From IMG/VR virus record IMGVR_UViG_3300032245_001127: a stretch of DNA of 64,000 nucleotides; one strand, written 5' to 3'. Of this stretch, positions 1 through 64,000 are shown in pieces. The DNA comes from a virus. Made by a program: the position numbers and the translations under genes. Below the pieces are notes generated by a model. It made no database searches. It saw only the letters and a list, made by a program, of their open reading frames with translations, and had not been told where the DNA came from. The number at the start of each line of letters is the position of its first letter. The stretch's first letter is position 1.

Positions 1-905
1 CCACGACCCCAAGGAGCAGTGAATTTACTCACAAGTGTCCCACTACTACTGCCATATCTAACTTCAATGTCATAGTCGTGTGGTAGATTGTTGGTGTTGG
101 CTCCTGACAGATATATTCTATTAATTCTGTAGAAGTTGTTCGTGGTGCTGACTGCTGTGGTAGTATCAGTGGGATGTAGGGTAACAGTTTCTAATAAAAT
201 GTCATAGTTACTGTCCAAACCCTCAATGGTTACAGATTTGCCTTGAACTTTTGGATCGTTGGTCAGAGACTTGATGTAGAGTTTAGCACCTGTTCCTGTG
301 AATGTAGCCCAAGGATATAATCCAGTACCACTCCATACTGTGCTCATTGTGGCTGCTGTAGTACCTAAGTTTTCTGTAGCACCACTTTTGTCAACTAAGA
401 AAGCATTCAACACATCTAATTCTGTTACAGGTTTACCACGAGCATAAGATATCAATGCTTCATCGTTGATAACACGAGTTGGTAAACCCACTGTGTCGCT
501 GACAGCCAAGCCGTTTTTGGTAATCTGTATGGAGATAGGATTGGCCAGACTGTTGACCGATGTGGTGGCACTGATGGGTATGGGATTGCCTGAGTCGTTC
601 TTAATTTCTATTTCAGGAAGTGAGGCAATACTAACTGGTTGTGTTGCTTGCCAGAATGTTCCTGTGACCGCAATAGGATCGTCAGTTAAGTGTACTGGTA
701 TGCTTTGTTGTTCAGTATTATTAACTCTAATTTCAGTACCAACATTGACATTACCAGTGATTGTGACATTTGCTGAACCAAGTGTGACTGGAAATGGGTT
801 TGCATTACTTACAGGAATTCCATCTTTTGTGGCAAGTTGACTCACTTCGAAAAGTGTTTTATTGTCACCTGTATATGCTTGTGTATTTTTATTCCACTGT
901 GCCAT
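1..905 (-). CDS. Putative virion structural protein, truncated at window edge (not in ORF track)
   Basis: Manual translation from ATG at 905: MAQWNKNTQAYTGDNKTLFEVSQLATKDGIPVSNANPFPVTLGS..., open to base 1; beta-rich, T/N/V-rich; N-terminus resembles structural proteins of aquatic T4-like phages. Confidence 0.7.
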   Translation of the reverse strand, partial: MAQWNKNTQAYTGDNKTLFEVSQLATKDGIPVSNANPFPVTLGSANVTITGNVNVGTEIRVNNTEQQSIPVHLTDDPIAVTGTFWQATQPVSIASLPEIEIKNDSGNPIPISATTSVNSLANPISIQITKNGLAVSDTVGLPTRVINDEALISYARGKPVTELDVLNAFLVDKSGATENLGTTAATMSTVWSGTGLYPWATFTGTGAKLYIKSLTNDPKVQGKSVTIEGLDSNYDILLETVTLHPTDTTTAVSTTNNFYRINRIYLSGANTNNLPHDYDIEVRYGSSSGTLVSKFTAPWGR

Positions 906-909
906 TTAA

Positions 910-1257
910 TTATCCTTGTACTTTTGAACCAGCACGCCATTGATGACATGACCAATATCTTGCTGTAGTTCGATCGTTTGCAGTATCACAATTATGTCTT
1001 GCTCTAAAAGATTTTCTTCGAGCAGGATCATCTCGTTTAATTTCCATTTTAGGATCGCCAAATCTTACTATAATTACATTACCTTTATTATTCTTCACAT
1101 AAACAGCAAATTTCTTTGGTCCAGATGGTGTTCGAAATGGTTTATTTAATGTTACTTTTCGTCCTTGATATTCTGATTCTTCTTCTATCAAATCTTTATA
1201 CGAACGAGTTTCACAAACTAAATCAATAACGTTTTCTTTAAATTCTTTATATTTCAT
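910..1257 (-). CDS. Conserved small basic T4-like phage protein (DUF6321-like)
   Basis: Motif EYQGRKVTLNKPFR..KKFAVYVKN..VRFGDP..RRKSFRARHNCD..YWSC; leader MKYKEFKE. Confidence 0.6.
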   Translation of the reverse strand: MKYKEFKENVIDLVCETRSYKDLIEEESEYQGRKVTLNKPFRTPSGPKKFAVYVKNNKGNVIIVRFGDPKMEIKRDDPARRKSFRARHNCDTANDRTTARYWSCHQWRAGSKVQG

Positions 1258-1260
1258 ATT

Positions 1261-2841
1261 TTATTTCGCCAATCTAGTTTTTTCTATTTTACGAACAGTT
1301 GGAACTAATTTCATTGCAAACCTATTAATAAAATTTTTAGGTAGAGATGCAAGTTTTCTTTCTGCTCTTTCTTTTTCACCTACTGACATTTGTGCTGGTG
1401 ATTTCTTAAAAAACATTCTTTTAATTTTATTAATTGCTAATCTTTTTGCACGTTTATTAATAGTGGTCATTGGTGATACTCGTTTTAAAGCTAAACGAAC
1501 TCTATTTTGTCTTTTTGCTTTTGTACGAGCAAATCTAATTCTTGATTTAATACGTTCAGCACGAGAAAGAACTTCACTTAATGAAACATTTTCATCAAGG
1601 TTTTCTCCTTCATCATCAATCACTTCTAATTCGTCATCGTCATATATATCTAAATAATCATCATCTTCAAGTGGATCTTCTGAATCATATTTTTTTATAA
1701 TAGCATCCATTTCAAAATCATCTAAACCAAAATCGAATTTAGTTGACATATCATTGGGATCAAAAGATTCTTTAGTTAATGAAGATAATTCGTCGTCAGT
1801 TATTGAGCCATCTTTCATTACAGCTTTTAATTTTTTGTAAAAAGTTAAATAGTGATATTTTTCTAACATTTTGTAGATAACATTTTTAGGTAATGCATTC
1901 TTTTTACCAAACTCACGTATTTCATCTGGAGTTAAATCTGCATCAAATACTTCTTTACGATCTTTAAGTGTTTGGTCGCCAGAATCTATTAATGACTTTA
2001 TACCATCTTCTATTTCTTTTAATTTGTTCGATAATATTTTCTCTAATCCTTCTACGTCTTCTTTATCCATACGTTTTAGATCTTCATAATCAATTAAATC
2101 TCTTTTTAATTCTCCTGTAACTACATCTAATTGTTTTACTTTATCATCAAAATCTTTTGTATATTTTTCAGGATTAAACGTAAATGGTTCTGGCTTTTTA
2201 ATAAATTCGTTTTTTACAATATCAAAAATACCATCACTTAAATTATCATTTCTTTCTTTTAATTTTGGATCTGTCAATACGAAGTAATTAATAGGATGAT
2301 TAGTTCCTGGAACTGTTTTACCATTTATATCTTTTAATGATTTAGCAATTTCTAATCTTTTTTCATCTCTTTGACTTTCTGGAACATCAAAAAGAACATT
2401 AACATCTAAATCAGCATCATCTCTATATTGTTTAGTAAGTATTGAACCAATTAAACTAAATTTTATAACTGGTGCTTTCTTTTTAAATTCTTCTATTTGT
2501 TTTAATATAATCTGTCTTATACTTTCTTTTAATTTCGGCTCTTCAGTATCAGCATTATCAAAAATAGCTTTTGCGTAGGTTTTGTGTGGTACATCGATAA
2601 CAGATTCTTTTGCAGAATATTTACGAATCGCTTCTGCTTTTGTTATTTTGTATTTACGTTTAAAATCTTCAGCTGATAGATCTTGTAAATCAATCGCCAT
2701 ATTTTTAAACATTCCTTCGTTTATTTTACCACTTTGAATATCTAATAATCTTTTAAAATCTTTATATGTTAATATGGAGCGAGCAATATTATCATTGCGC
2801 GATATATTGACTTCGGTATTTGATTTTTTTTGCTCGCTCAT
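1261..2841 (-). CDS. Pol-beta superfamily nucleotidyltransferase with acidic linker and basic C-terminal domain
   Basis: hGS-x9-DhD motif LIGSILTKQYRDDADLDVNV. Confidence 0.65.
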   Translation of the reverse strand: MSEQKKSNTEVNISRNDNIARSILTYKDFKRLLDIQSGKINEGMFKNMAIDLQDLSAEDFKRKYKITKAEAIRKYSAKESVIDVPHKTYAKAIFDNADTEEPKLKESIRQIILKQIEEFKKKAPVIKFSLIGSILTKQYRDDADLDVNVLFDVPESQRDEKRLEIAKSLKDINGKTVPGTNHPINYFVLTDPKLKERNDNLSDGIFDIVKNEFIKKPEPFTFNPEKYTKDFDDKVKQLDVVTGELKRDLIDYEDLKRMDKEDVEGLEKILSNKLKEIEDGIKSLIDSGDQTLKDRKEVFDADLTPDEIREFGKKNALPKNVIYKMLEKYHYLTFYKKLKAVMKDGSITDDELSSLTKESFDPNDMSTKFDFGLDDFEMDAIIKKYDSEDPLEDDDYLDIYDDDELEVIDDEGENLDENVSLSEVLSRAERIKSRIRFARTKAKRQNRVRLALKRVSPMTTINKRAKRLAINKIKRMFFKKSPAQMSVGEKERAERKLASLPKNFINRFAMKLVPTVRKIEKTRLAK

Positions 2842-2845
2842 ATTT

Positions 2846-3082
2846 TTATCTTGCTAATGGGTTTGAATTTAATTGTCTTAATTCTTTAATTTGTACTTTA
2901 AGTAAATCTACTTCTTTTTGTAGAATAGCAAAATCTTTTTTCATTTCACCTGCTTTTGCTGGATCAATGCTATCAATTTTACTCATGATTTCACCATACT
3001 TGATAAAACCACCACCGATTGTACCAATAATTGCTACTGTAGCGATTATTTCTTTTAGATTATTTTTTATTTTATCTATCAT
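2846..3082 (-). CDS. Small membrane protein (TM helix + coiled coil)
   Basis: IIATVAIIGTIGGGFI hydrophobic segment; heptad-like C-terminus. Confidence 0.7.
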   Translation of the reverse strand: MIDKIKNNLKEIIATVAIIGTIGGGFIKYGEIMSKIDSIDPAKAGEMKKDFAILQKEVDLLKVQIKELRQLNSNPLAR

Positions 3083-3085
3083 TGT

Positions 3086-4885
3086 TTATTTCCTCTTTAG
3101 TTCTTCAAGTTGAATAATTATATCATTCATCTCATCTTGAATTTGTTGCATTGCTGCTTGTTGTTTTCCAATTGGATCATTATTTGTATATGCTGATAAT
3201 GTTACATTTGCATAAACTGGTTTTTGTGCTATATCAGCTTGCAAATAAAAATCTGGATTTGGTACTCCATTATAATATTTAGGTTCGTAAAAAGCACGAT
3301 TCTCATATGCTGCTAAGTTTGGAGCACCTGCTTTTATTCCATCAAGTTTAATTTCTTGTATCGCTTTAGTCTTATCACCTATGTTTTTTAATTCTCTTTC
3401 AACTTTTTCAACTGCAGTTTTTACCTTAACGTCAATGCTAGACCCCTTTGTATCAGTTGTATTCTCTTTAGTTGATACAGTCTTTTCATTAGCCGTCTGC
3501 GTCGTCGATCCTTCTGTTTTCTTATTTTCATTTGAAGAAGACTCAGTTTTAGTATTCGATTTTTCTTCTGATTTTGATTCGCTCTTCGAATCTGTTGTCT
3601 TACTAGATGACGAAGTTTCTTGCGTTGTTGAAGTTGTAGTAGCATTTGACTCCTTCGATGTTGTTGAAGTTTTCGGTCCCTCGTCCTTCGTCATAGTTGA
3701 AGTTTTTGGTCCCTCGTTTGTCGTTGCTGTAGATGTACTTGCTTCAGTTTTCGGTGAATCGTTTGATGATGAAGTTTTTGGTCCTTCATTAAATGTCATA
3801 GGTGTTGCCATTGCCATTTCTTGTGTTTTAACTGAACTTTCTTTTGGTGCCATTGATGATAATGGTGAAAATGTGCCTGTAATTGATGTACTTAATTCTG
3901 CTGGTGCTGGTGCTGTTGAAGTTGTAAATGTTGTTATTGGTGTTGGATTAATTTGTTCTTCATTAATAATTGGAGATGTTGAACCAGAACTTAATAATGG
4001 AGAAGTAAATTTTGGTACTTCAATAATTGGTGGTGTATAACAAGTTCCTAATGATTCGCAAGAAATAACTATTGAAGTGTTTGTGATAGCAGTAGTTGTT
4101 GTTTCTGTATATCCTGTATATGTAATACTTAATTTAGGTTGAGAAATATCAACACCTACCCAAGTTCCAATATATTGCGGTGTCCATAAATCAAATCTTA
4201 TCTTAGATGTATATCCTGACGCACTATTTGCTCCAACACTAATATTATCTAAACTTTTTATTCCTGGATTACCATTATTAATACTTCTATTTCCTGATAT
4301 TACTCTATTTTGTGTAATTGTTCCACCAGTATCATTATTAATTACTGAATGGGACATATTGACATTAGTTTCCCAATTCCAGAAATGATGAGTATATGCT
4401 GATGCTGATTGAGTAAATCCTAAATTTTGTTCTATTTTAGATATTCCTTTATCTGTAAGTATAAAACTATTTTCAACATAAGTTGACTGACCCTTACCTG
4501 TTAAATAATTACAACCTAAATCGCTAGTCTGTCCTGATGGACTATTTGTAATTTGTGTACCAGTCCATCCACCTGTACAAAAATTGCCAGTTAATAAGTT
4601 TCCTGAATTTTTGTTTAATTCTGCAATTGTCGTTGTAGTATTTACAGAGTTAGTGCTATTAATTGTTTGATCACCATAATTTGGAACATTTGGTACTGTA
4701 GTTGATGTAATTGGTGTTGTGGTCGTTGTCACAGTTGTGGTTGTATTACCATTTACTGTTACAGTAGTTGTTGTTTGAGCTTTTGAGTATCTAGTCCCAA
4801 TAAAAAAACATGATACTAGCATCATTAAGAATACTAATATTCTTAATTGTTTCGGTAAATTATCAAACCAACATCTTTTATTCAT
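3086..4885 (-). CDS. Large secreted or membrane-anchored Thr/Ser-rich protein
   Basis: N-terminal signal/TM ending YSKA-Q; low-complexity linker with repeated EGPKTS; coiled-coil C-terminus. Confidence 0.7.
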   Translation of the reverse strand: MNKRCWFDNLPKQLRILVFLMMLVSCFFIGTRYSKAQTTTTVTVNGNTTTTVTTTTTPITSTTVPNVPNYGDQTINSTNSVNTTTTIAELNKNSGNLLTGNFCTGGWTGTQITNSPSGQTSDLGCNYLTGKGQSTYVENSFILTDKGISKIEQNLGFTQSASAYTHHFWNWETNVNMSHSVINNDTGGTITQNRVISGNRSINNGNPGIKSLDNISVGANSASGYTSKIRFDLWTPQYIGTWVGVDISQPKLSITYTGYTETTTTAITNTSIVISCESLGTCYTPPIIEVPKFTSPLLSSGSTSPIINEEQINPTPITTFTTSTAPAPAELSTSITGTFSPLSSMAPKESSVKTQEMAMATPMTFNEGPKTSSSNDSPKTEASTSTATTNEGPKTSTMTKDEGPKTSTTSKESNATTTSTTQETSSSSKTTDSKSESKSEEKSNTKTESSSNENKKTEGSTTQTANEKTVSTKENTTDTKGSSIDVKVKTAVEKVERELKNIGDKTKAIQEIKLDGIKAGAPNLAAYENRAFYEPKYYNGVPNPDFYLQADIAQKPVYANVTLSAYTNNDPIGKQQAAMQQIQDEMNDIIIQLEELKRK

Positions 4886-4886
4886 A

Positions 4887-5129
4887 TTATTTTTCTAATA
4901 TTTTTTTTATTTCTTCGTACCAATATGCACCACTTTCTCTTAAACTGTCGTTGGAACTTCTTAATTTTTCCATGCGTCGTTTAAAATAAAGCAATTGCCC
5001 ACGTTTAAGCAAGTCAAGATTTTCCACATATTCCATAATATGGTCTATATCTGGGCAAGTGAACTCTGGTATTCTTGGTGCTTTCTTTTTCAGTCTTGAT
5101 AAGATTGGAAGTTTACGTTTTTTATTCAT
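4887..5129 (-). CDS. Hypothetical protein
   Basis: 80-aa ORF packed 1 nt from the next gene. Confidence 0.6.
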   Translation of the reverse strand: MNKKRKLPILSRLKKKAPRIPEFTCPDIDHIMEYVENLDLLKRGQLLYFKRRMEKLRSSNDSLRESGAYWYEEIKKILEK

Positions 5130-5276
5130 AAACTTTAATCTTCTTTAACTATTATATAACCACTCCAAATAATAATAATAATAAGAATAAGTATCGCCAT
5201 GAAGATTCTCCTTCGGTTGTGATTGAATTTTCATTCTTATCACTCATACTTACATTATTATCAGCAATGTTAGTAA

Positions 5277-5909
5277 CTACTTTTTTTCAGTAGTTCCTCC
5301 ATTTAACTTTTTAAGTTCTTCTTCTTTACGTGCATTCTCAATTACAGTAAGTTTATCAACATACTGATTATAGTCTGGTCTTAATTTATCATATTTTAAC
5401 CATTGAGCACTTGCTTCTGCACCAATTTTTCCTTCAAATGGACATGGAGTTCCAGATTGTTCCATTGCAAAAAATACTCTAGGATCTTGACATAGTATAG
5501 AAACTGCTGCAACTTTCATTCCTAGATCATTTAACACTTTAGATAATTTGATACGTTCGCAATTTTCATCTGCTTTATAACTTCCACCTGTCACACCTAC
5601 ACCAAATGTAGACACACCAGCAGAATAACCAACCAAACACAAATCTTGTGAATAAGCTGACATACTAGGAGCAGTTGCAGATGCAGTTACTCTTGTATCA
5701 CCACTATATGCATTCGTTGTTGTCGAATTAGTAGTTGTAGTATTTGAGCTCGATCCAGATTGATATGTGGATGTACTATTTGAAGTGTACCCACCAGTAA
5801 TGGCAGTATTACTTCCAGATGTATTATTTTGTGTTTGGGCATTTGCTACCAAACTCATACTCACTAAACCAATAACAAAACATAATAAAAGGTATATTGA
5901 CCTTTTCAT
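5277..5909 (-). CDS. Secreted Cys-containing phage protein
   Basis: Signal peptide ending ANA-Q; APSMSAYSQDLC..CERIKLSK..LCQDPRV..GTPCP; SD GAGG. Confidence 0.75.
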   Translation of the reverse strand: MKRSIYLLLCFVIGLVSMSLVANAQTQNNTSGSNTAITGGYTSNSTSTYQSGSSSNTTTTNSTTTNAYSGDTRVTASATAPSMSAYSQDLCLVGYSAGVSTFGVGVTGGSYKADENCERIKLSKVLNDLGMKVAAVSILCQDPRVFFAMEQSGTPCPFEGKIGAEASAQWLKYDKLRPDYNQYVDKLTVIENARKEEELKKLNGGTTEKK

Positions 5910-5927
5910 GTTTTCCTCTTCTTTTTT

Positions 5928-6227
5928 TTATAATGCTCTAATTATTTCTTCCCCATTAGAGTAATAATTCTTTATATCATTTTTTAAATTTACTTCAATT
6001 TTTGATCGAAGATCAATCACATCATTACCAAAATAACTATAATATTCATCGTGTAATTTTTCTAATGAATCATATAACTTAGCAAGCCTTTTATTTCCCA
6101 TTAATGTAGCAATATATGCTCTTGCTTTAAAGTGATCGTTATAATGAGTGTACTTTTTTATTTGTTCAATAAATGGTTTTGGTAGTTCTTGCTTTTGTTC
6201 TGATAAAAAATCTTTAAGAGTTTTCAT
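5928..6227 (-). CDS. Putative internal head protein
   Basis: Leader MKTLKDFLSE resembles the T4 IPIII capsid-targeting sequence MKTYQEFIAE. Confidence 0.55.
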   Translation of the reverse strand: MKTLKDFLSEQKQELPKPFIEQIKKYTHYNDHFKARAYIATLMGNKRLAKLYDSLEKLHDEYYSYFGNDVIDLRSKIEVNLKNDIKNYYSNGEEIIRAL

Positions 6228-6229
6228 GT

Positions 6230-8407
6230 TTATTCCTTTGGTTTCTTACTAGCTTTTTTCATTGCAATCGCAATTGCAGCTTGTTGAGCAGGGCTACTTG
6301 CTTCAGGTACACAATTTGGAACTTCTTTTCCATCTTTGTTTTTCATACCTACTTGTTTATAACCAGTCCAACAAGGATCAGAATCTTTTTCCTCTGCTTG
6401 TATAAATCCTTTTTTACGATAATCAGCCCACTTACTTACAGGAATTCTTACTACTCTCTCTTGTCCTGGTTTCCTTAAATTATTTGGTCTTGCAACTAAT
6501 ATAGTTTTGTTACCAGTTTCTTTTAATCTTCTTAATAGATTAATTGATGCTTCTTTTTTAGTTCTTAACTTTTCTAGATCATCTTTTTCAATTTTACCAT
6601 CTTTATCGACATCTAATACTTTTTGTTTAGATGTTAATTGCCCAGATTCATACATTTGTCTAAATCTTTGAGTATGTAATGTTTTTGGAACAAATGGAGT
6701 GTTCGTTGGTTTTTTAGGTTCTTTTTGTTTTTCTAATTCTGCAGGTGCAGGAGTTTGTATTTCTGGTTTTTCAAATTCTTTAACATATTGTGGTAACGAC
6801 TCAGGCTCATTAGATTGTTGTGCGATTGGAGACATCACATCTATATTTTCAATGTCTAATGTTTTAGGATATCCTTTTTCTCCTGGACGTAATCTGCGCA
6901 TTCCAGCTTTTCTTCTTGCTTGAATATTTGCCCACAAACCTTTACTCTTTTCTTCTAAAGATGTAGCTTCTTCTAAATCATCAACAGGTTCGGATTTTGT
7001 TATTAATGTTGGCACTAATTTTTCATCATAAGCTATATTTGCCATTTTAGCAGTTTTTAACATTTTGTTTACGATTGCAGCAAATTCAGGTGTAACTCTT
7101 TTTGTACGAATTTTACGAAGTCCTAAATTTATTAATTGTTCAGGATTGCTCATTTTTTCTGGTTCATCAACACCGAGAGCACCTGCTATAATTCTTCCCA
7201 CTTTTATTTTATCAGCAGAAGTAAATATTATTTGTTCATGCACGTCTTCTTTTCCTGGATCTGCATTTTTATTTAATAATTCTTGCATAGTTTTTTCGTG
7301 ATTTTTAATATAGTGATCATGATTATCTAAACTATCTATTCCTTTAATTACATCTCTTACTTTCATAACAATAACTGTAAATTTATTTACTTCTGATTGA
7401 AGAGCATAACCACGTTCAACTGCAGTCTTTTCTATTCCTAAGTATTCATCAGTTAATTTGATTGCATTTAATATCGCAACTGGATCTTTAAGACTTTCTC
7501 CAGCAATAACATGTTTAAATGCTTGTGTAGCCATTGGACATTGGTCAAAATTTTTAGTTACATAACCTTTAAATTCTATTTGATCTTTGCTCACTTCTTC
7601 TTTATTAAAATTATTCTCAGTAATTACTTCAACAACTGAATTTAACCATTTTTTACTTAAAGCACCATTTTTATCTACAACTGTGATATAGTTTGCACCT
7701 CTATCCATAACTTCATACACTCCTTTATCATCTTTAACAAATGAACCAATATTAAAGATTTCTTTGTTTAAATATTTTTCTCTTATTTCGTTATCACCTA
7801 ATTTAATTCCAATAAATGACTCATTACGCAATCCTAATCCTGTACGAACAGCATTATACATTCTTTTCGTATCAGTTGATGTTAATTTTTGCGTAACACC
7901 TTTTTCGAATGCTATAAAATCTCCACGCATTGCAGCATCTCTCATTTTACTTGCTGACATTCCATCAGCTTCATCACTATCAGGATCTCTTTTACCAGAA
8001 GAAACTACTGAAATTTTATCAAACTTGTAATCTTTACCATTATATTTATTTAATAATAAATTAAATTCTTTTATTCGATCGCTACCTACAACAAGAGTAA
8101 TTTCTTTAAATCCTTCTCTTTGTATTTCTTTAAGTAAATCTATAATGTTTGAATCTGCAAGATAAATCGAACTCGTATGAAAAGATCTTTCCATAAACTT
8201 AATTTTATCTTTTGGAGATAATGGATTTTTCTTTTTATCTTGAGTTGATGTTGCGTATATTCGATGGGGACTATTCTGTTTTGTAGCTACAGAATCAACA
8301 GCATGAATAAGTATTTCATGTCCGTTTGTTGGTGGGTTGAATCGACCAAATGTAAAGACTAATTTTTTAGTTGGTAATTCAGATATGAGTTGTCTTAACG
8401 TTTTCAT
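6230..8407 (-). CDS. Cytidylyltransferase-like (HIGH superfamily) protein with long modular C-terminus
   Basis: FTFGRFNPPTNGHE, VVGSDR and GMSASKMR motifs of the T4-like phage cytidyltransferase family. Confidence 0.8.
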   Translation of the reverse strand: MKTLRQLISELPTKKLVFTFGRFNPPTNGHEILIHAVDSVATKQNSPHRIYATSTQDKKKNPLSPKDKIKFMERSFHTSSIYLADSNIIDLLKEIQREGFKEITLVVGSDRIKEFNLLLNKYNGKDYKFDKISVVSSGKRDPDSDEADGMSASKMRDAAMRGDFIAFEKGVTQKLTSTDTKRMYNAVRTGLGLRNESFIGIKLGDNEIREKYLNKEIFNIGSFVKDDKGVYEVMDRGANYITVVDKNGALSKKWLNSVVEVITENNFNKEEVSKDQIEFKGYVTKNFDQCPMATQAFKHVIAGESLKDPVAILNAIKLTDEYLGIEKTAVERGYALQSEVNKFTVIVMKVRDVIKGIDSLDNHDHYIKNHEKTMQELLNKNADPGKEDVHEQIIFTSADKIKVGRIIAGALGVDEPEKMSNPEQLINLGLRKIRTKRVTPEFAAIVNKMLKTAKMANIAYDEKLVPTLITKSEPVDDLEEATSLEEKSKGLWANIQARRKAGMRRLRPGEKGYPKTLDIENIDVMSPIAQQSNEPESLPQYVKEFEKPEIQTPAPAELEKQKEPKKPTNTPFVPKTLHTQRFRQMYESGQLTSKQKVLDVDKDGKIEKDDLEKLRTKKEASINLLRRLKETGNKTILVARPNNLRKPGQERVVRIPVSKWADYRKKGFIQAEEKDSDPCWTGYKQVGMKNKDGKEVPNCVPEASSPAQQAAIAIAMKKASKKPKE

Positions 8408-8482
8408 TTTCCAATAGTTCCATCGTTATATATTATTCATAGCTATTATAGCTATTTTTTTCATACCTCTATTTAGGCATTT

Positions 8483-9721
8483 TTATCTTTGCCAACCCTT
8501 TAAAATACCAGCTGAAAAATTAGCTTTAGAGAACTCCATACGATCGACTATTTTAACTGCATTTCCTCCAAGACGATCGATAGCTACAAAACCCTCGACT
8601 CCTGTTGGTTTAAATCCTTTATCAGTCTTTAAAAATGTTCCTATTTCAGATGCTTCATTCATTTTATCGATAATCATTTTTTTAGCATCTGATATTGCAT
8701 TGGTAAGATCAAATACAGAGATTATATCTTTTTGATTGTGGGCTGTAAAGTAAGAAAGAACTTTTTTACGTTTTTCGATCCAAGTTGCTTTGGCTTTTTC
8801 TGTCTTTTTAGAATCTATATCTTTTTGAAATCGATCAGAAATAAAATGGAATAATCCTGATACATGAGCTGTAACATTAGTAATTTTCTCGCCCTCTTTA
8901 ATTCGAGAATTATTATATATTTTAATTAGTTCTAATAATTCCGTATCTTTACGAATATCTTCAACTACAGATGGTTTAATGTCTATAAACAGGGTTTCAA
9001 TACGTTTCATTAATCCTTCTAATTCTGATAATTCTTTTCGAGTAAATGTAGCTGAACCAGTTACGTCCTTATATGTAGCATCATCAACCCAAATAGATGG
9101 GATAGGTTTAAATTTGTTTATAATACTTTTACCAAATTCTGCTCTTAAATTTTCTAATGATGTTCCTGTATATGATGTATGAAATACTACACCAATATTT
9201 GCTTTACTAATTTTACTTGCTAATAATGATTTTGCAGGGATTGCATAAACGATAGTATTAGGATGGAATGTGATATAAGATTCGCCATCGATGCGTTCGG
9301 TTTTTAATGTTTTAGATGTGAACATTATATCACCTTGATATACTCCAGCTTTAATTCCTAATTTAGAAAATTCAGTAAAAGCAGTTTGTAACTTATCAGA
9401 TAAATCTGAATCTTTTTCATCTGCAAGTATTTCTTTTAAACTTTTATAAACTTTTGGAGTCGCATTAAAAATACTTTTAGTTGCAACAAAAAATCGTTTA
9501 TCTTTTGGATCTATACCAATAAAAATAGCTGGCGATCCATCCCACTTAACAGTAGCTTTAATTTTAGAATCGCTTTTACCTTTTAACATATCACGAAGAT
9601 CATAAAGAAAATCAATCGCACGACGAGTTCCTTTAATTCCTTCGTTGAATACTAAATCTTCTAAATGCTCCATATGAGCGTTCACGGATTCTACCAAATA
9701 ATCTTCAAACGAATTTATCAT
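8483..9721 (-). CDS. DUF6267-like protein, ATP-dependent ligase-fold nucleotidyltransferase
   Basis: HMEHLED, TVKWDGSPA (KxDG motif I), QGDIMF, EGFV, KIVDR; conserved neighbour of the cytidyltransferase in T4-like phages. Confidence 0.7.
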   Translation of the reverse strand: MINSFEDYLVESVNAHMEHLEDLVFNEGIKGTRRAIDFLYDLRDMLKGKSDSKIKATVKWDGSPAIFIGIDPKDKRFFVATKSIFNATPKVYKSLKEILADEKDSDLSDKLQTAFTEFSKLGIKAGVYQGDIMFTSKTLKTERIDGESYITFHPNTIVYAIPAKSLLASKISKANIGVVFHTSYTGTSLENLRAEFGKSIINKFKPIPSIWVDDATYKDVTGSATFTRKELSELEGLMKRIETLFIDIKPSVVEDIRKDTELLELIKIYNNSRIKEGEKITNVTAHVSGLFHFISDRFQKDIDSKKTEKAKATWIEKRKKVLSYFTAHNQKDIISVFDLTNAISDAKKMIIDKMNEASEIGTFLKTDKGFKPTGVEGFVAIDRLGGNAVKIVDRMEFSKANFSAGILKGWQR

Positions 9722-10821
9722 AGATGTTTTACCAATATTCTTAAATATCTAGGTGTAAGTGCACCCTCTGTTGTTCCTCTAAATTGAAAACTTACTTTGT
9801 ACTTATCATTATTTATGATGGATTCAAAATTAATTGCTGCATATTTTCTTTTTCCAGATTCTGGATATATGTAAATTGGAGTTGTTGTAATATTTACTTT
9901 ATGATTGTCTCCTTGAATCACATCAATATCATTTTTCCCAACTGTAATTTTATTAATAATAACTACATCTCTTCCAAGTGCTTGATTAATAATATCAGCT
10001 AAATTAGCTTTTATTTTATCAAAACTTTTTGGCGATGTAACATTAGCAGCATACTTCGAACCAAATCCAGCCATACCAGCACCAGATAATCCAAAATAAG
10101 AATATGCTAATGGCTTAATCGAGTCATTATCGAAATATGCAATAGTGCTTCCGTTATAGATATAATAAGAATCAGTAAATTTAAGAGAACAAAATATTTT
10201 GTTTTGACCTTTATATAGAATATTGATATCGCTTACAGCTCCACCTGTGTTATTACCAATCAATAGTTTATTATTTGACCAAACTGCTGTCCTTTTTGTA
10301 TTTTGACTTCCAACAGCTTTTGCTTCTAATTGAGAAATAATTGAAGGAGTATTTAATTTATAATATGTAATAAATTTTTTATTAGAAAATAATGCAGTAA
10401 TTGTATCTGAGTGTTTTAATTCTTTAATAGGTGTTCCTTTAAAGTAATTGTTCAAATCAGCTTCTAGTTCATTTTCGAATAACTTACCACCAGATCCTTT
10501 ATTAATGATTGGTTTAAATAATATGTCCCCAAGAAATATTTTCTTAGTTTTAGTTCGATCTGAAAATAATTGAAATACACCTATTGAAGACTTAGAACTA
10601 GGAGTAATTTTATAAGATTTAACAAATGCTTTTGGATTAAGTACGACTTTATCTAAACGATTTTTAAATTGACTAAAACTATCGCTTCGAGCAGATTTAT
10701 CTTTAGTATAGATAACTATGTCTTTATTTTTAAATTCTATTTTTGCTGGCTTTTCTGTAAATACTTCATTGAGTTTTACTTTAAGCAAATCAAGTAATAT
10801 GCTTTCTGGAGTTGTAGCCAT
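9718..10821 (-). CDS. Putative PD-(D/E)XK restriction-like endonuclease
   Basis: GKLFENEL...SDINI...FCSLK pattern. Confidence 0.45.
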   Translation of the reverse strand: MATTPESILLDLLKVKLNEVFTEKPAKIEFKNKDIVIYTKDKSARSDSFSQFKNRLDKVVLNPKAFVKSYKITPSSKSSIGVFQLFSDRTKTKKIFLGDILFKPIINKGSGGKLFENELEADLNNYFKGTPIKELKHSDTITALFSNKKFITYYKLNTPSIISQLEAKAVGSQNTKRTAVWSNNKLLIGNNTGGAVSDINILYKGQNKIFCSLKFTDSYYIYNGSTIAYFDNDSIKPLAYSYFGLSGAGMAGFGSKYAANVTSPKSFDKIKANLADIINQALGRDVVIINKITVGKNDIDVIQGDNHKVNITTTPIYIYPESGKRKYAAINFESIINNDKYKVSFQFRGTTEGALTPRYLRILVKHL

Positions 10822-10822
10822 G

Positions 10823-11311
10823 TTAATAGAATTTTCTTTTCGTCCATCGCTCTTTACTTAGATCCATTTTTTCAACCCATTGAATAAACAATCCTTCTTC
10901 TCTACCCATTGCTTCAATTTCCCAAGGCTGATCCCAATAACTTGTTTTTTCAGAATTAACTTTTTTAGATCTAAAATTAGTAACGAAATTATTTTTTGTT
11001 TCTCTCATTTCTCCAGTCGCCCACTGTTTAATATGTACCATTTCATGAGCAAGTGTTTCGAGCAGACTTCTCATTGTTAGATCAGAATATAGATCTACAA
11101 TAAATTCTCTTGGAGGAACACTACAGTCTTCATAATATGCAGTTTCTCCATAGGAGTCTGTTTTTTTATAAAGATCTGATTTAAAATTAATTTTAATATC
11201 TAAAAGATTGTTTAATCTTGTTGAAACGAGTTTAGATAGGCAAAATTCTGCGAGAGATTTTGCATATTCTTTTTGTTTTTTTGTTCCACCTCTAAAAGTA
11301 ATTCTTGCCAT
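10823..11311 (-). CDS. Zincin-type metallopeptidase-like protein
   Basis: TLAHEMVHIKQ (HExxH) and YWDQPWEIEA. Confidence 0.75.
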   Translation of the reverse strand: MARITFRGGTKKQKEYAKSLAEFCLSKLVSTRLNNLLDIKINFKSDLYKKTDSYGETAYYEDCSVPPREFIVDLYSDLTMRSLLETLAHEMVHIKQWATGEMRETKNNFVTNFRSKKVNSEKTSYWDQPWEIEAMGREEGLFIQWVEKMDLSKERWTKRKFY

Positions 11312-11326
11312 ATGTATTATTTAGGT

Positions 11327-11593
11327 TTATTGAATATGCATTACCCAGTTAAAAATTGCTCGAATACAAAGGAAAATATATAAAAGATTCATAAAGATTC
11401 TTGGTGTATCTTTATCTGCAGATGCTGCATAAAACCATAGAGAACAAGAAAGAAGAGAAACTACCCAGCCAATCCATTGTGTAGCAATAGTCGCTTCACT
11501 TAATATAATACATGCTGTTAAACCAGATATTGCTGCAATCCATCTTGCGTAGCTATCGAATTTACTTTTTTTTAGTTTTGATAGATTTATCAT
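11327..11593 (-). CDS. Small multi-pass membrane protein
   Basis: About three hydrophobic helices. Confidence 0.6.
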   Translation of the reverse strand: MINLSKLKKSKFDSYARWIAAISGLTACIILSEATIATQWIGWVVSLLSCSLWFYAASADKDTPRIFMNLLYIFLCIRAIFNWVMHIQ

Positions 11594-11771
11594 ATTTTAT
11601 AATTCCAAGTGGATCTTCAATTTCTTCTAGTTTAATTATTTTTGCTCCAATGTAATTCGTTAATCTATCAGTTGCATCTTCTATTGAATCTGAATAAAAC
11701 CAAGATTTCAATATAGAATTATTAAACTCTACTTCAAACGACCATGCTTTATTAAGACGAGGTTTTACCAT
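11562..11771 (-). CDS. Hypothetical protein
   Basis: 69-aa ORF, SD AAGGA, overlaps neighbours. Confidence 0.55.
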   Translation of the reverse strand: MVKPRLNKAWSFEVEFNNSILKSWFYSDSIEDATDRLTNYIGAKIIKLEEIEDPLGIIKYDKSIKTKKK

Positions 11772-11923
11772 TTAAATATATCCTTAATAACTTCCCAAAG
11801 TGATGATGTTTTGTAATTGTCAACTTCTTCGTTTCCTTGACTTTGCCCTGATGGATTTATTGATTCTATTTCAGCTGACCAATTAGAATCGAACGAATCA
11901 TATTCATTATATTGTTTATTCAT
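11765..11923 (-). CDS. Small hypothetical protein (52 aa, not in track)
   Basis: MNKQYNEYDSFDSNWSAEIES...SSLWEVIKDIFKW fills the gap between neighbours exactly. Confidence 0.55.
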   Translation of the reverse strand: MNKQYNEYDSFDSNWSAEIESINPSGQSQGNEEVDNYKTSSLWEVIKDIFKW

Positions 11924-11924
11924 A

Positions 11925-12155
11925 TTATTTTCTTTTCTTTCTCATTGGTTCAATACCCCATTCAATCTTCTGCCATAACCTATCATAATTGTAATAAGAA
12001 ATTGACCAAAGTATATTCAATATTATTGTGGGCAGTAATGCTTGAGTCCAAGTCTGTCCTGTCAAAACAATTACTATATAAGAAGAAAGTATTACCCATA
12101 TTCTATAGATCAATGTTTTTACTAAAGTTCTTCGTGGAGTTATTCTATATTTCAT
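11925..12155 (-). CDS. DUF2061-like small membrane protein
   Basis: RTLVKTLIYRI...YYNYDRLWQKIEWG. Confidence 0.65.
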   Translation of the reverse strand: MKYRITPRRTLVKTLIYRIWVILSSYIVIVLTGQTWTQALLPTIILNILWSISYYNYDRLWQKIEWGIEPMRKKRK

Positions 12156-12176
12156 TAAAGTAATTATATATATTGT

Positions 12177-12314
12177 TTATTCATATATTTCAAAGTGATG
12201 ATTAATTTCTTCTATTGTTTTATTTTTTCTGTTATAATGTTTTTTATTTTTTACAACTTTTTGTTTAAATTTTGTTGTTCTTAATTCTTTTGCAATCGGA
12301 TTTCTTCTTCTCAT
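12177..12314 (-). CDS. ArfA-like small basic protein (45 aa, not in track)
   Basis: MRRRNPIAKELRTTKFKQKVVKNKKHYNRKNK... resembles the ArfA core [32 protein letters not shown]. Confidence 0.55.
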   Translation of the reverse strand: MRRRNPIAKELRTTKFKQKVVKNKKHYNRKNKTIEEINHHFEIYE

Positions 12315-12322
12315 ATTATACT

Positions 12323-12490
12323 CTATTTTTTAATGCAAGTAAATATCCAAGAGATAAATCTACAAATAAAATCAATAATAATGACTAAAACTAAAGAAAT
12401 TACTGCAATAATTATAAGACATATTGTAATCAACAAAGTACACAAAAATGTATATAATAAGAGTAATAATGATTTAATATTCGACAACAT
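12323..12490 (-). CDS. Small hydrophobic membrane peptide (55 aa, not in track)
   Basis: MLSNIKSLLLLLYTFLCTLLITICLIIIAVISLVLVIIIDFICRFISWIFTCIKK. Confidence 0.5.
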   Translation of the reverse strand: MLSNIKSLLLLLYTFLCTLLITICLIIIAVISLVLVIIIDFICRFISWIFTCIKK

Positions 12491-13070
12491 AATTTTTTAA
12501 AGTTTCACGCATTGTTTCAATTGATATTCCCCAATCTTTTGGAAGTGTTGGTGGATTCGATCCGATTGGGTATAAAGATACTGATATTGCTTTTCTTGGA
12601 GAATTAGTAGTAATTACATTATGAGGTTGCCCACTTACAATACATGTTGGTGTTCGAACAGTACATCTTTCAATCTCAGTAACTTCTTCAGGCAAAAACG
12701 AATAACTATAATCATCATATTTACCATCATCTTGTTCTCCATCAGTTGCTTTCGGAACCCAATTAGATTTTGGTTTATACCAAACATTATAATGTTCACT
12801 ATCTGAATATGCCCAATTTAATTTGCATTTATTACTAAATTCAGTTGCATCTACATGTATTTCCATAAAGTAATTTGCAGGAAATGAAAAGACTTCAGCA
12901 TCCCAATACATTAATCCATGAGATTCTGCCCACAAAATTAGTTTTGGGTTATAATATTCTTTTGGCACTGTAATAAAACAAGGACCAAGGTTATTAAACC
13001 AAATTTGTCCTTCTTCATTTAGTGGTGAAGTAATTCCAGGAATATTTAAATGAAAATAATTTTTAGCCAT
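12474..13070 (-). CDS. Double-stranded beta-helix (2OG-Fe(II)/cupin-like) protein
   Basis: EIHVD (HxD)...QPHNV...PRKAISV. Confidence 0.5.
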   Translation of the reverse strand: MAKNYFHLNIPGITSPLNEEGQIWFNNLGPCFITVPKEYYNPKLILWAESHGLMYWDAEVFSFPANYFMEIHVDATEFSNKCKLNWAYSDSEHYNVWYKPKSNWVPKATDGEQDDGKYDDYSYSFLPEEVTEIERCTVRTPTCIVSGQPHNVITTNSPRKAISVSLYPIGSNPPTLPKDWGISIETMRETLKNYVVEY

Positions 13071-13512
13071 GAAATATGATTGGATTAGTCATTCCTTTTT
13101 CCCAGAAATATAATTTAGTTTCTGGACACAATTTTTTTAGTCCTTTTAATACTCTTACATTATCTTCTGTATGAGCCACCGAATTAATATGATTAATGAT
13201 CGATGATTTAAAGTCTACAACGTTTTTTACAGTTCTTGACGTATTTAAAAGATTAATAGATAATATTCTATTCGGAAAATATTTATTCAACCAATTACTT
13301 GTTATTTCCCATGTTCGTTGGTCTTTTTTTCTTGCAGAAATTACATGAAATTTTTCTTCAGGAGGATTAAATAACAACTCAGCATTTTCATACCAGTCAT
13401 ATAAAAATTCTTTTCTTGCGTTTCTTTCAGCACCATTCATATGTCCCCATTTTTTTATATTTGGTGGTGGATTTAAAGCAAGAACACCATCCATATCGTA
13501 AGTAACTATCAT
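13063..13512 (-). CDS. HAD-superfamily phosphatase
   Basis: YDMDGVL (DxD motif I), VISAR, K, TEDN; start reassigned to 13512 (ATGA overlap with upstream gene). Confidence 0.7.
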   Translation of the reverse strand: MIVTYDMDGVLALNPPPNIKKWGHMNGAERNARKEFLYDWYENAELLFNPPEEKFHVISARKKDQRTWEITSNWLNKYFPNRILSINLLNTSRTVKNVVDFKSSIINHINSVAHTEDNVRVLKGLKKLCPETKLYFWEKGMTNPIIFHG

Positions 13513-14513
13513 AATAATATTGGATCTATATTGGTTTCGTAGTCGACTATTGATTTTTGTTTTTCCCAAATTAGTTTTCTTTTTTCTGCTGAAAGAGAAA
13601 CAAATTTATTTAAATCTTCAGCAGTTTCTACTGGGAAAGTCCATAATAATCCATCATTTCCTCGAGGAGAACAAACAGGAATACCTGCATAAAGAGCGTG
13701 AAAGGCACGACCTGTTCTCCAACCTGCTTCTTTATGTTTATTATCATAAACTGTTAAACAACCTTTATAATTTCTATAAAAATTTCTTCTATCTTTTTGT
13801 TGAGGGTTTTCAATTACATTTGTATTATAACCATCCCATTCTTTTGGTTTTCCTGCTATCTCTAAATAAGACGATTTTAAAAATTCTTTAAAATACTTTG
13901 TTCTTCCATTTGGTCTACCAATATATACGCATTTATCAATTGAACCACTTGAAAATTCAGCAAATTGCATTCCGTTTGCCATTGGTAAATCTACAATCCT
14001 ACAATCAGGTGGACATTTAAGTATTTTAGAAACTTCAGTTGGATTAGTTGCATTTGCAGCAATAGTCCATCTAGACCACTTTTCATTTGGTAATAGATCC
14101 CAAAGAAATGGAAGATCTGGATCGTCATTAATAAAAATAATCCTACCTGAATGTGAATTAATTATTTCGATTGTTTTATCCCAATCTTTTTTATAAAATT
14201 GTATATTCGTTCCGCCAAACTCTAGTATAAGAACATTACAGTGAGTATATGAATCGAAAGATGTAAATCCGTCAGCATAGGTTGCTTCTGTCGGAGTTGA
14301 TAAAGGAATTATTTGATAATTTGAAGAAAGTAGATTTTTAAAAAGTGCTATGCGTTTTTCTACCCAAGCACCACGAATACCAGATTCGTTATTTGTAAGA
14401 CCTATTTTGCCAGATACTCTACGATATCCTATTTTCAGACCTGTGTTTTTTGCATTGGCTGAATAATACCATTCAAGAAGTCTATCTTCTCCTAAAAATT
14501 CATGGAGAGACAT
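13509..14513 (-). CDS. T4 beta-glucosyltransferase-like GT-B glycosyltransferase
   Basis: FINDDPDLPF, YIGRPNGR and VYDNKH...TGRAFHALYAG resemble T4 BGT LFTDIRLPF, YGGSFRSGQR and IGDKNY...TLRVWETMAS. Confidence 0.65.
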   Translation of the reverse strand: MSLHEFLGEDRLLEWYYSANAKNTGLKIGYRRVSGKIGLTNNESGIRGAWVEKRIALFKNLLSSNYQIIPLSTPTEATYADGFTSFDSYTHCNVLILEFGGTNIQFYKKDWDKTIEIINSHSGRIIFINDDPDLPFLWDLLPNEKWSRWTIAANATNPTEVSKILKCPPDCRIVDLPMANGMQFAEFSSGSIDKCVYIGRPNGRTKYFKEFLKSSYLEIAGKPKEWDGYNTNVIENPQQKDRRNFYRNYKGCLTVYDNKHKEAGWRTGRAFHALYAGIPVCSPRGNDGLLWTFPVETAEDLNKFVSLSAEKRKLIWEKQKSIVDYETNIDPILL

Positions 14514-14517
14514 AGGA

Positions 14518-15813
14518 TTAAAAGAATGATTCTAATGACGATTTACGTGACTCAGGATGATATTTAATTAATATTTCTTCACCCAATCTAGACTCAAGAT
14601 AATTGTACCACTCTTCTTGATCCCACATTCCTTCGCTCACACCATTCCATAATTCTCTTTGTAATGGATGGTTTTTATTCTTTCTACGATCTTCGACATA
14701 ATTTTTTCTTGTCATCTCATAGTTCCATGAGCCAAGTTCTAGCATTTTTTCTCTAAAATAACACACGAATGAAATACGTTCACAATCAGCTTCAGCTTTC
14801 ATTTCAGTATTTCCATGAATGCCCTCGTGATTATTCACTAATAATAAATCTCCTGGACGAACATCAACAGCAACACGATATTCTGGAAATACTAGATAGC
14901 CACCTGTATATTTACCATTATTCGATACAACTGTTAAATTACTAAATCCTTCATTTAAATCGCCAGCATCTCTATGAGCAGCAGTTCTAAATGTTTTATT
15001 TACAGTCATTGTAGTAAATACAGTTCCTGGAATTACGAATTTACTATCTAATTTATTACATGCTTCCTTTTGTTTTGCAAATCTTTCTGGTAATAACTTT
15101 TCAAATCCAGACGATAATGCTTGTAGAAAAGGAAATCCCATAGCAAATTTCTCAGGATTTTTTTCTGTAAATGCAGTTGCACGACCATAAGGAATACGTG
15201 GATATCTATCGAAATACCCAGCAATCCCTGAAAATACAGCATTAGCATAAGTAGTTGTAGATGTTAATTTAGTTTTTACACGAGTTGCTTCTTTAATCGC
15301 ATCTTCTTGCGACAGAGTACGTACTTCATCAAGCCAGTTTTCAAATACAAATCCTTCGTCAGTAACTTTATTAATCAACCAAACGTTTCCTCTTGGAGAA
15401 ACTTCAGCTTTATTTTTAGATTTATATTTTTTGTTTACTTCATCAATTGGGTGTGTTCCATCTAAATTTGATTTAAAGTTCATCAATTTATCAAGCATTT
15501 CTTCTTGATATTCAGTTACCCAGTCACGACTTCCTAATTTAGAAGATTTTGGACCTGCTGCCATACCACGATTTTGAGTTTCAATTGCTGCTTCTCTTAA
15601 TCCAGTATATGCAGTTGATTGTTGTTCTTTAGTGAAATAATTTTTACGAAATTTAAAGATTATATTTTTTTCTGAATTGATACCATCAATTGTAGGTGCA
15701 TAGAAATCTGCATCATATGTTACTAATGTGTCGTAGTTAGATTCATCTACGAATTTTCCTAATAGGTGTTCGCAATCTAATTTAGTTTTAGTATTTAAAA
15801 TTTTAGTTTCCAT
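14518..15813 (-). CDS. TET/JBP-family 5-methylpyrimidine dioxygenase
   Basis: FTTMTVN..TAAHRDAGD (HxD), HGNT, RISFVCYFRE. Confidence 0.8.
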   Translation of the reverse strand: METKILNTKTKLDCEHLLGKFVDESNYDTLVTYDADFYAPTIDGINSEKNIIFKFRKNYFTKEQQSTAYTGLREAAIETQNRGMAAGPKSSKLGSRDWVTEYQEEMLDKLMNFKSNLDGTHPIDEVNKKYKSKNKAEVSPRGNVWLINKVTDEGFVFENWLDEVRTLSQEDAIKEATRVKTKLTSTTTYANAVFSGIAGYFDRYPRIPYGRATAFTEKNPEKFAMGFPFLQALSSGFEKLLPERFAKQKEACNKLDSKFVIPGTVFTTMTVNKTFRTAAHRDAGDLNEGFSNLTVVSNNGKYTGGYLVFPEYRVAVDVRPGDLLLVNNHEGIHGNTEMKAEADCERISFVCYFREKMLELGSWNYEMTRKNYVEDRRKNKNHPLQRELWNGVSEGMWDQEEWYNYLESRLGEEILIKYHPESRKSSLESFF

Positions 15814-15895
15814 TTTTATTCTCCAATCATATTATAATATATTTAATCTTGCAACGCAAATTATATATCTTTAAATTGTGTTCCAATTTCGTCTT

Positions 15896-17290
15896 TTATT
15901 CAAAATTAAATGGCTTTTCTTGCAAGATTCGCTCACCAATTGCGCTCTTGTCGAATATAGGTTTATCATCATTAAATTTTTGCCCACTGTCAGATATATT
16001 TTTTTGAGCAGACATTTCAACATTATATAATTTCATTTTAGATCTATCAACACCAATTACAAATCTTTTATAATAGTTTGGGTCATTATAACGATTTTTT
16101 AATTGTTTCACCATCATCTGCCCAAGACTAAGTAGTTCTTCAGTAGAAATAAGTGCAAACATAAAATCAGCTGTTGCTGGAAGACCAAAAGATTCAGAAG
16201 TATCTTCTAATCCAACATCAGTATTTGTAAAACCAGATCTAGTTGTTTGAGTTGCTGTTACAACTGGAAGATTATATTCAACAGCTAATCCTCTTAATTC
16301 TTCAGCAATACTCTTAATAATTGTATATGAATTAAAATTACCATTAGATTTAAGCCTTACAGATGTGCATATATTCAAATAATCAACATAGATAATATCT
16401 GGTGTAAAATTTCTTTTAATTGCTAACTCTTCAAGTAATGAACGAAAATGCCCAACATGAGCAGTTGCAGTAGGATATTCTTTTACGATTAATTTGCCAC
16501 GAGTTTTAAATTTAATTTTGTCAATTTTACGTTTATAACTTTCTCTATCTACAGTCTTTAACTCGTCAAATGTTATATTTAATAGATTTGCATCTATACG
16601 TTCAGCAATACGTTCTTCAGCCATCTCAAGTGTTATATAAAGAACATTTAAACCATTCATTAAATTAGTTGCAGCATTATGACACATGAATAAAGATTTA
16701 CCAACACCAGTACCAGCAAGAGCAACAGTCAACGTTTTATTGCTAAGTCCCCCACGTGTAATGGTGTTGAATAAATCTAAATCGAAAGGAATTTTTTCTT
16801 CAACTCGTGTATAAAAATCAAATCGTTCTTCATAATCTTCTATATAATCATGTCCAACTGATTTATCAAAAGAAACACTTAGTGCTTCTGATAATAAAGA
16901 TGGTATGCTATCTTGTTTTCTTATTTTATCACGACCATCTATAATTTTAATACTGTCCATAATTGAATTATAAACAGCTTTATTTTTACAGAATTTTTCA
17001 GTTTCATCTACTAACCATTTTTGATTAGTTTCTTCAGGTTTTAATGTTTGTAGGAGTGCTTGTGCTTGTTGAAAGTCTTTTTCAAAAAGAGATTTATTAT
17101 TGTTTAATTCTACGTTTAGAATTTCAATAGTTGCAGGTTTATTATATTTTGCAAAGAATGCTATAAATTCGCCAGCAATAGCTTTTTCTATATTATCTGA
17201 AAAATATTCAGTTTTAATAAAAGGTATTACTTTTCTACAATAATCTTCGTTATGTATTAGATTCTTTAGAATCGTTGTCTCTATGCGCAT
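15896..17290 (-). CDS. gp41: Replicative DNA helicase
   Basis: AGTGVGKS, TLEMAEERI, VDYLNI, TATQTTR, KQLKNRY. Confidence 0.95.
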   Translation of the reverse strand: MRIETTILKNLIHNEDYCRKVIPFIKTEYFSDNIEKAIAGEFIAFFAKYNKPATIEILNVELNNNKSLFEKDFQQAQALLQTLKPEETNQKWLVDETEKFCKNKAVYNSIMDSIKIIDGRDKIRKQDSIPSLLSEALSVSFDKSVGHDYIEDYEERFDFYTRVEEKIPFDLDLFNTITRGGLSNKTLTVALAGTGVGKSLFMCHNAATNLMNGLNVLYITLEMAEERIAERIDANLLNITFDELKTVDRESYKRKIDKIKFKTRGKLIVKEYPTATAHVGHFRSLLEELAIKRNFTPDIIYVDYLNICTSVRLKSNGNFNSYTIIKSIAEELRGLAVEYNLPVVTATQTTRSGFTNTDVGLEDTSESFGLPATADFMFALISTEELLSLGQMMVKQLKNRYNDPNYYKRFVIGVDRSKMKLYNVEMSAQKNISDSGQKFNDDKPIFDKSAIGERILQEKPFNFE

Positions 17291-17735
17291 ATTTCTCCAT
17301 TTCTTCTAATCCACCTCTAAAAAGTATATTTCCTTTTTTCAAAGAATCTTCGATACTTGCCATTAAAAAATCACCAAGCATTTTTTCTATTTCAGCTTGT
17401 GTTAATGGTCTTCCCATTTTAATTAATTTTTCTTGGTCTAGATTTTCTAAGTCGTATTGATATGATAATGAAATAGTGCCGTCATCTTTTGGAACAAATG
17501 TAACTTGTCCAAAACTTACAATTATATTGTCCATCACACCAGATGTAAATTGTATTTTAGTTCCACCCCATTTACCTTTTTCTTTTAGAATTAAATGTGG
17601 AGGAATAGATGCAGGAAGTGTTGCAAGATATTCATCTCTTGCTTTATTATAATGCTCTTCGCTTTCAAAAGATTTAGGATCTAATAAAGGAAAGAGTTTT
17701 ATATTATTATTCTTTAGATCGTCTTGATTTTCCAT
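17250..17735 (-). CDS. gp40-like head vertex assembly chaperone (tentative)
   Basis: Syntenic between uvsX and 41 as in T4; FGQVTF..LSYQY. Confidence 0.45.
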   Translation of the reverse strand: MENQDDLKNNNIKLFPLLDPKSFESEEHYNKARDEYLATLPASIPPHLILKEKGKWGGTKIQFTSGVMDNIIVSFGQVTFVPKDDGTISLSYQYDLENLDQEKLIKMGRPLTQAEIEKMLGDFLMASIEDSLKKGNILFRGGLEEMEKYAHRDNDSKESNT

Positions 17736-18804
17736 TCTTTTTTTCCTCTTTTTCTTCTGGCACTTCTGCTACATTTTCAGAAACAGGAATGGAAGAGCCA
17801 TATTTAAAAGTTTTTTGAGTATATTCGTCTATTTGTTTTAATATATCGTCAGTAAAAAATTCAGTAGGATTTTCAGATATATTTTTACCGAACACTTTTT
17901 TACTTCCAACATCAATACGTCCACCCTCTGATTTCCAGATACCAGCTTCAATTGCGAGATCAGTCAATCCATGATAACGATCTAGACCTGTTTCAAAAGA
18001 AAGTTTAGATTCTACTCTTAAAAATTCTCTTGTAAATCTAGATTTTTGTAATGTTGCTTTTATAATATTTCCTACGACAGATTTATCTGCATCTTTATCT
18101 TTTGATTTACTTAAATACACAATTGTACTTGCAGCATATTTTAATCCACCACCACCACCCATTTCTTTAGTTGGTACATAAGCACCTATAACATCATAAG
18201 TGTGATTAGTTACTATCATTGGAATATCTAATTTAGATAATTTAAGAGCCAATACTCTGAAAGCACCACGAATTAATTGTGATCTTGTCATATCTCTTGT
18301 ATCTTTTCCTTCTAAAGTATCTGCTACTTCTTTTTCAGTTGAAAGATTACCAAGTGAATCTAGAACAAATAATACTGGATGTCTTGCTCCTTTTGGTACT
18401 TGAGTAACATTATCTAATATTTTCATCGCTTGAGTTCTAAATTCTTGAACTGTAGAAACAGGAATTAGTACAAATCTTTTTGGATCTATACCTCTTTCAG
18501 CAAGCATTTCTTTCGTAATGGCACCCTCTGTTTCAAAATAAATAACACCAGCTTGTGGACCAAGTTTTTGAAATGTTTTACAAATACCCAATGCAAAAAA
18601 CGTTTTACCAGTAGATGCTTCTCCTGCAAGTGCAGTTATTTTATTTCCTGGAAGACCACCAAAAATACTACCACTTAATAACGCATTAAATGCATAAGAT
18701 CCTGTATCCATAAATTGTGTATTATCACCTACGATATCACCATCAGCAGTTCCAGCATATTCATTATTAATATTTTTAATTACGTCTTTTAAATAGTCTG
18801 CCAT
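17707..18804 (-). CDS. uvsX: RecA-like recombinase
   Basis: AGEASTGKT, LDSLGNL, NHTY, MGGGGGLKYAAS. Confidence 0.95.
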   Translation of the reverse strand: MADYLKDVIKNINNEYAGTADGDIVGDNTQFMDTGSYAFNALLSGSIFGGLPGNKITALAGEASTGKTFFALGICKTFQKLGPQAGVIYFETEGAITKEMLAERGIDPKRFVLIPVSTVQEFRTQAMKILDNVTQVPKGARHPVLFVLDSLGNLSTEKEVADTLEGKDTRDMTRSQLIRGAFRVLALKLSKLDIPMIVTNHTYDVIGAYVPTKEMGGGGGLKYAASTIVYLSKSKDKDADKSVVGNIIKATLQKSRFTREFLRVESKLSFETGLDRYHGLTDLAIEAGIWKSEGGRIDVGSKKVFGKNISENPTEFFTDDILKQIDEYTQKTFKYGSSIPVSENVAEVPEEKEEKKNGKSRRSKE

Positions 18805-18805
18805 T

Positions 18806-18973
18806 TTAATAACTCCTTAGTTGTTGTAATGTATTTGCGTTTTCAAGTTTTGATATTGTATCTTCAACTTCGTAAATATCTTCTTCTAGTTCTCTAATTT
18901 TTAGTGAATTTGATTCAAATTCTAATTGGTATTTTAATTCTTTTAATTGTTTTTTTAATAGTTCTATGTTCAT
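18806..18973 (-). CDS. Small coiled-coil hypothetical protein
   Basis: Start reassigned to MNIELL, downstream of SD AAGGA and a promoter. Confidence 0.55.
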   Translation of the reverse strand: MNIELLKKQLKELKYQLEFESNSLKIRELEEDIYEVEDTISKLENANTLQQLRSY

Positions 18974-19035
18974 AATATATCCTTTATTAAAGGGAGTACA
19001 GAGTATTATACTCCCTTTTTTCTTGCAAAGCAAGA

Positions 19036-19494
19036 TTATAGCGATTTAAGTTTATACTCTATCACTATGAAAGATCTGAATCTTCCTTGATCAGTAAATT
19101 GTTTGTCGTAAACAACTTTATATCTGTTCAAAGATTGTTCAAATATTTGGTTTTTTTCGCTCGAGTTATATTCTCTTGATACTCCGTCTTTCGTTGATTC
19201 TTTAGTTGTTAATGTTTCATTTTTTACTAAAGAGTTAGAAATAACGTCAGCAACTGATATTTTTGCTTGTAGTATTGCTTTCGACTTACTTAATTCTAAG
19301 TCGCTTGATACACCTGATCCGCAACCATATAATACTGAATCAGTAGATTTATATTCATTACAAATAAGAGATGCTGCTTTAATCAAATCTTCATTTCCTT
19401 CGATTTGTGTTTTTTGATTTAATTTATCAAGATTACCAGCACATGCTCCTATAAACATTAATGAACCAATTAATAATATTTTTTTCATTTTCAT
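19036..19494 (-). CDS. Lipoprotein (LPP20-like)
   Basis: Lipobox IGAC; GSGVSSDLELSKSKA; SD GGAGG. Confidence 0.65.
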   Translation of the reverse strand: MKMKKILLIGSLMFIGACAGNLDKLNQKTQIEGNEDLIKAASLICNEYKSTDSVLYGCGSGVSSDLELSKSKAILQAKISVADVISNSLVKNETLTTKESTKDGVSREYNSSEKNQIFEQSLNRYKVVYDKQFTDQGRFRSFIVIEYKLKSL

Positions 19495-19505
19495 ACCTCC
19501 TTTCT

Positions 19506-19871
19506 TTATCTCGTTTTCGCATTAGCAACACGTTGCATCACAGCAACAGTAGCTAGTACGATTAACGTTTCGCCGAGTGGTGTTCTTATGAACTCGCTAA
19601 ATCCCGAATCTTTTTTCTCTCCTGTTGGGATTTCTTCATGACACCTCTTTTGCTCAGTCGTCTTTATGATTTTGCCATCGACAGTACTTGTCTCGGTTTC
19701 ATAAATACATGAATTTGTTGGAATACGTTTATTTGATGATACATCATTAGCATTAGCCATTTTCTCCATCCAAGTACTCTCGGCAGTTATTTGTCGAGAA
19801 TAATTCATTTGTGCCATGCTAGTGGTACATAATAGAGTTAAACTTGCAATTAATACTAAAGATTTTTTCAT
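19506..19871 (-). CDS. Secreted hypothetical protein
   Basis: Signal peptide MKKSLVLIASLTLLCTTSMA; start reassigned. Confidence 0.6.
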   Translation of the reverse strand: MKKSLVLIASLTLLCTTSMAQMNYSRQITAESTWMEKMANANDVSSNKRIPTNSCIYETETSTVDGKIIKTTEQKRCHEEIPTGEKKDSGFSEFIRTPLGETLIVLATVAVMQRVANAKTR

Positions 19872-19873
19872 TA

Positions 19874-19960
19874 TTAAAATAACTCTAAAATTAACAAAAA
19901 CCACAATCCAATTATAGTAGCAAAAAAACATGCTAAAAATATAAAAGTTAATGTCATCAT
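19874..19960 (-). CDS. 28-aa hydrophobic peptide (not in track)
   Basis: SD AAGGAG; single TM segment; fills the gap. Confidence 0.4.
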   Translation of the reverse strand: MMTLTFIFLACFFATIIGLWFLLILELF

Positions 19961-19964
19961 TATA

Positions 19965-20447
19965 TTACTCCTTTTTAGTTTCTACACTTGGAACAAAATA
20001 TTCTTTAATTTTGTTTATAGTGTCAAATATTTGTGGGTTTTCTTCTTTTGTTTTTGCCCACGATTCAGTTTGATACACTTTTACTTCTTCCCAGTAATTA
20101 AGCAATCCAGTTCCTATGTTATTAGGAGCACTAATTACAAAATTTCCTAAAGAAGTTATTTCATTTGCAATAGTGATAGAAGTATTTTCATACCACTCTG
20201 TAACTTCATCTTTAATTGGTTTTTCAGAAGAATATGAAGATTTTGGCATAAAAGTTAAAAGCAATACTAATATAATTGCAAATATAATCGCACCGATTAA
20301 ATCAGTTTTATAATTAGTATATTTTGACATTTTAATTTTTGGTTGCCAATCCCATTCTCTATGAGTGCTCATTTTTTCTCTATTCTCAAACGATTCTTCA
20401 TTTACTTTGGGATTTTCTAAATGTCTTCCAAAATTTTTGGTGTCCAT
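19965..20447 (-). CDS. Membrane-anchored hypothetical protein
   Basis: One TM segment; SD AGGAG. Confidence 0.6.
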   Translation of the reverse strand: MDTKNFGRHLENPKVNEESFENREKMSTHREWDWQPKIKMSKYTNYKTDLIGAIIFAIILVLLLTFMPKSSYSSEKPIKDEVTEWYENTSITIANEITSLGNFVISAPNNIGTGLLNYWEEVKVYQTESWAKTKEENPQIFDTINKIKEYFVPSVETKKE

Positions 20448-20689
20448 TATTGTTTCTCCTTAGTCATTTGTTTTGTTTGATATAACACTTCGCTCATAAT
20501 ACTACGAGCCATTTGTTGCATCGATTCTTCCATCTCTGCTTCAAATAGTTTTTTCTTACATTCACGATCACAGCTGTTTGGAACTAAATTCAAAACTACT
20601 GCATCATAAGTTGGATTCTTACGAGCCAAACTGTGGATTGTGAATATAACACAAAATACTAATAAAACTTTAAATATAAATTTAAACAT
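20447..20689 (-). CDS. Small exported protein
   Basis: N-terminal TM/signal, CxxxC. Confidence 0.55.
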   Translation of the reverse strand: MFKFIFKVLLVFCVIFTIHSLARKNPTYDAVVLNLVPNSCDRECKKKLFEAEMEESMQQMARSIMSEVLYQTKQMTKEKQ

Positions 20690-21392
20690 GTTTAAAATAT
20701 GTTTCACCTTGTTCTTCAAGCAACAAATACATTGGCTTCAGTAATTCAGACATTATAACTGGTAATTTATCACCTCTTTTATAATCAACTGCTTTATTTT
20801 TATCGTAATATGCTGATTCACTAAATTTAACAAACGCATTACCCCATCTTGTTTTATGTTTTTCTGCTTCATTAAAATTATCAAGTACCCATCTTATTTG
20901 GTATTTTAATTCATCTGTTTTAAGTTTTGATAAATTATGAACGAGTATAACATTATCATTGGTTATAGTTGCATAAAGAACTTCTTTATTTAATAATTTG
21001 CCAAGAGCCATTAAATTTTCATATTTTTGATTACGAACAACTTTACCCTTATATAAACCACATTCAATAAAAACACCTTCTCGAATAGATTTACTAACTG
21101 CTTTCTTACCATTATAGATATCAAAGTAAGAGATAGTTCTATCTTTAAATTCAATAATATATTCTTTACATTCTAAAATATTATATGTTGTAAAATTGTT
21201 CTTTTTAAAAAAACGTTTTTTTGCAGTGCCATCAAATTTATTATATCGACCAGTCACTTTATCTGCTTCACCATAATTTTCGACTAGTTGTTTATTTGCA
21301 TTCCATAATGCTATGGCTCTAGCATTACTTTCTTCTTGCCATTGTCTTGTACTTTTAATTGGTCTTTTGTATCTTGGTTTCGTTATAATCAT
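20682..21392 (-). CDS. Hypothetical basic protein
   Basis: 236-aa ORF with ATGA overlap. Confidence 0.6.
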   Translation of the reverse strand: MIITKPRYKRPIKSTRQWQEESNARAIALWNANKQLVENYGEADKVTGRYNKFDGTAKKRFFKKNNFTTYNILECKEYIIEFKDRTISYFDIYNGKKAVSKSIREGVFIECGLYKGKVVRNQKYENLMALGKLLNKEVLYATITNDNVILVHNLSKLKTDELKYQIRWVLDNFNEAEKHKTRWGNAFVKFSESAYYDKNKAVDYKRGDKLPVIMSELLKPMYLLLEEQGETYFKHV

Positions 21393-21610
21393 AATATATT
21401 TTTATAAAAGTTAATAGTTGTTTTTATCGCATCACTAAACACACGAGCATCAGCTAGTTCTTGATACTCAGCATCATTAAGCGATTCATTGTTTTTCTTT
21501 TCTTCTAGATATTCAATATCTTTCAAAATATCTATCAGAGTTTCAGACAATGTAGATATAGTAATGTTTATATCATTATCTGAAATTATTTTATTTTTCA
21601 CAGTTTCCAT
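21389..21610 (-). CDS. Hypothetical acidic protein, first gene of a putative early operon
   Basis: Directly downstream of the promoter at 21617-21645. Confidence 0.6.
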   Translation of the reverse strand: METVKNKIISDNDINITISTLSETLIDILKDIEYLEEKKNNESLNDAEYQELADARVFSDAIKTTINFYKNIL

Positions 21611-21682
21611 ACGTATATTGTACTATATTTTTCCTTAAAAAGCAAGTAAATAACAAAAATAAAAGTATTTAAAAACAATGGC

Positions 21683-24169
21683 TTAGAAGAAATCCTCCAA
21701 GCTACTTGTTTTAATTGTCTTCCAACCGAGTGGAGAGACTGTAATTTGTAATGCATCCAAGAAAACTTTTTGAAATTGAGTATCATAATCAACATAATTA
21801 TGGATGTTAAATTCTTTTGGAAGAACATCAATAAATGAGATTACATTTTCACTTTCGATTGGATTAGGCACTTTTAAATAAAGGAATTTAATTTTTTCTC
21901 CCTCTTTAATTGTTGAGTATTGTTTTTCAAGTTTTTTAGTTTTTAAATTATGATTGTATAATAAACTACCACGAACATGCATAGGAGTAGCTAGTTTATA
22001 AATTGTTGTGCTATCAGCATATTTGTTCATACCTTGACAAGATCTAGGGAAAGCAATTTGTTCTGGTTTAAACGTATTAAAGATCTCACGAAATTTATCA
22101 ATATAATCATACAATGCTTGTTGATCTTTATAAAGAATAATTGGGATAGCATCTCGTAATGCTTTCCTTATTTTTAATGGTGTACTTGATTTAATCATTT
22201 CAAGACCCATTATTTTTAATTTTGGCTTTTCATAATCAACACCCTCGCTATTATATACTGAAAGAATATATCTTTTCTTAGAAGTCCATAATCCACGATC
22301 GGCAATACTTTCTCTCTTCATTACCATCTCATTATGGGTATTATGACGAGAAGCAAGTTCTTCATAACATTTATTAATATATGGTATAAACGTATCTTCG
22401 CAAATCTTATCTAAAAATTTTATTACTTTTTTTGTTTCTGGTAATTCTTGAAATACATTATTCACTATTCCGTCAAAAGAAACATAAATTGAATCAGTAT
22501 CTACAGCTATAATATAATCTTTATTTTTTGTTTTAAGTATATTATTCATATACTCATTTATCTTATCATGAATCCATCTTATAGCTAATTGCCCACCGAG
22601 TGTAATTGCTTCAGCCATTCTTACATCAAAATATCTAAAGTATTCGTTACCCATCGCACCATATGCAGAGTTTAAAGCAATTTTCATTGCCATTTGCATA
22701 TTGTTGGCTCTCGAAATTATTTTTTTATACGCAGGATCTTTAGTTTTTTGATATTGTGATTCAGCACGTAACATTTCTTGTTTAGCTTCAGACCTTTCGC
22801 GATATACATCTCTCATTACTTGTGGGAATACCCCTGCGATTGATTTAGAATAACAAGTACCATTTGCAGCAACTATTACATCATCTTTCGGATTTGCTGG
22901 AACTTTTAAATAATGTTCTACTCCTGATGTATATTTTGTATCTAATAGTGTTTCTGGCGAAATATTATATTGCATAATTAAATGCGGATACAGTGAGTTT
23001 AAATCAAAACTTACAACCCAGTTATGCATTCCTATAATTGGATCTTTAACATATGCTCCTTCAAAATTTTCAGATTTAACATTTTCTTTTTTAGGTGGAA
23101 TAATAATATTTCTTTCACGTAAATGATTATGAATCAACATATCCCAAGATCTTACTTGAGAAAATACATCTTCATAGTTAATCTTAGCACCATATGCTGC
23201 TGTAATTTGAAGTTCGATTAACTTCATTTTATCTTCAAGCATACTTACCAATTCTGTATCTCGAATGTTATACTCTACAAATTTATTCCAATCTTTTTTA
23301 TAAAATTCTGAGAATGTAGAAAATTCACTATGATCTACTTTTTTTACATCTAATTCTACTGACGCAATATTATCAAGACGATATGATTCCTGAGCACTAT
23401 AAGTATATTTGCGATATAGATCATAATAATCTAATTGTGATATTCCTGTTATATCATAGCAAGTCGATTTTTTTCCTCGAATGGTAATAGTGCGTTCACC
23501 AACTAATCCCCAAGGACTAAGTTTCTTTGCTGTTTTTTCATCAATTAATTTTGTAATTCTTCTATACAAATATGTTATATCAAATAAAGATACATTCCAA
23601 CCTGTAATTACATCTGGTGTGTTGTTTCCCCACCATGATAAAAAATCTAAAATTAATTCATTTTCTTTATTGAATAATCTATATTCTGAAACACCTGTTC
23701 CTGAGTAACGATGGCGACCCCATGTAATAATTTTTTTGGTATGAATATTTTGAACTGTAATTAGAAGTATTTCTTCAGGTGTTGTTTCAAGATCAGGAAA
23801 TCCTTGTTCTGATTCTGTTTCAATATCTAAAGAATATATTTTTATCTTATCGTAATCCCATTGAATATCTGTAGGATAAGTGTCCCACATGTATTGATAA
23901 AGAAAATTGGTTTGACCATAAACGTCAAAATTAGAAACTGTTTTATATTCTTCTACGAATGTTTTTGCGTCTTTAATTGATTTAAAAGGAATGCGATAGC
24001 AAGGTTTACCATCAAGAGTTTTAAAAGGTGTTTCGCCTGTACCATTTAATGTCCAAACACTTGGTGCATATGGTATTCTTTCTAGATGTGAACGACCACC
24101 ATTTGATATGGATCTTACGAGTAAATTATTACCAAAAGGAGCAACATTTGTATAAAATTTATAATCCAT
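21683..24169 (-). CDS. gp43: Family B DNA polymerase
   Basis: DIET exonuclease motif, SFDLNSLYP, KIALNSAYG, DTDS. Confidence 0.98.
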   Translation of the reverse strand: MDYKFYTNVAPFGNNLLVRSISNGGRSHLERIPYAPSVWTLNGTGETPFKTLDGKPCYRIPFKSIKDAKTFVEEYKTVSNFDVYGQTNFLYQYMWDTYPTDIQWDYDKIKIYSLDIETESEQGFPDLETTPEEILLITVQNIHTKKIITWGRHRYSGTGVSEYRLFNKENELILDFLSWWGNNTPDVITGWNVSLFDITYLYRRITKLIDEKTAKKLSPWGLVGERTITIRGKKSTCYDITGISQLDYYDLYRKYTYSAQESYRLDNIASVELDVKKVDHSEFSTFSEFYKKDWNKFVEYNIRDTELVSMLEDKMKLIELQITAAYGAKINYEDVFSQVRSWDMLIHNHLRERNIIIPPKKENVKSENFEGAYVKDPIIGMHNWVVSFDLNSLYPHLIMQYNISPETLLDTKYTSGVEHYLKVPANPKDDVIVAANGTCYSKSIAGVFPQVMRDVYRERSEAKQEMLRAESQYQKTKDPAYKKIISRANNMQMAMKIALNSAYGAMGNEYFRYFDVRMAEAITLGGQLAIRWIHDKINEYMNNILKTKNKDYIIAVDTDSIYVSFDGIVNNVFQELPETKKVIKFLDKICEDTFIPYINKCYEELASRHNTHNEMVMKRESIADRGLWTSKKRYILSVYNSEGVDYEKPKLKIMGLEMIKSSTPLKIRKALRDAIPIILYKDQQALYDYIDKFREIFNTFKPEQIAFPRSCQGMNKYADSTTIYKLATPMHVRGSLLYNHNLKTKKLEKQYSTIKEGEKIKFLYLKVPNPIESENVISFIDVLPKEFNIHNYVDYDTQFQKVFLDALQITVSPLGWKTIKTSSLEDFF

Positions 24170-24321
24170 ACAAATATTATAGTTTAAATTTTATTGGAAG
24201 TAAAGGGATGGGGAGAGTGGCGATTATTGGTTTAGCATCATAAAGATCTTCTAAGAAGAAGAAGATTAAAATCGCCACTCTATTTAATACCATTCTTTCG
24301 AAGTGATATTAAATTCTGTAA

Positions 24322-24681
24322 TTAATTAATCGGAGTTAGATCAGATTTTCTTACTGGGTTTTTCCAGTTTGAATATTTGTAATCAGTTCCGTATAAAGCA
24401 TTGATACCAGCAGCAATAATTGCTCTTGTTGGTGTACCAATTCTGTAATATGTTTTACCAGCAACTTTATTGCCATAAATCATATGTCCTTCTGCTCTTA
24501 AAGTGTCAATCATTGCTCTTGGTGACTCTAGATCAAATTTTGTTCTTAGAGTTGTCCAAGCAACATTCTCACCTTTTGATAAAAGGTTTAACACTTTTGC
24601 TTTTTTTGATAAAGTTTTTCTTCCTCTTACAGAAGATTTTACTTTATTAAACAGTCTTTTTAACATTGTCATTTTCTCCAT
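24322..24681 (-). CDS. Winged helix-turn-helix-like DNA-binding protein
   Basis: KVLNLLSKG...SPRAMIDTLRAEG...YRIGTP; true start probably 24672 or 24666. Confidence 0.55.
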   Translation of the reverse strand: MEKMTMLKRLFNKVKSSVRGRKTLSKKAKVLNLLSKGENVAWTTLRTKFDLESPRAMIDTLRAEGHMIYGNKVAGKTYYRIGTPTRAIIAAGINALYGTDYKYSNWKNPVRKSDLTPIN

Positions 24682-24738
24682 TATATGTTATTTGTTTTTT
24701 CTATATAATATTATATACTAAAATATCTTGGAACGCAA

Positions 24739-25038
24739 CTATATGATTAATTGCGACTTGGCAGTTACAAGTCCATTCCCGAATATACGATTATATTCGT
24801 TTGCAAGCGACTCAGCAGGTTCTACAGTTGCACTGATAGTTCCTAAATTAAATTCTACAACTTTATCAGCTGAGTAAGGACAAAAAGGTGCAAGACCTAG
24901 ACTCATTTTTTCTGGCGAGTCTCCTGACATCATTAATACTGCTGGTGCTTCTAAAGTTAATTTTGTTGCTGTTTCGTTGATCACTTTACCAATGATTTGT
25001 TGACCACTGAGTAATATAATTATTTTAATATTTAACAT
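24739..25038 (-). CDS. Conserved T4-like Sm-fold-like hypothetical protein
   Basis: IILLSGQQIIG..LAPF..EP..LANEY; typical position between hsp20 and gp43. Confidence 0.55.
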   Translation of the reverse strand: MLNIKIIILLSGQQIIGKVINETATKLTLEAPAVLMMSGDSPEKMSLGLAPFCPYSADKVVEFNLGTISATVEPAESLANEYNRIFGNGLVTAKSQLII

Positions 25039-25078
25039 AGGGATATATTGTATAATAGTTTTTGTTGGAAGTAAAGAT

Positions 25079-25258
25079 TTATAGAATTGGTTCTAATTGG
25101 TCTTGAAGTTGTTCTGATGGAGTTTGTTTTCGAATTAATTCTGATTCATTTAAATTGAAAGATTCTTCGCACTTGCAAGATTCTAATAAACAGCAAGGTA
25201 TGCCTTTAGAAACTCGCAAGCGATAGATGCAACTGGTTTTCTCCAGTTTAGAAATCAT
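25079..25258 (-). CDS. Small Cys-rich protein (59 aa, not in track)
   Basis: MISKLEKTSCIYRLRVSKGIPCCLLESCKCEE...; TAATG coupling to upstream ORF. Confidence 0.55.
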   Translation of the reverse strand: MISKLEKTSCIYRLRVSKGIPCCLLESCKCEESFNLNESELIRKQTPSEQLQDQLEPIL

Positions 25259-25398
25259 TAGATAATTGTTTTAATTAATGATACAACCCAAAGACCAACT
25301 GTAGATCCTGTTAAGATTGCAACAAGTATAAGTGAAAAGTTTGATTGTTTTGATTGTTTACTTAACCAACGATTTTCACATTTTGTGTAAGACCACAT
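25258..25398 (-). CDS. Small membrane peptide (46 aa, not in track)
   Basis: MWSYTKCENRWL... with C-terminal TM; SD AAGGA. Confidence 0.55.
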   Translation of the reverse strand: MWSYTKCENRWLSKQSKQSNFSLILVAILTGSTVGLWVVSLIKTII

Positions 25399-25430
25399 TT
25401 ATTCTTCCTTCTTGATATTAATGATATTAA

Positions 25431-25460
25431 GAATGCTCGACAAATAAATGCCGAGCACTC
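25431..25460 (-). terminator. Hairpin after hsp20
   Basis: GAGTGCTCGGCA-TTTATT-TGTCGAGCATTC. Confidence 0.55.
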
Positions 25461-25473
25461 ATAAATCAAAGTA

Positions 25474-25932
25474 TTACTTGATAGATACTTTTTTTGGTTT
25501 TTTATGTTCTGGGATTATTTTTTCAAGAATAACTTTTAACATACCATTAAGATACTGAGCATCTTTTACTTCAATATTCTCAGATAATGCAAATGTACGT
25601 TCGAACGCACGATTCGCTATACCTTTAAATATCTCTACATCTTTTGAATCAGATTTTTCATCTTCATCAGAAGATTTTGATTCACCTTTGATGATTAATT
25701 TATCATCTTCAAGTGTAATGTCAATATCTGTTTTTGCAAAACCAGCTACAGCCACTTCGATCACATATTTGTTTTCACCAACTTTTTTTAAGTTGTATGG
25801 TGGGTAGTTTGGTATATTTTTTGCAAATGCATCATGTATTTCGTGGAAACGAGCCAATTGGTCATCGAATCCTACAAAAAATCTATCGAAATCTTTGAAC
25901 GCAGAATCGAATATTGATGGAAGTCTAGTCAT
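25474..25932 (-). CDS. hsp20: Small heat-shock protein (IbpA-like)
   Basis: NYPPYN, IEVAVAGF, RAFERTFAL, NGML. Confidence 0.95.
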   Translation of the reverse strand: MTRLPSIFDSAFKDFDRFFVGFDDQLARFHEIHDAFAKNIPNYPPYNLKKVGENKYVIEVAVAGFAKTDIDITLEDDKLIIKGESKSSDEDEKSDSKDVEIFKGIANRAFERTFALSENIEVKDAQYLNGMLKVILEKIIPEHKKPKKVSIK

Positions 25933-26135
25933 TATTTACTTCCTTTCGAAAATGCTGATACAAATGTCTCGCCTAAATTTACGAAAGACTTTGCTAATGT
26001 TTTGCTAAATGTTTGCGAAGCATCAATGATATTATTCACTGGCTCTGCTACTTTTGAATCTTTAATAAATGTTTCTACTAAAGATCTTTGCGCATTTGAC
26101 AGAGTGTCAATTGCTTGATTTACTTGTGCTATCAT
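25932..26135 (-). CDS. Small amphipathic helical protein coupled to hsp20
   Basis: SD AGGAGG; TAATG stop/start overlap with hsp20. Confidence 0.7.
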   Translation of the reverse strand: MIAQVNQAIDTLSNAQRSLVETFIKDSKVAEPVNNIIDASQTFSKTLAKSFVNLGETFVSAFSKGSK

Positions 26136-26236
26136 GTTTTCCTCCTATGAAAAGCAAGGTTTTATATTTAATACTAACTTTGCACTATTGCAACAGTTAG
26201 GTGTGTAATACTCGGAACAACGTCCGAATATACACT
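26136..26236 (-). promoter_or_regulatory. ROSE-like RNA thermometer 5' UTR
   Basis: Two upstream hairpins plus SD hairpin CCUUGCU-UUUCAU-AGGAGG containing the ROSE U(U/C)GCU motif. Confidence 0.65.
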
Positions 26237-26239
26237 ATT

Positions 26240-26267
26240 ATATAGGTATTCTTTTTTATTTTTAAAG
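26240..26267 (-). promoter_or_regulatory. Possible RpoH (sigma32)-type promoter
   Basis: CTTTAA-N15-CCTATAT versus the alphaproteobacterial consensus CTTGAA-N15/16-CCTATAT. Confidence 0.45.
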
Positions 26268-26320
26268 TACCTAATATAATCTTTTTTACAAGATATTATA
26301 ATATAGAAAATCTTGGAAGA

Positions 26321-26758
26321 CTATTTCTTTTTTCCTATATTATACTTTGCAACCAACTCCCATTCTCCTTTTTCTTTATGAGAAAGCACCTTAATTTGAC
26401 TTAACGATGCTTTTGGTTCTGCCTTTGTAATATCTTTAATCGATAGTAATTCCCAATCTGACAGTAACGTTGCAATCGTATTTCTTCTTTCAATATCGTT
26501 TGCAGTTATATTCGATTCTTTACCATCTAACGAAAATAATTCTTTAAAATGTACAATAAAATATCTTCCTTGTTTATGTAATATGTGACAAGATTGATAT
26601 AATTTTTTATCTGTACGACTTGCTATACCGATTCGTGTTAATGTTTCACGAACTTTCAGAAAATTATCTGGTTCTGGAAGTGTAACTTCCAACATTTTAT
26701 CAGGAGTCCAGTCGTAAAAAACTTGACTCGGTTTAGTTTCATCAACCATTTGCTCCAC
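26321..26758 (-). CDS. regA: Translational repressor RegA
   Basis: FLKVRETLTRIGIAS...LYQSCHILHKQGRYFIVHFKELF. Confidence 0.97.
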   Translation of the reverse strand: MEQMVDETKPSQVFYDWTPDKMLEVTLPEPDNFLKVRETLTRIGIASRTDKKLYQSCHILHKQGRYFIVHFKELFSLDGKESNITANDIERRNTIATLLSDWELLSIKDITKAEPKASLSQIKVLSHKEKGEWELVAKYNIGKKK

Positions 26759-27128
26759 CTTTATTCAATTTAGTTTCAATTATTTTAAGTTGATCGGCTG
26801 TATGTAGTCCTTCTACAAGTTTTGCTTTCTCAACACTATATCCATAATATTCCATTATTAATTTACATTCCTTTGAAAGTGGAATTTTCTTAAACCATTT
26901 GGAATATCTTTTCTTCTTAGTGATACTATTTAGGTAAAACAAATATTGCCATTCCTTTGGAATATCATTATTTTTGTTGATTTCATTAGAAAAAAATATA
27001 GTATCTTCAAAGTATGATAATCCACGATTTACTATAAATGGATTATATGTTTTTACTGCCAATGGATCATTATCCATTAGATTCTTTTTAGTATAATTAA
27101 TTGAGTCTATAAAAATAAAAGGATTCAT
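26742..27128 (-). CDS. gp62: Clamp loader small subunit
   Basis: YNPFIVNRGLSY, KKKRYSKW, YYGYS. Confidence 0.9.
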   Translation of the reverse strand: MNPFIFIDSINYTKKNLMDNDPLAVKTYNPFIVNRGLSYFEDTIFFSNEINKNNDIPKEWQYLFYLNSITKKKRYSKWFKKIPLSKECKLIMEYYGYSVEKAKLVEGLHTADQLKIIETKLNKGGANG

Positions 27129-27133
27129 AATTG

Positions 27134-27209
27134 TGGTGCCCTAAAAGAGACTTGAACTCCTAACCTACTGATTACAAATCAGTTGCTCTACCAATTGAGC
27201 TATTAGGGC
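27134..27209 (-). tRNA. tRNA-Thr(UGU), 76 nt with encoded CCA
   Basis: GCCCTAA/TTAGGGC acceptor stem, D arm GCTC/GAGC, anticodon arm CTGAT-TTGTAAT-CAG, TTCAA T loop, ACCA end. Confidence 0.95.
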
Positions 27210-27214
27210 AAAAG

Positions 27215-28162
27215 TTATTTCCATTTGCATCGTTTCATTATCTCGGTAAGTGCTGCCATTTTATTAATTTCGTGGTCAGCCACAAATGCTGCTCGATGTT
27301 GATATTCAGCGAGAATAAGAACTAAGTCTGGCAGTGTGTCAAGTATAATGTAAGATTGTGATTTGTTAAATATGTCGCTAAACAATTGAGTAGATTCTAT
27401 ATCTGAATTTGTAGCAACCCACTCTCTCATTTTTTTCCATTCTCTATTCTTTAATAAATGAAATAAATCTTTGTAAGAATCATCTGAAAGATTTACGAGA
27501 ATACCTGTATCTATTTTACCAGCGACTGAATATCTTTGTAATTCATTTAATACTCTACGAAAATCAGGAAAATGTTTTTCGATTAATACCGCAACTACTT
27601 TAGAATCGAAAGATATCTTTTCACTATCAAGAATATTCTTTACTCTTTTAAAGAAAGAAGTACATATAACTGGTTTTTGCTCGTTGGGTATTTTAAATTC
27701 AATGACTGAACATCTTGAATGAAGTGGTTCTATAATTCTATTTTTAAAATTACAAGTAAAAATAAATCTACAATTAGATGAAAACTCTTCAATAAAGGCA
27801 CGAAGTGCAGGTTGTGTGCTATTAGGATTTAAATAATCTGCTTCATCCAATATAACTATTTTTTTAGAATCAGTAAGAGATACACTTGATGCGAATGATT
27901 TAATTTTAGTTCTAAGAACATCAATACCTGACTCTTCAGAACCATTGATTAATAGGTATTCAGCACCAATCTCGTTGCATAGTGCTTTTGCCACTGTCGT
28001 TTTACCAACACCAGCACCACCACAGAATAGAAAGTTTGGTAGCTGTCCGTCTTTAATAAATTGTTTAAATGTTAATTTAAGTGATTCTGGAAGAATACAA
28101 TCGTCAATCTTATTCGGACGATATTTCTCTACCCATAAAAATTGATTTTCTGCTGTTATCAT
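27215..28162 (-). CDS. gp44: Clamp loader large subunit
   Basis: WVEKYRP, GGAGVGKTT, DEAD, LHSRC. Confidence 0.96.
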   Translation of the reverse strand: MITAENQFLWVEKYRPNKIDDCILPESLKLTFKQFIKDGQLPNFLFCGGAGVGKTTVAKALCNEIGAEYLLINGSEESGIDVLRTKIKSFASSVSLTDSKKIVILDEADYLNPNSTQPALRAFIEEFSSNCRFIFTCNFKNRIIEPLHSRCSVIEFKIPNEQKPVICTSFFKRVKNILDSEKISFDSKVVAVLIEKHFPDFRRVLNELQRYSVAGKIDTGILVNLSDDSYKDLFHLLKNREWKKMREWVATNSDIESTQLFSDIFNKSQSYIILDTLPDLVLILAEYQHRAAFVADHEINKMAALTEIMKRCKWK

Positions 28163-28187
28163 AATAAAAATATTTCACGTTGTATTA

Positions 28188-28205
28188 TGGGGGAAGAATC
28201 CCCCA
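28188..28205 (-). terminator. GC-rich hairpin between gp45 and gp44
   Basis: TGGGGG-ATTCTT-CCCCCA; no clear U tail, so possibly a processing or stability stem. Confidence 0.4.
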
Positions 28206-28211
28206 CAAGAG

Positions 28212-28880
28212 TTACTTACCGATTACTGAATCAGATTCAATAGCAACATAATAATTCAAGTCGCCTTTTGTAGCTGAGAATTTAGATATTTTTTTATTAT
28301 CTACTGATACTTTATAATCAGTAATTACCATTTTTAAATTCTCTACTTTTATATTTACTTTGAACTCTGAAGAAACAGTTCCTAGATCTAGAATAAAGTT
28401 ATTCGCAGTTGCATTTTTCTTATCTCCGACAACAACTGACAATTTACCTTTCGCACCAATAATAGCGATATCTGGTGATCTTAATATTCCAGCAGTTTTA
28501 ATAATCATCTCTAATTGAGATGCACTAATATTAAAAGATATATCTTCATTTACTGGCAGACTATCTTTAGATGGAACTGCAAGCATTTCTGGAGCAGCAG
28601 CAAAAAATTTAATTTTTTGATTGCCTTTCTCAATAGTGCAGTACTTTTCTGAAAAATTTACTTCAGGATCTTCAAATAGTGTATATGCTGATAAAAAATC
28701 ATTTAATTCATATATACCGAATGAACCATCAATCGGAAGTGTTTCAGCTATCTTGGCAGATGCCATCACATTTTTCTGCGCAGAAATAGTTGTTATTCTA
28801 TTTCCTTGTTTCAAAAGTAAGTTTGAATTGATTCCAGCAAAGTTTTTTAATACTGCTAGAGTTTCTTTACTTATTTTCAT
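28212..28880 (-). CDS. gp45: Sliding clamp
   Basis: LKNFAGIN, FGIYELNDFL, YYVAIE; start reassigned after SD GGAG. Confidence 0.93.
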   Translation of the reverse strand: MKISKETLAVLKNFAGINSNLLLKQGNRITTISAQKNVMASAKIAETLPIDGSFGIYELNDFLSAYTLFEDPEVNFSEKYCTIEKGNQKIKFFAAAPEMLAVPSKDSLPVNEDISFNISASQLEMIIKTAGILRSPDIAIIGAKGKLSVVVGDKKNATANNFILDLGTVSSEFKVNIKVENLKMVITDYKVSVDNKKISKFSATKGDLNYYVAIESDSVIGK

Positions 28881-29154
28881 TTTTTCTCCCATTATTTAAG
28901 TTAGCATCATGCACCGATAATGCAATCAATGCATAGTGTAAGACCTTTAAAAGATCTTTACGATTATGTCCATCTTTTATTCCATACCTTTGACAGTATT
29001 TTAAAACATTGCCTAGAGCGAACCCCATGCCATGCCCACAATCAATGATGAACTCTGTTGATTGAAACTTGTTTTTAGAATAGTGACCTTTATATGTTGA
29101 GTCAACATATTCTTTTAATTCTTTAATTAACTTATCTTCATTAAACTTATACAT
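28867..29154 (-). CDS. DUF3310-like protein
   Basis: TYKGHYS..GFALGNVLKY..RYG.KDG..DLLKVLHY. Confidence 0.75.
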   Translation of the reverse strand: MYKFNEDKLIKELKEYVDSTYKGHYSKNKFQSTEFIIDCGHGMGFALGNVLKYCQRYGIKDGHNRKDLLKVLHYALIALSVHDANLNNGRKNENK

Positions 29155-29252
29155 AAAAAATATTATACTATAATTAATCTTGTAAAGAAAGCAAGGCGAC
29201 TAAACTAACTAAAAGGAAAGAGTAAAAAATCGCCTTGCAATATTAATGTAAA

Positions 29253-29645
29253 TTAAGATACTTGTGCTCTTGTATTTACGTTAATTCCATTTGTAGCAAG
29301 ATCTGAAAAGAACTTCTTATCATCTTCAGAATTTACTGCTTTTGTTGGCATTGCCGACAAAGTATTTTTCAGATTGCTTAACTGTGCAGACTTAATAACT
29401 GTCTCTTTATTCAATCCTTTAGCAGGAAAGAAATAAACTCCTGGACGAATTTTATTAGTCTTGAATAACCAATTCGGATAACCAATTCTTGCACTGTCAG
29501 CTTTACGATTTTTTAGTAATTGCATATGTGCATAATAACAGTCTTTGCCTGTAATTACACCAGTTTTTGCAAGATTTGGCAGTACAGTTAGCACTGCGTC
29601 CACCCATCTTTTTTGGGCTGGACTTGCGGTATCAAACGTTATCAT
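29253..29645 (-). CDS. Hypothetical protein, possibly winged helix
   Basis: SD AGGAG; YPNWL..RPGVYFFP. Confidence 0.6.
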   Translation of the reverse strand: MITFDTASPAQKRWVDAVLTVLPNLAKTGVITGKDCYYAHMQLLKNRKADSARIGYPNWLFKTNKIRPGVYFFPAKGLNKETVIKSAQLSNLKNTLSAMPTKAVNSEDDKKFFSDLATNGINVNTRAQVS

Positions 29646-29652
29646 TTTTCTC

Positions 29653-30813
29653 CTATACGTTTATTGTTGTTACATTTTCTGCAGAAGTTTCTGCAGTCAC
29701 CTTTGCGACAGAAGTATCTTCACCAGAAGACACTTTGTCATAAAGATCATTAAATGCTAATCTTGTAGCATCATCAAATCTATTAGTACATAATTCAATA
29801 GATTTTTTAATATCTTTGAATACTGAGAATGCTCTCACTATATGCACTAATCTTCTAGTAGTAATTGTTTCATCAACCCCACCAGAGTCAAATGTTTTAC
29901 GAATGACATCAGCCCACTTAACTAACGTCTCAGCAAACTTATCATTCTTACATTTATATGCATTCATTAAATTTTTAACGATTTTAATTTCAATAGATGC
30001 ACTTGGATATGCTTGATTAAATGTTACAGCAAATCTTTCAAGGAATGCTTCATTCAAAACATTAGTACCAATATATCTACCATCTTCTGAACCCTTACCC
30101 TTAGTGTTCGCAGTAGCAAATATATTGAATCCTTTTTGTGGAACTATTATTTCATTCTTTAATTTAAAGTAAAATGGCTTACCCTCTAAGATCGGTTGTA
30201 AACACAATAAAGTATTCGCAGCACCAGCATCAATCTCATCTAATAAAAGAGGGATACCCAATCTCATCGCAATCACGATCGGTCCTTCAACAATATCAAT
30301 ATTTCCATTTACAAGAGTTTTAGAACCGATCAGCTGATCTTCGTCAGTCATCGTATTCAAATTAATTCTAATTAATGGAATTTTATGCTTTGCGCAAATT
30401 TGTTCAATCGATGTCGATTTACCATTACCTGTCGGTCCAGAAATAAACGTTGGATAAAAAGACTTAGATGTAATGATAGTTTCTAAATCTTTATAGTTAC
30501 CAAATGGAACGTAATTCTCATCTCTCACAGGAATTAAAGATTTAGGATCTAAATTGATTTGTTCAGATTTTAAATTTTTAGCAACTGAAGATATAGTGCT
30601 TGTTACAGCATTCGATACACTTTTAAGAGGAATTAAATACGCACCTCTTCCAGTTTTTTGGGCTTTCACCCATTTATAAACTTCAGATTTATTATCAAAA
30701 TCAGCATTTTTAAAAACTTTAACGATTTGAGCCCAAGTAAATTTGCCCTCGTCGCTTTTATAAGATTTATGTAGAGACTCTACAAACTTAGTTATATTCA
30801 CATCATTCATCAT
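29653..30813 (-). CDS. cobS: CobS-like MoxR AAA+ ATPase
   Basis: GPTGNGKS, LLLDEID, ATANTKGKG, EAFLERF, TTRRL. Confidence 0.9.
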   Translation of the reverse strand: MMNDVNITKFVESLHKSYKSDEGKFTWAQIVKVFKNADFDNKSEVYKWVKAQKTGRGAYLIPLKSVSNAVTSTISSVAKNLKSEQINLDPKSLIPVRDENYVPFGNYKDLETIITSKSFYPTFISGPTGNGKSTSIEQICAKHKIPLIRINLNTMTDEDQLIGSKTLVNGNIDIVEGPIVIAMRLGIPLLLDEIDAGAANTLLCLQPILEGKPFYFKLKNEIIVPQKGFNIFATANTKGKGSEDGRYIGTNVLNEAFLERFAVTFNQAYPSASIEIKIVKNLMNAYKCKNDKFAETLVKWADVIRKTFDSGGVDETITTRRLVHIVRAFSVFKDIKKSIELCTNRFDDATRLAFNDLYDKVSSGEDTSVAKVTAETSAENVTTINV

Positions 30814-30865
30814 ATATTTTCCTTTTTTTTAGTTATTATTCATATATTATAGCATATTTTATCAA

Positions 30866-30915
30866 AAAAGTATATACTTCTGGAAAATAAAAAAGATATA
30901 TATTTCAATGACTTA
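30866..30915. repeat. 50-bp promoter-associated direct repeat, copy 1
   Basis: 47/50 identical to 33579-33628. Confidence 0.9.
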
Positions 30916-31086
30916 CAACTTTTTATTGTCATAATCTTCCTTATTTTCGTGATTTTTTGATAAAATTTTGTTTATTTTAGCTGGAGTTGTGATTGCATCA
31001 GTAACAGTTATGTTATACGATCCAACATTAAAAATCACAGGACCAAAACAATTTGATAATAATAAAAATAATAACATATATTTCAT
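30913..31086 (-). CDS. Small lipoprotein (57 aa, not in track)
   Basis: MKYMLLFLLLSNC lipobox-like; ATGA overlap. Confidence 0.55.
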   Translation of the reverse strand: MKYMLLFLLLSNCFGPVIFNVGSYNITVTDAITTPAKINKILSKNHENKEDYDNKKL

Positions 31087-31397
31087 AGATATGATAAGCT
31101 GTCTTTATGGGACATTAAAACTTCAACACGATCCATTACCCATTTATCATATATTGGTAAATTTCTTGTATTTTTGCCATCCCAATTTCTAAACGTTTCA
31201 TCAAAAAAATTTACTTCTAAAGTTAAGTCTTTTGAAGATTCTATTTCAAATTTATTTTGAGCGTCGATTAAATTTAATTTCCATCTATCAAATATCGAAT
31301 CTTCAACTAATGATTCATTTTTAATCCAATATAAATGAGAATGTACCAATATTTTGGCTCTCAATTCTCTAATTAGATCTATTAAAATTTTATTCAT
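31083..31397 (-). CDS. Stand-alone LigA domain Ia-like protein
   Basis: ELRAKILVHSHLYWIKNESLVEDSIFD matches the N-terminal subdomain pattern of NAD-dependent ligases. Confidence 0.6.
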   Translation of the reverse strand: MNKILIDLIRELRAKILVHSHLYWIKNESLVEDSIFDRWKLNLIDAQNKFEIESSKDLTLEVNFFDETFRNWDGKNTRNLPIYDKWVMDRVEVLMSHKDSLSYL

Positions 31398-33547
31398 TAT
31401 GCAACCTTTGCAGCAAATTTATTTAATAAAACTCTACTTGTTCTATTTGTTTTTAGCATTGAAGTGAAAGACTTAGCAATTTGGTTATTAGTTTTTGCTT
31501 TACCAGATGATATTGCTTGTTCAACTGTTATAGTTTGCATTTTCATTTTAGATAATGGAACGATATAATATTCATCAAAAGAACCAAAATTTTTTAATAC
31601 AGAACAACCTTGTTCTTTAAAATCTTTTTTAATTTCTAAAGACATTTCATGAGATTCTCGGTCGCTCATCGGCACACCAGTAACATTATGCATAAATCTA
31701 GATATTCCTCTTAGAGAGTTATTACTTACTAGATTAAAAGATAATGTTACTAATCCTGGATTAGAATCTTTTAATAAAGATAATAAATTAGTTGTTTGGT
31801 TTCCTTGAGAATCGCTATAATGACTTGTCATATAATATTTTTTATTATTATGAGTTAAAAATAATTTATTAGTTTTCATTGTACATGTCGTAGTGTCGTA
31901 AGTAGATGAAGTATAATTAAAAGGTGATAATGAATGTCCTTCGCCATCAGTCAGTGTAATTAAAGTCATTTTTTCAGCTTTAAAAGAATTTCTAAATTTA
32001 GGAAGATAGTCAATCATATAATATAAAGATTCATTTAATGGTGTACTTGCTAAATTATAATTCGGCACCCATTGATATGGTTTTGCCATTAAAAGAGAAA
32101 CCATACTATATAATTCTTTTTTATTCATTTTAGAAGTAAATAATTCAACTAGATTAAACCATCCTAATTCAAATTTTGACCAGTCTGGTGTTGTTGCTGA
32201 TTGTAGTTTTTTTTGCTCTTTTAATTCTTTAAATTTTTTATAGTCTTCTGTATTATCAGTTCCATTTGTAAATGCTAATACTTGAAATGGAATATTTACT
32301 TGATGACAAAACAGCACTAGAATAACTGTTTGCTTAATTACATCATCAAGACAAGCACTCATAGAACCAGACCAATCTACTAGCATTATCATTCCATGTT
32401 GTTTGCCTTTTGGCAATACTTCTATAGATTTAAATAATTCATCTTTAATTTTATATGCATATAATTTTTTAATATCAATTTGACCTGTTTTATGCGATTT
32501 TGTTTTATAATATGCATTTGCTGCTTTTTTCATTTCAAATTCTTTAACAAGATAATTTACTTCTTTTTTACAATCATCTAAAAACTTTTTACTAGCAGTT
32601 TCACCTTGAGATAACTTATCTCTAATATATTGTGAAGAACTATATGGATTGTTTGCATCTTTTAATGTAGAAGTAACATAAGAATTTATTTCTTTAATAA
32701 AATCTTTATATGAAATAATTGGATTGTATTTTAATGACTCAGTAGTATATGGAATGTTAATGTAATTAGTATTAACATTAGCACGATCGCGCAATTTAGA
32801 ATCTAAAGATTTTTGAGTTTTAGGTAACATATCATCTTCATTATTAGAAGAAATATCTTTAGATGAACAACCATCGCTTTCAATTCCTGATTCAATGTCT
32901 TCAGTCAATGAAGCAATTAAAGCATCTTGTTTAGCATCATTACTATCTTCTTCTGAACCATATTGAGCAGTTAATAATTCTATTGCTTTTTCTTTTTTAA
33001 CTCTTTGAATTTTAGCAAAATTTATAATCTCATTTGCAAGTTTATAAACGTCATCCAAAGTTTTACATCTATCAACCGCATGTACGTATTTTAATTCTTC
33101 GTTTGTAAATTTTACACCACAGTTATAACCAGCTTTATAGTATAAATTAATTCTATCGATTAAATTAAGTTTAGATAAATCTTTACCTTTAATTCCAAAA
33201 AAGTCTTTATCTTGTAATTCTTTATATGCAGATAAAAAAGTTTTTTTCAGTCCAGGATATTCTTTTTGAATGCCTTTCTCAATACGAACATCTTCAATCA
33301 CATTCATATATGAATGAAGAGTAACATCATCACCAATTTTTTTAGTATATTTTCCTGAAGTATAAAGAGCATGACCAACTTCGTGACCGATCAGCATTTC
33401 TTCTACGATCGGTGATAAATCTTTCCATGTTGGTAATGTTAATGTGCGAGATTCAATATCAAAAGATGCAGTAGATGCAGAACCACGAACGATATTAATA
33501 TCCTCTTTAGCGAGTAACTTAGCAATTAAATCTTTATAATTAATCAT
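31397..33547 (-). CDS. CobT-like metallopeptidase-VWA protein
   Basis: HEVGH, NVIEDVRIE, MIDAS DWSGS, LTDGE. Confidence 0.85.
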   Translation of the reverse strand: MINYKDLIAKLLAKEDINIVRGSASTASFDIESRTLTLPTWKDLSPIVEEMLIGHEVGHALYTSGKYTKKIGDDVTLHSYMNVIEDVRIEKGIQKEYPGLKKTFLSAYKELQDKDFFGIKGKDLSKLNLIDRINLYYKAGYNCGVKFTNEELKYVHAVDRCKTLDDVYKLANEIINFAKIQRVKKEKAIELLTAQYGSEEDSNDAKQDALIASLTEDIESGIESDGCSSKDISSNNEDDMLPKTQKSLDSKLRDRANVNTNYINIPYTTESLKYNPIISYKDFIKEINSYVTSTLKDANNPYSSSQYIRDKLSQGETASKKFLDDCKKEVNYLVKEFEMKKAANAYYKTKSHKTGQIDIKKLYAYKIKDELFKSIEVLPKGKQHGMIMLVDWSGSMSACLDDVIKQTVILVLFCHQVNIPFQVLAFTNGTDNTEDYKKFKELKEQKKLQSATTPDWSKFELGWFNLVELFTSKMNKKELYSMVSLLMAKPYQWVPNYNLASTPLNESLYYMIDYLPKFRNSFKAEKMTLITLTDGEGHSLSPFNYTSSTYDTTTCTMKTNKLFLTHNNKKYYMTSHYSDSQGNQTTNLLSLLKDSNPGLVTLSFNLVSNNSLRGISRFMHNVTGVPMSDRESHEMSLEIKKDFKEQGCSVLKNFGSFDEYYIVPLSKMKMQTITVEQAISSGKAKTNNQIAKSFTSMLKTNRTSRVLLNKFAAKVA

Positions 33548-33578
33548 ATATACCGACTATTGTACTATAAAACCCTCT

Positions 33579-33628
33579 AAAAGTATATACTTCTGGAAAA
33601 TAAAAAACGTATATATTTCAGTGACTTA
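33579..33628. repeat. 50-bp promoter-associated direct repeat, copy 2
   Basis: 47/50 identical to 30866-30915. Confidence 0.9.
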
Positions 33629-33659
33629 GTTTAAATAGTTAAAGTGGTCATTCTATAAA

Positions 33660-33836
33660 TTAGCTAAAAAATGAATTTTCATTCATTCCAAACCATATTT
33701 CTTGACCATTTAAAAAATCATTAATTGTTTCGAGTGGGATATTTTCTACCGAAGATGCGTCGGCAATTGTACAAAGATACTCAGCTGTATTTGAGTCTAT
33801 GTCTTTATGTGAAGTGTAATTAAAATATAACGACAC
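33660..33836 (-). CDS. Small acidic protein (58 aa, GTG start, not in track)
   Basis: SD GGAG 9 nt upstream of GTG; fills an otherwise empty gap. Confidence 0.45.
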   Translation of the reverse strand: MSLYFNYTSHKDIDSNTAEYLCTIADASSVENIPLETINDFLNGQEIWFGMNENSFFS

Positions 33837-34011
33837 TGATAATTACTCCAAGAATAATACCTGCAAAAAACCATTTTCCACCAGCTACAAATCCAGCCCA
33901 AAATGCTTCTTTTTCTTTTTTTGCTTTCGCTTCGGCAATAAATCTTTGTTTGATTTTATCGTGTTTACTTTCTAAACTTCTTTTTGTATTCATTATATAA
34001 GGATAGTCCAT
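33820..34011 (-). CDS. Small protein with C-terminal TM segment
   Basis: Follows the promoter at 34019-34047. Confidence 0.55.
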   Translation of the reverse strand: MDYPYIMNTKRSLESKHDKIKQRFIAEAKAKKEKEAFWAGFVAGGKWFFAGIILGVIISVVIF

Positions 34012-34047
34012 ATTACATATTATATATTATTAAATCTTGGAAGGCAA

Positions 34048-34830
34048 CTATTCAGCTTTTAGTATTGGTCTTAAACGTCCTTCTCCTGTATAGCTTTTTT
34101 CTGTTACCATTTTACGAATTTGTCTATCCATTCGTTTTAAAGCCAAATCTAATTTAAGTTTTCCAACTCTTTGAGTAAAATCTATTCCTAACATATGATC
34201 GTATTCATGTTGAAAAACTCTTGCTACATATCCGTTATATTGTGTTATAACCTCTTCATTTTTAAAAGTTCTATATTTAACTTTAATTGATTCAGGTCTC
34301 GTAATTTTTAACCAAAGTCCTGGACGAGAAAGACATCCTTCTTCCATCATTGAAGTTTCTACTGATGATTCTATAATTTCTGGATTAAATACTGCAAAGT
34401 GATGATTTTCTACAACTGTAAGAACAAATACTTTAGCATCTACTCCTATTTGATTTGCTGATAAACCAGCACCACCAAGTTCTTTTGAAATTTTAATTAA
34501 TAAAATTCCTAGTTGTGCTGCTTCTTCAACAGTCTTCTTTTCAAAATCCCATAATGAACAAGGTTTCTTTAAAAGTGGGTGGTTCCAATGTATCAATCCA
34601 CCTTTAGTTTGAATAGGAGAAATTATATTTTTACCATCGCTCGTTTGAATAATATCAACAGGAACTTCTATTGGTTTTTGTTTTTCTGGAGTTGGGGTTG
34701 GAGTTGGTGTTTCAATTTTAGTAACTCTTTCATCAAAACTTTCTTCAACTATTGGTAATTTTCTTTTTGGTGCAATGGGATTGCCATTCTCATCAACTTC
34801 ATTCCATTGTGCTTCTATGATATCGCTCAT
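34048..34830 (-). CDS. def: Peptide deformylase
   Basis: GAGLSANQIG, EGCLS, QHEYDH. Confidence 0.93.
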   Translation of the reverse strand: MSDIIEAQWNEVDENGNPIAPKRKLPIVEESFDERVTKIETPTPTPTPEKQKPIEVPVDIIQTSDGKNIISPIQTKGGLIHWNHPLLKKPCSLWDFEKKTVEEAAQLGILLIKISKELGGAGLSANQIGVDAKVFVLTVVENHHFAVFNPEIIESSVETSMMEEGCLSRPGLWLKITRPESIKVKYRTFKNEEVITQYNGYVARVFQHEYDHMLGIDFTQRVGKLKLDLALKRMDRQIRKMVTEKSYTGEGRLRPILKAE

Positions 34831-35066
34831 TCTTTTATTCCTAATTCTTTACATATACGTTTATATTCATGTTTCATATTATGTAATTGTAGTTTTCTTT
34901 TTTCGTTTTCAGGTGTTGTTCTTTTACTTTCTTTCACCCAAGATTCTAACATTTTTAATTTAAACACCAAATGTGCGTGTTTATCTTTTAATAAACGTTT
35001 TGTCTTGGCTGGGTTTTGCTGATCGTTCTCTTTTCGAGAATTTATTTTTTTAGATTTTTTTCTCAT
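34827..35066 (-). CDS. Basic hypothetical protein
   Basis: Tightly packed between gp46 and def. Confidence 0.55.
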   Translation of the reverse strand: MRKKSKKINSRKENDQQNPAKTKRLLKDKHAHLVFKLKMLESWVKESKRTTPENEKRKLQLHNMKHEYKRICKELGIKE

Positions 35067-35067
35067 A

Positions 35068-36780
35068 TTATACGTTTACGATTGTAGAGAAGTCATTTTT
35101 CTTCTCGAATTTAATAGTACCTTGAAATTTTTCAATCAAAGTATCGCCTTTATGGCTAATTACAAATACGTTGACTTGAGAATCCATTTGAGAGATTAAG
35201 TTTAAGAAATAATCAGTCCCAGCTGAATCCAATGATGAGTCAAATATTTCATCAAGTATCAATAAACTTGTATTAATACTATTCTTCATTTTCGCAATCT
35301 GTCGCCATGTAAACAAAATCGCCAAGTCTATACGCATCTTTTCACCCTCTGAAAAACTGTCATAAGTAAATTCATCTCTGTGTCTTGAACGTATAGTCTC
35401 GTTGAAGTTCTCATCTAATTCAAAATGGACGAAAAAATCCATTGCTTGTAAATATTTATTGATTAGTTTATTCATTACTGGTAAATACTTTCGAATAATT
35501 GCAGTTTTAACACCAGTATCTTGTAGTAATATTTTAGAAGCACTTTCTATCTCTGATTGTTTAAGTAATTCAGTTCTCGCATTTACTTGTTCTAATGCAT
35601 TTTTAGCAAGTTCTTTTAATTTTTCTTTCTGTTTTTCTACACTATTATCTGATGTAGAAATAGAATTTTTTTCTTCTAATAAATCATCAATTGAGGTTTG
35701 GATTAAACTAATGCTTGAAGTATAATTAGATACTTCGCTCGTACACTCGTTTATTTTAATATTTGTTCTTTTAATTTCTTTTAATTTCTCACCAATAGCA
35801 GCAAATGCTTCAACTATTTTATGAGCACGAAGTTCTATATCAGCACGATCTTTAGAAAGTTTATTAATTGCGTTTTCTTTTGCTGCTATTAATTGGTCGC
35901 ACGTTGGACAAGTATCATTATTTTCAAAAAATTCTATTTTTTCATTTAATTGCTCTACTTTACTCTCATTTTTTGCGATTAATGATTTTGCTTTTTCAAA
36001 TCTATCATATACTACATCTTCTTCTTCAATAGATTTCTTATATTCGCTAATTCGATTATTACAATCAATAATTTGTTTCTTAATTGATTCTATTTGCTCA
36101 TTATATTTGAGTATTTTATTATCTATTTTTTCTACAGTCTCTGTTTTAGTTACTGAAAGATTATCTATAATTGCTTGTTGTGCGTTTGCTGCAGCACGAG
36201 CAATCTCAATATTTTTATTTGCTTCGCTTAATGATTCTTTGGTTTCAAACATCTTAGATTTAAGAACTTCATTCATCTTACTGAATATTCCTATATCTAA
36301 AATATCTTCAATAACTAATCTACGATGATAAGGAATTAATTGCATAAATGGAACATAAGAAGCAGATCCGAGTATGCATACTTGACAAAAAGTTCTGTAA
36401 TTAATCTTTAAAATTTGTTCTTCAATAATTTTTTGATAATCGCTTACAGCTGCAGTTTGATTTTGTAATACGTCATTCTCATAAAAAGCAAATTTATTTG
36501 GCTTAATTGAACGATATATTCTATAAGAAATTGTTCCTGAAGTAAATTCTATTTCTACTTCTGCGTTTTTACCATTAATTGTATTTACTAATTGTGCTTT
36601 TTTAACTTGACGAAATGGTTCACCAAATAAAGCGAATGTGAGTGCATCAAGTATTGTAGATTTACCATCTCCATTTTTACCAATAATTAATGTTGTACGG
36701 AAACGATCTAGTTGAACTTCGTTCCAAACATTACCAGTAGATAAAAAATTACGCCATTTTAATTTACGAAAAACTATCAT
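35068..36780 (-). CDS. gp46: Recombination nuclease, SMC/Rad50-like subunit
   Basis: GKNGDGKS, CPTC hook, FSEGE, LDEIFD. Confidence 0.95.
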   Translation of the reverse strand: MIVFRKLKWRNFLSTGNVWNEVQLDRFRTTLIIGKNGDGKSTILDALTFALFGEPFRQVKKAQLVNTINGKNAEVEIEFTSGTISYRIYRSIKPNKFAFYENDVLQNQTAAVSDYQKIIEEQILKINYRTFCQVCILGSASYVPFMQLIPYHRRLVIEDILDIGIFSKMNEVLKSKMFETKESLSEANKNIEIARAAANAQQAIIDNLSVTKTETVEKIDNKILKYNEQIESIKKQIIDCNNRISEYKKSIEEEDVVYDRFEKAKSLIAKNESKVEQLNEKIEFFENNDTCPTCDQLIAAKENAINKLSKDRADIELRAHKIVEAFAAIGEKLKEIKRTNIKINECTSEVSNYTSSISLIQTSIDDLLEEKNSISTSDNSVEKQKEKLKELAKNALEQVNARTELLKQSEIESASKILLQDTGVKTAIIRKYLPVMNKLINKYLQAMDFFVHFELDENFNETIRSRHRDEFTYDSFSEGEKMRIDLAILFTWRQIAKMKNSINTSLLILDEIFDSSLDSAGTDYFLNLISQMDSQVNVFVISHKGDTLIEKFQGTIKFEKKNDFSTIVNV

Positions 36781-36820
36781 ATAAGAGGAGTATTATACCC
36801 TAATTTGTTTTGCAAGTATA

Positions 36821-37882
36821 TTATTCTTTTGCAGTATTGTCAGTTGAGATCGCTTCAACATGCAAAGATTTTAAAAATGATTTGAGTTTTGGTTTATCAA
36901 TTACTGTTTCGATTGACTCAATATATGTGTCAAGAATGCTTAGAGTATCTTCAATATGTACTTCGTCATTTATATCGCCAGATGAAAGGTCTGCAAAAGT
37001 TTCCAAGATTTTAACATCATATGGATCTGAGTTATAAACCTTTTTGATAAACGTGTCAAATTTATAAAGATCTTTTTTATTCAAAATAAGAATTTTAATA
37101 TATTTGTGCTTACAAACACTAAAATCAAAAGGGTTGTGTTCAAAATAAGATTCATCATACTCAATTTTATAGAACATTGTGTATGGGTTATATATGAATT
37201 CAAGTTCACGAGTATTTGTATCAAAAATGTGGAATCCTCTTCGATCTGCATAATCCATCCATGTTAATTCATATGGATTACCAAGATAATATATATTATC
37301 ACCTTTTGAACGATGATGGTAATGACCTGTAAATACTTTATCAAATTTTTTAAATGTAGAAACTGGCAAACCATTTACACTTTTAGTTCCACCAACATGC
37401 ATTAAGAATCCTTGTATTTCAAAATGACCCATACAAATTTCAGCTGTTGTCGTGTTCATTTCATTAATGCACTGAGTAAAATTATCAGCACACAACCAAG
37501 GAACCATACAAATCTTTAAACCATCTAATGTGATAGTAGTTGGGTCTGGTAAGAATTTTATATTTTTATATTCGTTAAGGAGTAGCGAAATAGAATTAAG
37601 ATCGTTGGTATTACGATAGTAAGTATCGTGATTACCAGCAATCATGTAGGTAGTATAATTTTTTATTTTATCGAAAAAGAATTTACGACTTTGCGCAAGA
37701 GTTGCGTAGTTGATATATTTACGACGATCAAACACATCTCCTAGATGTAAGATAGTATCTATTTTATATTCTTCACATTTAGGAAAAAATATATTATCAA
37801 AAAATCTTTCTTGAGCATCTAAAAAATGAGAAACATCATTACGTGCTCCAAAATGTGTATCAGTTATAATTGCTATCTTCAT
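36821..37882 (-). CDS. gp47: Recombination nuclease, Mre11-like subunit
   Basis: TDTHFG, GDVFDRR, GNHD, GHYH. Confidence 0.95.
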   Translation of the reverse strand: MKIAIITDTHFGARNDVSHFLDAQERFFDNIFFPKCEEYKIDTILHLGDVFDRRKYINYATLAQSRKFFFDKIKNYTTYMIAGNHDTYYRNTNDLNSISLLLNEYKNIKFLPDPTTITLDGLKICMVPWLCADNFTQCINEMNTTTAEICMGHFEIQGFLMHVGGTKSVNGLPVSTFKKFDKVFTGHYHHRSKGDNIYYLGNPYELTWMDYADRRGFHIFDTNTRELEFIYNPYTMFYKIEYDESYFEHNPFDFSVCKHKYIKILILNKKDLYKFDTFIKKVYNSDPYDVKILETFADLSSGDINDEVHIEDTLSILDTYIESIETVIDKPKLKSFLKSLHVEAISTDNTAKE

Positions 37883-38429
37883 TATCTTCAAATCCTATCT
37901 GTTCAATATTTTTTTTCATTTTACGAGCAACCTTACGTTTTTCTAACCAATCATCGAAATTACGATTCTTCTTCATAAATTCTACGAATGCTTCTAGGTT
38001 GTTAGCTTCATTATTCTCATCAAGTACTGCAAATAATTCAGGAGGAAGATTGAGTATTAATTTATTTTTGATGTAGGATTGTTTTTTCTCTCTCATAATT
38101 CTTCTTAAGAATGCAAAGTAAATTATTTGAGTGAAATAAGAAAACGGATTGCTTGATTTTTTAGGATCAAAGTTATGTATATATTGAATACAGTTTTCAA
38201 TACCATCAAGAATCATATCATCACGATATGTGTAATTACTAAAATTCGGTTTAAGTGATAGACGAGTTGCTATCTTAAGAATGCAGTCGCCAACATACTC
38301 GGGAACTTTTGGTTTATCTTCGCCACTATTTTCTGCATCTTCGCATTCAGCTTTCCATACTATAAGTGCAGATAAAAGATCGGCATTATTTACATAATGC
38401 TCTTTAGATTTTGGTTTGGTAGATTTCAT
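37860..38429 (-). CDS. gp55: Late sigma factor
   Basis: HYVNN, NFSNYTYRDDMILDGIENC, NPFSYFTQIIYFAFLRRI. Confidence 0.95.
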   Translation of the reverse strand: MKSTKPKSKEHYVNNADLLSALIVWKAECEDAENSGEDKPKVPEYVGDCILKIATRLSLKPNFSNYTYRDDMILDGIENCIQYIHNFDPKKSSNPFSYFTQIIYFAFLRRIMREKKQSYIKNKLILNLPPELFAVLDENNEANNLEAFVEFMKKNRNFDDWLEKRKVARKMKKNIEQIGFEDNEDSNYN

Positions 38430-38468
38430 AAAAATATTATATAATAATTAATATTGCAACGCAAGCAC

Positions 38469-38497
38469 TTTACTTCCAATTTTAAGACCAGTACAAT
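38469..38497 (+). promoter_or_regulatory. Plus-strand (antisense) copy of the phage promoter motif
   Basis: TTTACT-TCCAA...-TACAAT with a 17-nt spacer. Confidence 0.55.
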
Positions 38498-38521
38498 AAC
38501 CCTGTCAGGTTTGATGATCTA

Positions 38522-39013
38522 TTAATGCAGTTTATCATTTCTTGTCTTTTTTAGTTTATTTAAAACATCTGATAAACGATCTTGCATTTCTTCGTTTATA
38601 CTCTCATCATCCCACTCTTCGTCATCTTCTGCCATCAGAGTAGTTGGTGGATTAGTTTCTACTTCTGTCTTGCGAATCGTTTCATCAAAATAAAGAAGTT
38701 CTCTCTCATGTTGTTCATAAAGAGATATATAAAATGGTATTGCAACTGAATGAAGTTTCTTTGCAAAAAGTAAATGATCCTTCTTAAAGGTGAATACACG
38801 ATTCTCTGCAAAACTGCAAAAAGGACCAGCAGTAACTGATTCAACTATATTACCAGTTCTTAATATTCTCGGATAATTCTTAACTATAAATGGAAATTCT
38901 ACTGTTATTTCTTGAGAAGTTTCAGAAAGTTTGATCGCAAGTAACACTTCGCCTGAAGTAAGTTTGAGAATGGTAAAATTTTCACTGGTCGATAGTGGTC
39001 TTGGTGTCTGCAT
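38522..39013 (-). CDS. Conserved T4-like hypothetical protein (Sm-like fold)
   Basis: ILKLTSGEVL; usual position between uvsW and gp55. Confidence 0.6.
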   Translation of the reverse strand: MQTPRPLSTSENFTILKLTSGEVLLAIKLSETSQEITVEFPFIVKNYPRILRTGNIVESVTAGPFCSFAENRVFTFKKDHLLFAKKLHSVAIPFYISLYEQHERELLYFDETIRKTEVETNPPTTLMAEDDEEWDDESINEEMQDRLSDVLNKLKKTRNDKLH

Positions 39014-40499
39014 TTATTTTTACCTCTATTATTTTAAAATCAAATTTTTCTTCGCTGTATTGTCGAATGCGTTCAAAAAAATGTTTAAGTGTATGATTTT
39101 TCCATTTTTTTACTGAAAGATCATCTGCTATATCATATAGATTGCAAATAGTTTTTCCTTCTTTTAATCTTAACCCTCTACCAATACTTTGCAAATTTCT
39201 TATTTTTGATTTAGATGGGCTTGCAAATATAATGTTTTCGATACTCGGTATATTAATTCCTGTACTGAAAGTTCCATAACTTGCAACAATAATACAGTCA
39301 TTCGTATCATTGGCAAATTCACGTATTGCTTCTCGATCAGATACAATCGTATTTCCAGATACGAAATAAACTTTTTTATTAAATTCTTTCTCTTTTTTAT
39401 TTAGGTACTCATATAATGGTATTCCATGCTTTTGTACGAATTGATAAAGGATAAGTGTATTTCCTTTTGTCTTTAATGCAAGATCGCATATAAACTTATT
39501 CCTTTTCTCAAAAGTAACTAGAAAATCCATCTCATCAGAGAATATATTGTTTTTTCTTCCAAGGCATGTTATTTCATCGTATTTAAGCAATAGACACGTT
39601 ATCGAAAGTTTAGCTAGTTTGTTCGTTTCCATTAATCTCGACGTGCTGGTGACCTTGTATAACGTTCCAAATAGCCCTTCTAGAACGAGTTTATGTACCT
39701 TTCGATTATCAATAGTTCCAGTGGTTCCAATACGATATGGAAGATTTTTACATTTTTCCAATATACTAATTAAAGATCGTGCTTTAAATTGGTGTGCTTC
39801 GTCTCCAAAGAATACTGAGAAACTATTAAAATATGAAGCAGGTAATCGATATATACTTTGCCATGTAGTAATTAAAACATTTTTTTCGAATGTTTTACTA
39901 AATCCACTATACAGTTTTTGACAGTTATTCTGTACATCCCAACCATTGACTCTTGAATAATCAATAAAATCTGTATATAACTGTTCAACTAAATTTGTTG
40001 TTGGAACAACGATAATGCACTTGCGTTTATTTTCTAAATGCCAACGCATAATAGAATAGATAATTAAAGATTTTCCTGATGCTGTTGGTGAGAGTAAAAG
40101 TGTTCTTGTTTCTGAGATTGCGTTATGAATTGCGTTAATTTGATAATCACGTATTTCTAAATCTTTTGTTGCGTTTGATAATAATAGTGATTTGGTGTAT
40201 TCAGATATTTGATTAATAGTGATTGGAATTTTTACACTCGGAATACGATTTTCGATATTATAGCCACGTTCATTCGCGAACATTTCTACATATGATAATA
40301 GCCCAGCATAAAGTGTTTTTCGAAATAAATCGTAAAGTCTTACTTTTCCATCCCATATGCGAGCACGAAATTGTGGTGTAAATCTTGCTCCAGGATATTC
40401 ATAAGTAAAGAAATCTACTAATTCTCTTTCAATAGAATCTTCGCTTAAAACCCGAATATGAGTTTCATCTAATTTTTCGATTATAATATTATGCGCCAC
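38982..40499 (-). CDS. uvsW: SF2 helicase
   Basis: SPTASGKS, DEAH, TGT, QSIGRGLR. Confidence 0.95.
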   Translation of the reverse strand: MAHNIIIEKLDETHIRVLSEDSIERELVDFFTYEYPGARFTPQFRARIWDGKVRLYDLFRKTLYAGLLSYVEMFANERGYNIENRIPSVKIPITINQISEYTKSLLLSNATKDLEIRDYQINAIHNAISETRTLLLSPTASGKSLIIYSIMRWHLENKRKCIIVVPTTNLVEQLYTDFIDYSRVNGWDVQNNCQKLYSGFSKTFEKNVLITTWQSIYRLPASYFNSFSVFFGDEAHQFKARSLISILEKCKNLPYRIGTTGTIDNRKVHKLVLEGLFGTLYKVTSTSRLMETNKLAKLSITCLLLKYDEITCLGRKNNIFSDEMDFLVTFEKRNKFICDLALKTKGNTLILYQFVQKHGIPLYEYLNKKEKEFNKKVYFVSGNTIVSDREAIREFANDTNDCIIVASYGTFSTGINIPSIENIIFASPSKSKIRNLQSIGRGLRLKEGKTICNLYDIADDLSVKKWKNHTLKHFFERIRQYSEEKFDFKIIEVKINADTKTTIDQ

Positions 40500-40926
40500 T
40501 GATAAACTGTTTCCATTGAATTGCGTTACGGATTTGCCAGTCTCTCGCTTTGATTTGATTTAATATTGATTCTAAATATTCAACTATACTTGTAAGATAT
40601 TCAATTTTTAATTTTGCTTTAATTAGATCAGAATCGCCATTTAAAAATTCATCCATTTCATTTCTTAATGGTTTTATACCTTGCCACTGTTCCCAGCCAG
40701 CCAATTCTAATTCTCCTTTGGACATCTCACCTCGATAATAACGAAATTTTTTTGTACGCAGCATCGCATATTCAGAGTTAGCTGAAGTGACACGATGTTT
40801 ATGTGATATTAAATGATGAAGATATTTTGCATGCATTGCAGGTGTTCGAACGCTCTCACGATCTAAATGATCATCGTCAATCTTGCAATCGCTATTCCAT
40901 TCATTTTGTAATTCTTCCAAAGTCAT
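40489..40926 (-). CDS. uvsY: Recombination mediator
   Basis: P.MHAKY, YYRG, R.WQIRNAIQW..F. Confidence 0.9.
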   Translation of the reverse strand: MTLEELQNEWNSDCKIDDDHLDRESVRTPAMHAKYLHHLISHKHRVTSANSEYAMLRTKKFRYYRGEMSKGELELAGWEQWQGIKPLRNEMDEFLNGDSDLIKAKLKIEYLTSIVEYLESILNQIKARDWQIRNAIQWKQFISGA

Positions 40927-40968
40927 AATTTATATTATATAATAAAAACTCTTGCAAAGCAATGAATT

Positions 40969-41307
40969 TTATCTATTTGAACGATCAAATGCAGTATATA
41001 CTATGCAACTTTCACCATCTGGAACAGAAATTACTGAAAGAATGCTCTCTTTTCCATTGATTGTTTTTGTAAAATGTGAAACCAAAAAGATAGAGTTGCC
41101 TTTTGGATTTGCATCTTGTTTTCCAATATATGCGTACTTTTCTTTCCAACCTTGTGATATTATATGGTCATAAAGTTTTGTTGTTGGAGCACATATTGCA
41201 GGAATCACATCAAAATAAAATTCTTCTGGTGCAATCTGTTTCTGTGCATATGAAGCACTATACGAAAATAAACTTAAAATACATAACAAAAGAAGCAATT
41301 TACGCAT
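40969..41307 (-). CDS. Secreted hypothetical protein
   Basis: Signal peptide ending SYA; two Cys in the mature part. Confidence 0.6.
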   Translation of the reverse strand: MRKLLLLLCILSLFSYSASYAQKQIAPEEFYFDVIPAICAPTTKLYDHIISQGWKEKYAYIGKQDANPKGNSIFLVSHFTKTINGKESILSVISVPDGESCIVYTAFDRSNR

Positions 41308-41324
41308 TCTTTTTTCTTTCTTTT

Positions 41325-41885
41325 TTAGTATGATGTCGTAGAATTTGGTGAAGAAATAGTGTAATAAGAATATCTAAAAGTACAAGTTGATTTCACATAT
41401 GTCACGTCACTTACTGACGCATCGAAGTTAATAGCATTAATTGAAGTCGGAAAACAATCTTTAAAAGTTATAATTCGACTCGCTTGATTATTATTATTTA
41501 GTAAAGTAAGAGTTGCATCAGAATAGTTTTTAGCCAACTCAGAAATTAACGAATTATTTACATTTGAATCTACTGGTATATTCCCATATTGACTGTAATT
41601 TTTTGGTTTTCCGAGAGCAACCAACCATTTATATAATATCATATAATTAGTCATATCTTCATCAACAATATATTCAAGATTTAATGATCCGTAAGTAAGA
41701 ATTTCTCCTGGAATATAAATTGGGCTTAAAGGTGTATTTTGAGTTGGTTCTCCTAATGTAATATCAGGAAGATTAATGCTTTGTACGAAATATGATATTC
41801 CTGTAATTTTTGAAAATCCAAATTTAAACCCATTTGGATTTAAAGGATTAATGTTTGTCGGTCGATTAGTTGAAGTATATGTCAT
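41325..41885 (-). CDS. gp3: Tail completion protein
   Basis: NPLNPNGFKF, YIVDEDMTNY; position downstream of gp23. Confidence 0.85.
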   Translation of the reverse strand: MTYTSTNRPTNINPLNPNGFKFGFSKITGISYFVQSINLPDITLGEPTQNTPLSPIYIPGEILTYGSLNLEYIVDEDMTNYMILYKWLVALGKPKNYSQYGNIPVDSNVNNSLISELAKNYSDATLTLLNNNNQASRIITFKDCFPTSINAINFDASVSDVTYVKSTCTFRYSYYTISSPNSTTSY

Positions 41886-41899
41886 AATATTATTTAGGT

Positions 41900-41935
41900 A
41901 AAAAAAAAGGGGAGAACTTTTACATTCCCCCCTTT
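41900..41935 (-). terminator. Rho-independent terminator after gp23
   Basis: GGGGGAA...CTCCCC followed by a T run. Confidence 0.8.
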
Positions 41936-41964
41936 TAAATTGTGTACTATGTACTAATTTAATA

Positions 41965-43227
41965 TTACATTAAATTTGTAACAGCAACTTTTCTGTAGTA
42001 GTAGTTTTCACCAGCTACTAAGTTGCCTGTACCATCTAATTGTACGAAAGGATTTGACACCATTCCATATCTTGTTTTAAATCCAATTTTTGGTTGGAAA
42101 GTAGATGGGTCAACCGCACGCACTAATTGTAATGGGATGTACGGACAATAGAAGATACCAGCATCAAATGCTGAAGAACCTTTATATCCTACCACAAAAT
42201 ATTGTGTTGACACAGTATTTGCAGAATATGGATCTACGAACACTTTGTAACGTCCATTTAGAACACCAGCAAAAGTTGTAGATGCTTCATCCACGTTTAA
42301 ATTAGTTGAAAGAGCAGGAGCGTAATCTAATACACCAGCCATTGCTAATGCACTCGCAACGTCAGAAGATGTAATAATGAAATTACCTTTTCCTCTACGA
42401 GTTTGTTGAGCAACTGCGTTTGCTTCTCTTTCGATTTGGAATAATAAACCTTTGAACTTTTCAACAGACCAACGTCCATTAGAGTCTACGTCTAAGTCAA
42501 AAGTACCAGCAGTTGCAGTTCCAGTTTGAGCACCAGCTTTCGCAGATGAATAAACAGTTCTTACAACTTCTCTATTGATTTCAGCTAAGATCTCAGTAGA
42601 AAGAATATTTGATAATTCTCCCTCTGCATCTAAACCATGCACAGATTTAAGATCTTGTGCTAATTCAACAGTATACTCAGCTTTTAGAGCACGTGACTTA
42701 GCTGTTACTGAAGTTTTTTCGATAGAAAACGCCATTTGATTGAACGTTGAACCATCGCCTAATGTTTCAGCAGCAGTTGTCGACATACCAGTTCCTGTAG
42801 TATAAGAACCAGATGCTGGGTTTGAACCTGCATGTGTACCTGTACCAGAGAAGTCTGTGTCAGCTTCGTTGAACAATGCTTCAGTATTGTTCTGTGCTGT
42901 GTATCTGCTCTTCATAGCAAATATTAAGCCAGTTGGTTGAGTCATTGGTTGCACACCGCAAATGTCGTAAGCGATCATTTGTGGAGCAGCACGACGTACT
43001 AATGAAATTAATACTGGGTCGAATTTAGCAACACCACCAGTATCTGGCAATGCAGCTGCTGCGTTTGCATGCGTTTCAAAAAGTGCTGCTTTTTCTTCAT
43101 TAATAGAACGTTCTTGGTTCTCTAATAGAACAGCAGTTACTTCTTTACGATACGCATCTTTAATTGGAGCCACACCCTCGTGATTAAGGACAGGCGACCA
43201 TTTTTTTAAAAGATCTTTGCGATCCAT
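41965..43227 (-). CDS. gp23: Major capsid protein
   Basis: DPVLISLVRR, GVQPM, SRALKAEY, FYCPY, FQPKIGFKTRYG. Confidence 0.98.
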   Translation of the reverse strand: MDRKDLLKKWSPVLNHEGVAPIKDAYRKEVTAVLLENQERSINEEKAALFETHANAAAALPDTGGVAKFDPVLISLVRRAAPQMIAYDICGVQPMTQPTGLIFAMKSRYTAQNNTEALFNEADTDFSGTGTHAGSNPASGSYTTGTGMSTTAAETLGDGSTFNQMAFSIEKTSVTAKSRALKAEYTVELAQDLKSVHGLDAEGELSNILSTEILAEINREVVRTVYSSAKAGAQTGTATAGTFDLDVDSNGRWSVEKFKGLLFQIEREANAVAQQTRRGKGNFIITSSDVASALAMAGVLDYAPALSTNLNVDEASTTFAGVLNGRYKVFVDPYSANTVSTQYFVVGYKGSSAFDAGIFYCPYIPLQLVRAVDPSTFQPKIGFKTRYGMVSNPFVQLDGTGNLVAGENYYYRKVAVTNLM

Positions 43228-43253
43228 ATTTTTTCTCCTAGTTTATTATAAAT

Positions 43254-44591
43254 TTATAGTCTCTTTGCTCTTCTTAGCATATCTGCATAAGCTGCAATCT
43301 TTTTGTCAGTAATTTTTACTGACTCGTCAATTGCTACTGGAGCATCAGTTACTATATTATCAACAATTGTAGATTGTTGAGTTTGTGATGCATTACTTGC
43401 AATAATGCTAAAGTAATTATCACGGATTGTTTGTACTTTCTTAGCAAAAGAGTCAGAATCTTCAAAAGATAGTTCTTCAACTAAATTTTTAAGTTTTTCT
43501 GCATCAGTAGTAACTAAATCTTTTGTCGCTTTCTCAATAATTGATACTTTGCGCATCTCATTTAGAGACTTGTTTAGTTCTACATTTTTCGCTGTTTCAG
43601 CATTAAGTTTCTCATTCGTAGCATTTAGCGAATCTTGTAAATCGCCAAGTACATCAAATTTTTCATTTGGTACTTCGATATAATGCTCTTCGAATAAGTT
43701 TTTTAATCCGAATACGAAATTTTCTAAGATTTCCGATTTCATACCAGATTCAAGGGCTATCGCATTTTGTTCAATCCACTGCTCAATCACGTAATTGAGA
43801 TATCCATCAACTTTTTCAACAAGTCCCTCTTTGATTGCTTCAACATTTTTAGATGTTTCTGCAGTCAATTCGTTTCTAATTCGTGCAACTTCTGTTTTTA
43901 CACGATTAATAACAACGTTTTCGAATATTACTTTCGCTTTATTCTTAAACTCTTCTGATAAAGTTTCTCCGTTTAAAAGAGCAGCAACATCAGCAGAAAC
44001 GTCTACGTTAAAAGATTCAGCTTTTACTTCAGCAGCTTTTTTCTCTGCTGCAGCTTTTTCTTCTTCTTCACGTTTTTTCTTTTCTTCTTCTGTCTCTTCT
44101 TTCATTTTTACTTCGTCTGCTTCTTTTTCATCTTCGTCTTTTACTTCATCTTTTTTTTCGTTGTCATTCTCTGAACCCATAGATTCTTTTGTAGGTTCCT
44201 TAGAATTTTTTGCTTTTTCTTCTTCTTCTCTTTTTTTCTTTTCTTCTTCTGTTTCTTCTTTAACTGGTGAAGATGATTTTTCAGCTTCAGCTTTCGCTTT
44301 TGCTTCTTCTTCTTCACGTTTTTTCTTTTCTTCTTCAGTTTCTTCTTTTTTCATAATAGATTTTGCAATTTCATGTGCTTTATTGATAGTCGCTTTTTCT
44401 AATGGTGGAGTATCACCTGTAGATTTCATTGCTTGTGACATACCAATTGCATATGGATTTGCAACTACACTTGCTTCTTTTATTTCTGTTTTAGTTTCTG
44501 TTGTAGCAGAATTCTCTAGAGTGGATGCAATTTCTTTTGCTTTTCTTGACTCTGCAAGAAGTTCAGCTATTTTACTTTCAATTGATGACAT
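43254..44591 (-). CDS. gp22: Prohead core scaffold protein
   Basis: LSEEFK.KA..IFE, KVDGYL.Y..EQW, LFEEHYI; E/K-rich N-terminus. Confidence 0.92.
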   Translation of the reverse strand: MSSIESKIAELLAESRKAKEIASTLENSATTETKTEIKEASVVANPYAIGMSQAMKSTGDTPPLEKATINKAHEIAKSIMKKEETEEEKKKREEEEAKAKAEAEKSSSPVKEETEEEKKKREEEEKAKNSKEPTKESMGSENDNEKKDEVKDEDEKEADEVKMKEETEEEKKKREEEEKAAAEKKAAEVKAESFNVDVSADVAALLNGETLSEEFKNKAKVIFENVVINRVKTEVARIRNELTAETSKNVEAIKEGLVEKVDGYLNYVIEQWIEQNAIALESGMKSEILENFVFGLKNLFEEHYIEVPNEKFDVLGDLQDSLNATNEKLNAETAKNVELNKSLNEMRKVSIIEKATKDLVTTDAEKLKNLVEELSFEDSDSFAKKVQTIRDNYFSIIASNASQTQQSTIVDNIVTDAPVAIDESVKITDKKIAAYADMLRRAKRL

Positions 44592-44631
44592 TTTGTTTTT
44601 TCTCCTATTTAAATCCGAATGTTTTCATTGT

Positions 44632-44639
44632 TATTTATA
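44632..44639 (-). promoter_or_regulatory. T4-type late promoter TATAAATA
   Basis: Exact consensus upstream of gp22; also at 62991-62998; CTAAATA/ATAAATA variants at 8470, 11318, 41891, 48682 and 50469. Confidence 0.75.
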
Positions 44640-44640
44640 A

Positions 44641-45300
44641 TTATTTTATCTTTTCCAAAAACTTAGCAAATTGAATTGCTTGTGCTTCTGCGAGTGCTAT
44701 CTTACTTGTTTTCGCAATTTCTTTGCGAACTTGTTCGATATCTTTCTCGATAAACTTACCATCGACGAACATCCACTCTTTACCCTCCATCACACCACGA
44801 ACAAATGCGTCTGGTGCACTTGGATCAGCAACGATATCGCCTGCAGTTGCAAGCATAAAATCGTCTTGAACAAGTTGTGTTCCGTCGTTTCTTTGTCTCA
44901 ATGAACCCATCCCTCTAGATGACACACCGAGATTTGCTCCCTCGTCAATAAGACTTTTTACAATCTTACCATATGGTGTATCCATAATTTTTGCCTTGCC
45001 GACATAATTGTTGCCTTCAAGACGCAATTCTTTAATCATATGCGATACACGATCTAAATTGATCGTTGGTGAATCAGGATGTCCTAACTCTCCATACGCA
45101 CGATTTTTTTCAATATATTCTTTTGTATATCTTTCAACTTCTTTACTCATTACGTCCATTGGATATACACGACCATTACGATTCTTTATTTCTCCTTGTA
45201 GAAAAACTCCTTCAATAAAATAAGATTTTTCTTTTCCTACTTCATTTGGGCTTTCTACCAAGTATTTTACAGATTCATTATATTCTCTTATCAGCTTCAT
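44641..45300 (-). CDS. gp21: Prohead protease
   Basis: NRNGRVYP, GELGHP, GVSSRGMGS, DIVADPS. Confidence 0.96.
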   Translation of the reverse strand: MKLIREYNESVKYLVESPNEVGKEKSYFIEGVFLQGEIKNRNGRVYPMDVMSKEVERYTKEYIEKNRAYGELGHPDSPTINLDRVSHMIKELRLEGNNYVGKAKIMDTPYGKIVKSLIDEGANLGVSSRGMGSLRQRNDGTQLVQDDFMLATAGDIVADPSAPDAFVRGVMEGKEWMFVDGKFIEKDIEQVRKEIAKTSKIALAEAQAIQFAKFLEKIK

Positions 45301-45301
45301 A

Positions 45302-45730
45302 TTAACTTCCTACTGCGTTGGTATCGTCATAGATACTAAATTGAGCAGTTTCTATTTTGCTTGTATATCCACTTGTTTTTCTTAGTGTTAAATATACATA
45401 AATTTCATCATTCATTGTCGCAACAATATCATAAGTGTTATTGATCGAGTCAACAAATCCTTCTCCTTCAAAAGAGAATTTTTGTGGTTGATCTCCTGGA
45501 CCACCAATAATTTTAACACTATTTCTTGTTAATGTAAAATTAGATCCATTTTGTCCAGTCCAATATACATTTACAATATTTACTGCTTGAGTTGCTCCAA
45601 GTTCTTCGCTACTTAATAAACAATCAGTTTGTAAGTCAATTGTCGCAGTTTGAGATGTTCCTGTATTGTTTGTAAGTTTAATTACAGTTTCATTTTTAGT
45701 ATTTTTTAATACTGTTTTTGTAATTGCCAT
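45302..45730 (-). CDS. Putative head-region structural protein
   Basis: Beta-rich ORF within the head operon. Confidence 0.55.
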   Translation of the reverse strand: MAITKTVLKNTKNETVIKLTNNTGTSQTATIDLQTDCLLSSEELGATQAVNIVNVYWTGQNGSNFTLTRNSVKIIGGPGDQPQKFSFEGEGFVDSINNTYDIVATMNDEIYVYLTLRKTSGYTSKIETAQFSIYDDTNAVGS

Positions 45731-46279
45731 TTAAATTATTCCTCTTACGACACTCATAAAATTTGTTTTATTTTTACTCATAAACAATACTGTGTCAGGT
45801 TTATCCTTTAAAACATCAGCAAGCATTTCTTGCGTTTCAGTCGTTAAAGCGATTCTTGTATTATCTTCTAATACATATTCTAATTTATCATATAACGTAC
45901 TATTTTCTTTTTGCTTTAATTCTGTAATCACTGAATCAATAGTATATACTTCAGAGGAAGCTAAATTTTTATAACTTTCTAATAGAGTATCAGTAATTTT
46001 ATTCGTATTATGATATTTCTGTATAATCGTTATTAGTCTTTCGTCTGGTATAATGTTTTTTGTATTAATCGTATCTACAATATTATCAATATATGATCGA
46101 GTATAACTTATTGCTTCCTCTGAAGAACTGAAATTTTCATTCAGTTTTTCGTTATCTATACTCACATTAAATTCGTTATCTATTACAACCCTTTTTCCAT
46201 TATGAATAAAAGAAGTATGTATATTTGCTATTTCTTTTATACTTGTTTTAAAAGAATTATAATCCTTTTTCTGATTCAT
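45731..46279 (-). CDS. Putative prohead core protein
   Basis: Located between portal and protease genes. Confidence 0.45.
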   Translation of the reverse strand: MNQKKDYNSFKTSIKEIANIHTSFIHNGKRVVIDNEFNVSIDNEKLNENFSSSEEAISYTRSYIDNIVDTINTKNIIPDERLITIIQKYHNTNKITDTLLESYKNLASSEVYTIDSVITELKQKENSTLYDKLEYVLEDNTRIALTTETQEMLADVLKDKPDTVLFMSKNKTNFMSVVRGII

Positions 46280-46481
46280 TTTTAATCTCTGGCTCTAGCT
46301 TTTGTTCTGTCTTCTGTTCTGTTTCTGTTTCTGTTCTAAACATTGTAGCAGCAAGTTCTTGTCTCATACTATCTAATTTACTCGACACTTTATCTGCCAT
46401 CACAGAAGTAAATGCAGAATTTATATTTTCGCTTTTACCACTTTCAATTGAATCAATCAACTCTCTAATTTTGTTTGTCAT
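46257..46481 (-). CDS. gp67-like prohead core protein
   Basis: Small acidic ORF after the portal; LIDSIESG..AF..M..K. Confidence 0.55.
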   Translation of the reverse strand: MTNKIRELIDSIESGKSENINSAFTSVMADKVSSKLDSMRQELAATMFRTETETEQKTEQKLEPEIKNESEKGL

Positions 46482-48027
46482 TTATTATTTCATCCTCTGG
46501 TTCACTTGTTGCTTTTTCTAATTCTTGTGCATTTTTATCAGTTTCAGCTGTTTGTGCAGTTTGTAACTGATTAATCTTATCTTGTTCGTTACCAATTTCT
46601 TTATCATTTTTTTGTATATCGTCTTCAGTTTGACGTAATACGTTTTTACGAACCCAAGTAATTGAATAATATTTACCGATATATTGTTCAATCGAATTTA
46701 ACATATTAATTCGTTGAGATAATATTTCGTTTTCTTTTAATTCAGTAAAGAAATTATCTTTTAAATAATCAAAACGAATATCTTGAGCGAATTGATCCCA
46801 CTCAACATCTTTCATTATTCCTTTTAAAATTAATTGCACTCGCATTAAATTATAGAATAACGAACTAAATTTGCGTCTTAAACGATCAACAAATTTTTGA
46901 AAGTTTAATTCATCTCTTGTAATCTCACTTGAACGACCTAAATTAAATCCTGTGTCGCTTACTAATCTTGATATTGGCACGTTTAATGCTTGATACAATT
47001 TTCTTTGGAAATATTGTATATCAGCAATCTCACCTAAATTTTGACCACCTTGTAATGTAGTGATTTCAGTTCCTTTTCCACCCTCTCTTCTCGGCATCCA
47101 AAAGTCTTCCATCATACTTAAATGTTTACGATCGTCTCGTACTTCACCAGTAGTCGCATCATAAACAACTTTATTTCTAAATTTGTTCATAATGTCATTT
47201 ACATATTGTTCTGCTTTTATCTTAGGCAGATTTCCAACATCAATGTAAAAAATTCTTCTTTCGGGTGCACGTGATAATCGATATATCACGATTGCATCCT
47301 CTACCATTTTTAACTGATTTGTCGGTTTAATCGCTTTATGTAAATGCGATAAAGTCATCCCACTATTCAGATCAGTTAAACCTGACGGACAGAATACTAC
47401 TGAATCTAAACTAAGTTTAATTCCAGTCGCAAGACTGTCTGTAATTCCTTTGTCATTATAAATGTAATATTCTTCAATTTCTTTAACGACGTCTATGCCA
47501 CGATCGTTTTTTTCTTTTTTATAATTCTTTATTTTTCTTATCTTACGAGGATCTATAAATCTTAATTCTACAATTCCTTTTTTCGTATCTGCTGGGTCGA
47601 TGATTATATGATAGTATAATCTTCCGTCAACATACCACGTACGAAATATATCGTGTCCTCGTGCATCAAATTGCAATAATTTATATACATTATCAAATTC
47701 ATCACGAATCGCATCTTTAATTGTATCTGATGCTTTTAATTCATCTAATACTATATCTAGTGATGGGCGATCATCATCTGAGATAATTGATTCGTTAATA
47801 ATATTTTCAATTGCATTATCTGCATCTGGATAATGAGATATCTCACGATATCTTTTAATTAAATCATTTTCGCCTTTTATACTCGCATCTAGATCAAGTG
47901 TAACTCCATAATAAGCAGAAGCATCAGCAACTACTGTACTTCCATCTACATTTGAAGGAGTAACAACCGAAGGAATTTCTTTCTTCGGCTGTTTTCTCTT
48001 AATCTCAAAACCAAATAATTCTGCCAT
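46465..48027 (-). CDS. gp20: Portal protein
   Basis: WYVDGRLYYH, YRLSRAPERRIFYIDVGNLPK, EDFWMPRREGGKGTEI. Confidence 0.98.
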   Translation of the reverse strand: MAELFGFEIKRKQPKKEIPSVVTPSNVDGSTVVADASAYYGVTLDLDASIKGENDLIKRYREISHYPDADNAIENIINESIISDDDRPSLDIVLDELKASDTIKDAIRDEFDNVYKLLQFDARGHDIFRTWYVDGRLYYHIIIDPADTKKGIVELRFIDPRKIRKIKNYKKEKNDRGIDVVKEIEEYYIYNDKGITDSLATGIKLSLDSVVFCPSGLTDLNSGMTLSHLHKAIKPTNQLKMVEDAIVIYRLSRAPERRIFYIDVGNLPKIKAEQYVNDIMNKFRNKVVYDATTGEVRDDRKHLSMMEDFWMPRREGGKGTEITTLQGGQNLGEIADIQYFQRKLYQALNVPISRLVSDTGFNLGRSSEITRDELNFQKFVDRLRRKFSSLFYNLMRVQLILKGIMKDVEWDQFAQDIRFDYLKDNFFTELKENEILSQRINMLNSIEQYIGKYYSITWVRKNVLRQTEDDIQKNDKEIGNEQDKINQLQTAQTAETDKNAQELEKATSEPEDEIINDKQN

Positions 48028-48068
48028 AATCTATATTTCTAACTCTCTAAATTTAGAAAGTTTGTTAA

Positions 48069-48662
48069 TTATATTTTAATCGGGAACGATCCAACTGGTG
48101 TATCAATTGAAACATTAACTCCAATACCATCACGTGTAGCTGTATCACTATCAAAGTAATTAAATTGAAACTCTACATCAAATGTTTCGATTGCATTTGT
48201 TGTATCGTAATCTAATGTAACTGCACCAATAGAGATTGGATATGCATCTACAAATCTGTAAGATTTTACGATTGCACCAGAACGATCTAATTGACGAACA
48301 TTTAGATCAGTTTGATAATCTCTTGGATTTACTCGTCCATTTGTTGTTTGATAATTTTGTATTCCATTTGACCAACGTTCCATCGCATTTCTTATATTGA
48401 AATTAGTGTCGTTGTAAATAGATACTGTCCATGTAGTAAATGTTCTTTCTCCTGCAAAATTAACTGCACGACCTCTATATTGAACAGGGATGTTCTCAAT
48501 AGTGCTCGCTGGTAATTGTGCTGCTTTGCAAAGGAATTGTCCTTGTGCACTTGCAACTAAACCTGCAATCACGTAGCTAGGAAAAGTTAATTCTACACGA
48601 AACTGATTCGGACGTGCTCCACCTCCGAACATTTGCGCTTTAAAATCTGCTATATCAGCCAT
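48069..48662 (-). CDS. gp19: Tail tube protein
   Basis: GARPNQF, AGERTF..W. Confidence 0.93.
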   Translation of the reverse strand: MADIADFKAQMFGGGARPNQFRVELTFPSYVIAGLVASAQGQFLCKAAQLPASTIENIPVQYRGRAVNFAGERTFTTWTVSIYNDTNFNIRNAMERWSNGIQNYQTTNGRVNPRDYQTDLNVRQLDRSGAIVKSYRFVDAYPISIGAVTLDYDTTNAIETFDVEFQFNYFDSDTATRDGIGVNVSIDTPVGSFPIKI

Positions 48663-48684
48663 TGTGTTTTTCTCCTTTAATTAT

Positions 48685-50397
48685 TTAGCCACCGATTTCA
48701 CTAAAATTAACACTTGATCTTGCTGCAACAAATGTTAAATTAATGAAGTTGATTGAGCGATTAGGTTTAATGAATATACTCGCAACAAATTCGTTACGAT
48801 CTATTACATCAGCAGTGTTGTTTGTTTCGTCGCACACTACTCTAAAATCAGTTATTCCACGACGACCTTGTATATCTCTTAAGAAAGGTTCAACCTGATT
48901 CTTAAATTGAGCTCTTGTAAATGAATCGTTGAATTCAAATAATTGTGCTTTTGCAGCAATCGCAATCGCTTTTTCAAGAACAATAAACAATCTTCTTACG
49001 TTAATACGATCGAAAGCACTTGGTGCTGACAATAAAGTTTTATCGCCGAATAATTGAGTTCCTTGTCCAGGAAAAGTTACAACTGGATTAATTCCTGCTT
49101 GATATAATGTGTCGCGTTGTGTTTTATTTGGAGATAATCCAAGTTTAACAACGTTTTTAATTTGACCACGATTTGTTCCAGCTGGAGAATACCATGGATC
49201 TTGTGCATAGTCTGTTCTTGCACATAATCCAGCGATATCACCATTTAATGGAACATAACGATATTTGTCGTTATAACGATCATATTGATACTTAGATCCT
49301 GTATCTAATACTGCATATGATGTTGATGGTAAAGAATTACGATATGTTTTAATATCTGCCACAGCTGTTGCAGAATCAGATGTAATAATTCCACCAGTAG
49401 ATGTTTCTGGAGAAATTAAAGCAATACAATCTTTTCTTACTTCTGTAACGTTATTAATTACATAAGTTGATGTTGCTGCTGTCGCTTTTCCTAATAATAC
49501 TAAACTAATATCATATAATTCATCGTTTGCAAATAAAGAATATGCAGTTTGAATGTTTCCTGCAGATACTCCAGCATAATCATCTACACCACCAGTAAGT
49601 GAAGCATTTGTTGCTGCTGTAATATCTTTAAATGCATTTCCTGCTCCAGTAGAACCCCATGCAACAGCATTCGGATTCGCAACGTTGTTTACTTCAGCAG
49701 ATTGAGTTGGATGATCCATCCACCATAAATATTCTGAGTTTGAATTGATTACGTCTTTGTAATAATTGTTTGATCCGTCAAATTTCTTAGCATCTCTTGC
49801 TTTTGAAACGTGAGCAAATTTTTCTAATACAGTTCCTGCAGTTCCTGTGAACGCACCATCTTCATCAACTACGATAATATGAACTTCATCGTTTGATGCA
49901 TTTTGGTTAGTTGCCCAAGCTGACGTATCTGGAGATCTTTCAAATTGAGCTTCATATGCCCAACCTGTAAATGTTGATTTATCTGCCATTGATACTTTTA
50001 ACGAGTTACCAAGTGAACCAGCCCATTTAGCTGCAAATTCTCCTACAGTACCTTGTCCGTCTGCATATGTACTTAAATATGTACTTGCGTTTTTAATTTT
50101 TACTGCTGTTCCTGACACTACTGCGTTTTTGTCAGTTGAACCATTCCCACGAACTACTAATAGATTATTTGCATAAGCTAAAAAATTTGCTGCTGTGAAA
50201 AACGATTCGAAATTATTATCGTTTGGTTGTCCGAAACGATCTACTAATTCTACTTCTGAAGCTATTTGTACAGGGTCTTCAATCGGTCCCCATGCGAATT
50301 TGCCAGCAAATGCACCTGCGCTTGTTGCAACATTTGGTACAATTGTTGAAAAATCCTTCTCCGTTACAATTACTCCAGGACTAAGTTGGAATGCCAT
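48685..50397 (-). CDS. gp18: Tail sheath protein
   Basis: SPGV..E.D, WYSPAG, FDRINVRRLF, KPNRSINFI. Confidence 0.96.
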   Translation of the reverse strand: MAFQLSPGVIVTEKDFSTIVPNVATSAGAFAGKFAWGPIEDPVQIASEVELVDRFGQPNDNNFESFFTAANFLAYANNLLVVRGNGSTDKNAVVSGTAVKIKNASTYLSTYADGQGTVGEFAAKWAGSLGNSLKVSMADKSTFTGWAYEAQFERSPDTSAWATNQNASNDEVHIIVVDEDGAFTGTAGTVLEKFAHVSKARDAKKFDGSNNYYKDVINSNSEYLWWMDHPTQSAEVNNVANPNAVAWGSTGAGNAFKDITAATNASLTGGVDDYAGVSAGNIQTAYSLFANDELYDISLVLLGKATAATSTYVINNVTEVRKDCIALISPETSTGGIITSDSATAVADIKTYRNSLPSTSYAVLDTGSKYQYDRYNDKYRYVPLNGDIAGLCARTDYAQDPWYSPAGTNRGQIKNVVKLGLSPNKTQRDTLYQAGINPVVTFPGQGTQLFGDKTLLSAPSAFDRINVRRLFIVLEKAIAIAAKAQLFEFNDSFTRAQFKNQVEPFLRDIQGRRGITDFRVVCDETNNTADVIDRNEFVASIFIKPNRSINFINLTFVAARSSVNFSEIGG

Positions 50398-50493
50398 TTT
50401 TAATTCTCCTCTTTATATTACATGGATTATGATGGTGCCTTGAGTTAAAAGCACTCTTCATACGTTGTTATTTATTCTTTTAAGTATTTCACT

Positions 50494-52074
50494 TTAAAAA
50501 TTATATGGATTATAACTCTTATCGCTACCATCATCATAAAAACCAAATGGAGTTAATTCTTCCTCTATTTGCTTCATTTGATTTTGAAACATCTCTCTTC
50601 GAAGATTTACATCTGTTATTTCTTTAAAATAAGGATCAGATGTAAGCCATGCGAATAGAACACAAGTCATTGCAAGATCGTCATTATATCCATCGTCAGC
50701 AGAATATGATCCACCACGTTGAATAAATGTCGTCAATTCATTTATTATATCAATATCAAAGATAAGTAAATTCTTTGATTCGATTAAATTTTTTAAAGTT
50801 GTACAACCTTTTCTCTTTACTCGAGCATCAGTTGATACACCTAATTGTATATTTTTAGAACCAAACCCACCAGAAACAATCTGACCATTTGGTCCACGAG
50901 AAACAAATATCATATTCTCATATTCAATTTCATTATAAAGAATATATGGTACTTGTTCACTACTATTAATCTCAATTAGAACAAATGCTTTATTATAATC
51001 TTTTGCAACTTTTGCAATGATCGAAGGATAAAGCAGTGGACTTATTGTATTACTTCTATACTTTGCTACCACTTTATATGGCAACTCTGTTATATCAAAA
51101 ATTGTAAATGCACTATAATCTGCACCAATTCCTTTACTTGTATCAGCTACACAAATATATTTGTGTTTAAGTTCTGGCTTGTCAAGAACATCTAAACCAT
51201 CTTTACTATGAATAAATGATTTAGGCGATAGTGTACGAAGTGTATCACCAGCGATTAAAGTTAGTGTAGATCCAAGAAACTCACAAAGAACTTCTTGATT
51301 ATATTTTAATTCTCCTAATAAACTCTTTTGTGTTGCAGCCCACTTTTCATCTCTTCCTGGAATTTTCCAATAAGGAATAAAAAGATTTACAAATCCGTTT
51401 TTATTCTCTTTCGCATCATTCCAAAACTTCCAGAAATGATTATATCCTAAAGGAGTAGAAGATAATAATATCTTAGTTGTTTCTCCTGCTGAAATAGTAG
51501 GATATACTGAAGTAAAAAATTCATCAGCAACATTATTCGGCACAATTGCAGCTTCATCTACATATAACCAATTAACAGATTTACCACGAATCGCACTTGC
51601 TGAAGTTGCAGCTGTAAAAACTTTACTTCCGTTTTCTAATTCTATATCGCCTTTATTCCAAGTTGTTACACCTTGTTGTAACCAAATAGGCAAATTTTCA
51701 TACATTAATTGATAACGAGATAAAACTTCTCTTGCAGCAGTGGCTTTATTCGCAAGGATTGCAACTGTTACGTTATCAGTAAATAATGTAAAATGGAGTA
51801 TGCAAGCAGCAGATGTAATTGTTTTTCCTTGCTGTCTTCCTTCCATTAATATGACTTTACGATTCTTCATTATAATATCAACTTTTTCTCGTTGACAATC
51901 GTAAAGTTTAAAATCGACTAATCCTTTATCTAATGAAACTATTTTACAATATGTTTCTATAAAGTAAATTGGATTTTCTTTACATTTTAAATATTCTTTT
52001 ACTTGCTCTGGAGTAAAATCTATTTTTACACCTGCTGCTTTTAACGCAGCATTCGCATTATAAAAGTTCGCCAT
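50494..52074 (-). CDS. gp17: Terminase large subunit
   Basis: RQQGKT, YVDEAA, SSTPLG.NHF, DYSAF, DDLAM. Confidence 0.96.
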   Translation of the reverse strand: MANFYNANAALKAAGVKIDFTPEQVKEYLKCKENPIYFIETYCKIVSLDKGLVDFKLYDCQREKVDIIMKNRKVILMEGRQQGKTITSAACILHFTLFTDNVTVAILANKATAAREVLSRYQLMYENLPIWLQQGVTTWNKGDIELENGSKVFTAATSASAIRGKSVNWLYVDEAAIVPNNVADEFFTSVYPTISAGETTKILLSSTPLGYNHFWKFWNDAKENKNGFVNLFIPYWKIPGRDEKWAATQKSLLGELKYNQEVLCEFLGSTLTLIAGDTLRTLSPKSFIHSKDGLDVLDKPELKHKYICVADTSKGIGADYSAFTIFDITELPYKVVAKYRSNTISPLLYPSIIAKVAKDYNKAFVLIEINSSEQVPYILYNEIEYENMIFVSRGPNGQIVSGGFGSKNIQLGVSTDARVKRKGCTTLKNLIESKNLLIFDIDIINELTTFIQRGGSYSADDGYNDDLAMTCVLFAWLTSDPYFKEITDVNLRREMFQNQMKQIEEELTPFGFYDDGSDKSYNPYNF

Positions 52075-52089
52075 AAATTTCTTAAACGA

Positions 52090-53013
52090 TTAAATAACTG
52101 TAATCGTTCCTAACATTGTTCCAGGATTTGCTTTACTTCTATATTTGTAAGTATTTCCAGTTGCTGCAGACATTGGTATTGTAAACGTAATTGTTTCGTT
52201 TTGGTCTGCTTCATTTCTTGTTGATCCTGTAGAAGAAATATAATCAGTTGCTGGAGCAACATCAGAGGAATCTAATATTTCTAAAATTTGTCCTACTCTA
52301 GTATTTGTAAATTTATATGTTTCGCCACGCTGTACAATAATTGTTGGGTCGGACTCACCAGCAGTTGCAAGACCTCTTCCTGTAACTGTATAATTTGTAG
52401 TTCCAGTTCCTGCATATGTAAAGGTTGCTCTTGTATCAACAGCACCGACTGCTCCATTTACAGATGTTACTAATGCTTCTAATTGTATGTTACTTGCATC
52501 TGGGTTTGAAATAGATAAACCAGCACCTGCGATAATATTTACATCATCGATTGAACCTGATGAACCACTTAAACGAATTGCTCTTTGTCCTGAAACGATA
52601 GACTCAATGCTAATACCATAAGTGATAGTTGATACGTTATTTGTTAATGTGATTGTATTCGCATCAGTTCTTGCGATCGTTAATCCTGCGTTTGCACTTA
52701 ATATTGAAATGTCATCTGTTGTAGTATCAGAACCAGTTAAACGTACTTTCGCACCACTCGTAACTGTTTCAGCACTAATCGCATAAGTAGTGTTTGTGTC
52801 TATATCTGTATTTGGTACAAAATTCGTTCCGTCAAATTTTAATGTTGCTCCATTTGAAATAGAAGTTCCTGGAATTAATATACGTGGTGTGTTTCCACCA
52901 AGTGCTGTATATAATTCGTCAAAATTTGCTTGTATCTTTACGCCACCATCACGAAGTGTATTGCCTGTACCATCGTTTGGAGTAAGACCAACGTTTAATG
53001 TTTGTTTTGCCAT
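52090..53013 (-). CDS. Virion structural protein with gp9/gp10-type N-terminus
   Basis: MAKQ..NVG..PNDGTG..LR.GG.KI..NF.ELY. Confidence 0.7.
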   Translation of the reverse strand: MAKQTLNVGLTPNDGTGNTLRDGGVKIQANFDELYTALGGNTPRILIPGTSISNGATLKFDGTNFVPNTDIDTNTTYAISAETVTSGAKVRLTGSDTTTDDISILSANAGLTIARTDANTITLTNNVSTITYGISIESIVSGQRAIRLSGSSGSIDDVNIIAGAGLSISNPDASNIQLEALVTSVNGAVGAVDTRATFTYAGTGTTNYTVTGRGLATAGESDPTIIVQRGETYKFTNTRVGQILEILDSSDVAPATDYISSTGSTRNEADQNETITFTIPMSAATGNTYKYRSKANPGTMLGTITVI

Positions 53014-53031
53014 ATTTTTATATTCCTTATT

Positions 53032-53778
53032 TTATTCTATATCAAAAGCACTTGTTTTGTATATCGTGCTCCAAGTTTCACTTGTAATTCCACCTGTATT
53101 TAGGTTACCAATTACTGTATATTGCTGATCAGGATTTCCTATATCCACGATCGCTTTCGAAATGATTTTACCATTTGGATTAACATAACCAAATAAATTA
53201 ATCTTTAATTGGAAATTCATAGTCCAAGTTACAAATCTTCTTGTTTCAAATGCACCATCATATTCATCACTAAAAACAATACTACTTAATACAATCGGCA
53301 CATCTGACACCACATTTAATGGAGTATTCAATGACTGTATTGACATTGTAAACTCTGGTGTAAAATATGGTAATATTTGCTCAACAATTTGTAAACCATC
53401 TTCAGTGGTTTTTGTTAAAGCATATAAACTAATATCCAAATTATAAGGTACTGGAGAATATACTGAAGTTGCACCAGTAACTGTATTTTGTGTTATATTA
53501 TTTAATCTTCCTACTTTTCTTGTAGGATCGTAATTAATTCCTGTCATTTCAAATGACAAACGAGGTAATGTCGTATAAACATTATTCTCTAATTTTGGAT
53601 CTTGGTCAATCCTTTGAATCCATTTTTCTTTTGGAGCATAAGCAATTGGTATTAATAGTGTTTGTTCTACACCACCTTGCTTATTTTTTCTCTCAATTTT
53701 AAGATCACTAAAAATTTTAGCAAATCCTATAATACAATTTCGTATCGTTTCATGATAATATGGTGCTTTTCCTAACAT
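53032..53778 (-). CDS. gp15: Tail sheath stabiliser / terminator
   Basis: IPIAYAPKEK, LPRLSFE, QIVEQILPYF.P. Confidence 0.93.
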   Translation of the reverse strand: MLGKAPYYHETIRNCIIGFAKIFSDLKIERKNKQGGVEQTLLIPIAYAPKEKWIQRIDQDPKLENNVYTTLPRLSFEMTGINYDPTRKVGRLNNITQNTVTGATSVYSPVPYNLDISLYALTKTTEDGLQIVEQILPYFTPEFTMSIQSLNTPLNVVSDVPIVLSSIVFSDEYDGAFETRRFVTWTMNFQLKINLFGYVNPNGKIISKAIVDIGNPDQQYTVIGNLNTGGITSETWSTIYKTSAFDIE

Positions 53779-54695
53779 TAAAATTCTCCAAAAGGATTAT
53801 CTTCTGACCATGCAACTTTATTTCCAGAAGTATTTCTTTCAACTCTTGCAGAAACGTTATCACCATATCCACCTTGACGATCAACATTCATATTAATCGT
53901 ACATGTAGCAGTTGCTGTTACTCCACCTGCTGGCGCACTACTAATTGTTACGATTGGTACAGATCTAAACCCACTACCAACATTTGTAATTGTCGCACTA
54001 TTAATTTTTCCATTTTCAATCGTACAAACTGCTGTAGCATTTGTAAGTGGATCTCCACCAGAAAAAGTAATAGTTGGAGCAGTAATATATCCAGCACCAA
54101 TATTCGTAATTGTTAATGAATCTACGTACATTACTTCATTACGAGTTGGATTAATGTCAAAAGTTTTTAATGTTTCAAACGTATCAATTTCTGGAATACC
54201 AGTATCAAGTCGCTCAGAAGCATATTGGAATAATTCAACTTGTAATTTATATACATAAAGTTTTCCTAATTGATAGAAAGGATCTTGATGTTTTACAAAT
54301 TTAATTTCAAATAAACTTTTTGTTAAAGGAAAATAAATTAGATCTCCTTCAACTGGTCTTGATGTTAATATAGTATTACCATATTGACCAACTAATTGGT
54401 TCCACTTTCTTCTTGCTACTGTTAATGTAGCAGATTGTTCTAGCATTAAACCAAATTTTTGTATGAACGCACCTTGTCCATCATAACTATCTATATTATC
54501 AAAATACATTTCAATCGGATAAGCATGTTCAAATTTGCTTAAAGTATCTTCTCCAAGAATCTGATCTTTATTTACATACTTTCTTGGAATGTAATAAACA
54601 GATTGTCCATAAATGCTTAAAGATTCAATAATTAAATCTTCAATTAGATTCTGTTCGTTACCAGTCCCTTGCGTAAAATATACATTTCGAGACAT
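53778..54695 (-). CDS. gp14: Neck protein
   Basis: YYIPR, RPVEGDLIYFP, PFYQLGK, NPFGE. Confidence 0.93.
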   Translation of the reverse strand: MSRNVYFTQGTGNEQNLIEDLIIESLSIYGQSVYYIPRKYVNKDQILGEDTLSKFEHAYPIEMYFDNIDSYDGQGAFIQKFGLMLEQSATLTVARRKWNQLVGQYGNTILTSRPVEGDLIYFPLTKSLFEIKFVKHQDPFYQLGKLYVYKLQVELFQYASERLDTGIPEIDTFETLKTFDINPTRNEVMYVDSLTITNIGAGYITAPTITFSGGDPLTNATAVCTIENGKINSATITNVGSGFRSVPIVTISSAPAGGVTATATCTINMNVDRQGGYGDNVSARVERNTSGNKVAWSEDNPFGEF

Positions 54696-54701
54696 AATTA
54701 C

Positions 54702-55442
54702 CTACCCTACAAAGAATTCTAATGGTGCACTCTTACCTGTTAATTCTTCTTCTAATTCTTTTTTTTCTTCAATTGCTTCAGCATACAACTTATCGCCATC
54801 TAGTGTTACACCTCCTGGAAGTGTTAAGCCAGAAAACTTTTTAAGATTAGTTCCCCATTGTTGTTTAAAAAGAACAGTTGTATATTTCTTTAACCAATTT
54901 TCATTCCAAACTCTTGCGAAACTTGCAGGATCGATTGCTTTATATGTGTCGATCATTAAATAGTCATCTACTTTTACGTTTACTCCCCAATTAATATCAA
55001 TATATAAACGATTTGTCAATCGATTAAAACGATATAATGGCATACCATTTAATATAGTATCAAGCATTTGTAAATGCCCCATTACAGTTGTAAAATAAAC
55101 AACTGATGTAGAAGTTAAATCGTATAAGTCATTTAATCTTAATTGATATTGTAAATCAAATATATTTTTTGATGTACTTGATCCAGAATAAATCGAATAA
55201 ACTCTCGATATACCAAAAACATTATCATTAATTGGAATATACTTATTTGTCAAATCTGAGTTTGTAACTTTATGCATTAAATATGCTCTCTCAGAACCAT
55301 CCCAATGATAGATATTAAAATATTCTAATGCTTCGTCAATGCGATCTTCTAATTGCTCATCTGCAACATTTATTTCAACAACAGGTGCACCCAATCTTCT
55401 AAGTGCATAATCTTTAAGTCCTTCTCTTGTAGAGATAGGCAT
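54702..55442 (-). CDS. gp13: Neck protein
   Basis: LRRLGAPVVEINV, QQWGTNL.KF..LPGGV. Confidence 0.95.
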   Translation of the reverse strand: MPISTREGLKDYALRRLGAPVVEINVADEQLEDRIDEALEYFNIYHWDGSERAYLMHKVTNSDLTNKYIPINDNVFGISRVYSIYSGSSTSKNIFDLQYQLRLNDLYDLTSTSVVYFTTVMGHLQMLDTILNGMPLYRFNRLTNRLYIDINWGVNVKVDDYLMIDTYKAIDPASFARVWNENWLKKYTTVLFKQQWGTNLKKFSGLTLPGGVTLDGDKLYAEAIEEKKELEEELTGKSAPLEFFVG

Positions 55443-55444
55443 GA

Positions 55445-58400
55445 TTACATACCCCCAAGAGCAATTGCTAATGCTGCTGCTGTTGAAGAAGAAACTCCAC
55501 CACCACCACCAACACCATTTGTAGCTGTAGCCACGCTCACGTTACTTCCTGAAGGATAACCACCTGCTGAATTATTATTAAATACAAAATAACCATCAGC
55601 ATGCATTGAAACTTTTGTTGATCCCATAAATAATGAAGCACCATCTAGATATAAATGTCTAAATTTATTTGCTGCTGATCCTAAATCAATTGTTGCGTTT
55701 GCGTTTGGTATTAAATTTCCACTAATTGTTGCAGCACCAATTGTTTTATTCGTTAGTGTATCTGTAGTCGCTCTACCAACTAATGTGTCTGTTGAAGTTG
55801 GTAATGTAAGTGTTCCTGTATTAGATATAGTGCTAATAATAGGCGAAGTTAAAGTTTTATTTGTAAGCGTATCAGTTGTTGCTCTTCCAACTAAAGTGTC
55901 AGTTGAAGTAGGTAATGTCAATGTTCCAGTGTTAGAGATAGAAGATATAACTGGAGATGTTAATGTTTTATTTGTTAAAGTATCTGTAGTCGTTCTACCA
56001 ACTAAAGTATCTGTTGATGTAGGTAATGTCAATGTTCCAGTGTTAGAGATAGAAGATATAACTGGAGATGTTAATGTTTTATTTGTTAATGTGTCTGTAG
56101 TTGCACGACCAACTAATGTATCAGTTGCTGATGGTAATGTTAATGTTCCGCTCGCAGTCGCAGCCACATTTAATGTTGTTTTACCTGAACTTGAACCACT
56201 TAATGCTAATGTTTTTCCTGCAGCAGTTTCAGTGTTTCCTAATACAACGACACCAGTTCCTTTTGGTGTAATATTAAGTCCAACATTTGCGTCTGATCCT
56301 GTTGCAGAAAGAGTTGGGTTATTTCCTGTTGCAGCATTGTTAATCGCAAGTTCATTTACAGCACCAAGCGTTTCATTAATTCTTAGAACAAGAGTACTAT
56401 TGTTTGTTATTATTCCAGCAAGCCCATAACCATTTGGCACAATCTTTGGTAATTCTAAGTTTTTATTCGTTAATGTTTCAGAACCATCTAAAGTCGCAAC
56501 AGTACCAGTTGTTGGTAAAGTTATTGATGTATTTGCAGTAGTTGTTAAACCAAGAGTATGAGCACCAGTATGTGTAAAATTACCACCAAGTGTAAGTGTT
56601 TTGCCAGAATTATTTACTCCAGTTCCACCATATTGACCAGCGATTGCTGAACCTTGCCATGTTCCACTCGAAATTGTTCCTAATGTTGTAATTGTGTTTT
56701 GACCAGCATATGTTGAAGCAATATCAATACTATTTGCATTTACAGTAATACGATCTGCAGTTCCAACTGCGTCAATTGTATTACCATCTTTTGTTAATCC
56801 ATTTCCAGCTATTATTTGACCAGCACCAGAAAATTGAGTAAATGAAATATTTGTAGTTCCGACTGTAACCATTGGGATTGTTTGTACAAATCCTTGATTA
56901 CCAAATTGTGTTCCATTTGATACAAATAAGAAATCACCACTCGCAACTTCTGAAACAGAATCAAAATCTGTTGCTCTTGTTAATATTGTTTTTGTTGCGT
57001 CAATAGTATAGATACCATTGTGAGCAGCATTTGCTTGATTTTTAATTAAAAGTCTATCACCACTTACTACTGTGTATGATGTATCTAAAGTTGTTAAAGC
57101 ATTTTGTAATGTTAATGTTGCACCATTTCCAGCTGTACCATTATCGTAAGTGACTGTGCCACCTGTTAAAACTGCAAGTGTGTCTGTTGTTGCAGCTTTT
57201 ACTGATGCATGAACGTGAAGACCTGCTTCAAGAGCATCAATATAAGATTTTGGAACAAGAGAATTAGCACCAAATCCTGCTCTTCCAGTATAACCAGCAG
57301 GAACATTTACAACTCCTGTTCCATCTGGCGATAATGATATATTAGAATTACTTGTTGTGCTAATAGTTGTGATAACTGGCGAAGTTAAAGTTTTATTTGT
57401 TAATGTTTCAGCACCACTAATTGTAACAAAATTATCATCTGATAATGCTGTATTAAATTCAGCTGTAGTTCCAGTAATTATATTATTAGCTAAATTGATT
57501 GATTTATTTGTTAATGTATCTGTAGTTGCTTTTCCAACTAAAGTATCTGTTCCTGTAGGAATAGTTATTGTTCCACTATTAGAAACAGAAGATATTACAG
57601 GAGTTGTTAATGTTTTGTTTGTTAATGTTTCTGTTCCAGTTAATGAAACGAAATTATCATCTGATAATGCAGTATTGAATTGTGCTAATGTTCCTGTAAT
57701 TGTGTTTGATGTTAAATCAATTGATTTGTTTGTTAATGTGTCTGTAGTTGCACGACCAACTAATGTATCTGTTCCAGTAGGAATAGTTATTGTTCCACTA
57801 TTAGAAATACTAGAAATAACAGGAGTAGTTAATGTTTTGTTTGTTAAAGTATCTGTTGTAGCTCTACCAACTAAAGTATCAGTTGATGTTGGTAATGTTA
57901 ATGTTCCAGTATTACTGATTGAAGATATTATAGGAGTCGTTAATGTCTTATTCGTTAATGTTTCTGTTCCTGCAAGTGTAGCGAAATCACCATCACTCAA
58001 TGCTGCATTAAACTCTGCTTTAGTACCTGTAATTGTATTAGTTGTAAGACTTATAGATTTATTTGTTAAAGTTTCAGAACCTGCTAATGTAGCAAAATCT
58101 GCATCAGTCATAGCTGCATTAAACTCTGCTTTAGTGCCTGTAATTGTATTAGTTGTAAGACTTATAGATTTATTTGTTAATGTATCTGATGTTGCTCGAC
58201 CAACTAAAGTATCAGTTGCGTCTGGAAGAGAAAGTGTTCTGTCTGCTGTTGGATCAACTGTTGTTAAAGTTGTTTCAAAATTATCAGCAGTTGCACCCTC
58301 AAATACAAAAGCATTTTGAATATTAACTGTTGTTGAGTCTACTGTAGTTGTTGTACCAGAAACAGTAAGATTACCTGTGACTGTTAAATTATTATTAACT

Positions 58401-59224
58401 GTTGTAGTACCTGTTCCAGCACCAAGATTTAAAGATGTAGCAGCACCACCAACGTTCAATGTTGTGGCAGTTGTATTTAATAAATTGAAAGTTGTTTGAG
58501 AAGTTGTTAGATCACCACCATTAACTGCTAAATCGCCAGCAATAACTGCGTTTCCTGTAGATGCGTTTGATGTAAATTTTGAAGTTGCAACAGAAAAATT
58601 ACTTTCAGCATTTAAAGTTCCTTTAATATTTGTATTTCCTGTAGATGCTTCGATTGTAACTTTATCCGTACCAATTGCTACGTTTCCAGTAATTGCAGCT
58701 GTACCCTCGATCGCAGTATTTCCATTTCCTGCGTTTACTGTAAATTTATCTGTATTTACTGAAAAGTTTCCAACTACATTTGCAGTTGAACCAAGAGATG
58801 CTGCACCAGTTGTGTTTAACGTGTTAGTTCTTACATCTGACCATTTTTTAGAAACTGTACCTAATGAATAAGTGTTATCTGTATTCGGAACTATATTTGA
58901 ATTTACATCTGCACCAAAAACAACATTATCAGTGTCAGCATCACCCATAGTGATTGTTCCACCATTAAATGTTGTTGTTCCTGTAACAGTTAAATTTCCG
59001 CCAACATTTACGTTTCCTGTTGTAGTTAAAGATGCAATCGAAGGAGTTGATGTAGCATCAACGTTTGTCATATCAGCACGTAATAATTCTTTACCACCTA
59101 CTGTTGATCCGTCATGAACAACAGCAACTTTTTTTGAAGTATTAATTGTTAATTCGCCATCTGCTCCTGTGAAAGATGCATGTTGGGCTGTCGTTCCTCT
59201 TCTTAATTGTAATTGTGTTGGCAT
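55445..59224 (-). CDS. Long fibre protein with Mtd/hyaluronidase-type N-terminus and 37-aa repeats
   Basis: [19 protein letters not shown]; TLTNK repeats. Confidence 0.85.
55760..56092 (-). repeat. Three tandem 111-bp coding repeats
   Basis: [37 protein letters not shown] x3, near-identical. Confidence 0.9.
57407..58183 (-). repeat. Seven tandem 111-bp coding repeats of two types
   Basis: Order B-B-A-A-B-A-B, each 37 aa and starting TLTNK. Confidence 0.9.
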
Positions 59225-59225
59225 G

Positions 59226-59582
59226 TTATATTAATCCTTGGTTATCTATAATTCTTAAACCATCTGTTGCTTGATTGTCGTATGTAAATAATACATTTTG
59301 TCCAAAAGCATCAACAGTTGGGTCTGTTATATTTCCATAATCTCCTAATGGAAATACACCATATTTAATTGCAAAAGAAAGTTGATTAAGTAATACGTCA
59401 TCAGTTCCTTCTTGTCCAGCAGTTCCTGCTCCAGATGAAAAATATGCTATTTGTCCTGCAGCATTTTTATAATAAAGTTTTCCATCTGCATAATTTAATG
59501 CAACTTCTCTATATGATAAATCAGAAGGAGATGGCGCAAGATTTGGTATTGCTGAACCTTTAAGTTTTACAACTGTTGCCAT
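59226..59582 (-). CDS. Small fibre-associated structural protein
   Basis: L...EVALNYADGKLYYKN motif shared with fibre N-termini. Confidence 0.7.
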   Translation of the reverse strand: MATVVKLKGSAIPNLAPSPSDLSYREVALNYADGKLYYKNAAGQIAYFSSGAGTAGQEGTDDVLLNQLSFAIKYGVFPLGDYGNITDPTVDAFGQNVLFTYDNQATDGLRIIDNQGLI

Positions 59583-59681
59583 TTACTTTTTTTCCTTTTG
59601 CTTTTTTCTTTTTTGTATCTCTTTATATCTCTTTTTTAACAATGTACGAAATGGGAGACCTGTACGTTTTCTTTGTGCCAT
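59583..59681 (-). CDS. 32-aa highly basic peptide (not in track)
   Basis: MAQRKRTGLPFRTLLKKRYKEIQKRKKQKEKK; stop abuts the next ATG. Confidence 0.45.
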   Translation of the reverse strand: MAQRKRTGLPFRTLLKKRYKEIQKRKKQKEKK

Positions 59682-59707
59682 TTTAGATCTTTACTTCTAA
59701 AATTTAA

Positions 59708-62350
59708 TTATGCGTAAATTCCACCATCAACATCGCCATAAGTCAAACTTGCGCCATTTCCTGCAACTTGCAATACTTGACCAGCTGTTCCGATGTTCAA
59801 TTTGCTTAATACATTGTTTGCAGTCGCAACTAATAAATCACCAACTGAATAGCTTGATTGACCAGTTCCACCATATGGCGCACCAATTGTTGTGCCTTGC
59901 CATGTACCTGATGAAATTGTTCCTAATGTTGTGATTGAATTTTGTCCAACGTAAGTTGAAGCAATATCGATTGAATCAGCACCAACAGTTATACGATCTG
60001 CAGTTCCAACTACTGCTAAAACACCATTATTAAATGTTAATCCGTTTCCTGCAGTTGAAGATTTTAATCCTAGTTCGTCAGAAACTATTTCTAATCCACC
60101 ATTTGTGTTTAAAACAATATCAAATGTTGTTCCAGTTAATGATAAACCTTGACCAGCTGTATAAGTTCCTGCTCCAGAAAATTGTTCAAATGAAATATTT
60201 GAAGAACCAAACGTAACCATCTGAACTGTTTGCACCCAACCAGTTTTTCCATTTGCTGTACCATATGATACGAATAAAAAGTCTCCACTCGCAACTTCAA
60301 GTACTGTATCAAAATCAGCAGCACGTGTAAATATTGTTGAAGATGTACGAACATAGATACCATTATGAGCAGCATTCGCTTGGTTTTTAATCAATACACG
60401 ATCACCATTTACTAATGAATATCCATCTAATATACTAATTCCTGTTGAAAGAGTAATTGTTGCTCCAGAACCATTTGTTCCATTATCGTAAGTTGCTGTA
60501 CCACCAGAATGTGCTTCAAGTGTAGTTGTTGTAGCAGCTTTTACTGATGCATGAACGTGAAGTCCTTCAGCAACTGCATCTACGTATGCTTTATTCGCAG
60601 CATCTTGTGCCTGTGTTGGTGCTGCAACATTTTGAATTTTCGCAAAGTTTGCAGAAATATGACCTGATCCATTCGGAGCAAGTGTAATTCCACCATTTGC
60701 ATCTGTAGCACTAATTGTGTTTCCATCAATTCTTATATTATCAACATCTAATTGTTGAATACCAGCTAATGATAAAGAAGTTGATCCTAATGAAACAGTC
60801 GTAGATCCAAATGTAACTGAACTGTTCACTAATTGAGCGTTATCTACTCCTGCAGTTTTAATTGATACTGCACCACTACTTACAGAAAAATCTCCTGAAT
60901 CAAAAGAAGCAACCCCTGCATTTGTTGTTGTTGCAAGTTCTGCATCAATTGTTAAAGTGTTTGCAGCATCATTATATGTTAAATCTATTCCTTCGCCAGC
61001 TACTAATAAACCATTAACGATATCTTCAACTCTTTCAGCATTTAAAGTAACATTTCCTGACGAAACTGAGAAATCAGTTGAATCAAAAGATGCAACACCT
61101 TTATTTACTGAAGATGCATCTTCTGCTGAAATTGTTAATGTATTATTTGTGACAGTAGTATCAATTCCTTCACCACCAGTAAATGTTAATGTATCTGTTA
61201 AATGAGCAACCGCATCTGTTCCTGTATCACCTGCAATATTTAATGTAGTTGAAATATTTGCTGTACCAGCAGCAGTTAATTGTCCTTGTGCATTTACAGT
61301 AAATGTAGGGATTGCTGTAGTTGACCCATAAGAACCAGCAGTGACAGCTGTGTTTGTAATATTAATTGTAGAAGTATTTCCTGCATCACTATTTGTGACA
61401 GTAATACCAGTTCCTGAAGTAACTGCACCACCTACTGTATCATAAATGAATTCAGCAAGAGTGTCTGTTGTACCATTAATGTATGGATTGTTTAAAACTA
61501 ATTTACCAGTACCATTTGGAGTTATACTAATATCACCATTTGTGTTTGTAGATGATAATGTATTTGTATCTAATCTTAAATTATCAATATTAATTACACC
61601 ACCAACATTTAAATTTTCAGCAATACCAACACCACCATCAACAACTAATGCTCCAGTTGAAGTTGATGTTGACGTTAAAGTTGAATTAATATTTGTTGTT
61701 AAAATTTTTGACGCAACATCAAGACTGTCTTTGTCTAAAGACATTGCTTCAGTTCCGTCAGTTACAAATTTTAATGTGTCATCTGAAAGTCCTGGAGAAG
61801 ATTCTGCAGAAATGTATGTTAAACCATCAACAGATTTAACACCACCTAGAGATCCCCAAGTTGATCCTGAATATCCTTCGAAAGAAGAAGTTTCAGTATT
61901 GTATCGAATTGTTCCTTGTACGTTCGGTCCACGTTGAGAAGTTGTACCAACTGGAATCGCAACTCCATTTGTGCCTACGATTGATACATAACCAGTTCCA
62001 TTCGGATCTAATACAATATTTCCATTGGCATCAGTTGAAGTAATTGTATTTCCGTTTAGATCTAGATTATCTACTTTTAAATTGTCAAGTTTGCTATTTG
62101 AATCTGTAATTAATGCAGATGATGCTGTAAGTGTACCACGAGTGTGATCAAGTAAATCAGTGAAATATTTTCCACCGACAACAATATGATTTGCTGCGTT
62201 TCCACCTGTTTCAGTACCTATACCAACGTAGAGACGATCACCACCATTGATATCGTTATTTTCTAAAGCCGAATAAGCAAGTTCCCCTGCTGCTAATATT
62301 GCGGGATTTCCTGCCGTACTTGATCGTTTAATTCTTATAATTGATGCCAT
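59708..62350 (-). CDS. Tail fibre-like structural protein
   Basis: MASIIRIKRS..GELAYS; IRYN...FEGY..W; DAANKAYVD; ends DGGIY. Confidence 0.85.
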   Translation of the reverse strand: MASIIRIKRSSTAGNPAILAAGELAYSALENNDINGGDRLYVGIGTETGGNAANHIVVGGKYFTDLLDHTRGTLTASSALITDSNSKLDNLKVDNLDLNGNTITSTDANGNIVLDPNGTGYVSIVGTNGVAIPVGTTSQRGPNVQGTIRYNTETSSFEGYSGSTWGSLGGVKSVDGLTYISAESSPGLSDDTLKFVTDGTEAMSLDKDSLDVASKILTTNINSTLTSTSTSTGALVVDGGVGIAENLNVGGVINIDNLRLDTNTLSSTNTNGDISITPNGTGKLVLNNPYINGTTDTLAEFIYDTVGGAVTSGTGITVTNSDAGNTSTINITNTAVTAGSYGSTTAIPTFTVNAQGQLTAAGTANISTTLNIAGDTGTDAVAHLTDTLTFTGGEGIDTTVTNNTLTISAEDASSVNKGVASFDSTDFSVSSGNVTLNAERVEDIVNGLLVAGEGIDLTYNDAANTLTIDAELATTTNAGVASFDSGDFSVSSGAVSIKTAGVDNAQLVNSSVTFGSTTVSLGSTSLSLAGIQQLDVDNIRIDGNTISATDANGGITLAPNGSGHISANFAKIQNVAAPTQAQDAANKAYVDAVAEGLHVHASVKAATTTTLEAHSGGTATYDNGTNGSGATITLSTGISILDGYSLVNGDRVLIKNQANAAHNGIYVRTSSTIFTRAADFDTVLEVASGDFLFVSYGTANGKTGWVQTVQMVTFGSSNISFEQFSGAGTYTAGQGLSLTGTTFDIVLNTNGGLEIVSDELGLKSSTAGNGLTFNNGVLAVVGTADRITVGADSIDIASTYVGQNSITTLGTISSGTWQGTTIGAPYGGTGQSSYSVGDLLVATANNVLSKLNIGTAGQVLQVAGNGASLTYGDVDGGIYA

Positions 62351-62362
62351 TGTTTTCTCCTG

Positions 62363-62641
62363 TTAAAATTCCCCACTATCTACATTTTGTAGATTTAAAT
62401 TTTTAGTGCTTGTCCATTTTGATGTTGCAGTTTTATAAACTAATACTGAACCATTTTGTAATCCTTCAGAAATTACATCTACTTCTGCGTTTTCACTTAA
62501 AGGAACAACCGCACCAGATGTTCCTTGAATACCAATAGTTGTTATAGTAGTGTTGCCTTCAGTTGACGACTGTGTAAGTGTCGTATTTCCTGGATTCAAT
62601 TCACCACCTTGAGTCGATATATTTGCTATAATTTCTGCCAT
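62363..62641 (-). CDS. Small virion protein
   Basis: GSVLVY...KW, DSGEF ending. Confidence 0.65.
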   Translation of the reverse strand: MAEIIANISTQGGELNPGNTTLTQSSTEGNTTITTIGIQGTSGAVVPLSENAEVDVISEGLQNGSVLVYKTATSKWTSTKNLNLQNVDSGEF

Positions 62642-62642
62642 A

Positions 62643-62978
62643 TTATCTTGTTACTTCTGGATTAATTGTAACTATTCCTTCCATTAAACGACTTTTTTTA
62701 CCACTTGCACTTGTCACTTCAACATCATAAACATATCTTCCAGCTTTCATCGCACTTGAAGTAGTTGCACTCAATTCTAATTTAATTTGTCCATTTGTTT
62801 GTGGAGAAATTATAGTTGCTGTAAAGGAAGTATAAGTTGTTGAACCATATCCTCTACGCATTTGAGCAGCAATTGTATAATTGGTAAAATCTCTCGGTGT
62901 ACCATTAACATTCTTAAAATCTATAATCGCTGACCAATCAGTTCCTTGGTCTATAAACAAGTCGCTAACTGTTGCCAT
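62643..62978 (-). CDS. Small Ig-like virion protein (BppU-N-like)
   Basis: IDQGTD, GRYVYDV, EG.V...P.VT; late promoter upstream. Confidence 0.75.
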   Translation of the reverse strand: MATVSDLFIDQGTDWSAIIDFKNVNGTPRDFTNYTIAAQMRRGYGSTTYTSFTATIISPQTNGQIKLELSATTSSAMKAGRYVYDVEVTSASGKKSRLMEGIVTINPEVTR

Positions 62979-63002
62979 TTCTCTCTTCCCTATTTATAAA
63001 AA

Positions 63003-63641
63003 TTAATTATTCCAAGTATTTACTCGCCATCCTTGAGTAATATTTGTGTAAGTATATAATTTAATTTGTCCTGCAGTCGTACTAATTGGATTAATTGGAG
63101 AAGTTCCATTTCCATCAACGTTATGACCATTTGTATTCAATATAACTCGTTGACTTACAGTTCCCCATGTACGATTTAAATCTCCAATCCAAATTGAATC
63201 ACCTAATATTGCTGTTGCTGGCAGTGTTACTGTAACGTTTCCAGCTGAGGAATTAACCCAATAAAAATTTCCTTTTGAAGCTGTAAAGTCGCTAGTTTTA
63301 ATTTGGTGTGTAAGTGGCAATTTAGAAGTAACTGAATCTGCAAATTTCTCAGCAATGAGTGTGTTATTTGCAACTGTATTTAAAAGTGATTGTTTTGAAA
63401 GATAAATTGCATGAAGTGCAGTTCCTGATGCGATTGCTGCACCAGCAATAGAAATAGTGTTACCACCATTTAAAAGTGTATAATCGATTCCAGGAATTAA
63501 TATTGTTCCTGCTCGAATAAGAAGTATTGATGATGCAGATCCAATCGGATAATCGAGTGCGAAGGAAGTGCTTACACTGTTTGGTGTAAACACTTGAACT
63601 TCGAGACTTCCGTAATTTGGTTCTCTTCCAAGATATGGCAT
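63003..63641 (-). CDS. Tail fibre-like structural protein
   Basis: MPYLGREP; YWVNSS..TVTLP...GD; GW ending. Confidence 0.7.
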   Translation of the reverse strand: MPYLGREPNYGSLEVQVFTPNSVSTSFALDYPIGSASSILLIRAGTILIPGIDYTLLNGGNTISIAGAAIASGTALHAIYLSKQSLLNTVANNTLIAEKFADSVTSKLPLTHQIKTSDFTASKGNFYWVNSSAGNVTVTLPATAILGDSIWIGDLNRTWGTVSQRVILNTNGHNVDGNGTSPINPISTTAGQIKLYTYTNITQGWRVNTWNN

Positions 63642-63653
63642 TTAGAACCCTCT

Positions 63654-64000
63654 CTATGCTTGTGATTCAGACCAAGATATTTTTCCTGACACAAACATTG
63701 GCGATGCTGCTGTGATCGTCGACGTATCTGTTGGCTGAATTGCCACTGTTAATAAGTCTGGACCACTCGGGAATATAGAGTCACCACCTAATATTGAGTT
63801 TCCTAAATCAATCAATCCTTTTAGATCGATATTTGTAGAACCTGTTGATACTTTCGTAGAAAAGATCGGTACACCATCTTTAATCACGTCACCTGTATCA
63901 TGCGATATCAGATTAGATAATGATGGAGATGGCACTTTATCGAAAAGTAATTTCGATGGAATACCATTTAATATAAAGAAAACGTTCACGTCTTTATTTG
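63654..64000 (-). CDS. C-terminal part of a virion structural protein (start outside window)
   Basis: LGNSILGG..FP.GPD.LT...SW.ESQA ending seen in T4-like structural proteins. Confidence 0.7.
   Translation of the reverse strand, partial: NKDVNVFFILNGIPSKLLFDKVPSPSLSNLISHDTGDVIKDGVPIFSTKVSTGSTNIDLKGLIDLGNSILGGDSIFPSGPDLLTVAIQPTDTSTITAASPMFVSGKISWSESQA

Follow-up and report, generated by a model that had tools for sequence, protein, structure and literature searches.

A tRNA-Thr(UGU) gene between the clamp-loader genes gp44 and gp62 of a T4-like aquatic phage

The tRNA genes of phage T4 are kept in a separate cluster. Discussion of phage tRNAs is usually confined to two roles, decoding and the replacement of tRNAs attacked by host defences. 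In the 45-44-62-regA-43 operon of T4, the stop codon of gene 44 and the start codon of gene 62 are 1 nt apart (TGA-T-ATG; NC_000866). Arrangements in which a tRNA is embedded in a message are known from two other settings. In animal mitochondria, polycistronic transcripts are punctuated by tRNAs according to the model of Ojala, Montoya and Attardi (reviewed in PMC6056719 and PMC11112384). The nearest prokaryotic analogue of the arrangement reported here is the mixed tRNA–mRNA operon of bacteria. In the mixed operons of Escherichia coli the tRNAs are located at one end of the transcript, the spacers are longer and the ORF keeps its own leader and Shine–Dalgarno (SD) sequence. In the thrU-tyrU-glyT-thrT-tufB and secG-leuU operons, the tRNAs are co-transcribed with protein genes and are released by RNase P and RNase E, the latter cutting 1–3 nt past the encoded CCA (PMC2190699). 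No description of tRNA punctuation in a phage was found in the literature.

The DNA analysed here (the window) is a stretch of 64,000 nt from the IMG/VR virus record IMGVR_UViG_3300032245_001127. It has a GC content of 31% and nearly all of its genes are on the minus strand. Genes were identified using Pfam, and the features of the locus are given in Table 1. The genes for gp45, gp44, gp62 and regA follow one another in this order on one strand, as in a T4-type clamp-loader operon; the order and the Pfam families are the same as in T4, with gp43 placed after some small ORFs. An Hsp20 gene is also among the Pfam-identified neighbours. The regA gene has its own SD sequence (AAGGTGGAG), which lies within the C-terminal codons of gp62. 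The nearest isolate by gp44 is the Methylophilales phage Melnitz (59% at the amino-acid level), followed by the Pelagibacter phages Mosig and HTVC008M and by cyanomyophages (∼54%). Pelagimyophages carry zero to a few tRNAs each (PMC7029224).

Table 1. Features of the gp45–regA region and of gp43 in the window.
Feature	Coordinates	Strand	Basis or remark
Phage-type promoter TTnCTTnnCAAG-N11-TATAAT, 7 nt before the orf95 ATG (29154)	29162..29197	-	PWM score 38.1
orf95, a 95-aa ORF that opens the predicted operon and runs into the start of gp45	28867..29154	-	ORF list; promoter directly upstream
gp45, sliding clamp	28212..28892	-	Pfam PF09116 (gp45-slide_C), E 1.2e-9
gp44, clamp-loader ATPase; stop codon TAA at 27217-27215	27215..28162	-	Pfam AAA (PF00004, 4.7e-17) and Gp44_lid (PF21328, 2.8e-14)
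5' spacer CUUUU, 5 nt (pre-tRNA leader, U at -1)	27210..27214	-	Sequence reading; same in L084
tRNA-Thr(UGU), 76 nt, CCA encoded	27134..27209	-	ARAGORN, Rfam, MFE cloverleaf; L084 copy 100% identical
3' spacer CAAUU, 5 nt (UAAUU in L084)	27129..27133	-	Sequence reading
gp62, clamp-loader small subunit, 128 aa; spacer without SD	26742..27128	-	Pfam PF16790, E 6.8e-11
regA, translational repressor; overlaps the end of gp62	26321..26758	-	Pfam PF01818, E 1.5e-44
Next phage-type promoter, end of regA; downstream limit of the promoter-free stretch	26295..26330	-	PWM score 19.5
gp43, DNA polymerase	21683-24169		Pfam

The tRNA-Thr gene, with anticodon TGT, was the single tRNA found by ARAGORN in the 64 kb window. 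It matched the Rfam family RF00005 over the whole model (positions 1–71 of 71) with a score of 75.4 bits (gathering score 29; E 4.7e-16) and with all stems intact, and the isolated 76 nt folded into a cloverleaf by MFE calculation (−24.2 kcal/mol). The acceptor stem is GCCCUAA/UUAGGGC, and the anticodon UGU occupies positions 34–36 of a 7-nt loop, UUUGUAA, that has U33. The identity elements for ThrRS under the E. coli rule are G1:C72, C2:G71, G35 and U36, and on sequence reading the tRNA has all of them. The U at −1 and the encoded CCA suit bacterial RNase P. Folding of the tRNA together with its flanks by MFE was uninformative (z = 0.08), and neither a target-site duplication nor a flanking repeat was found around the gene. 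From these features we predict that the tRNA is matured and charged and that it is a functional, phage-borne tRNA-Thr(UGU); this prediction forms part of an overall reading that we regard as fairly probable.

An independent IMG/VR contig, L084, is 98.4% identical to the window, with 109 mismatches over 6.8 kb, and has the same layout; an assembly artefact is therefore excluded. The 3' spacer reads TAATT in L084 and CAATT in the window. Between these two near-identical sequences the tRNA shows no SNP, where ∼1.2 would be expected in 76 nt at 1.6% divergence, a difference too small to speak for purifying selection on the tRNA or its spacers. The notion that the tRNA is a pseudogene or an artefact has no specific point in its favour. 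A full-length Rfam match with every stem intact, and an identical copy on a contig that differs by 109 SNPs elsewhere, leave it practically no probability, and it is already effectively refuted.

The ends of the flanking genes are well defined. The C-terminus of gp44 (CKWK-stop) is homologous to the CKFK-stop of relatives. Upstream of gp62, a TAG within the acceptor stem of the tRNA ends the reading frame, and the N-terminus of gp62, M-x-P-F-x-F, is conserved in homologues; the ATG at 27128 is therefore the true and only possible start. The 111-aa version of gp62 given by one gene caller (P0121) merely begins at Met18. The layout is symmetrical, running from the gp44 stop through 5 nt, the acceptor stem, ACCA and 5 nt to the gp62 start, and the tRNA with its two spacers places stop and start 86 nt apart, compared with 1 nt in T4. 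The preliminary description had placed a tRNA-Thr(UGU) between gp44 and gp62 with a 5-nt spacer on each side, and this was borne out by ARAGORN, Rfam and sequence reading. It had also referred to translational coupling of gp44 and gp62 in T4, where the two genes were found in NC_000866 to be 1 nt apart. Its statement that there is no room for an SD sequence holds for the 5-nt spacer, which has none, but not for the stretch just beyond it: AGGG is present at −14 to −11, on the 3' strand of the acceptor stem, and constitutes a weak SD with 10-nt spacing. Nor is a missing SD a special feature of gp62, since ∼58% of the ORFs in the window, including gp43, gp44 and gp45, have no SD-like 4-mer at −18 to −4.

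For comparison with relatives, we used at least 80 IMG/VR loci with a gp44 identity of 60–73% (73% was the best identity in the gp44 search of IMG/VR among the matches listed), together with Melnitz-3 and phage C48C1 (OQ984149, Kyanoviridae). Junctions were counted over 78 relatives among the matches listed. All relatives share homologous gp44 ends (CK(F/W)K-stop) and homologous gp62 starts (M-x-P-F). Among these 78 matches the distance from gp44 to gp62 ranged from −4 to 1051 nt: stop and start overlapped (ATGA or TAATG) in seven, a gap of 7–15 nt was present in four, and the remaining relatives carried inserts of at least 160 nt. Direct adjacency of gp44 and gp62 is thus not the norm of the clade: it was found (as an overlap or a gap of at most 15 nt) in only 11 of the 78 relatives among the matches listed. 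Most inserts encode a homologous protein of ∼105 aa with an N-terminal membrane helix, sometimes accompanied by extra ORFs; the window has no gene for such a protein. Other cargo in relatives includes 2OG-Fe(II) oxygenases and further ORFs. Judged from these junctions, the gp44|gp62 junction is a hypervariable slot that repeatedly takes foreign DNA in this phage group, and the tRNA of the window occupies the same insertion site as is used in marine and freshwater T4-like phages. The cargo here is an RNA gene and not an ORF, and the usual stop/start chain into gp62 is consequently interrupted.

That chain is widely kept. In 76 of the 78 relatives among the matches listed, the gp62 ATG overlaps the stop codon of the upstream ORF or lies within 15 nt of it, so that gp62 is normally expressed, as we infer, by coupling to its upstream neighbour; 50 of the same 78 have no SD-like motif at the gp62 start. 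The gp62 start of the window neither abuts nor overlaps the gp44 stop. The tRNA therefore breaks a geometry that is retained in nearly all relatives, and its lineage is one of only two exceptions. The proportion of 76 in 78 suggests selection on this geometry, and if so the equal 5-nt spacers might be functional and not incidental. The genome is compact, with a median intergenic gap of 8 nt and 39 of 77 junctions of 10 nt or less, so spacers of 5 nt are typical of it. In the closest insert-free relatives among the matches listed (L004–L006), gp44 and gp62 are joined by TAATG. The window looks like this joined state with a tRNA and short flanks inserted exactly between the stop and the start. 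The tRNA itself appears to be ordinary and the slot is a hot spot; what is unusual is the variant, a tRNA placed tightly between the genes for two subunits of one complex, in a phage with many apparently leaderless genes.

A tRNA was found in the gp44|gp62 slot in none of the 78 relatives among the matches listed, nor in Melnitz-3 or C48C1. In a pattern search of 2.9 million viral contigs in IMG/VR, a tRNA T-loop followed within 46 nt by a gp62-type N-terminus was matched only by the twin contig L084 and by one false positive. The synteny that had been proposed as a check on the arrangement therefore does not extend beyond strain level. Searches for gp62 in IMG/VR, in JGI metagenomes and in GTDB genomes gave only the twin contig or relatives of at most 53% identity. 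In a set of 5.8 billion proteins, gp62 fell into one cluster at 90% identity or more (four sequences, including P0123 at 90% identity and P0122, NBP55163.1), after which identity dropped to 61%. P0123 comes from a 9.7-kb Logan assembly, and P0122 from a 34-kb contig that was binned into a MAG named 'Ca. Elulimicrobium humile'. A search for a donor in GTDB species genomes, with the same acceptor stem and anticodon arm as the pattern, gave no matches. In a blastn search of isolate phages, the tRNA reached at most ∼86% identity across 70 nt, or 80.5% when all 76 nt were aligned. The replication module of phage C48C1 also includes a tRNA-Thr(UGU), whose D and anticodon arms are identical to those found here but whose acceptor and T arms are not. 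In C48C1, however, this tRNA lies between gp45 and gp44, with spacers of 48–55 nt and small ORFs nearby, and gp44 and gp62 overlap by 4 nt. The distribution points to a recent, lineage-specific insertion in one narrow lineage, which we hold with the same fair degree of confidence as the overall reading to which it belongs.

Promoters were located with a position weight matrix (PWM) built from this phage's own promoters. The promoter at 29162 is the probable start of an orf95-gp45-gp44-tRNA-gp62-regA transcript. Between it and the 26295 site the PWM detected no phage-type promoter, and no minus-strand terminator was predicted in the same interval (the scan was no better than with shuffled sequences). 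Given this lack of a phage-type promoter from gp45 to regA, the tRNA probably shares a transcript with its neighbours. A generic σ70-like match, TTAACA-16-TATACT (27369-27342), is located within gp44, at a distance of 133 nt upstream from the tRNA, for which it could serve as a separate promoter; generic matches of this kind are not above chance in number (26 found, 29.5 expected). A functional tRNA that is part of such a message can mature only if the mRNA is cut.

The promoters also bear on the translation of gp62. A TAnAAT box that ends 6–8 nt before the ATG was found at no fewer than eight genes (at least 8, compared with 0.8 expected), and in each of those eight a conserved TTnCTTnnCAAG element lies 11 nt upstream of the −10 box. 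Such spacing implies that these genes, the DNA polymerase gene among them, have leaderless mRNAs, and with at least eight apparently leaderless genes the translation of leaderless mRNA is plausible in this phage. This resembles the mitochondrial system in two respects. The tRNA lies within 5 nt of coding sequence of the same strand on both sides, and its excision would leave a near-leaderless mRNA in a phage that appears to translate such messages. The resemblance has limits. The phage has a single tRNA in one operon rather than a genome-wide layout, the position is not conserved, and processing, as predicted from the sequence, would rely on the RNase P, RNase E and exonucleases of the bacterial host. 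With one tRNA in 64 kb, and none in the slot of the 78 relatives among the matches listed or in IMG/VR apart from the twin contig, tRNA punctuation is not a conserved organizing principle of this genome or lineage. The bacterial mixed operons differ in another way, as the tRNA of the window is placed between two subunits of one complex with spacers of 5 nt.

The reading that we favour, and consider moderately likely, is that a decoding tRNA was acquired in a permissive slot and that punctuation of the message is a by-product. A narrow lineage of aquatic T4-like (pelagimyophage-like) phages would have acquired tRNA-Thr(UGU) at the gp44|gp62 junction, and the 5-nt spacers would fit both the compactness of the genome and an insertion exactly between the stop and the start of a former TAATG-type overlap. 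The tRNA, with no promoter of its own, would be transcribed within the orf95-gp45-gp44-tRNA-gp62-regA message. RNase P would cut at its 5' end, 5 nt after the gp44 stop, and endonucleases or exonucleases would free its 3' end within the 5 nt before the gp62 AUG, so that each matured tRNA would sever gp44 from gp62-regA. The gp62 gene would lose the stop/start coupling seen in nearly all relatives and would have to be initiated independently of an SD, whether the template is unprocessed RNA or processed RNA with a leader of 0–5 nt. The phage seems to be equipped for this mode, as many of its genes are leaderless or have no SD. Co-transcription, processing and the mode of gp62 translation are deduced here from the sequence. 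We favour SD-independent initiation on whichever RNA is available, as no other mode is as common in this genome. Punctuation would then follow almost of necessity from a functional tRNA in a shared transcript, and nothing marks it as an adaptation.

The alternatives assign the tRNA a role in the expression of gp62. Adaptive punctuation, in which excision of the tRNA yields a gp62-regA mRNA with a leader of 0–5 nt, inefficient leaderless-type initiation and hence, in place of T4-style coupling, less gp62 than gp44, corresponds most closely to the preliminary description. It draws on the mitochondrion-like flanks of 5 nt on each side, on the lack of a predicted promoter or terminator between gp45 and regA, on a tRNA whose −1 U and CCA suit RNase P, and on the apparently routine leaderless initiation indicated by the −10 boxes next to start codons, that of the DNA polymerase among them. 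Cleavage by RNase E so close to the CCA in E. coli would also agree with a very short leader. Leaderless initiation in E. coli is lowered by extra 5' nucleotides, which counts against it. The tRNA occupies this position in none of the 78 relatives among the matches listed, and those relatives obtain gp62 by coupling to any upstream ORF, so no special device is needed. The lack of conservation of the tRNA itself argues against its evolution as a stoichiometry device. The regulatory, stoichiometry-setting interpretation fails on conservation, a test that the preliminary description had itself set, and is unsupported so far, and we regard adaptive punctuation as unlikely.

A structure-mediated coupling or shunt on unprocessed mRNA would keep gp62 dependent on gp44 in spite of the insert. 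Termination at the gp44 UAA would bring a ribosome to within 5 nt of G1, where it would unwind the first base pairs of the acceptor stem; opening of the stem would free its 3' strand (AGGG) and the gp62 AUG, which in the folded tRNA would be adjacent to the stop codon, and initiation at gp62 would remain dependent on gp44 translation across the 86-nt insert. The ribosomal helicase is active ∼11 nt downstream of the P site, and this would permit such unwinding. The symmetrical geometry around the tRNA is in keeping with the proposal, as is the retention of the spacer length in L084 although its first base differs, and the stop/start proximity of gp62 in 76 of the 78 relatives among the matches listed, whichever gene lies upstream, argues for selection on coupling. 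It is the strong conservation of this geometry that keeps both the leaderless and the structure-coupling routes alive. Against the shunt, it is a purely geometric proposal, the ribosome would face competition from RNase P on the unprocessed message, and AGGG at a spacing of 10 nt is a weak SD; moreover, we know of no prokaryotic case of reinitiation across a folded tRNA. We rate the shunt as very improbable. A combined version, in which the tRNA is a cis-regulatory device as well as a decoder, is in our estimation distinctly doubtful. In this version the folded tRNA would put the gp44 stop and the gp62 start at the same end of a helix. Part of the transcripts would be subject to a shunt-like coupling of a prokaryotic kind, in which ribosomes that terminate on gp44 open the acceptor stem and pass on to gp62. 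The others would be cut by RNase P to release a near-leaderless gp62-regA mRNA, which would amount to mitochondrial-style punctuation in a bacterial virus already heavily dependent on leaderless translation. The gp44:gp62 ratio would then be decided by whether ribosome or RNase P comes first, and the output of the tRNA would be tied to the translation of replication genes.

The by-product reading leaves the benefit of the tRNA to be sought in decoding, and the main benefit is probably the supply of a decoder for ACA. Threonine makes up 8.5% of the codons in the window and is tied with lysine as the commonest residue. ACA, at 43.4 per 1000, is the commonest Thr codon (51% of Thr codons) and the sixth commonest codon overall. 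The fibre ORF at 55445-59224 (1259 aa) has 21.7% Thr, with 173 ACA codons, and several other late ORFs have 14–17% Thr. The suggestion that the anticodon suits ACA-rich, Thr-rich fibre genes is accordingly supported by composition, but only in part: A-ending codons are favoured in all four-fold families, and the use of ACA therefore reflects AT bias as much as special demand. An alternative use, in which the tRNA is mainly a spare or decoy against host anticodon nucleases and its position is incidental, would agree with a solitary tRNA in an early/middle replication operon, which would be expressed early. If the host is AT-rich, as the hosts of pelagimyophages are (GC content 30–35%; PMC7029224), it would already read ACA well, which would also agree with a decoy. 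The high demand for ACA and an anticodon loop, UUUGUAA, that looks ordinary both speak against a decoy, which we consider highly unlikely. To our knowledge, there is no nuclease specific for tRNA-Thr.

With a tRNA between the two subunits of an essential complex and flanks of 5 nt, tRNA maturation and expression of the downstream subunit are physically linked. If the link is functional, mitochondrial tRNA punctuation, or the shunting of ribosomes past a structure, would have a counterpart in a bacterial virus, and the locus would be a simple natural test bed for the competition between RNA processing and translation initiation. If it is not, the locus would be a clean example of the gp44|gp62 hot spot accepting RNA genes besides ORFs, and would indicate that gp62 tolerates the loss of a stop/start coupling that is kept in 76 of the 78 relatives among the matches listed.

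The gp62 start (CAAUUAUGAAU) has some likeness to the RegA operator of T4 gene 44 (AAAUUAUGAUU; PMC3014915), which we considered and rejected as evidence. By a rough count, the motif AATTATG is present at three of 79 starts in the window, compared with an estimate of ∼1 by chance at this AT content.

Promoters of the class TTnCTTnnCAAG-N11-TA(T/C)AAT, which is phage-specific, end 6–8 nt ahead of the ATG in at least eight genes of the window, including the DNA polymerase gene, against a chance expectation of 0.8. As judged from this promoter-to-ATG spacing, leaderless mRNAs are implied to be widespread in this phage. The T4 late-promoter octamer TATAAATA was found in only two copies in the whole 64 kb, compared with 14.1 expected from shuffles. 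Because both copies lie shortly upstream of a gene, the octamer appears to be strongly avoided in the rest of the window. The positions of these features are given in the table.

Promoter-class sequences, late-promoter octamers and the slot protein of related phages
Feature	Location	Strand
ATGs preceded by the promoter class	40926, 38429, 34011, 29154, 25038, 24169, 21610, 12155	-
Additional promoter matches	24710, 15831, 26295, 19005	
T4 late-promoter octamer	44632-44639; 62991-62998	-
~105-aa membrane-helix protein, gp44|gp62 slot	L007:3943-4275; L008:3938-4243; L009:1397-1711; about 60 more relatives	

In most relatives (related IMG/VR phage contigs, L007 and so on), the junction between gp44 and gp62 is occupied by the gene for a conserved protein of about 105 residues, which has a membrane helix at its N-terminal end and contains a GW-x-RE motif; the stop of this gene overlaps the gp62 start by 4–17 nt. 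No counterpart of this protein was found in the window using tblastn. In the related contig L060, a tmRNA-like gene (6074-6439; tag ANDSNYNYALAA) was reported by ARAGORN on the downstream side of the clamp-loader genes, at a distance of about 2 kb. Compared with the window (corresponding place about 25400-25420), the twin contig L084 is longer at 2744-2905 by about 146 nt, which include a 53-aa ORF missing from the window; this is the sole indel across 6.8 kb at 98.4% identity.

The gp62 homologues aligned in A2 share an invariant C-terminal K-G-G, encoded in the window by AAAGGTGGA (26742-26775, minus strand), which doubles as the SD of regA, the start of which overlaps the gp62 end. This RNA signal may be part of the reason for the K-G-G conservation. 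The gp62 start region CAAUUAUGAAU (27129-27140, minus strand) is similar to the RegA operator of T4 gene 44, AAAUUAUGAUU (PMC3014915). By a rough count, AATTATG is common to 3 of the 79 gene starts in the window, near the chance level estimated at its AT content. A 98%-identical gp62, P0122 (NBP55163.1), is labelled 'DNA polymerase [Candidatus Elulimicrobium humile]' at NCBI; this entry is probably a phage contig binned into a bacterial MAG, with its product misnamed.
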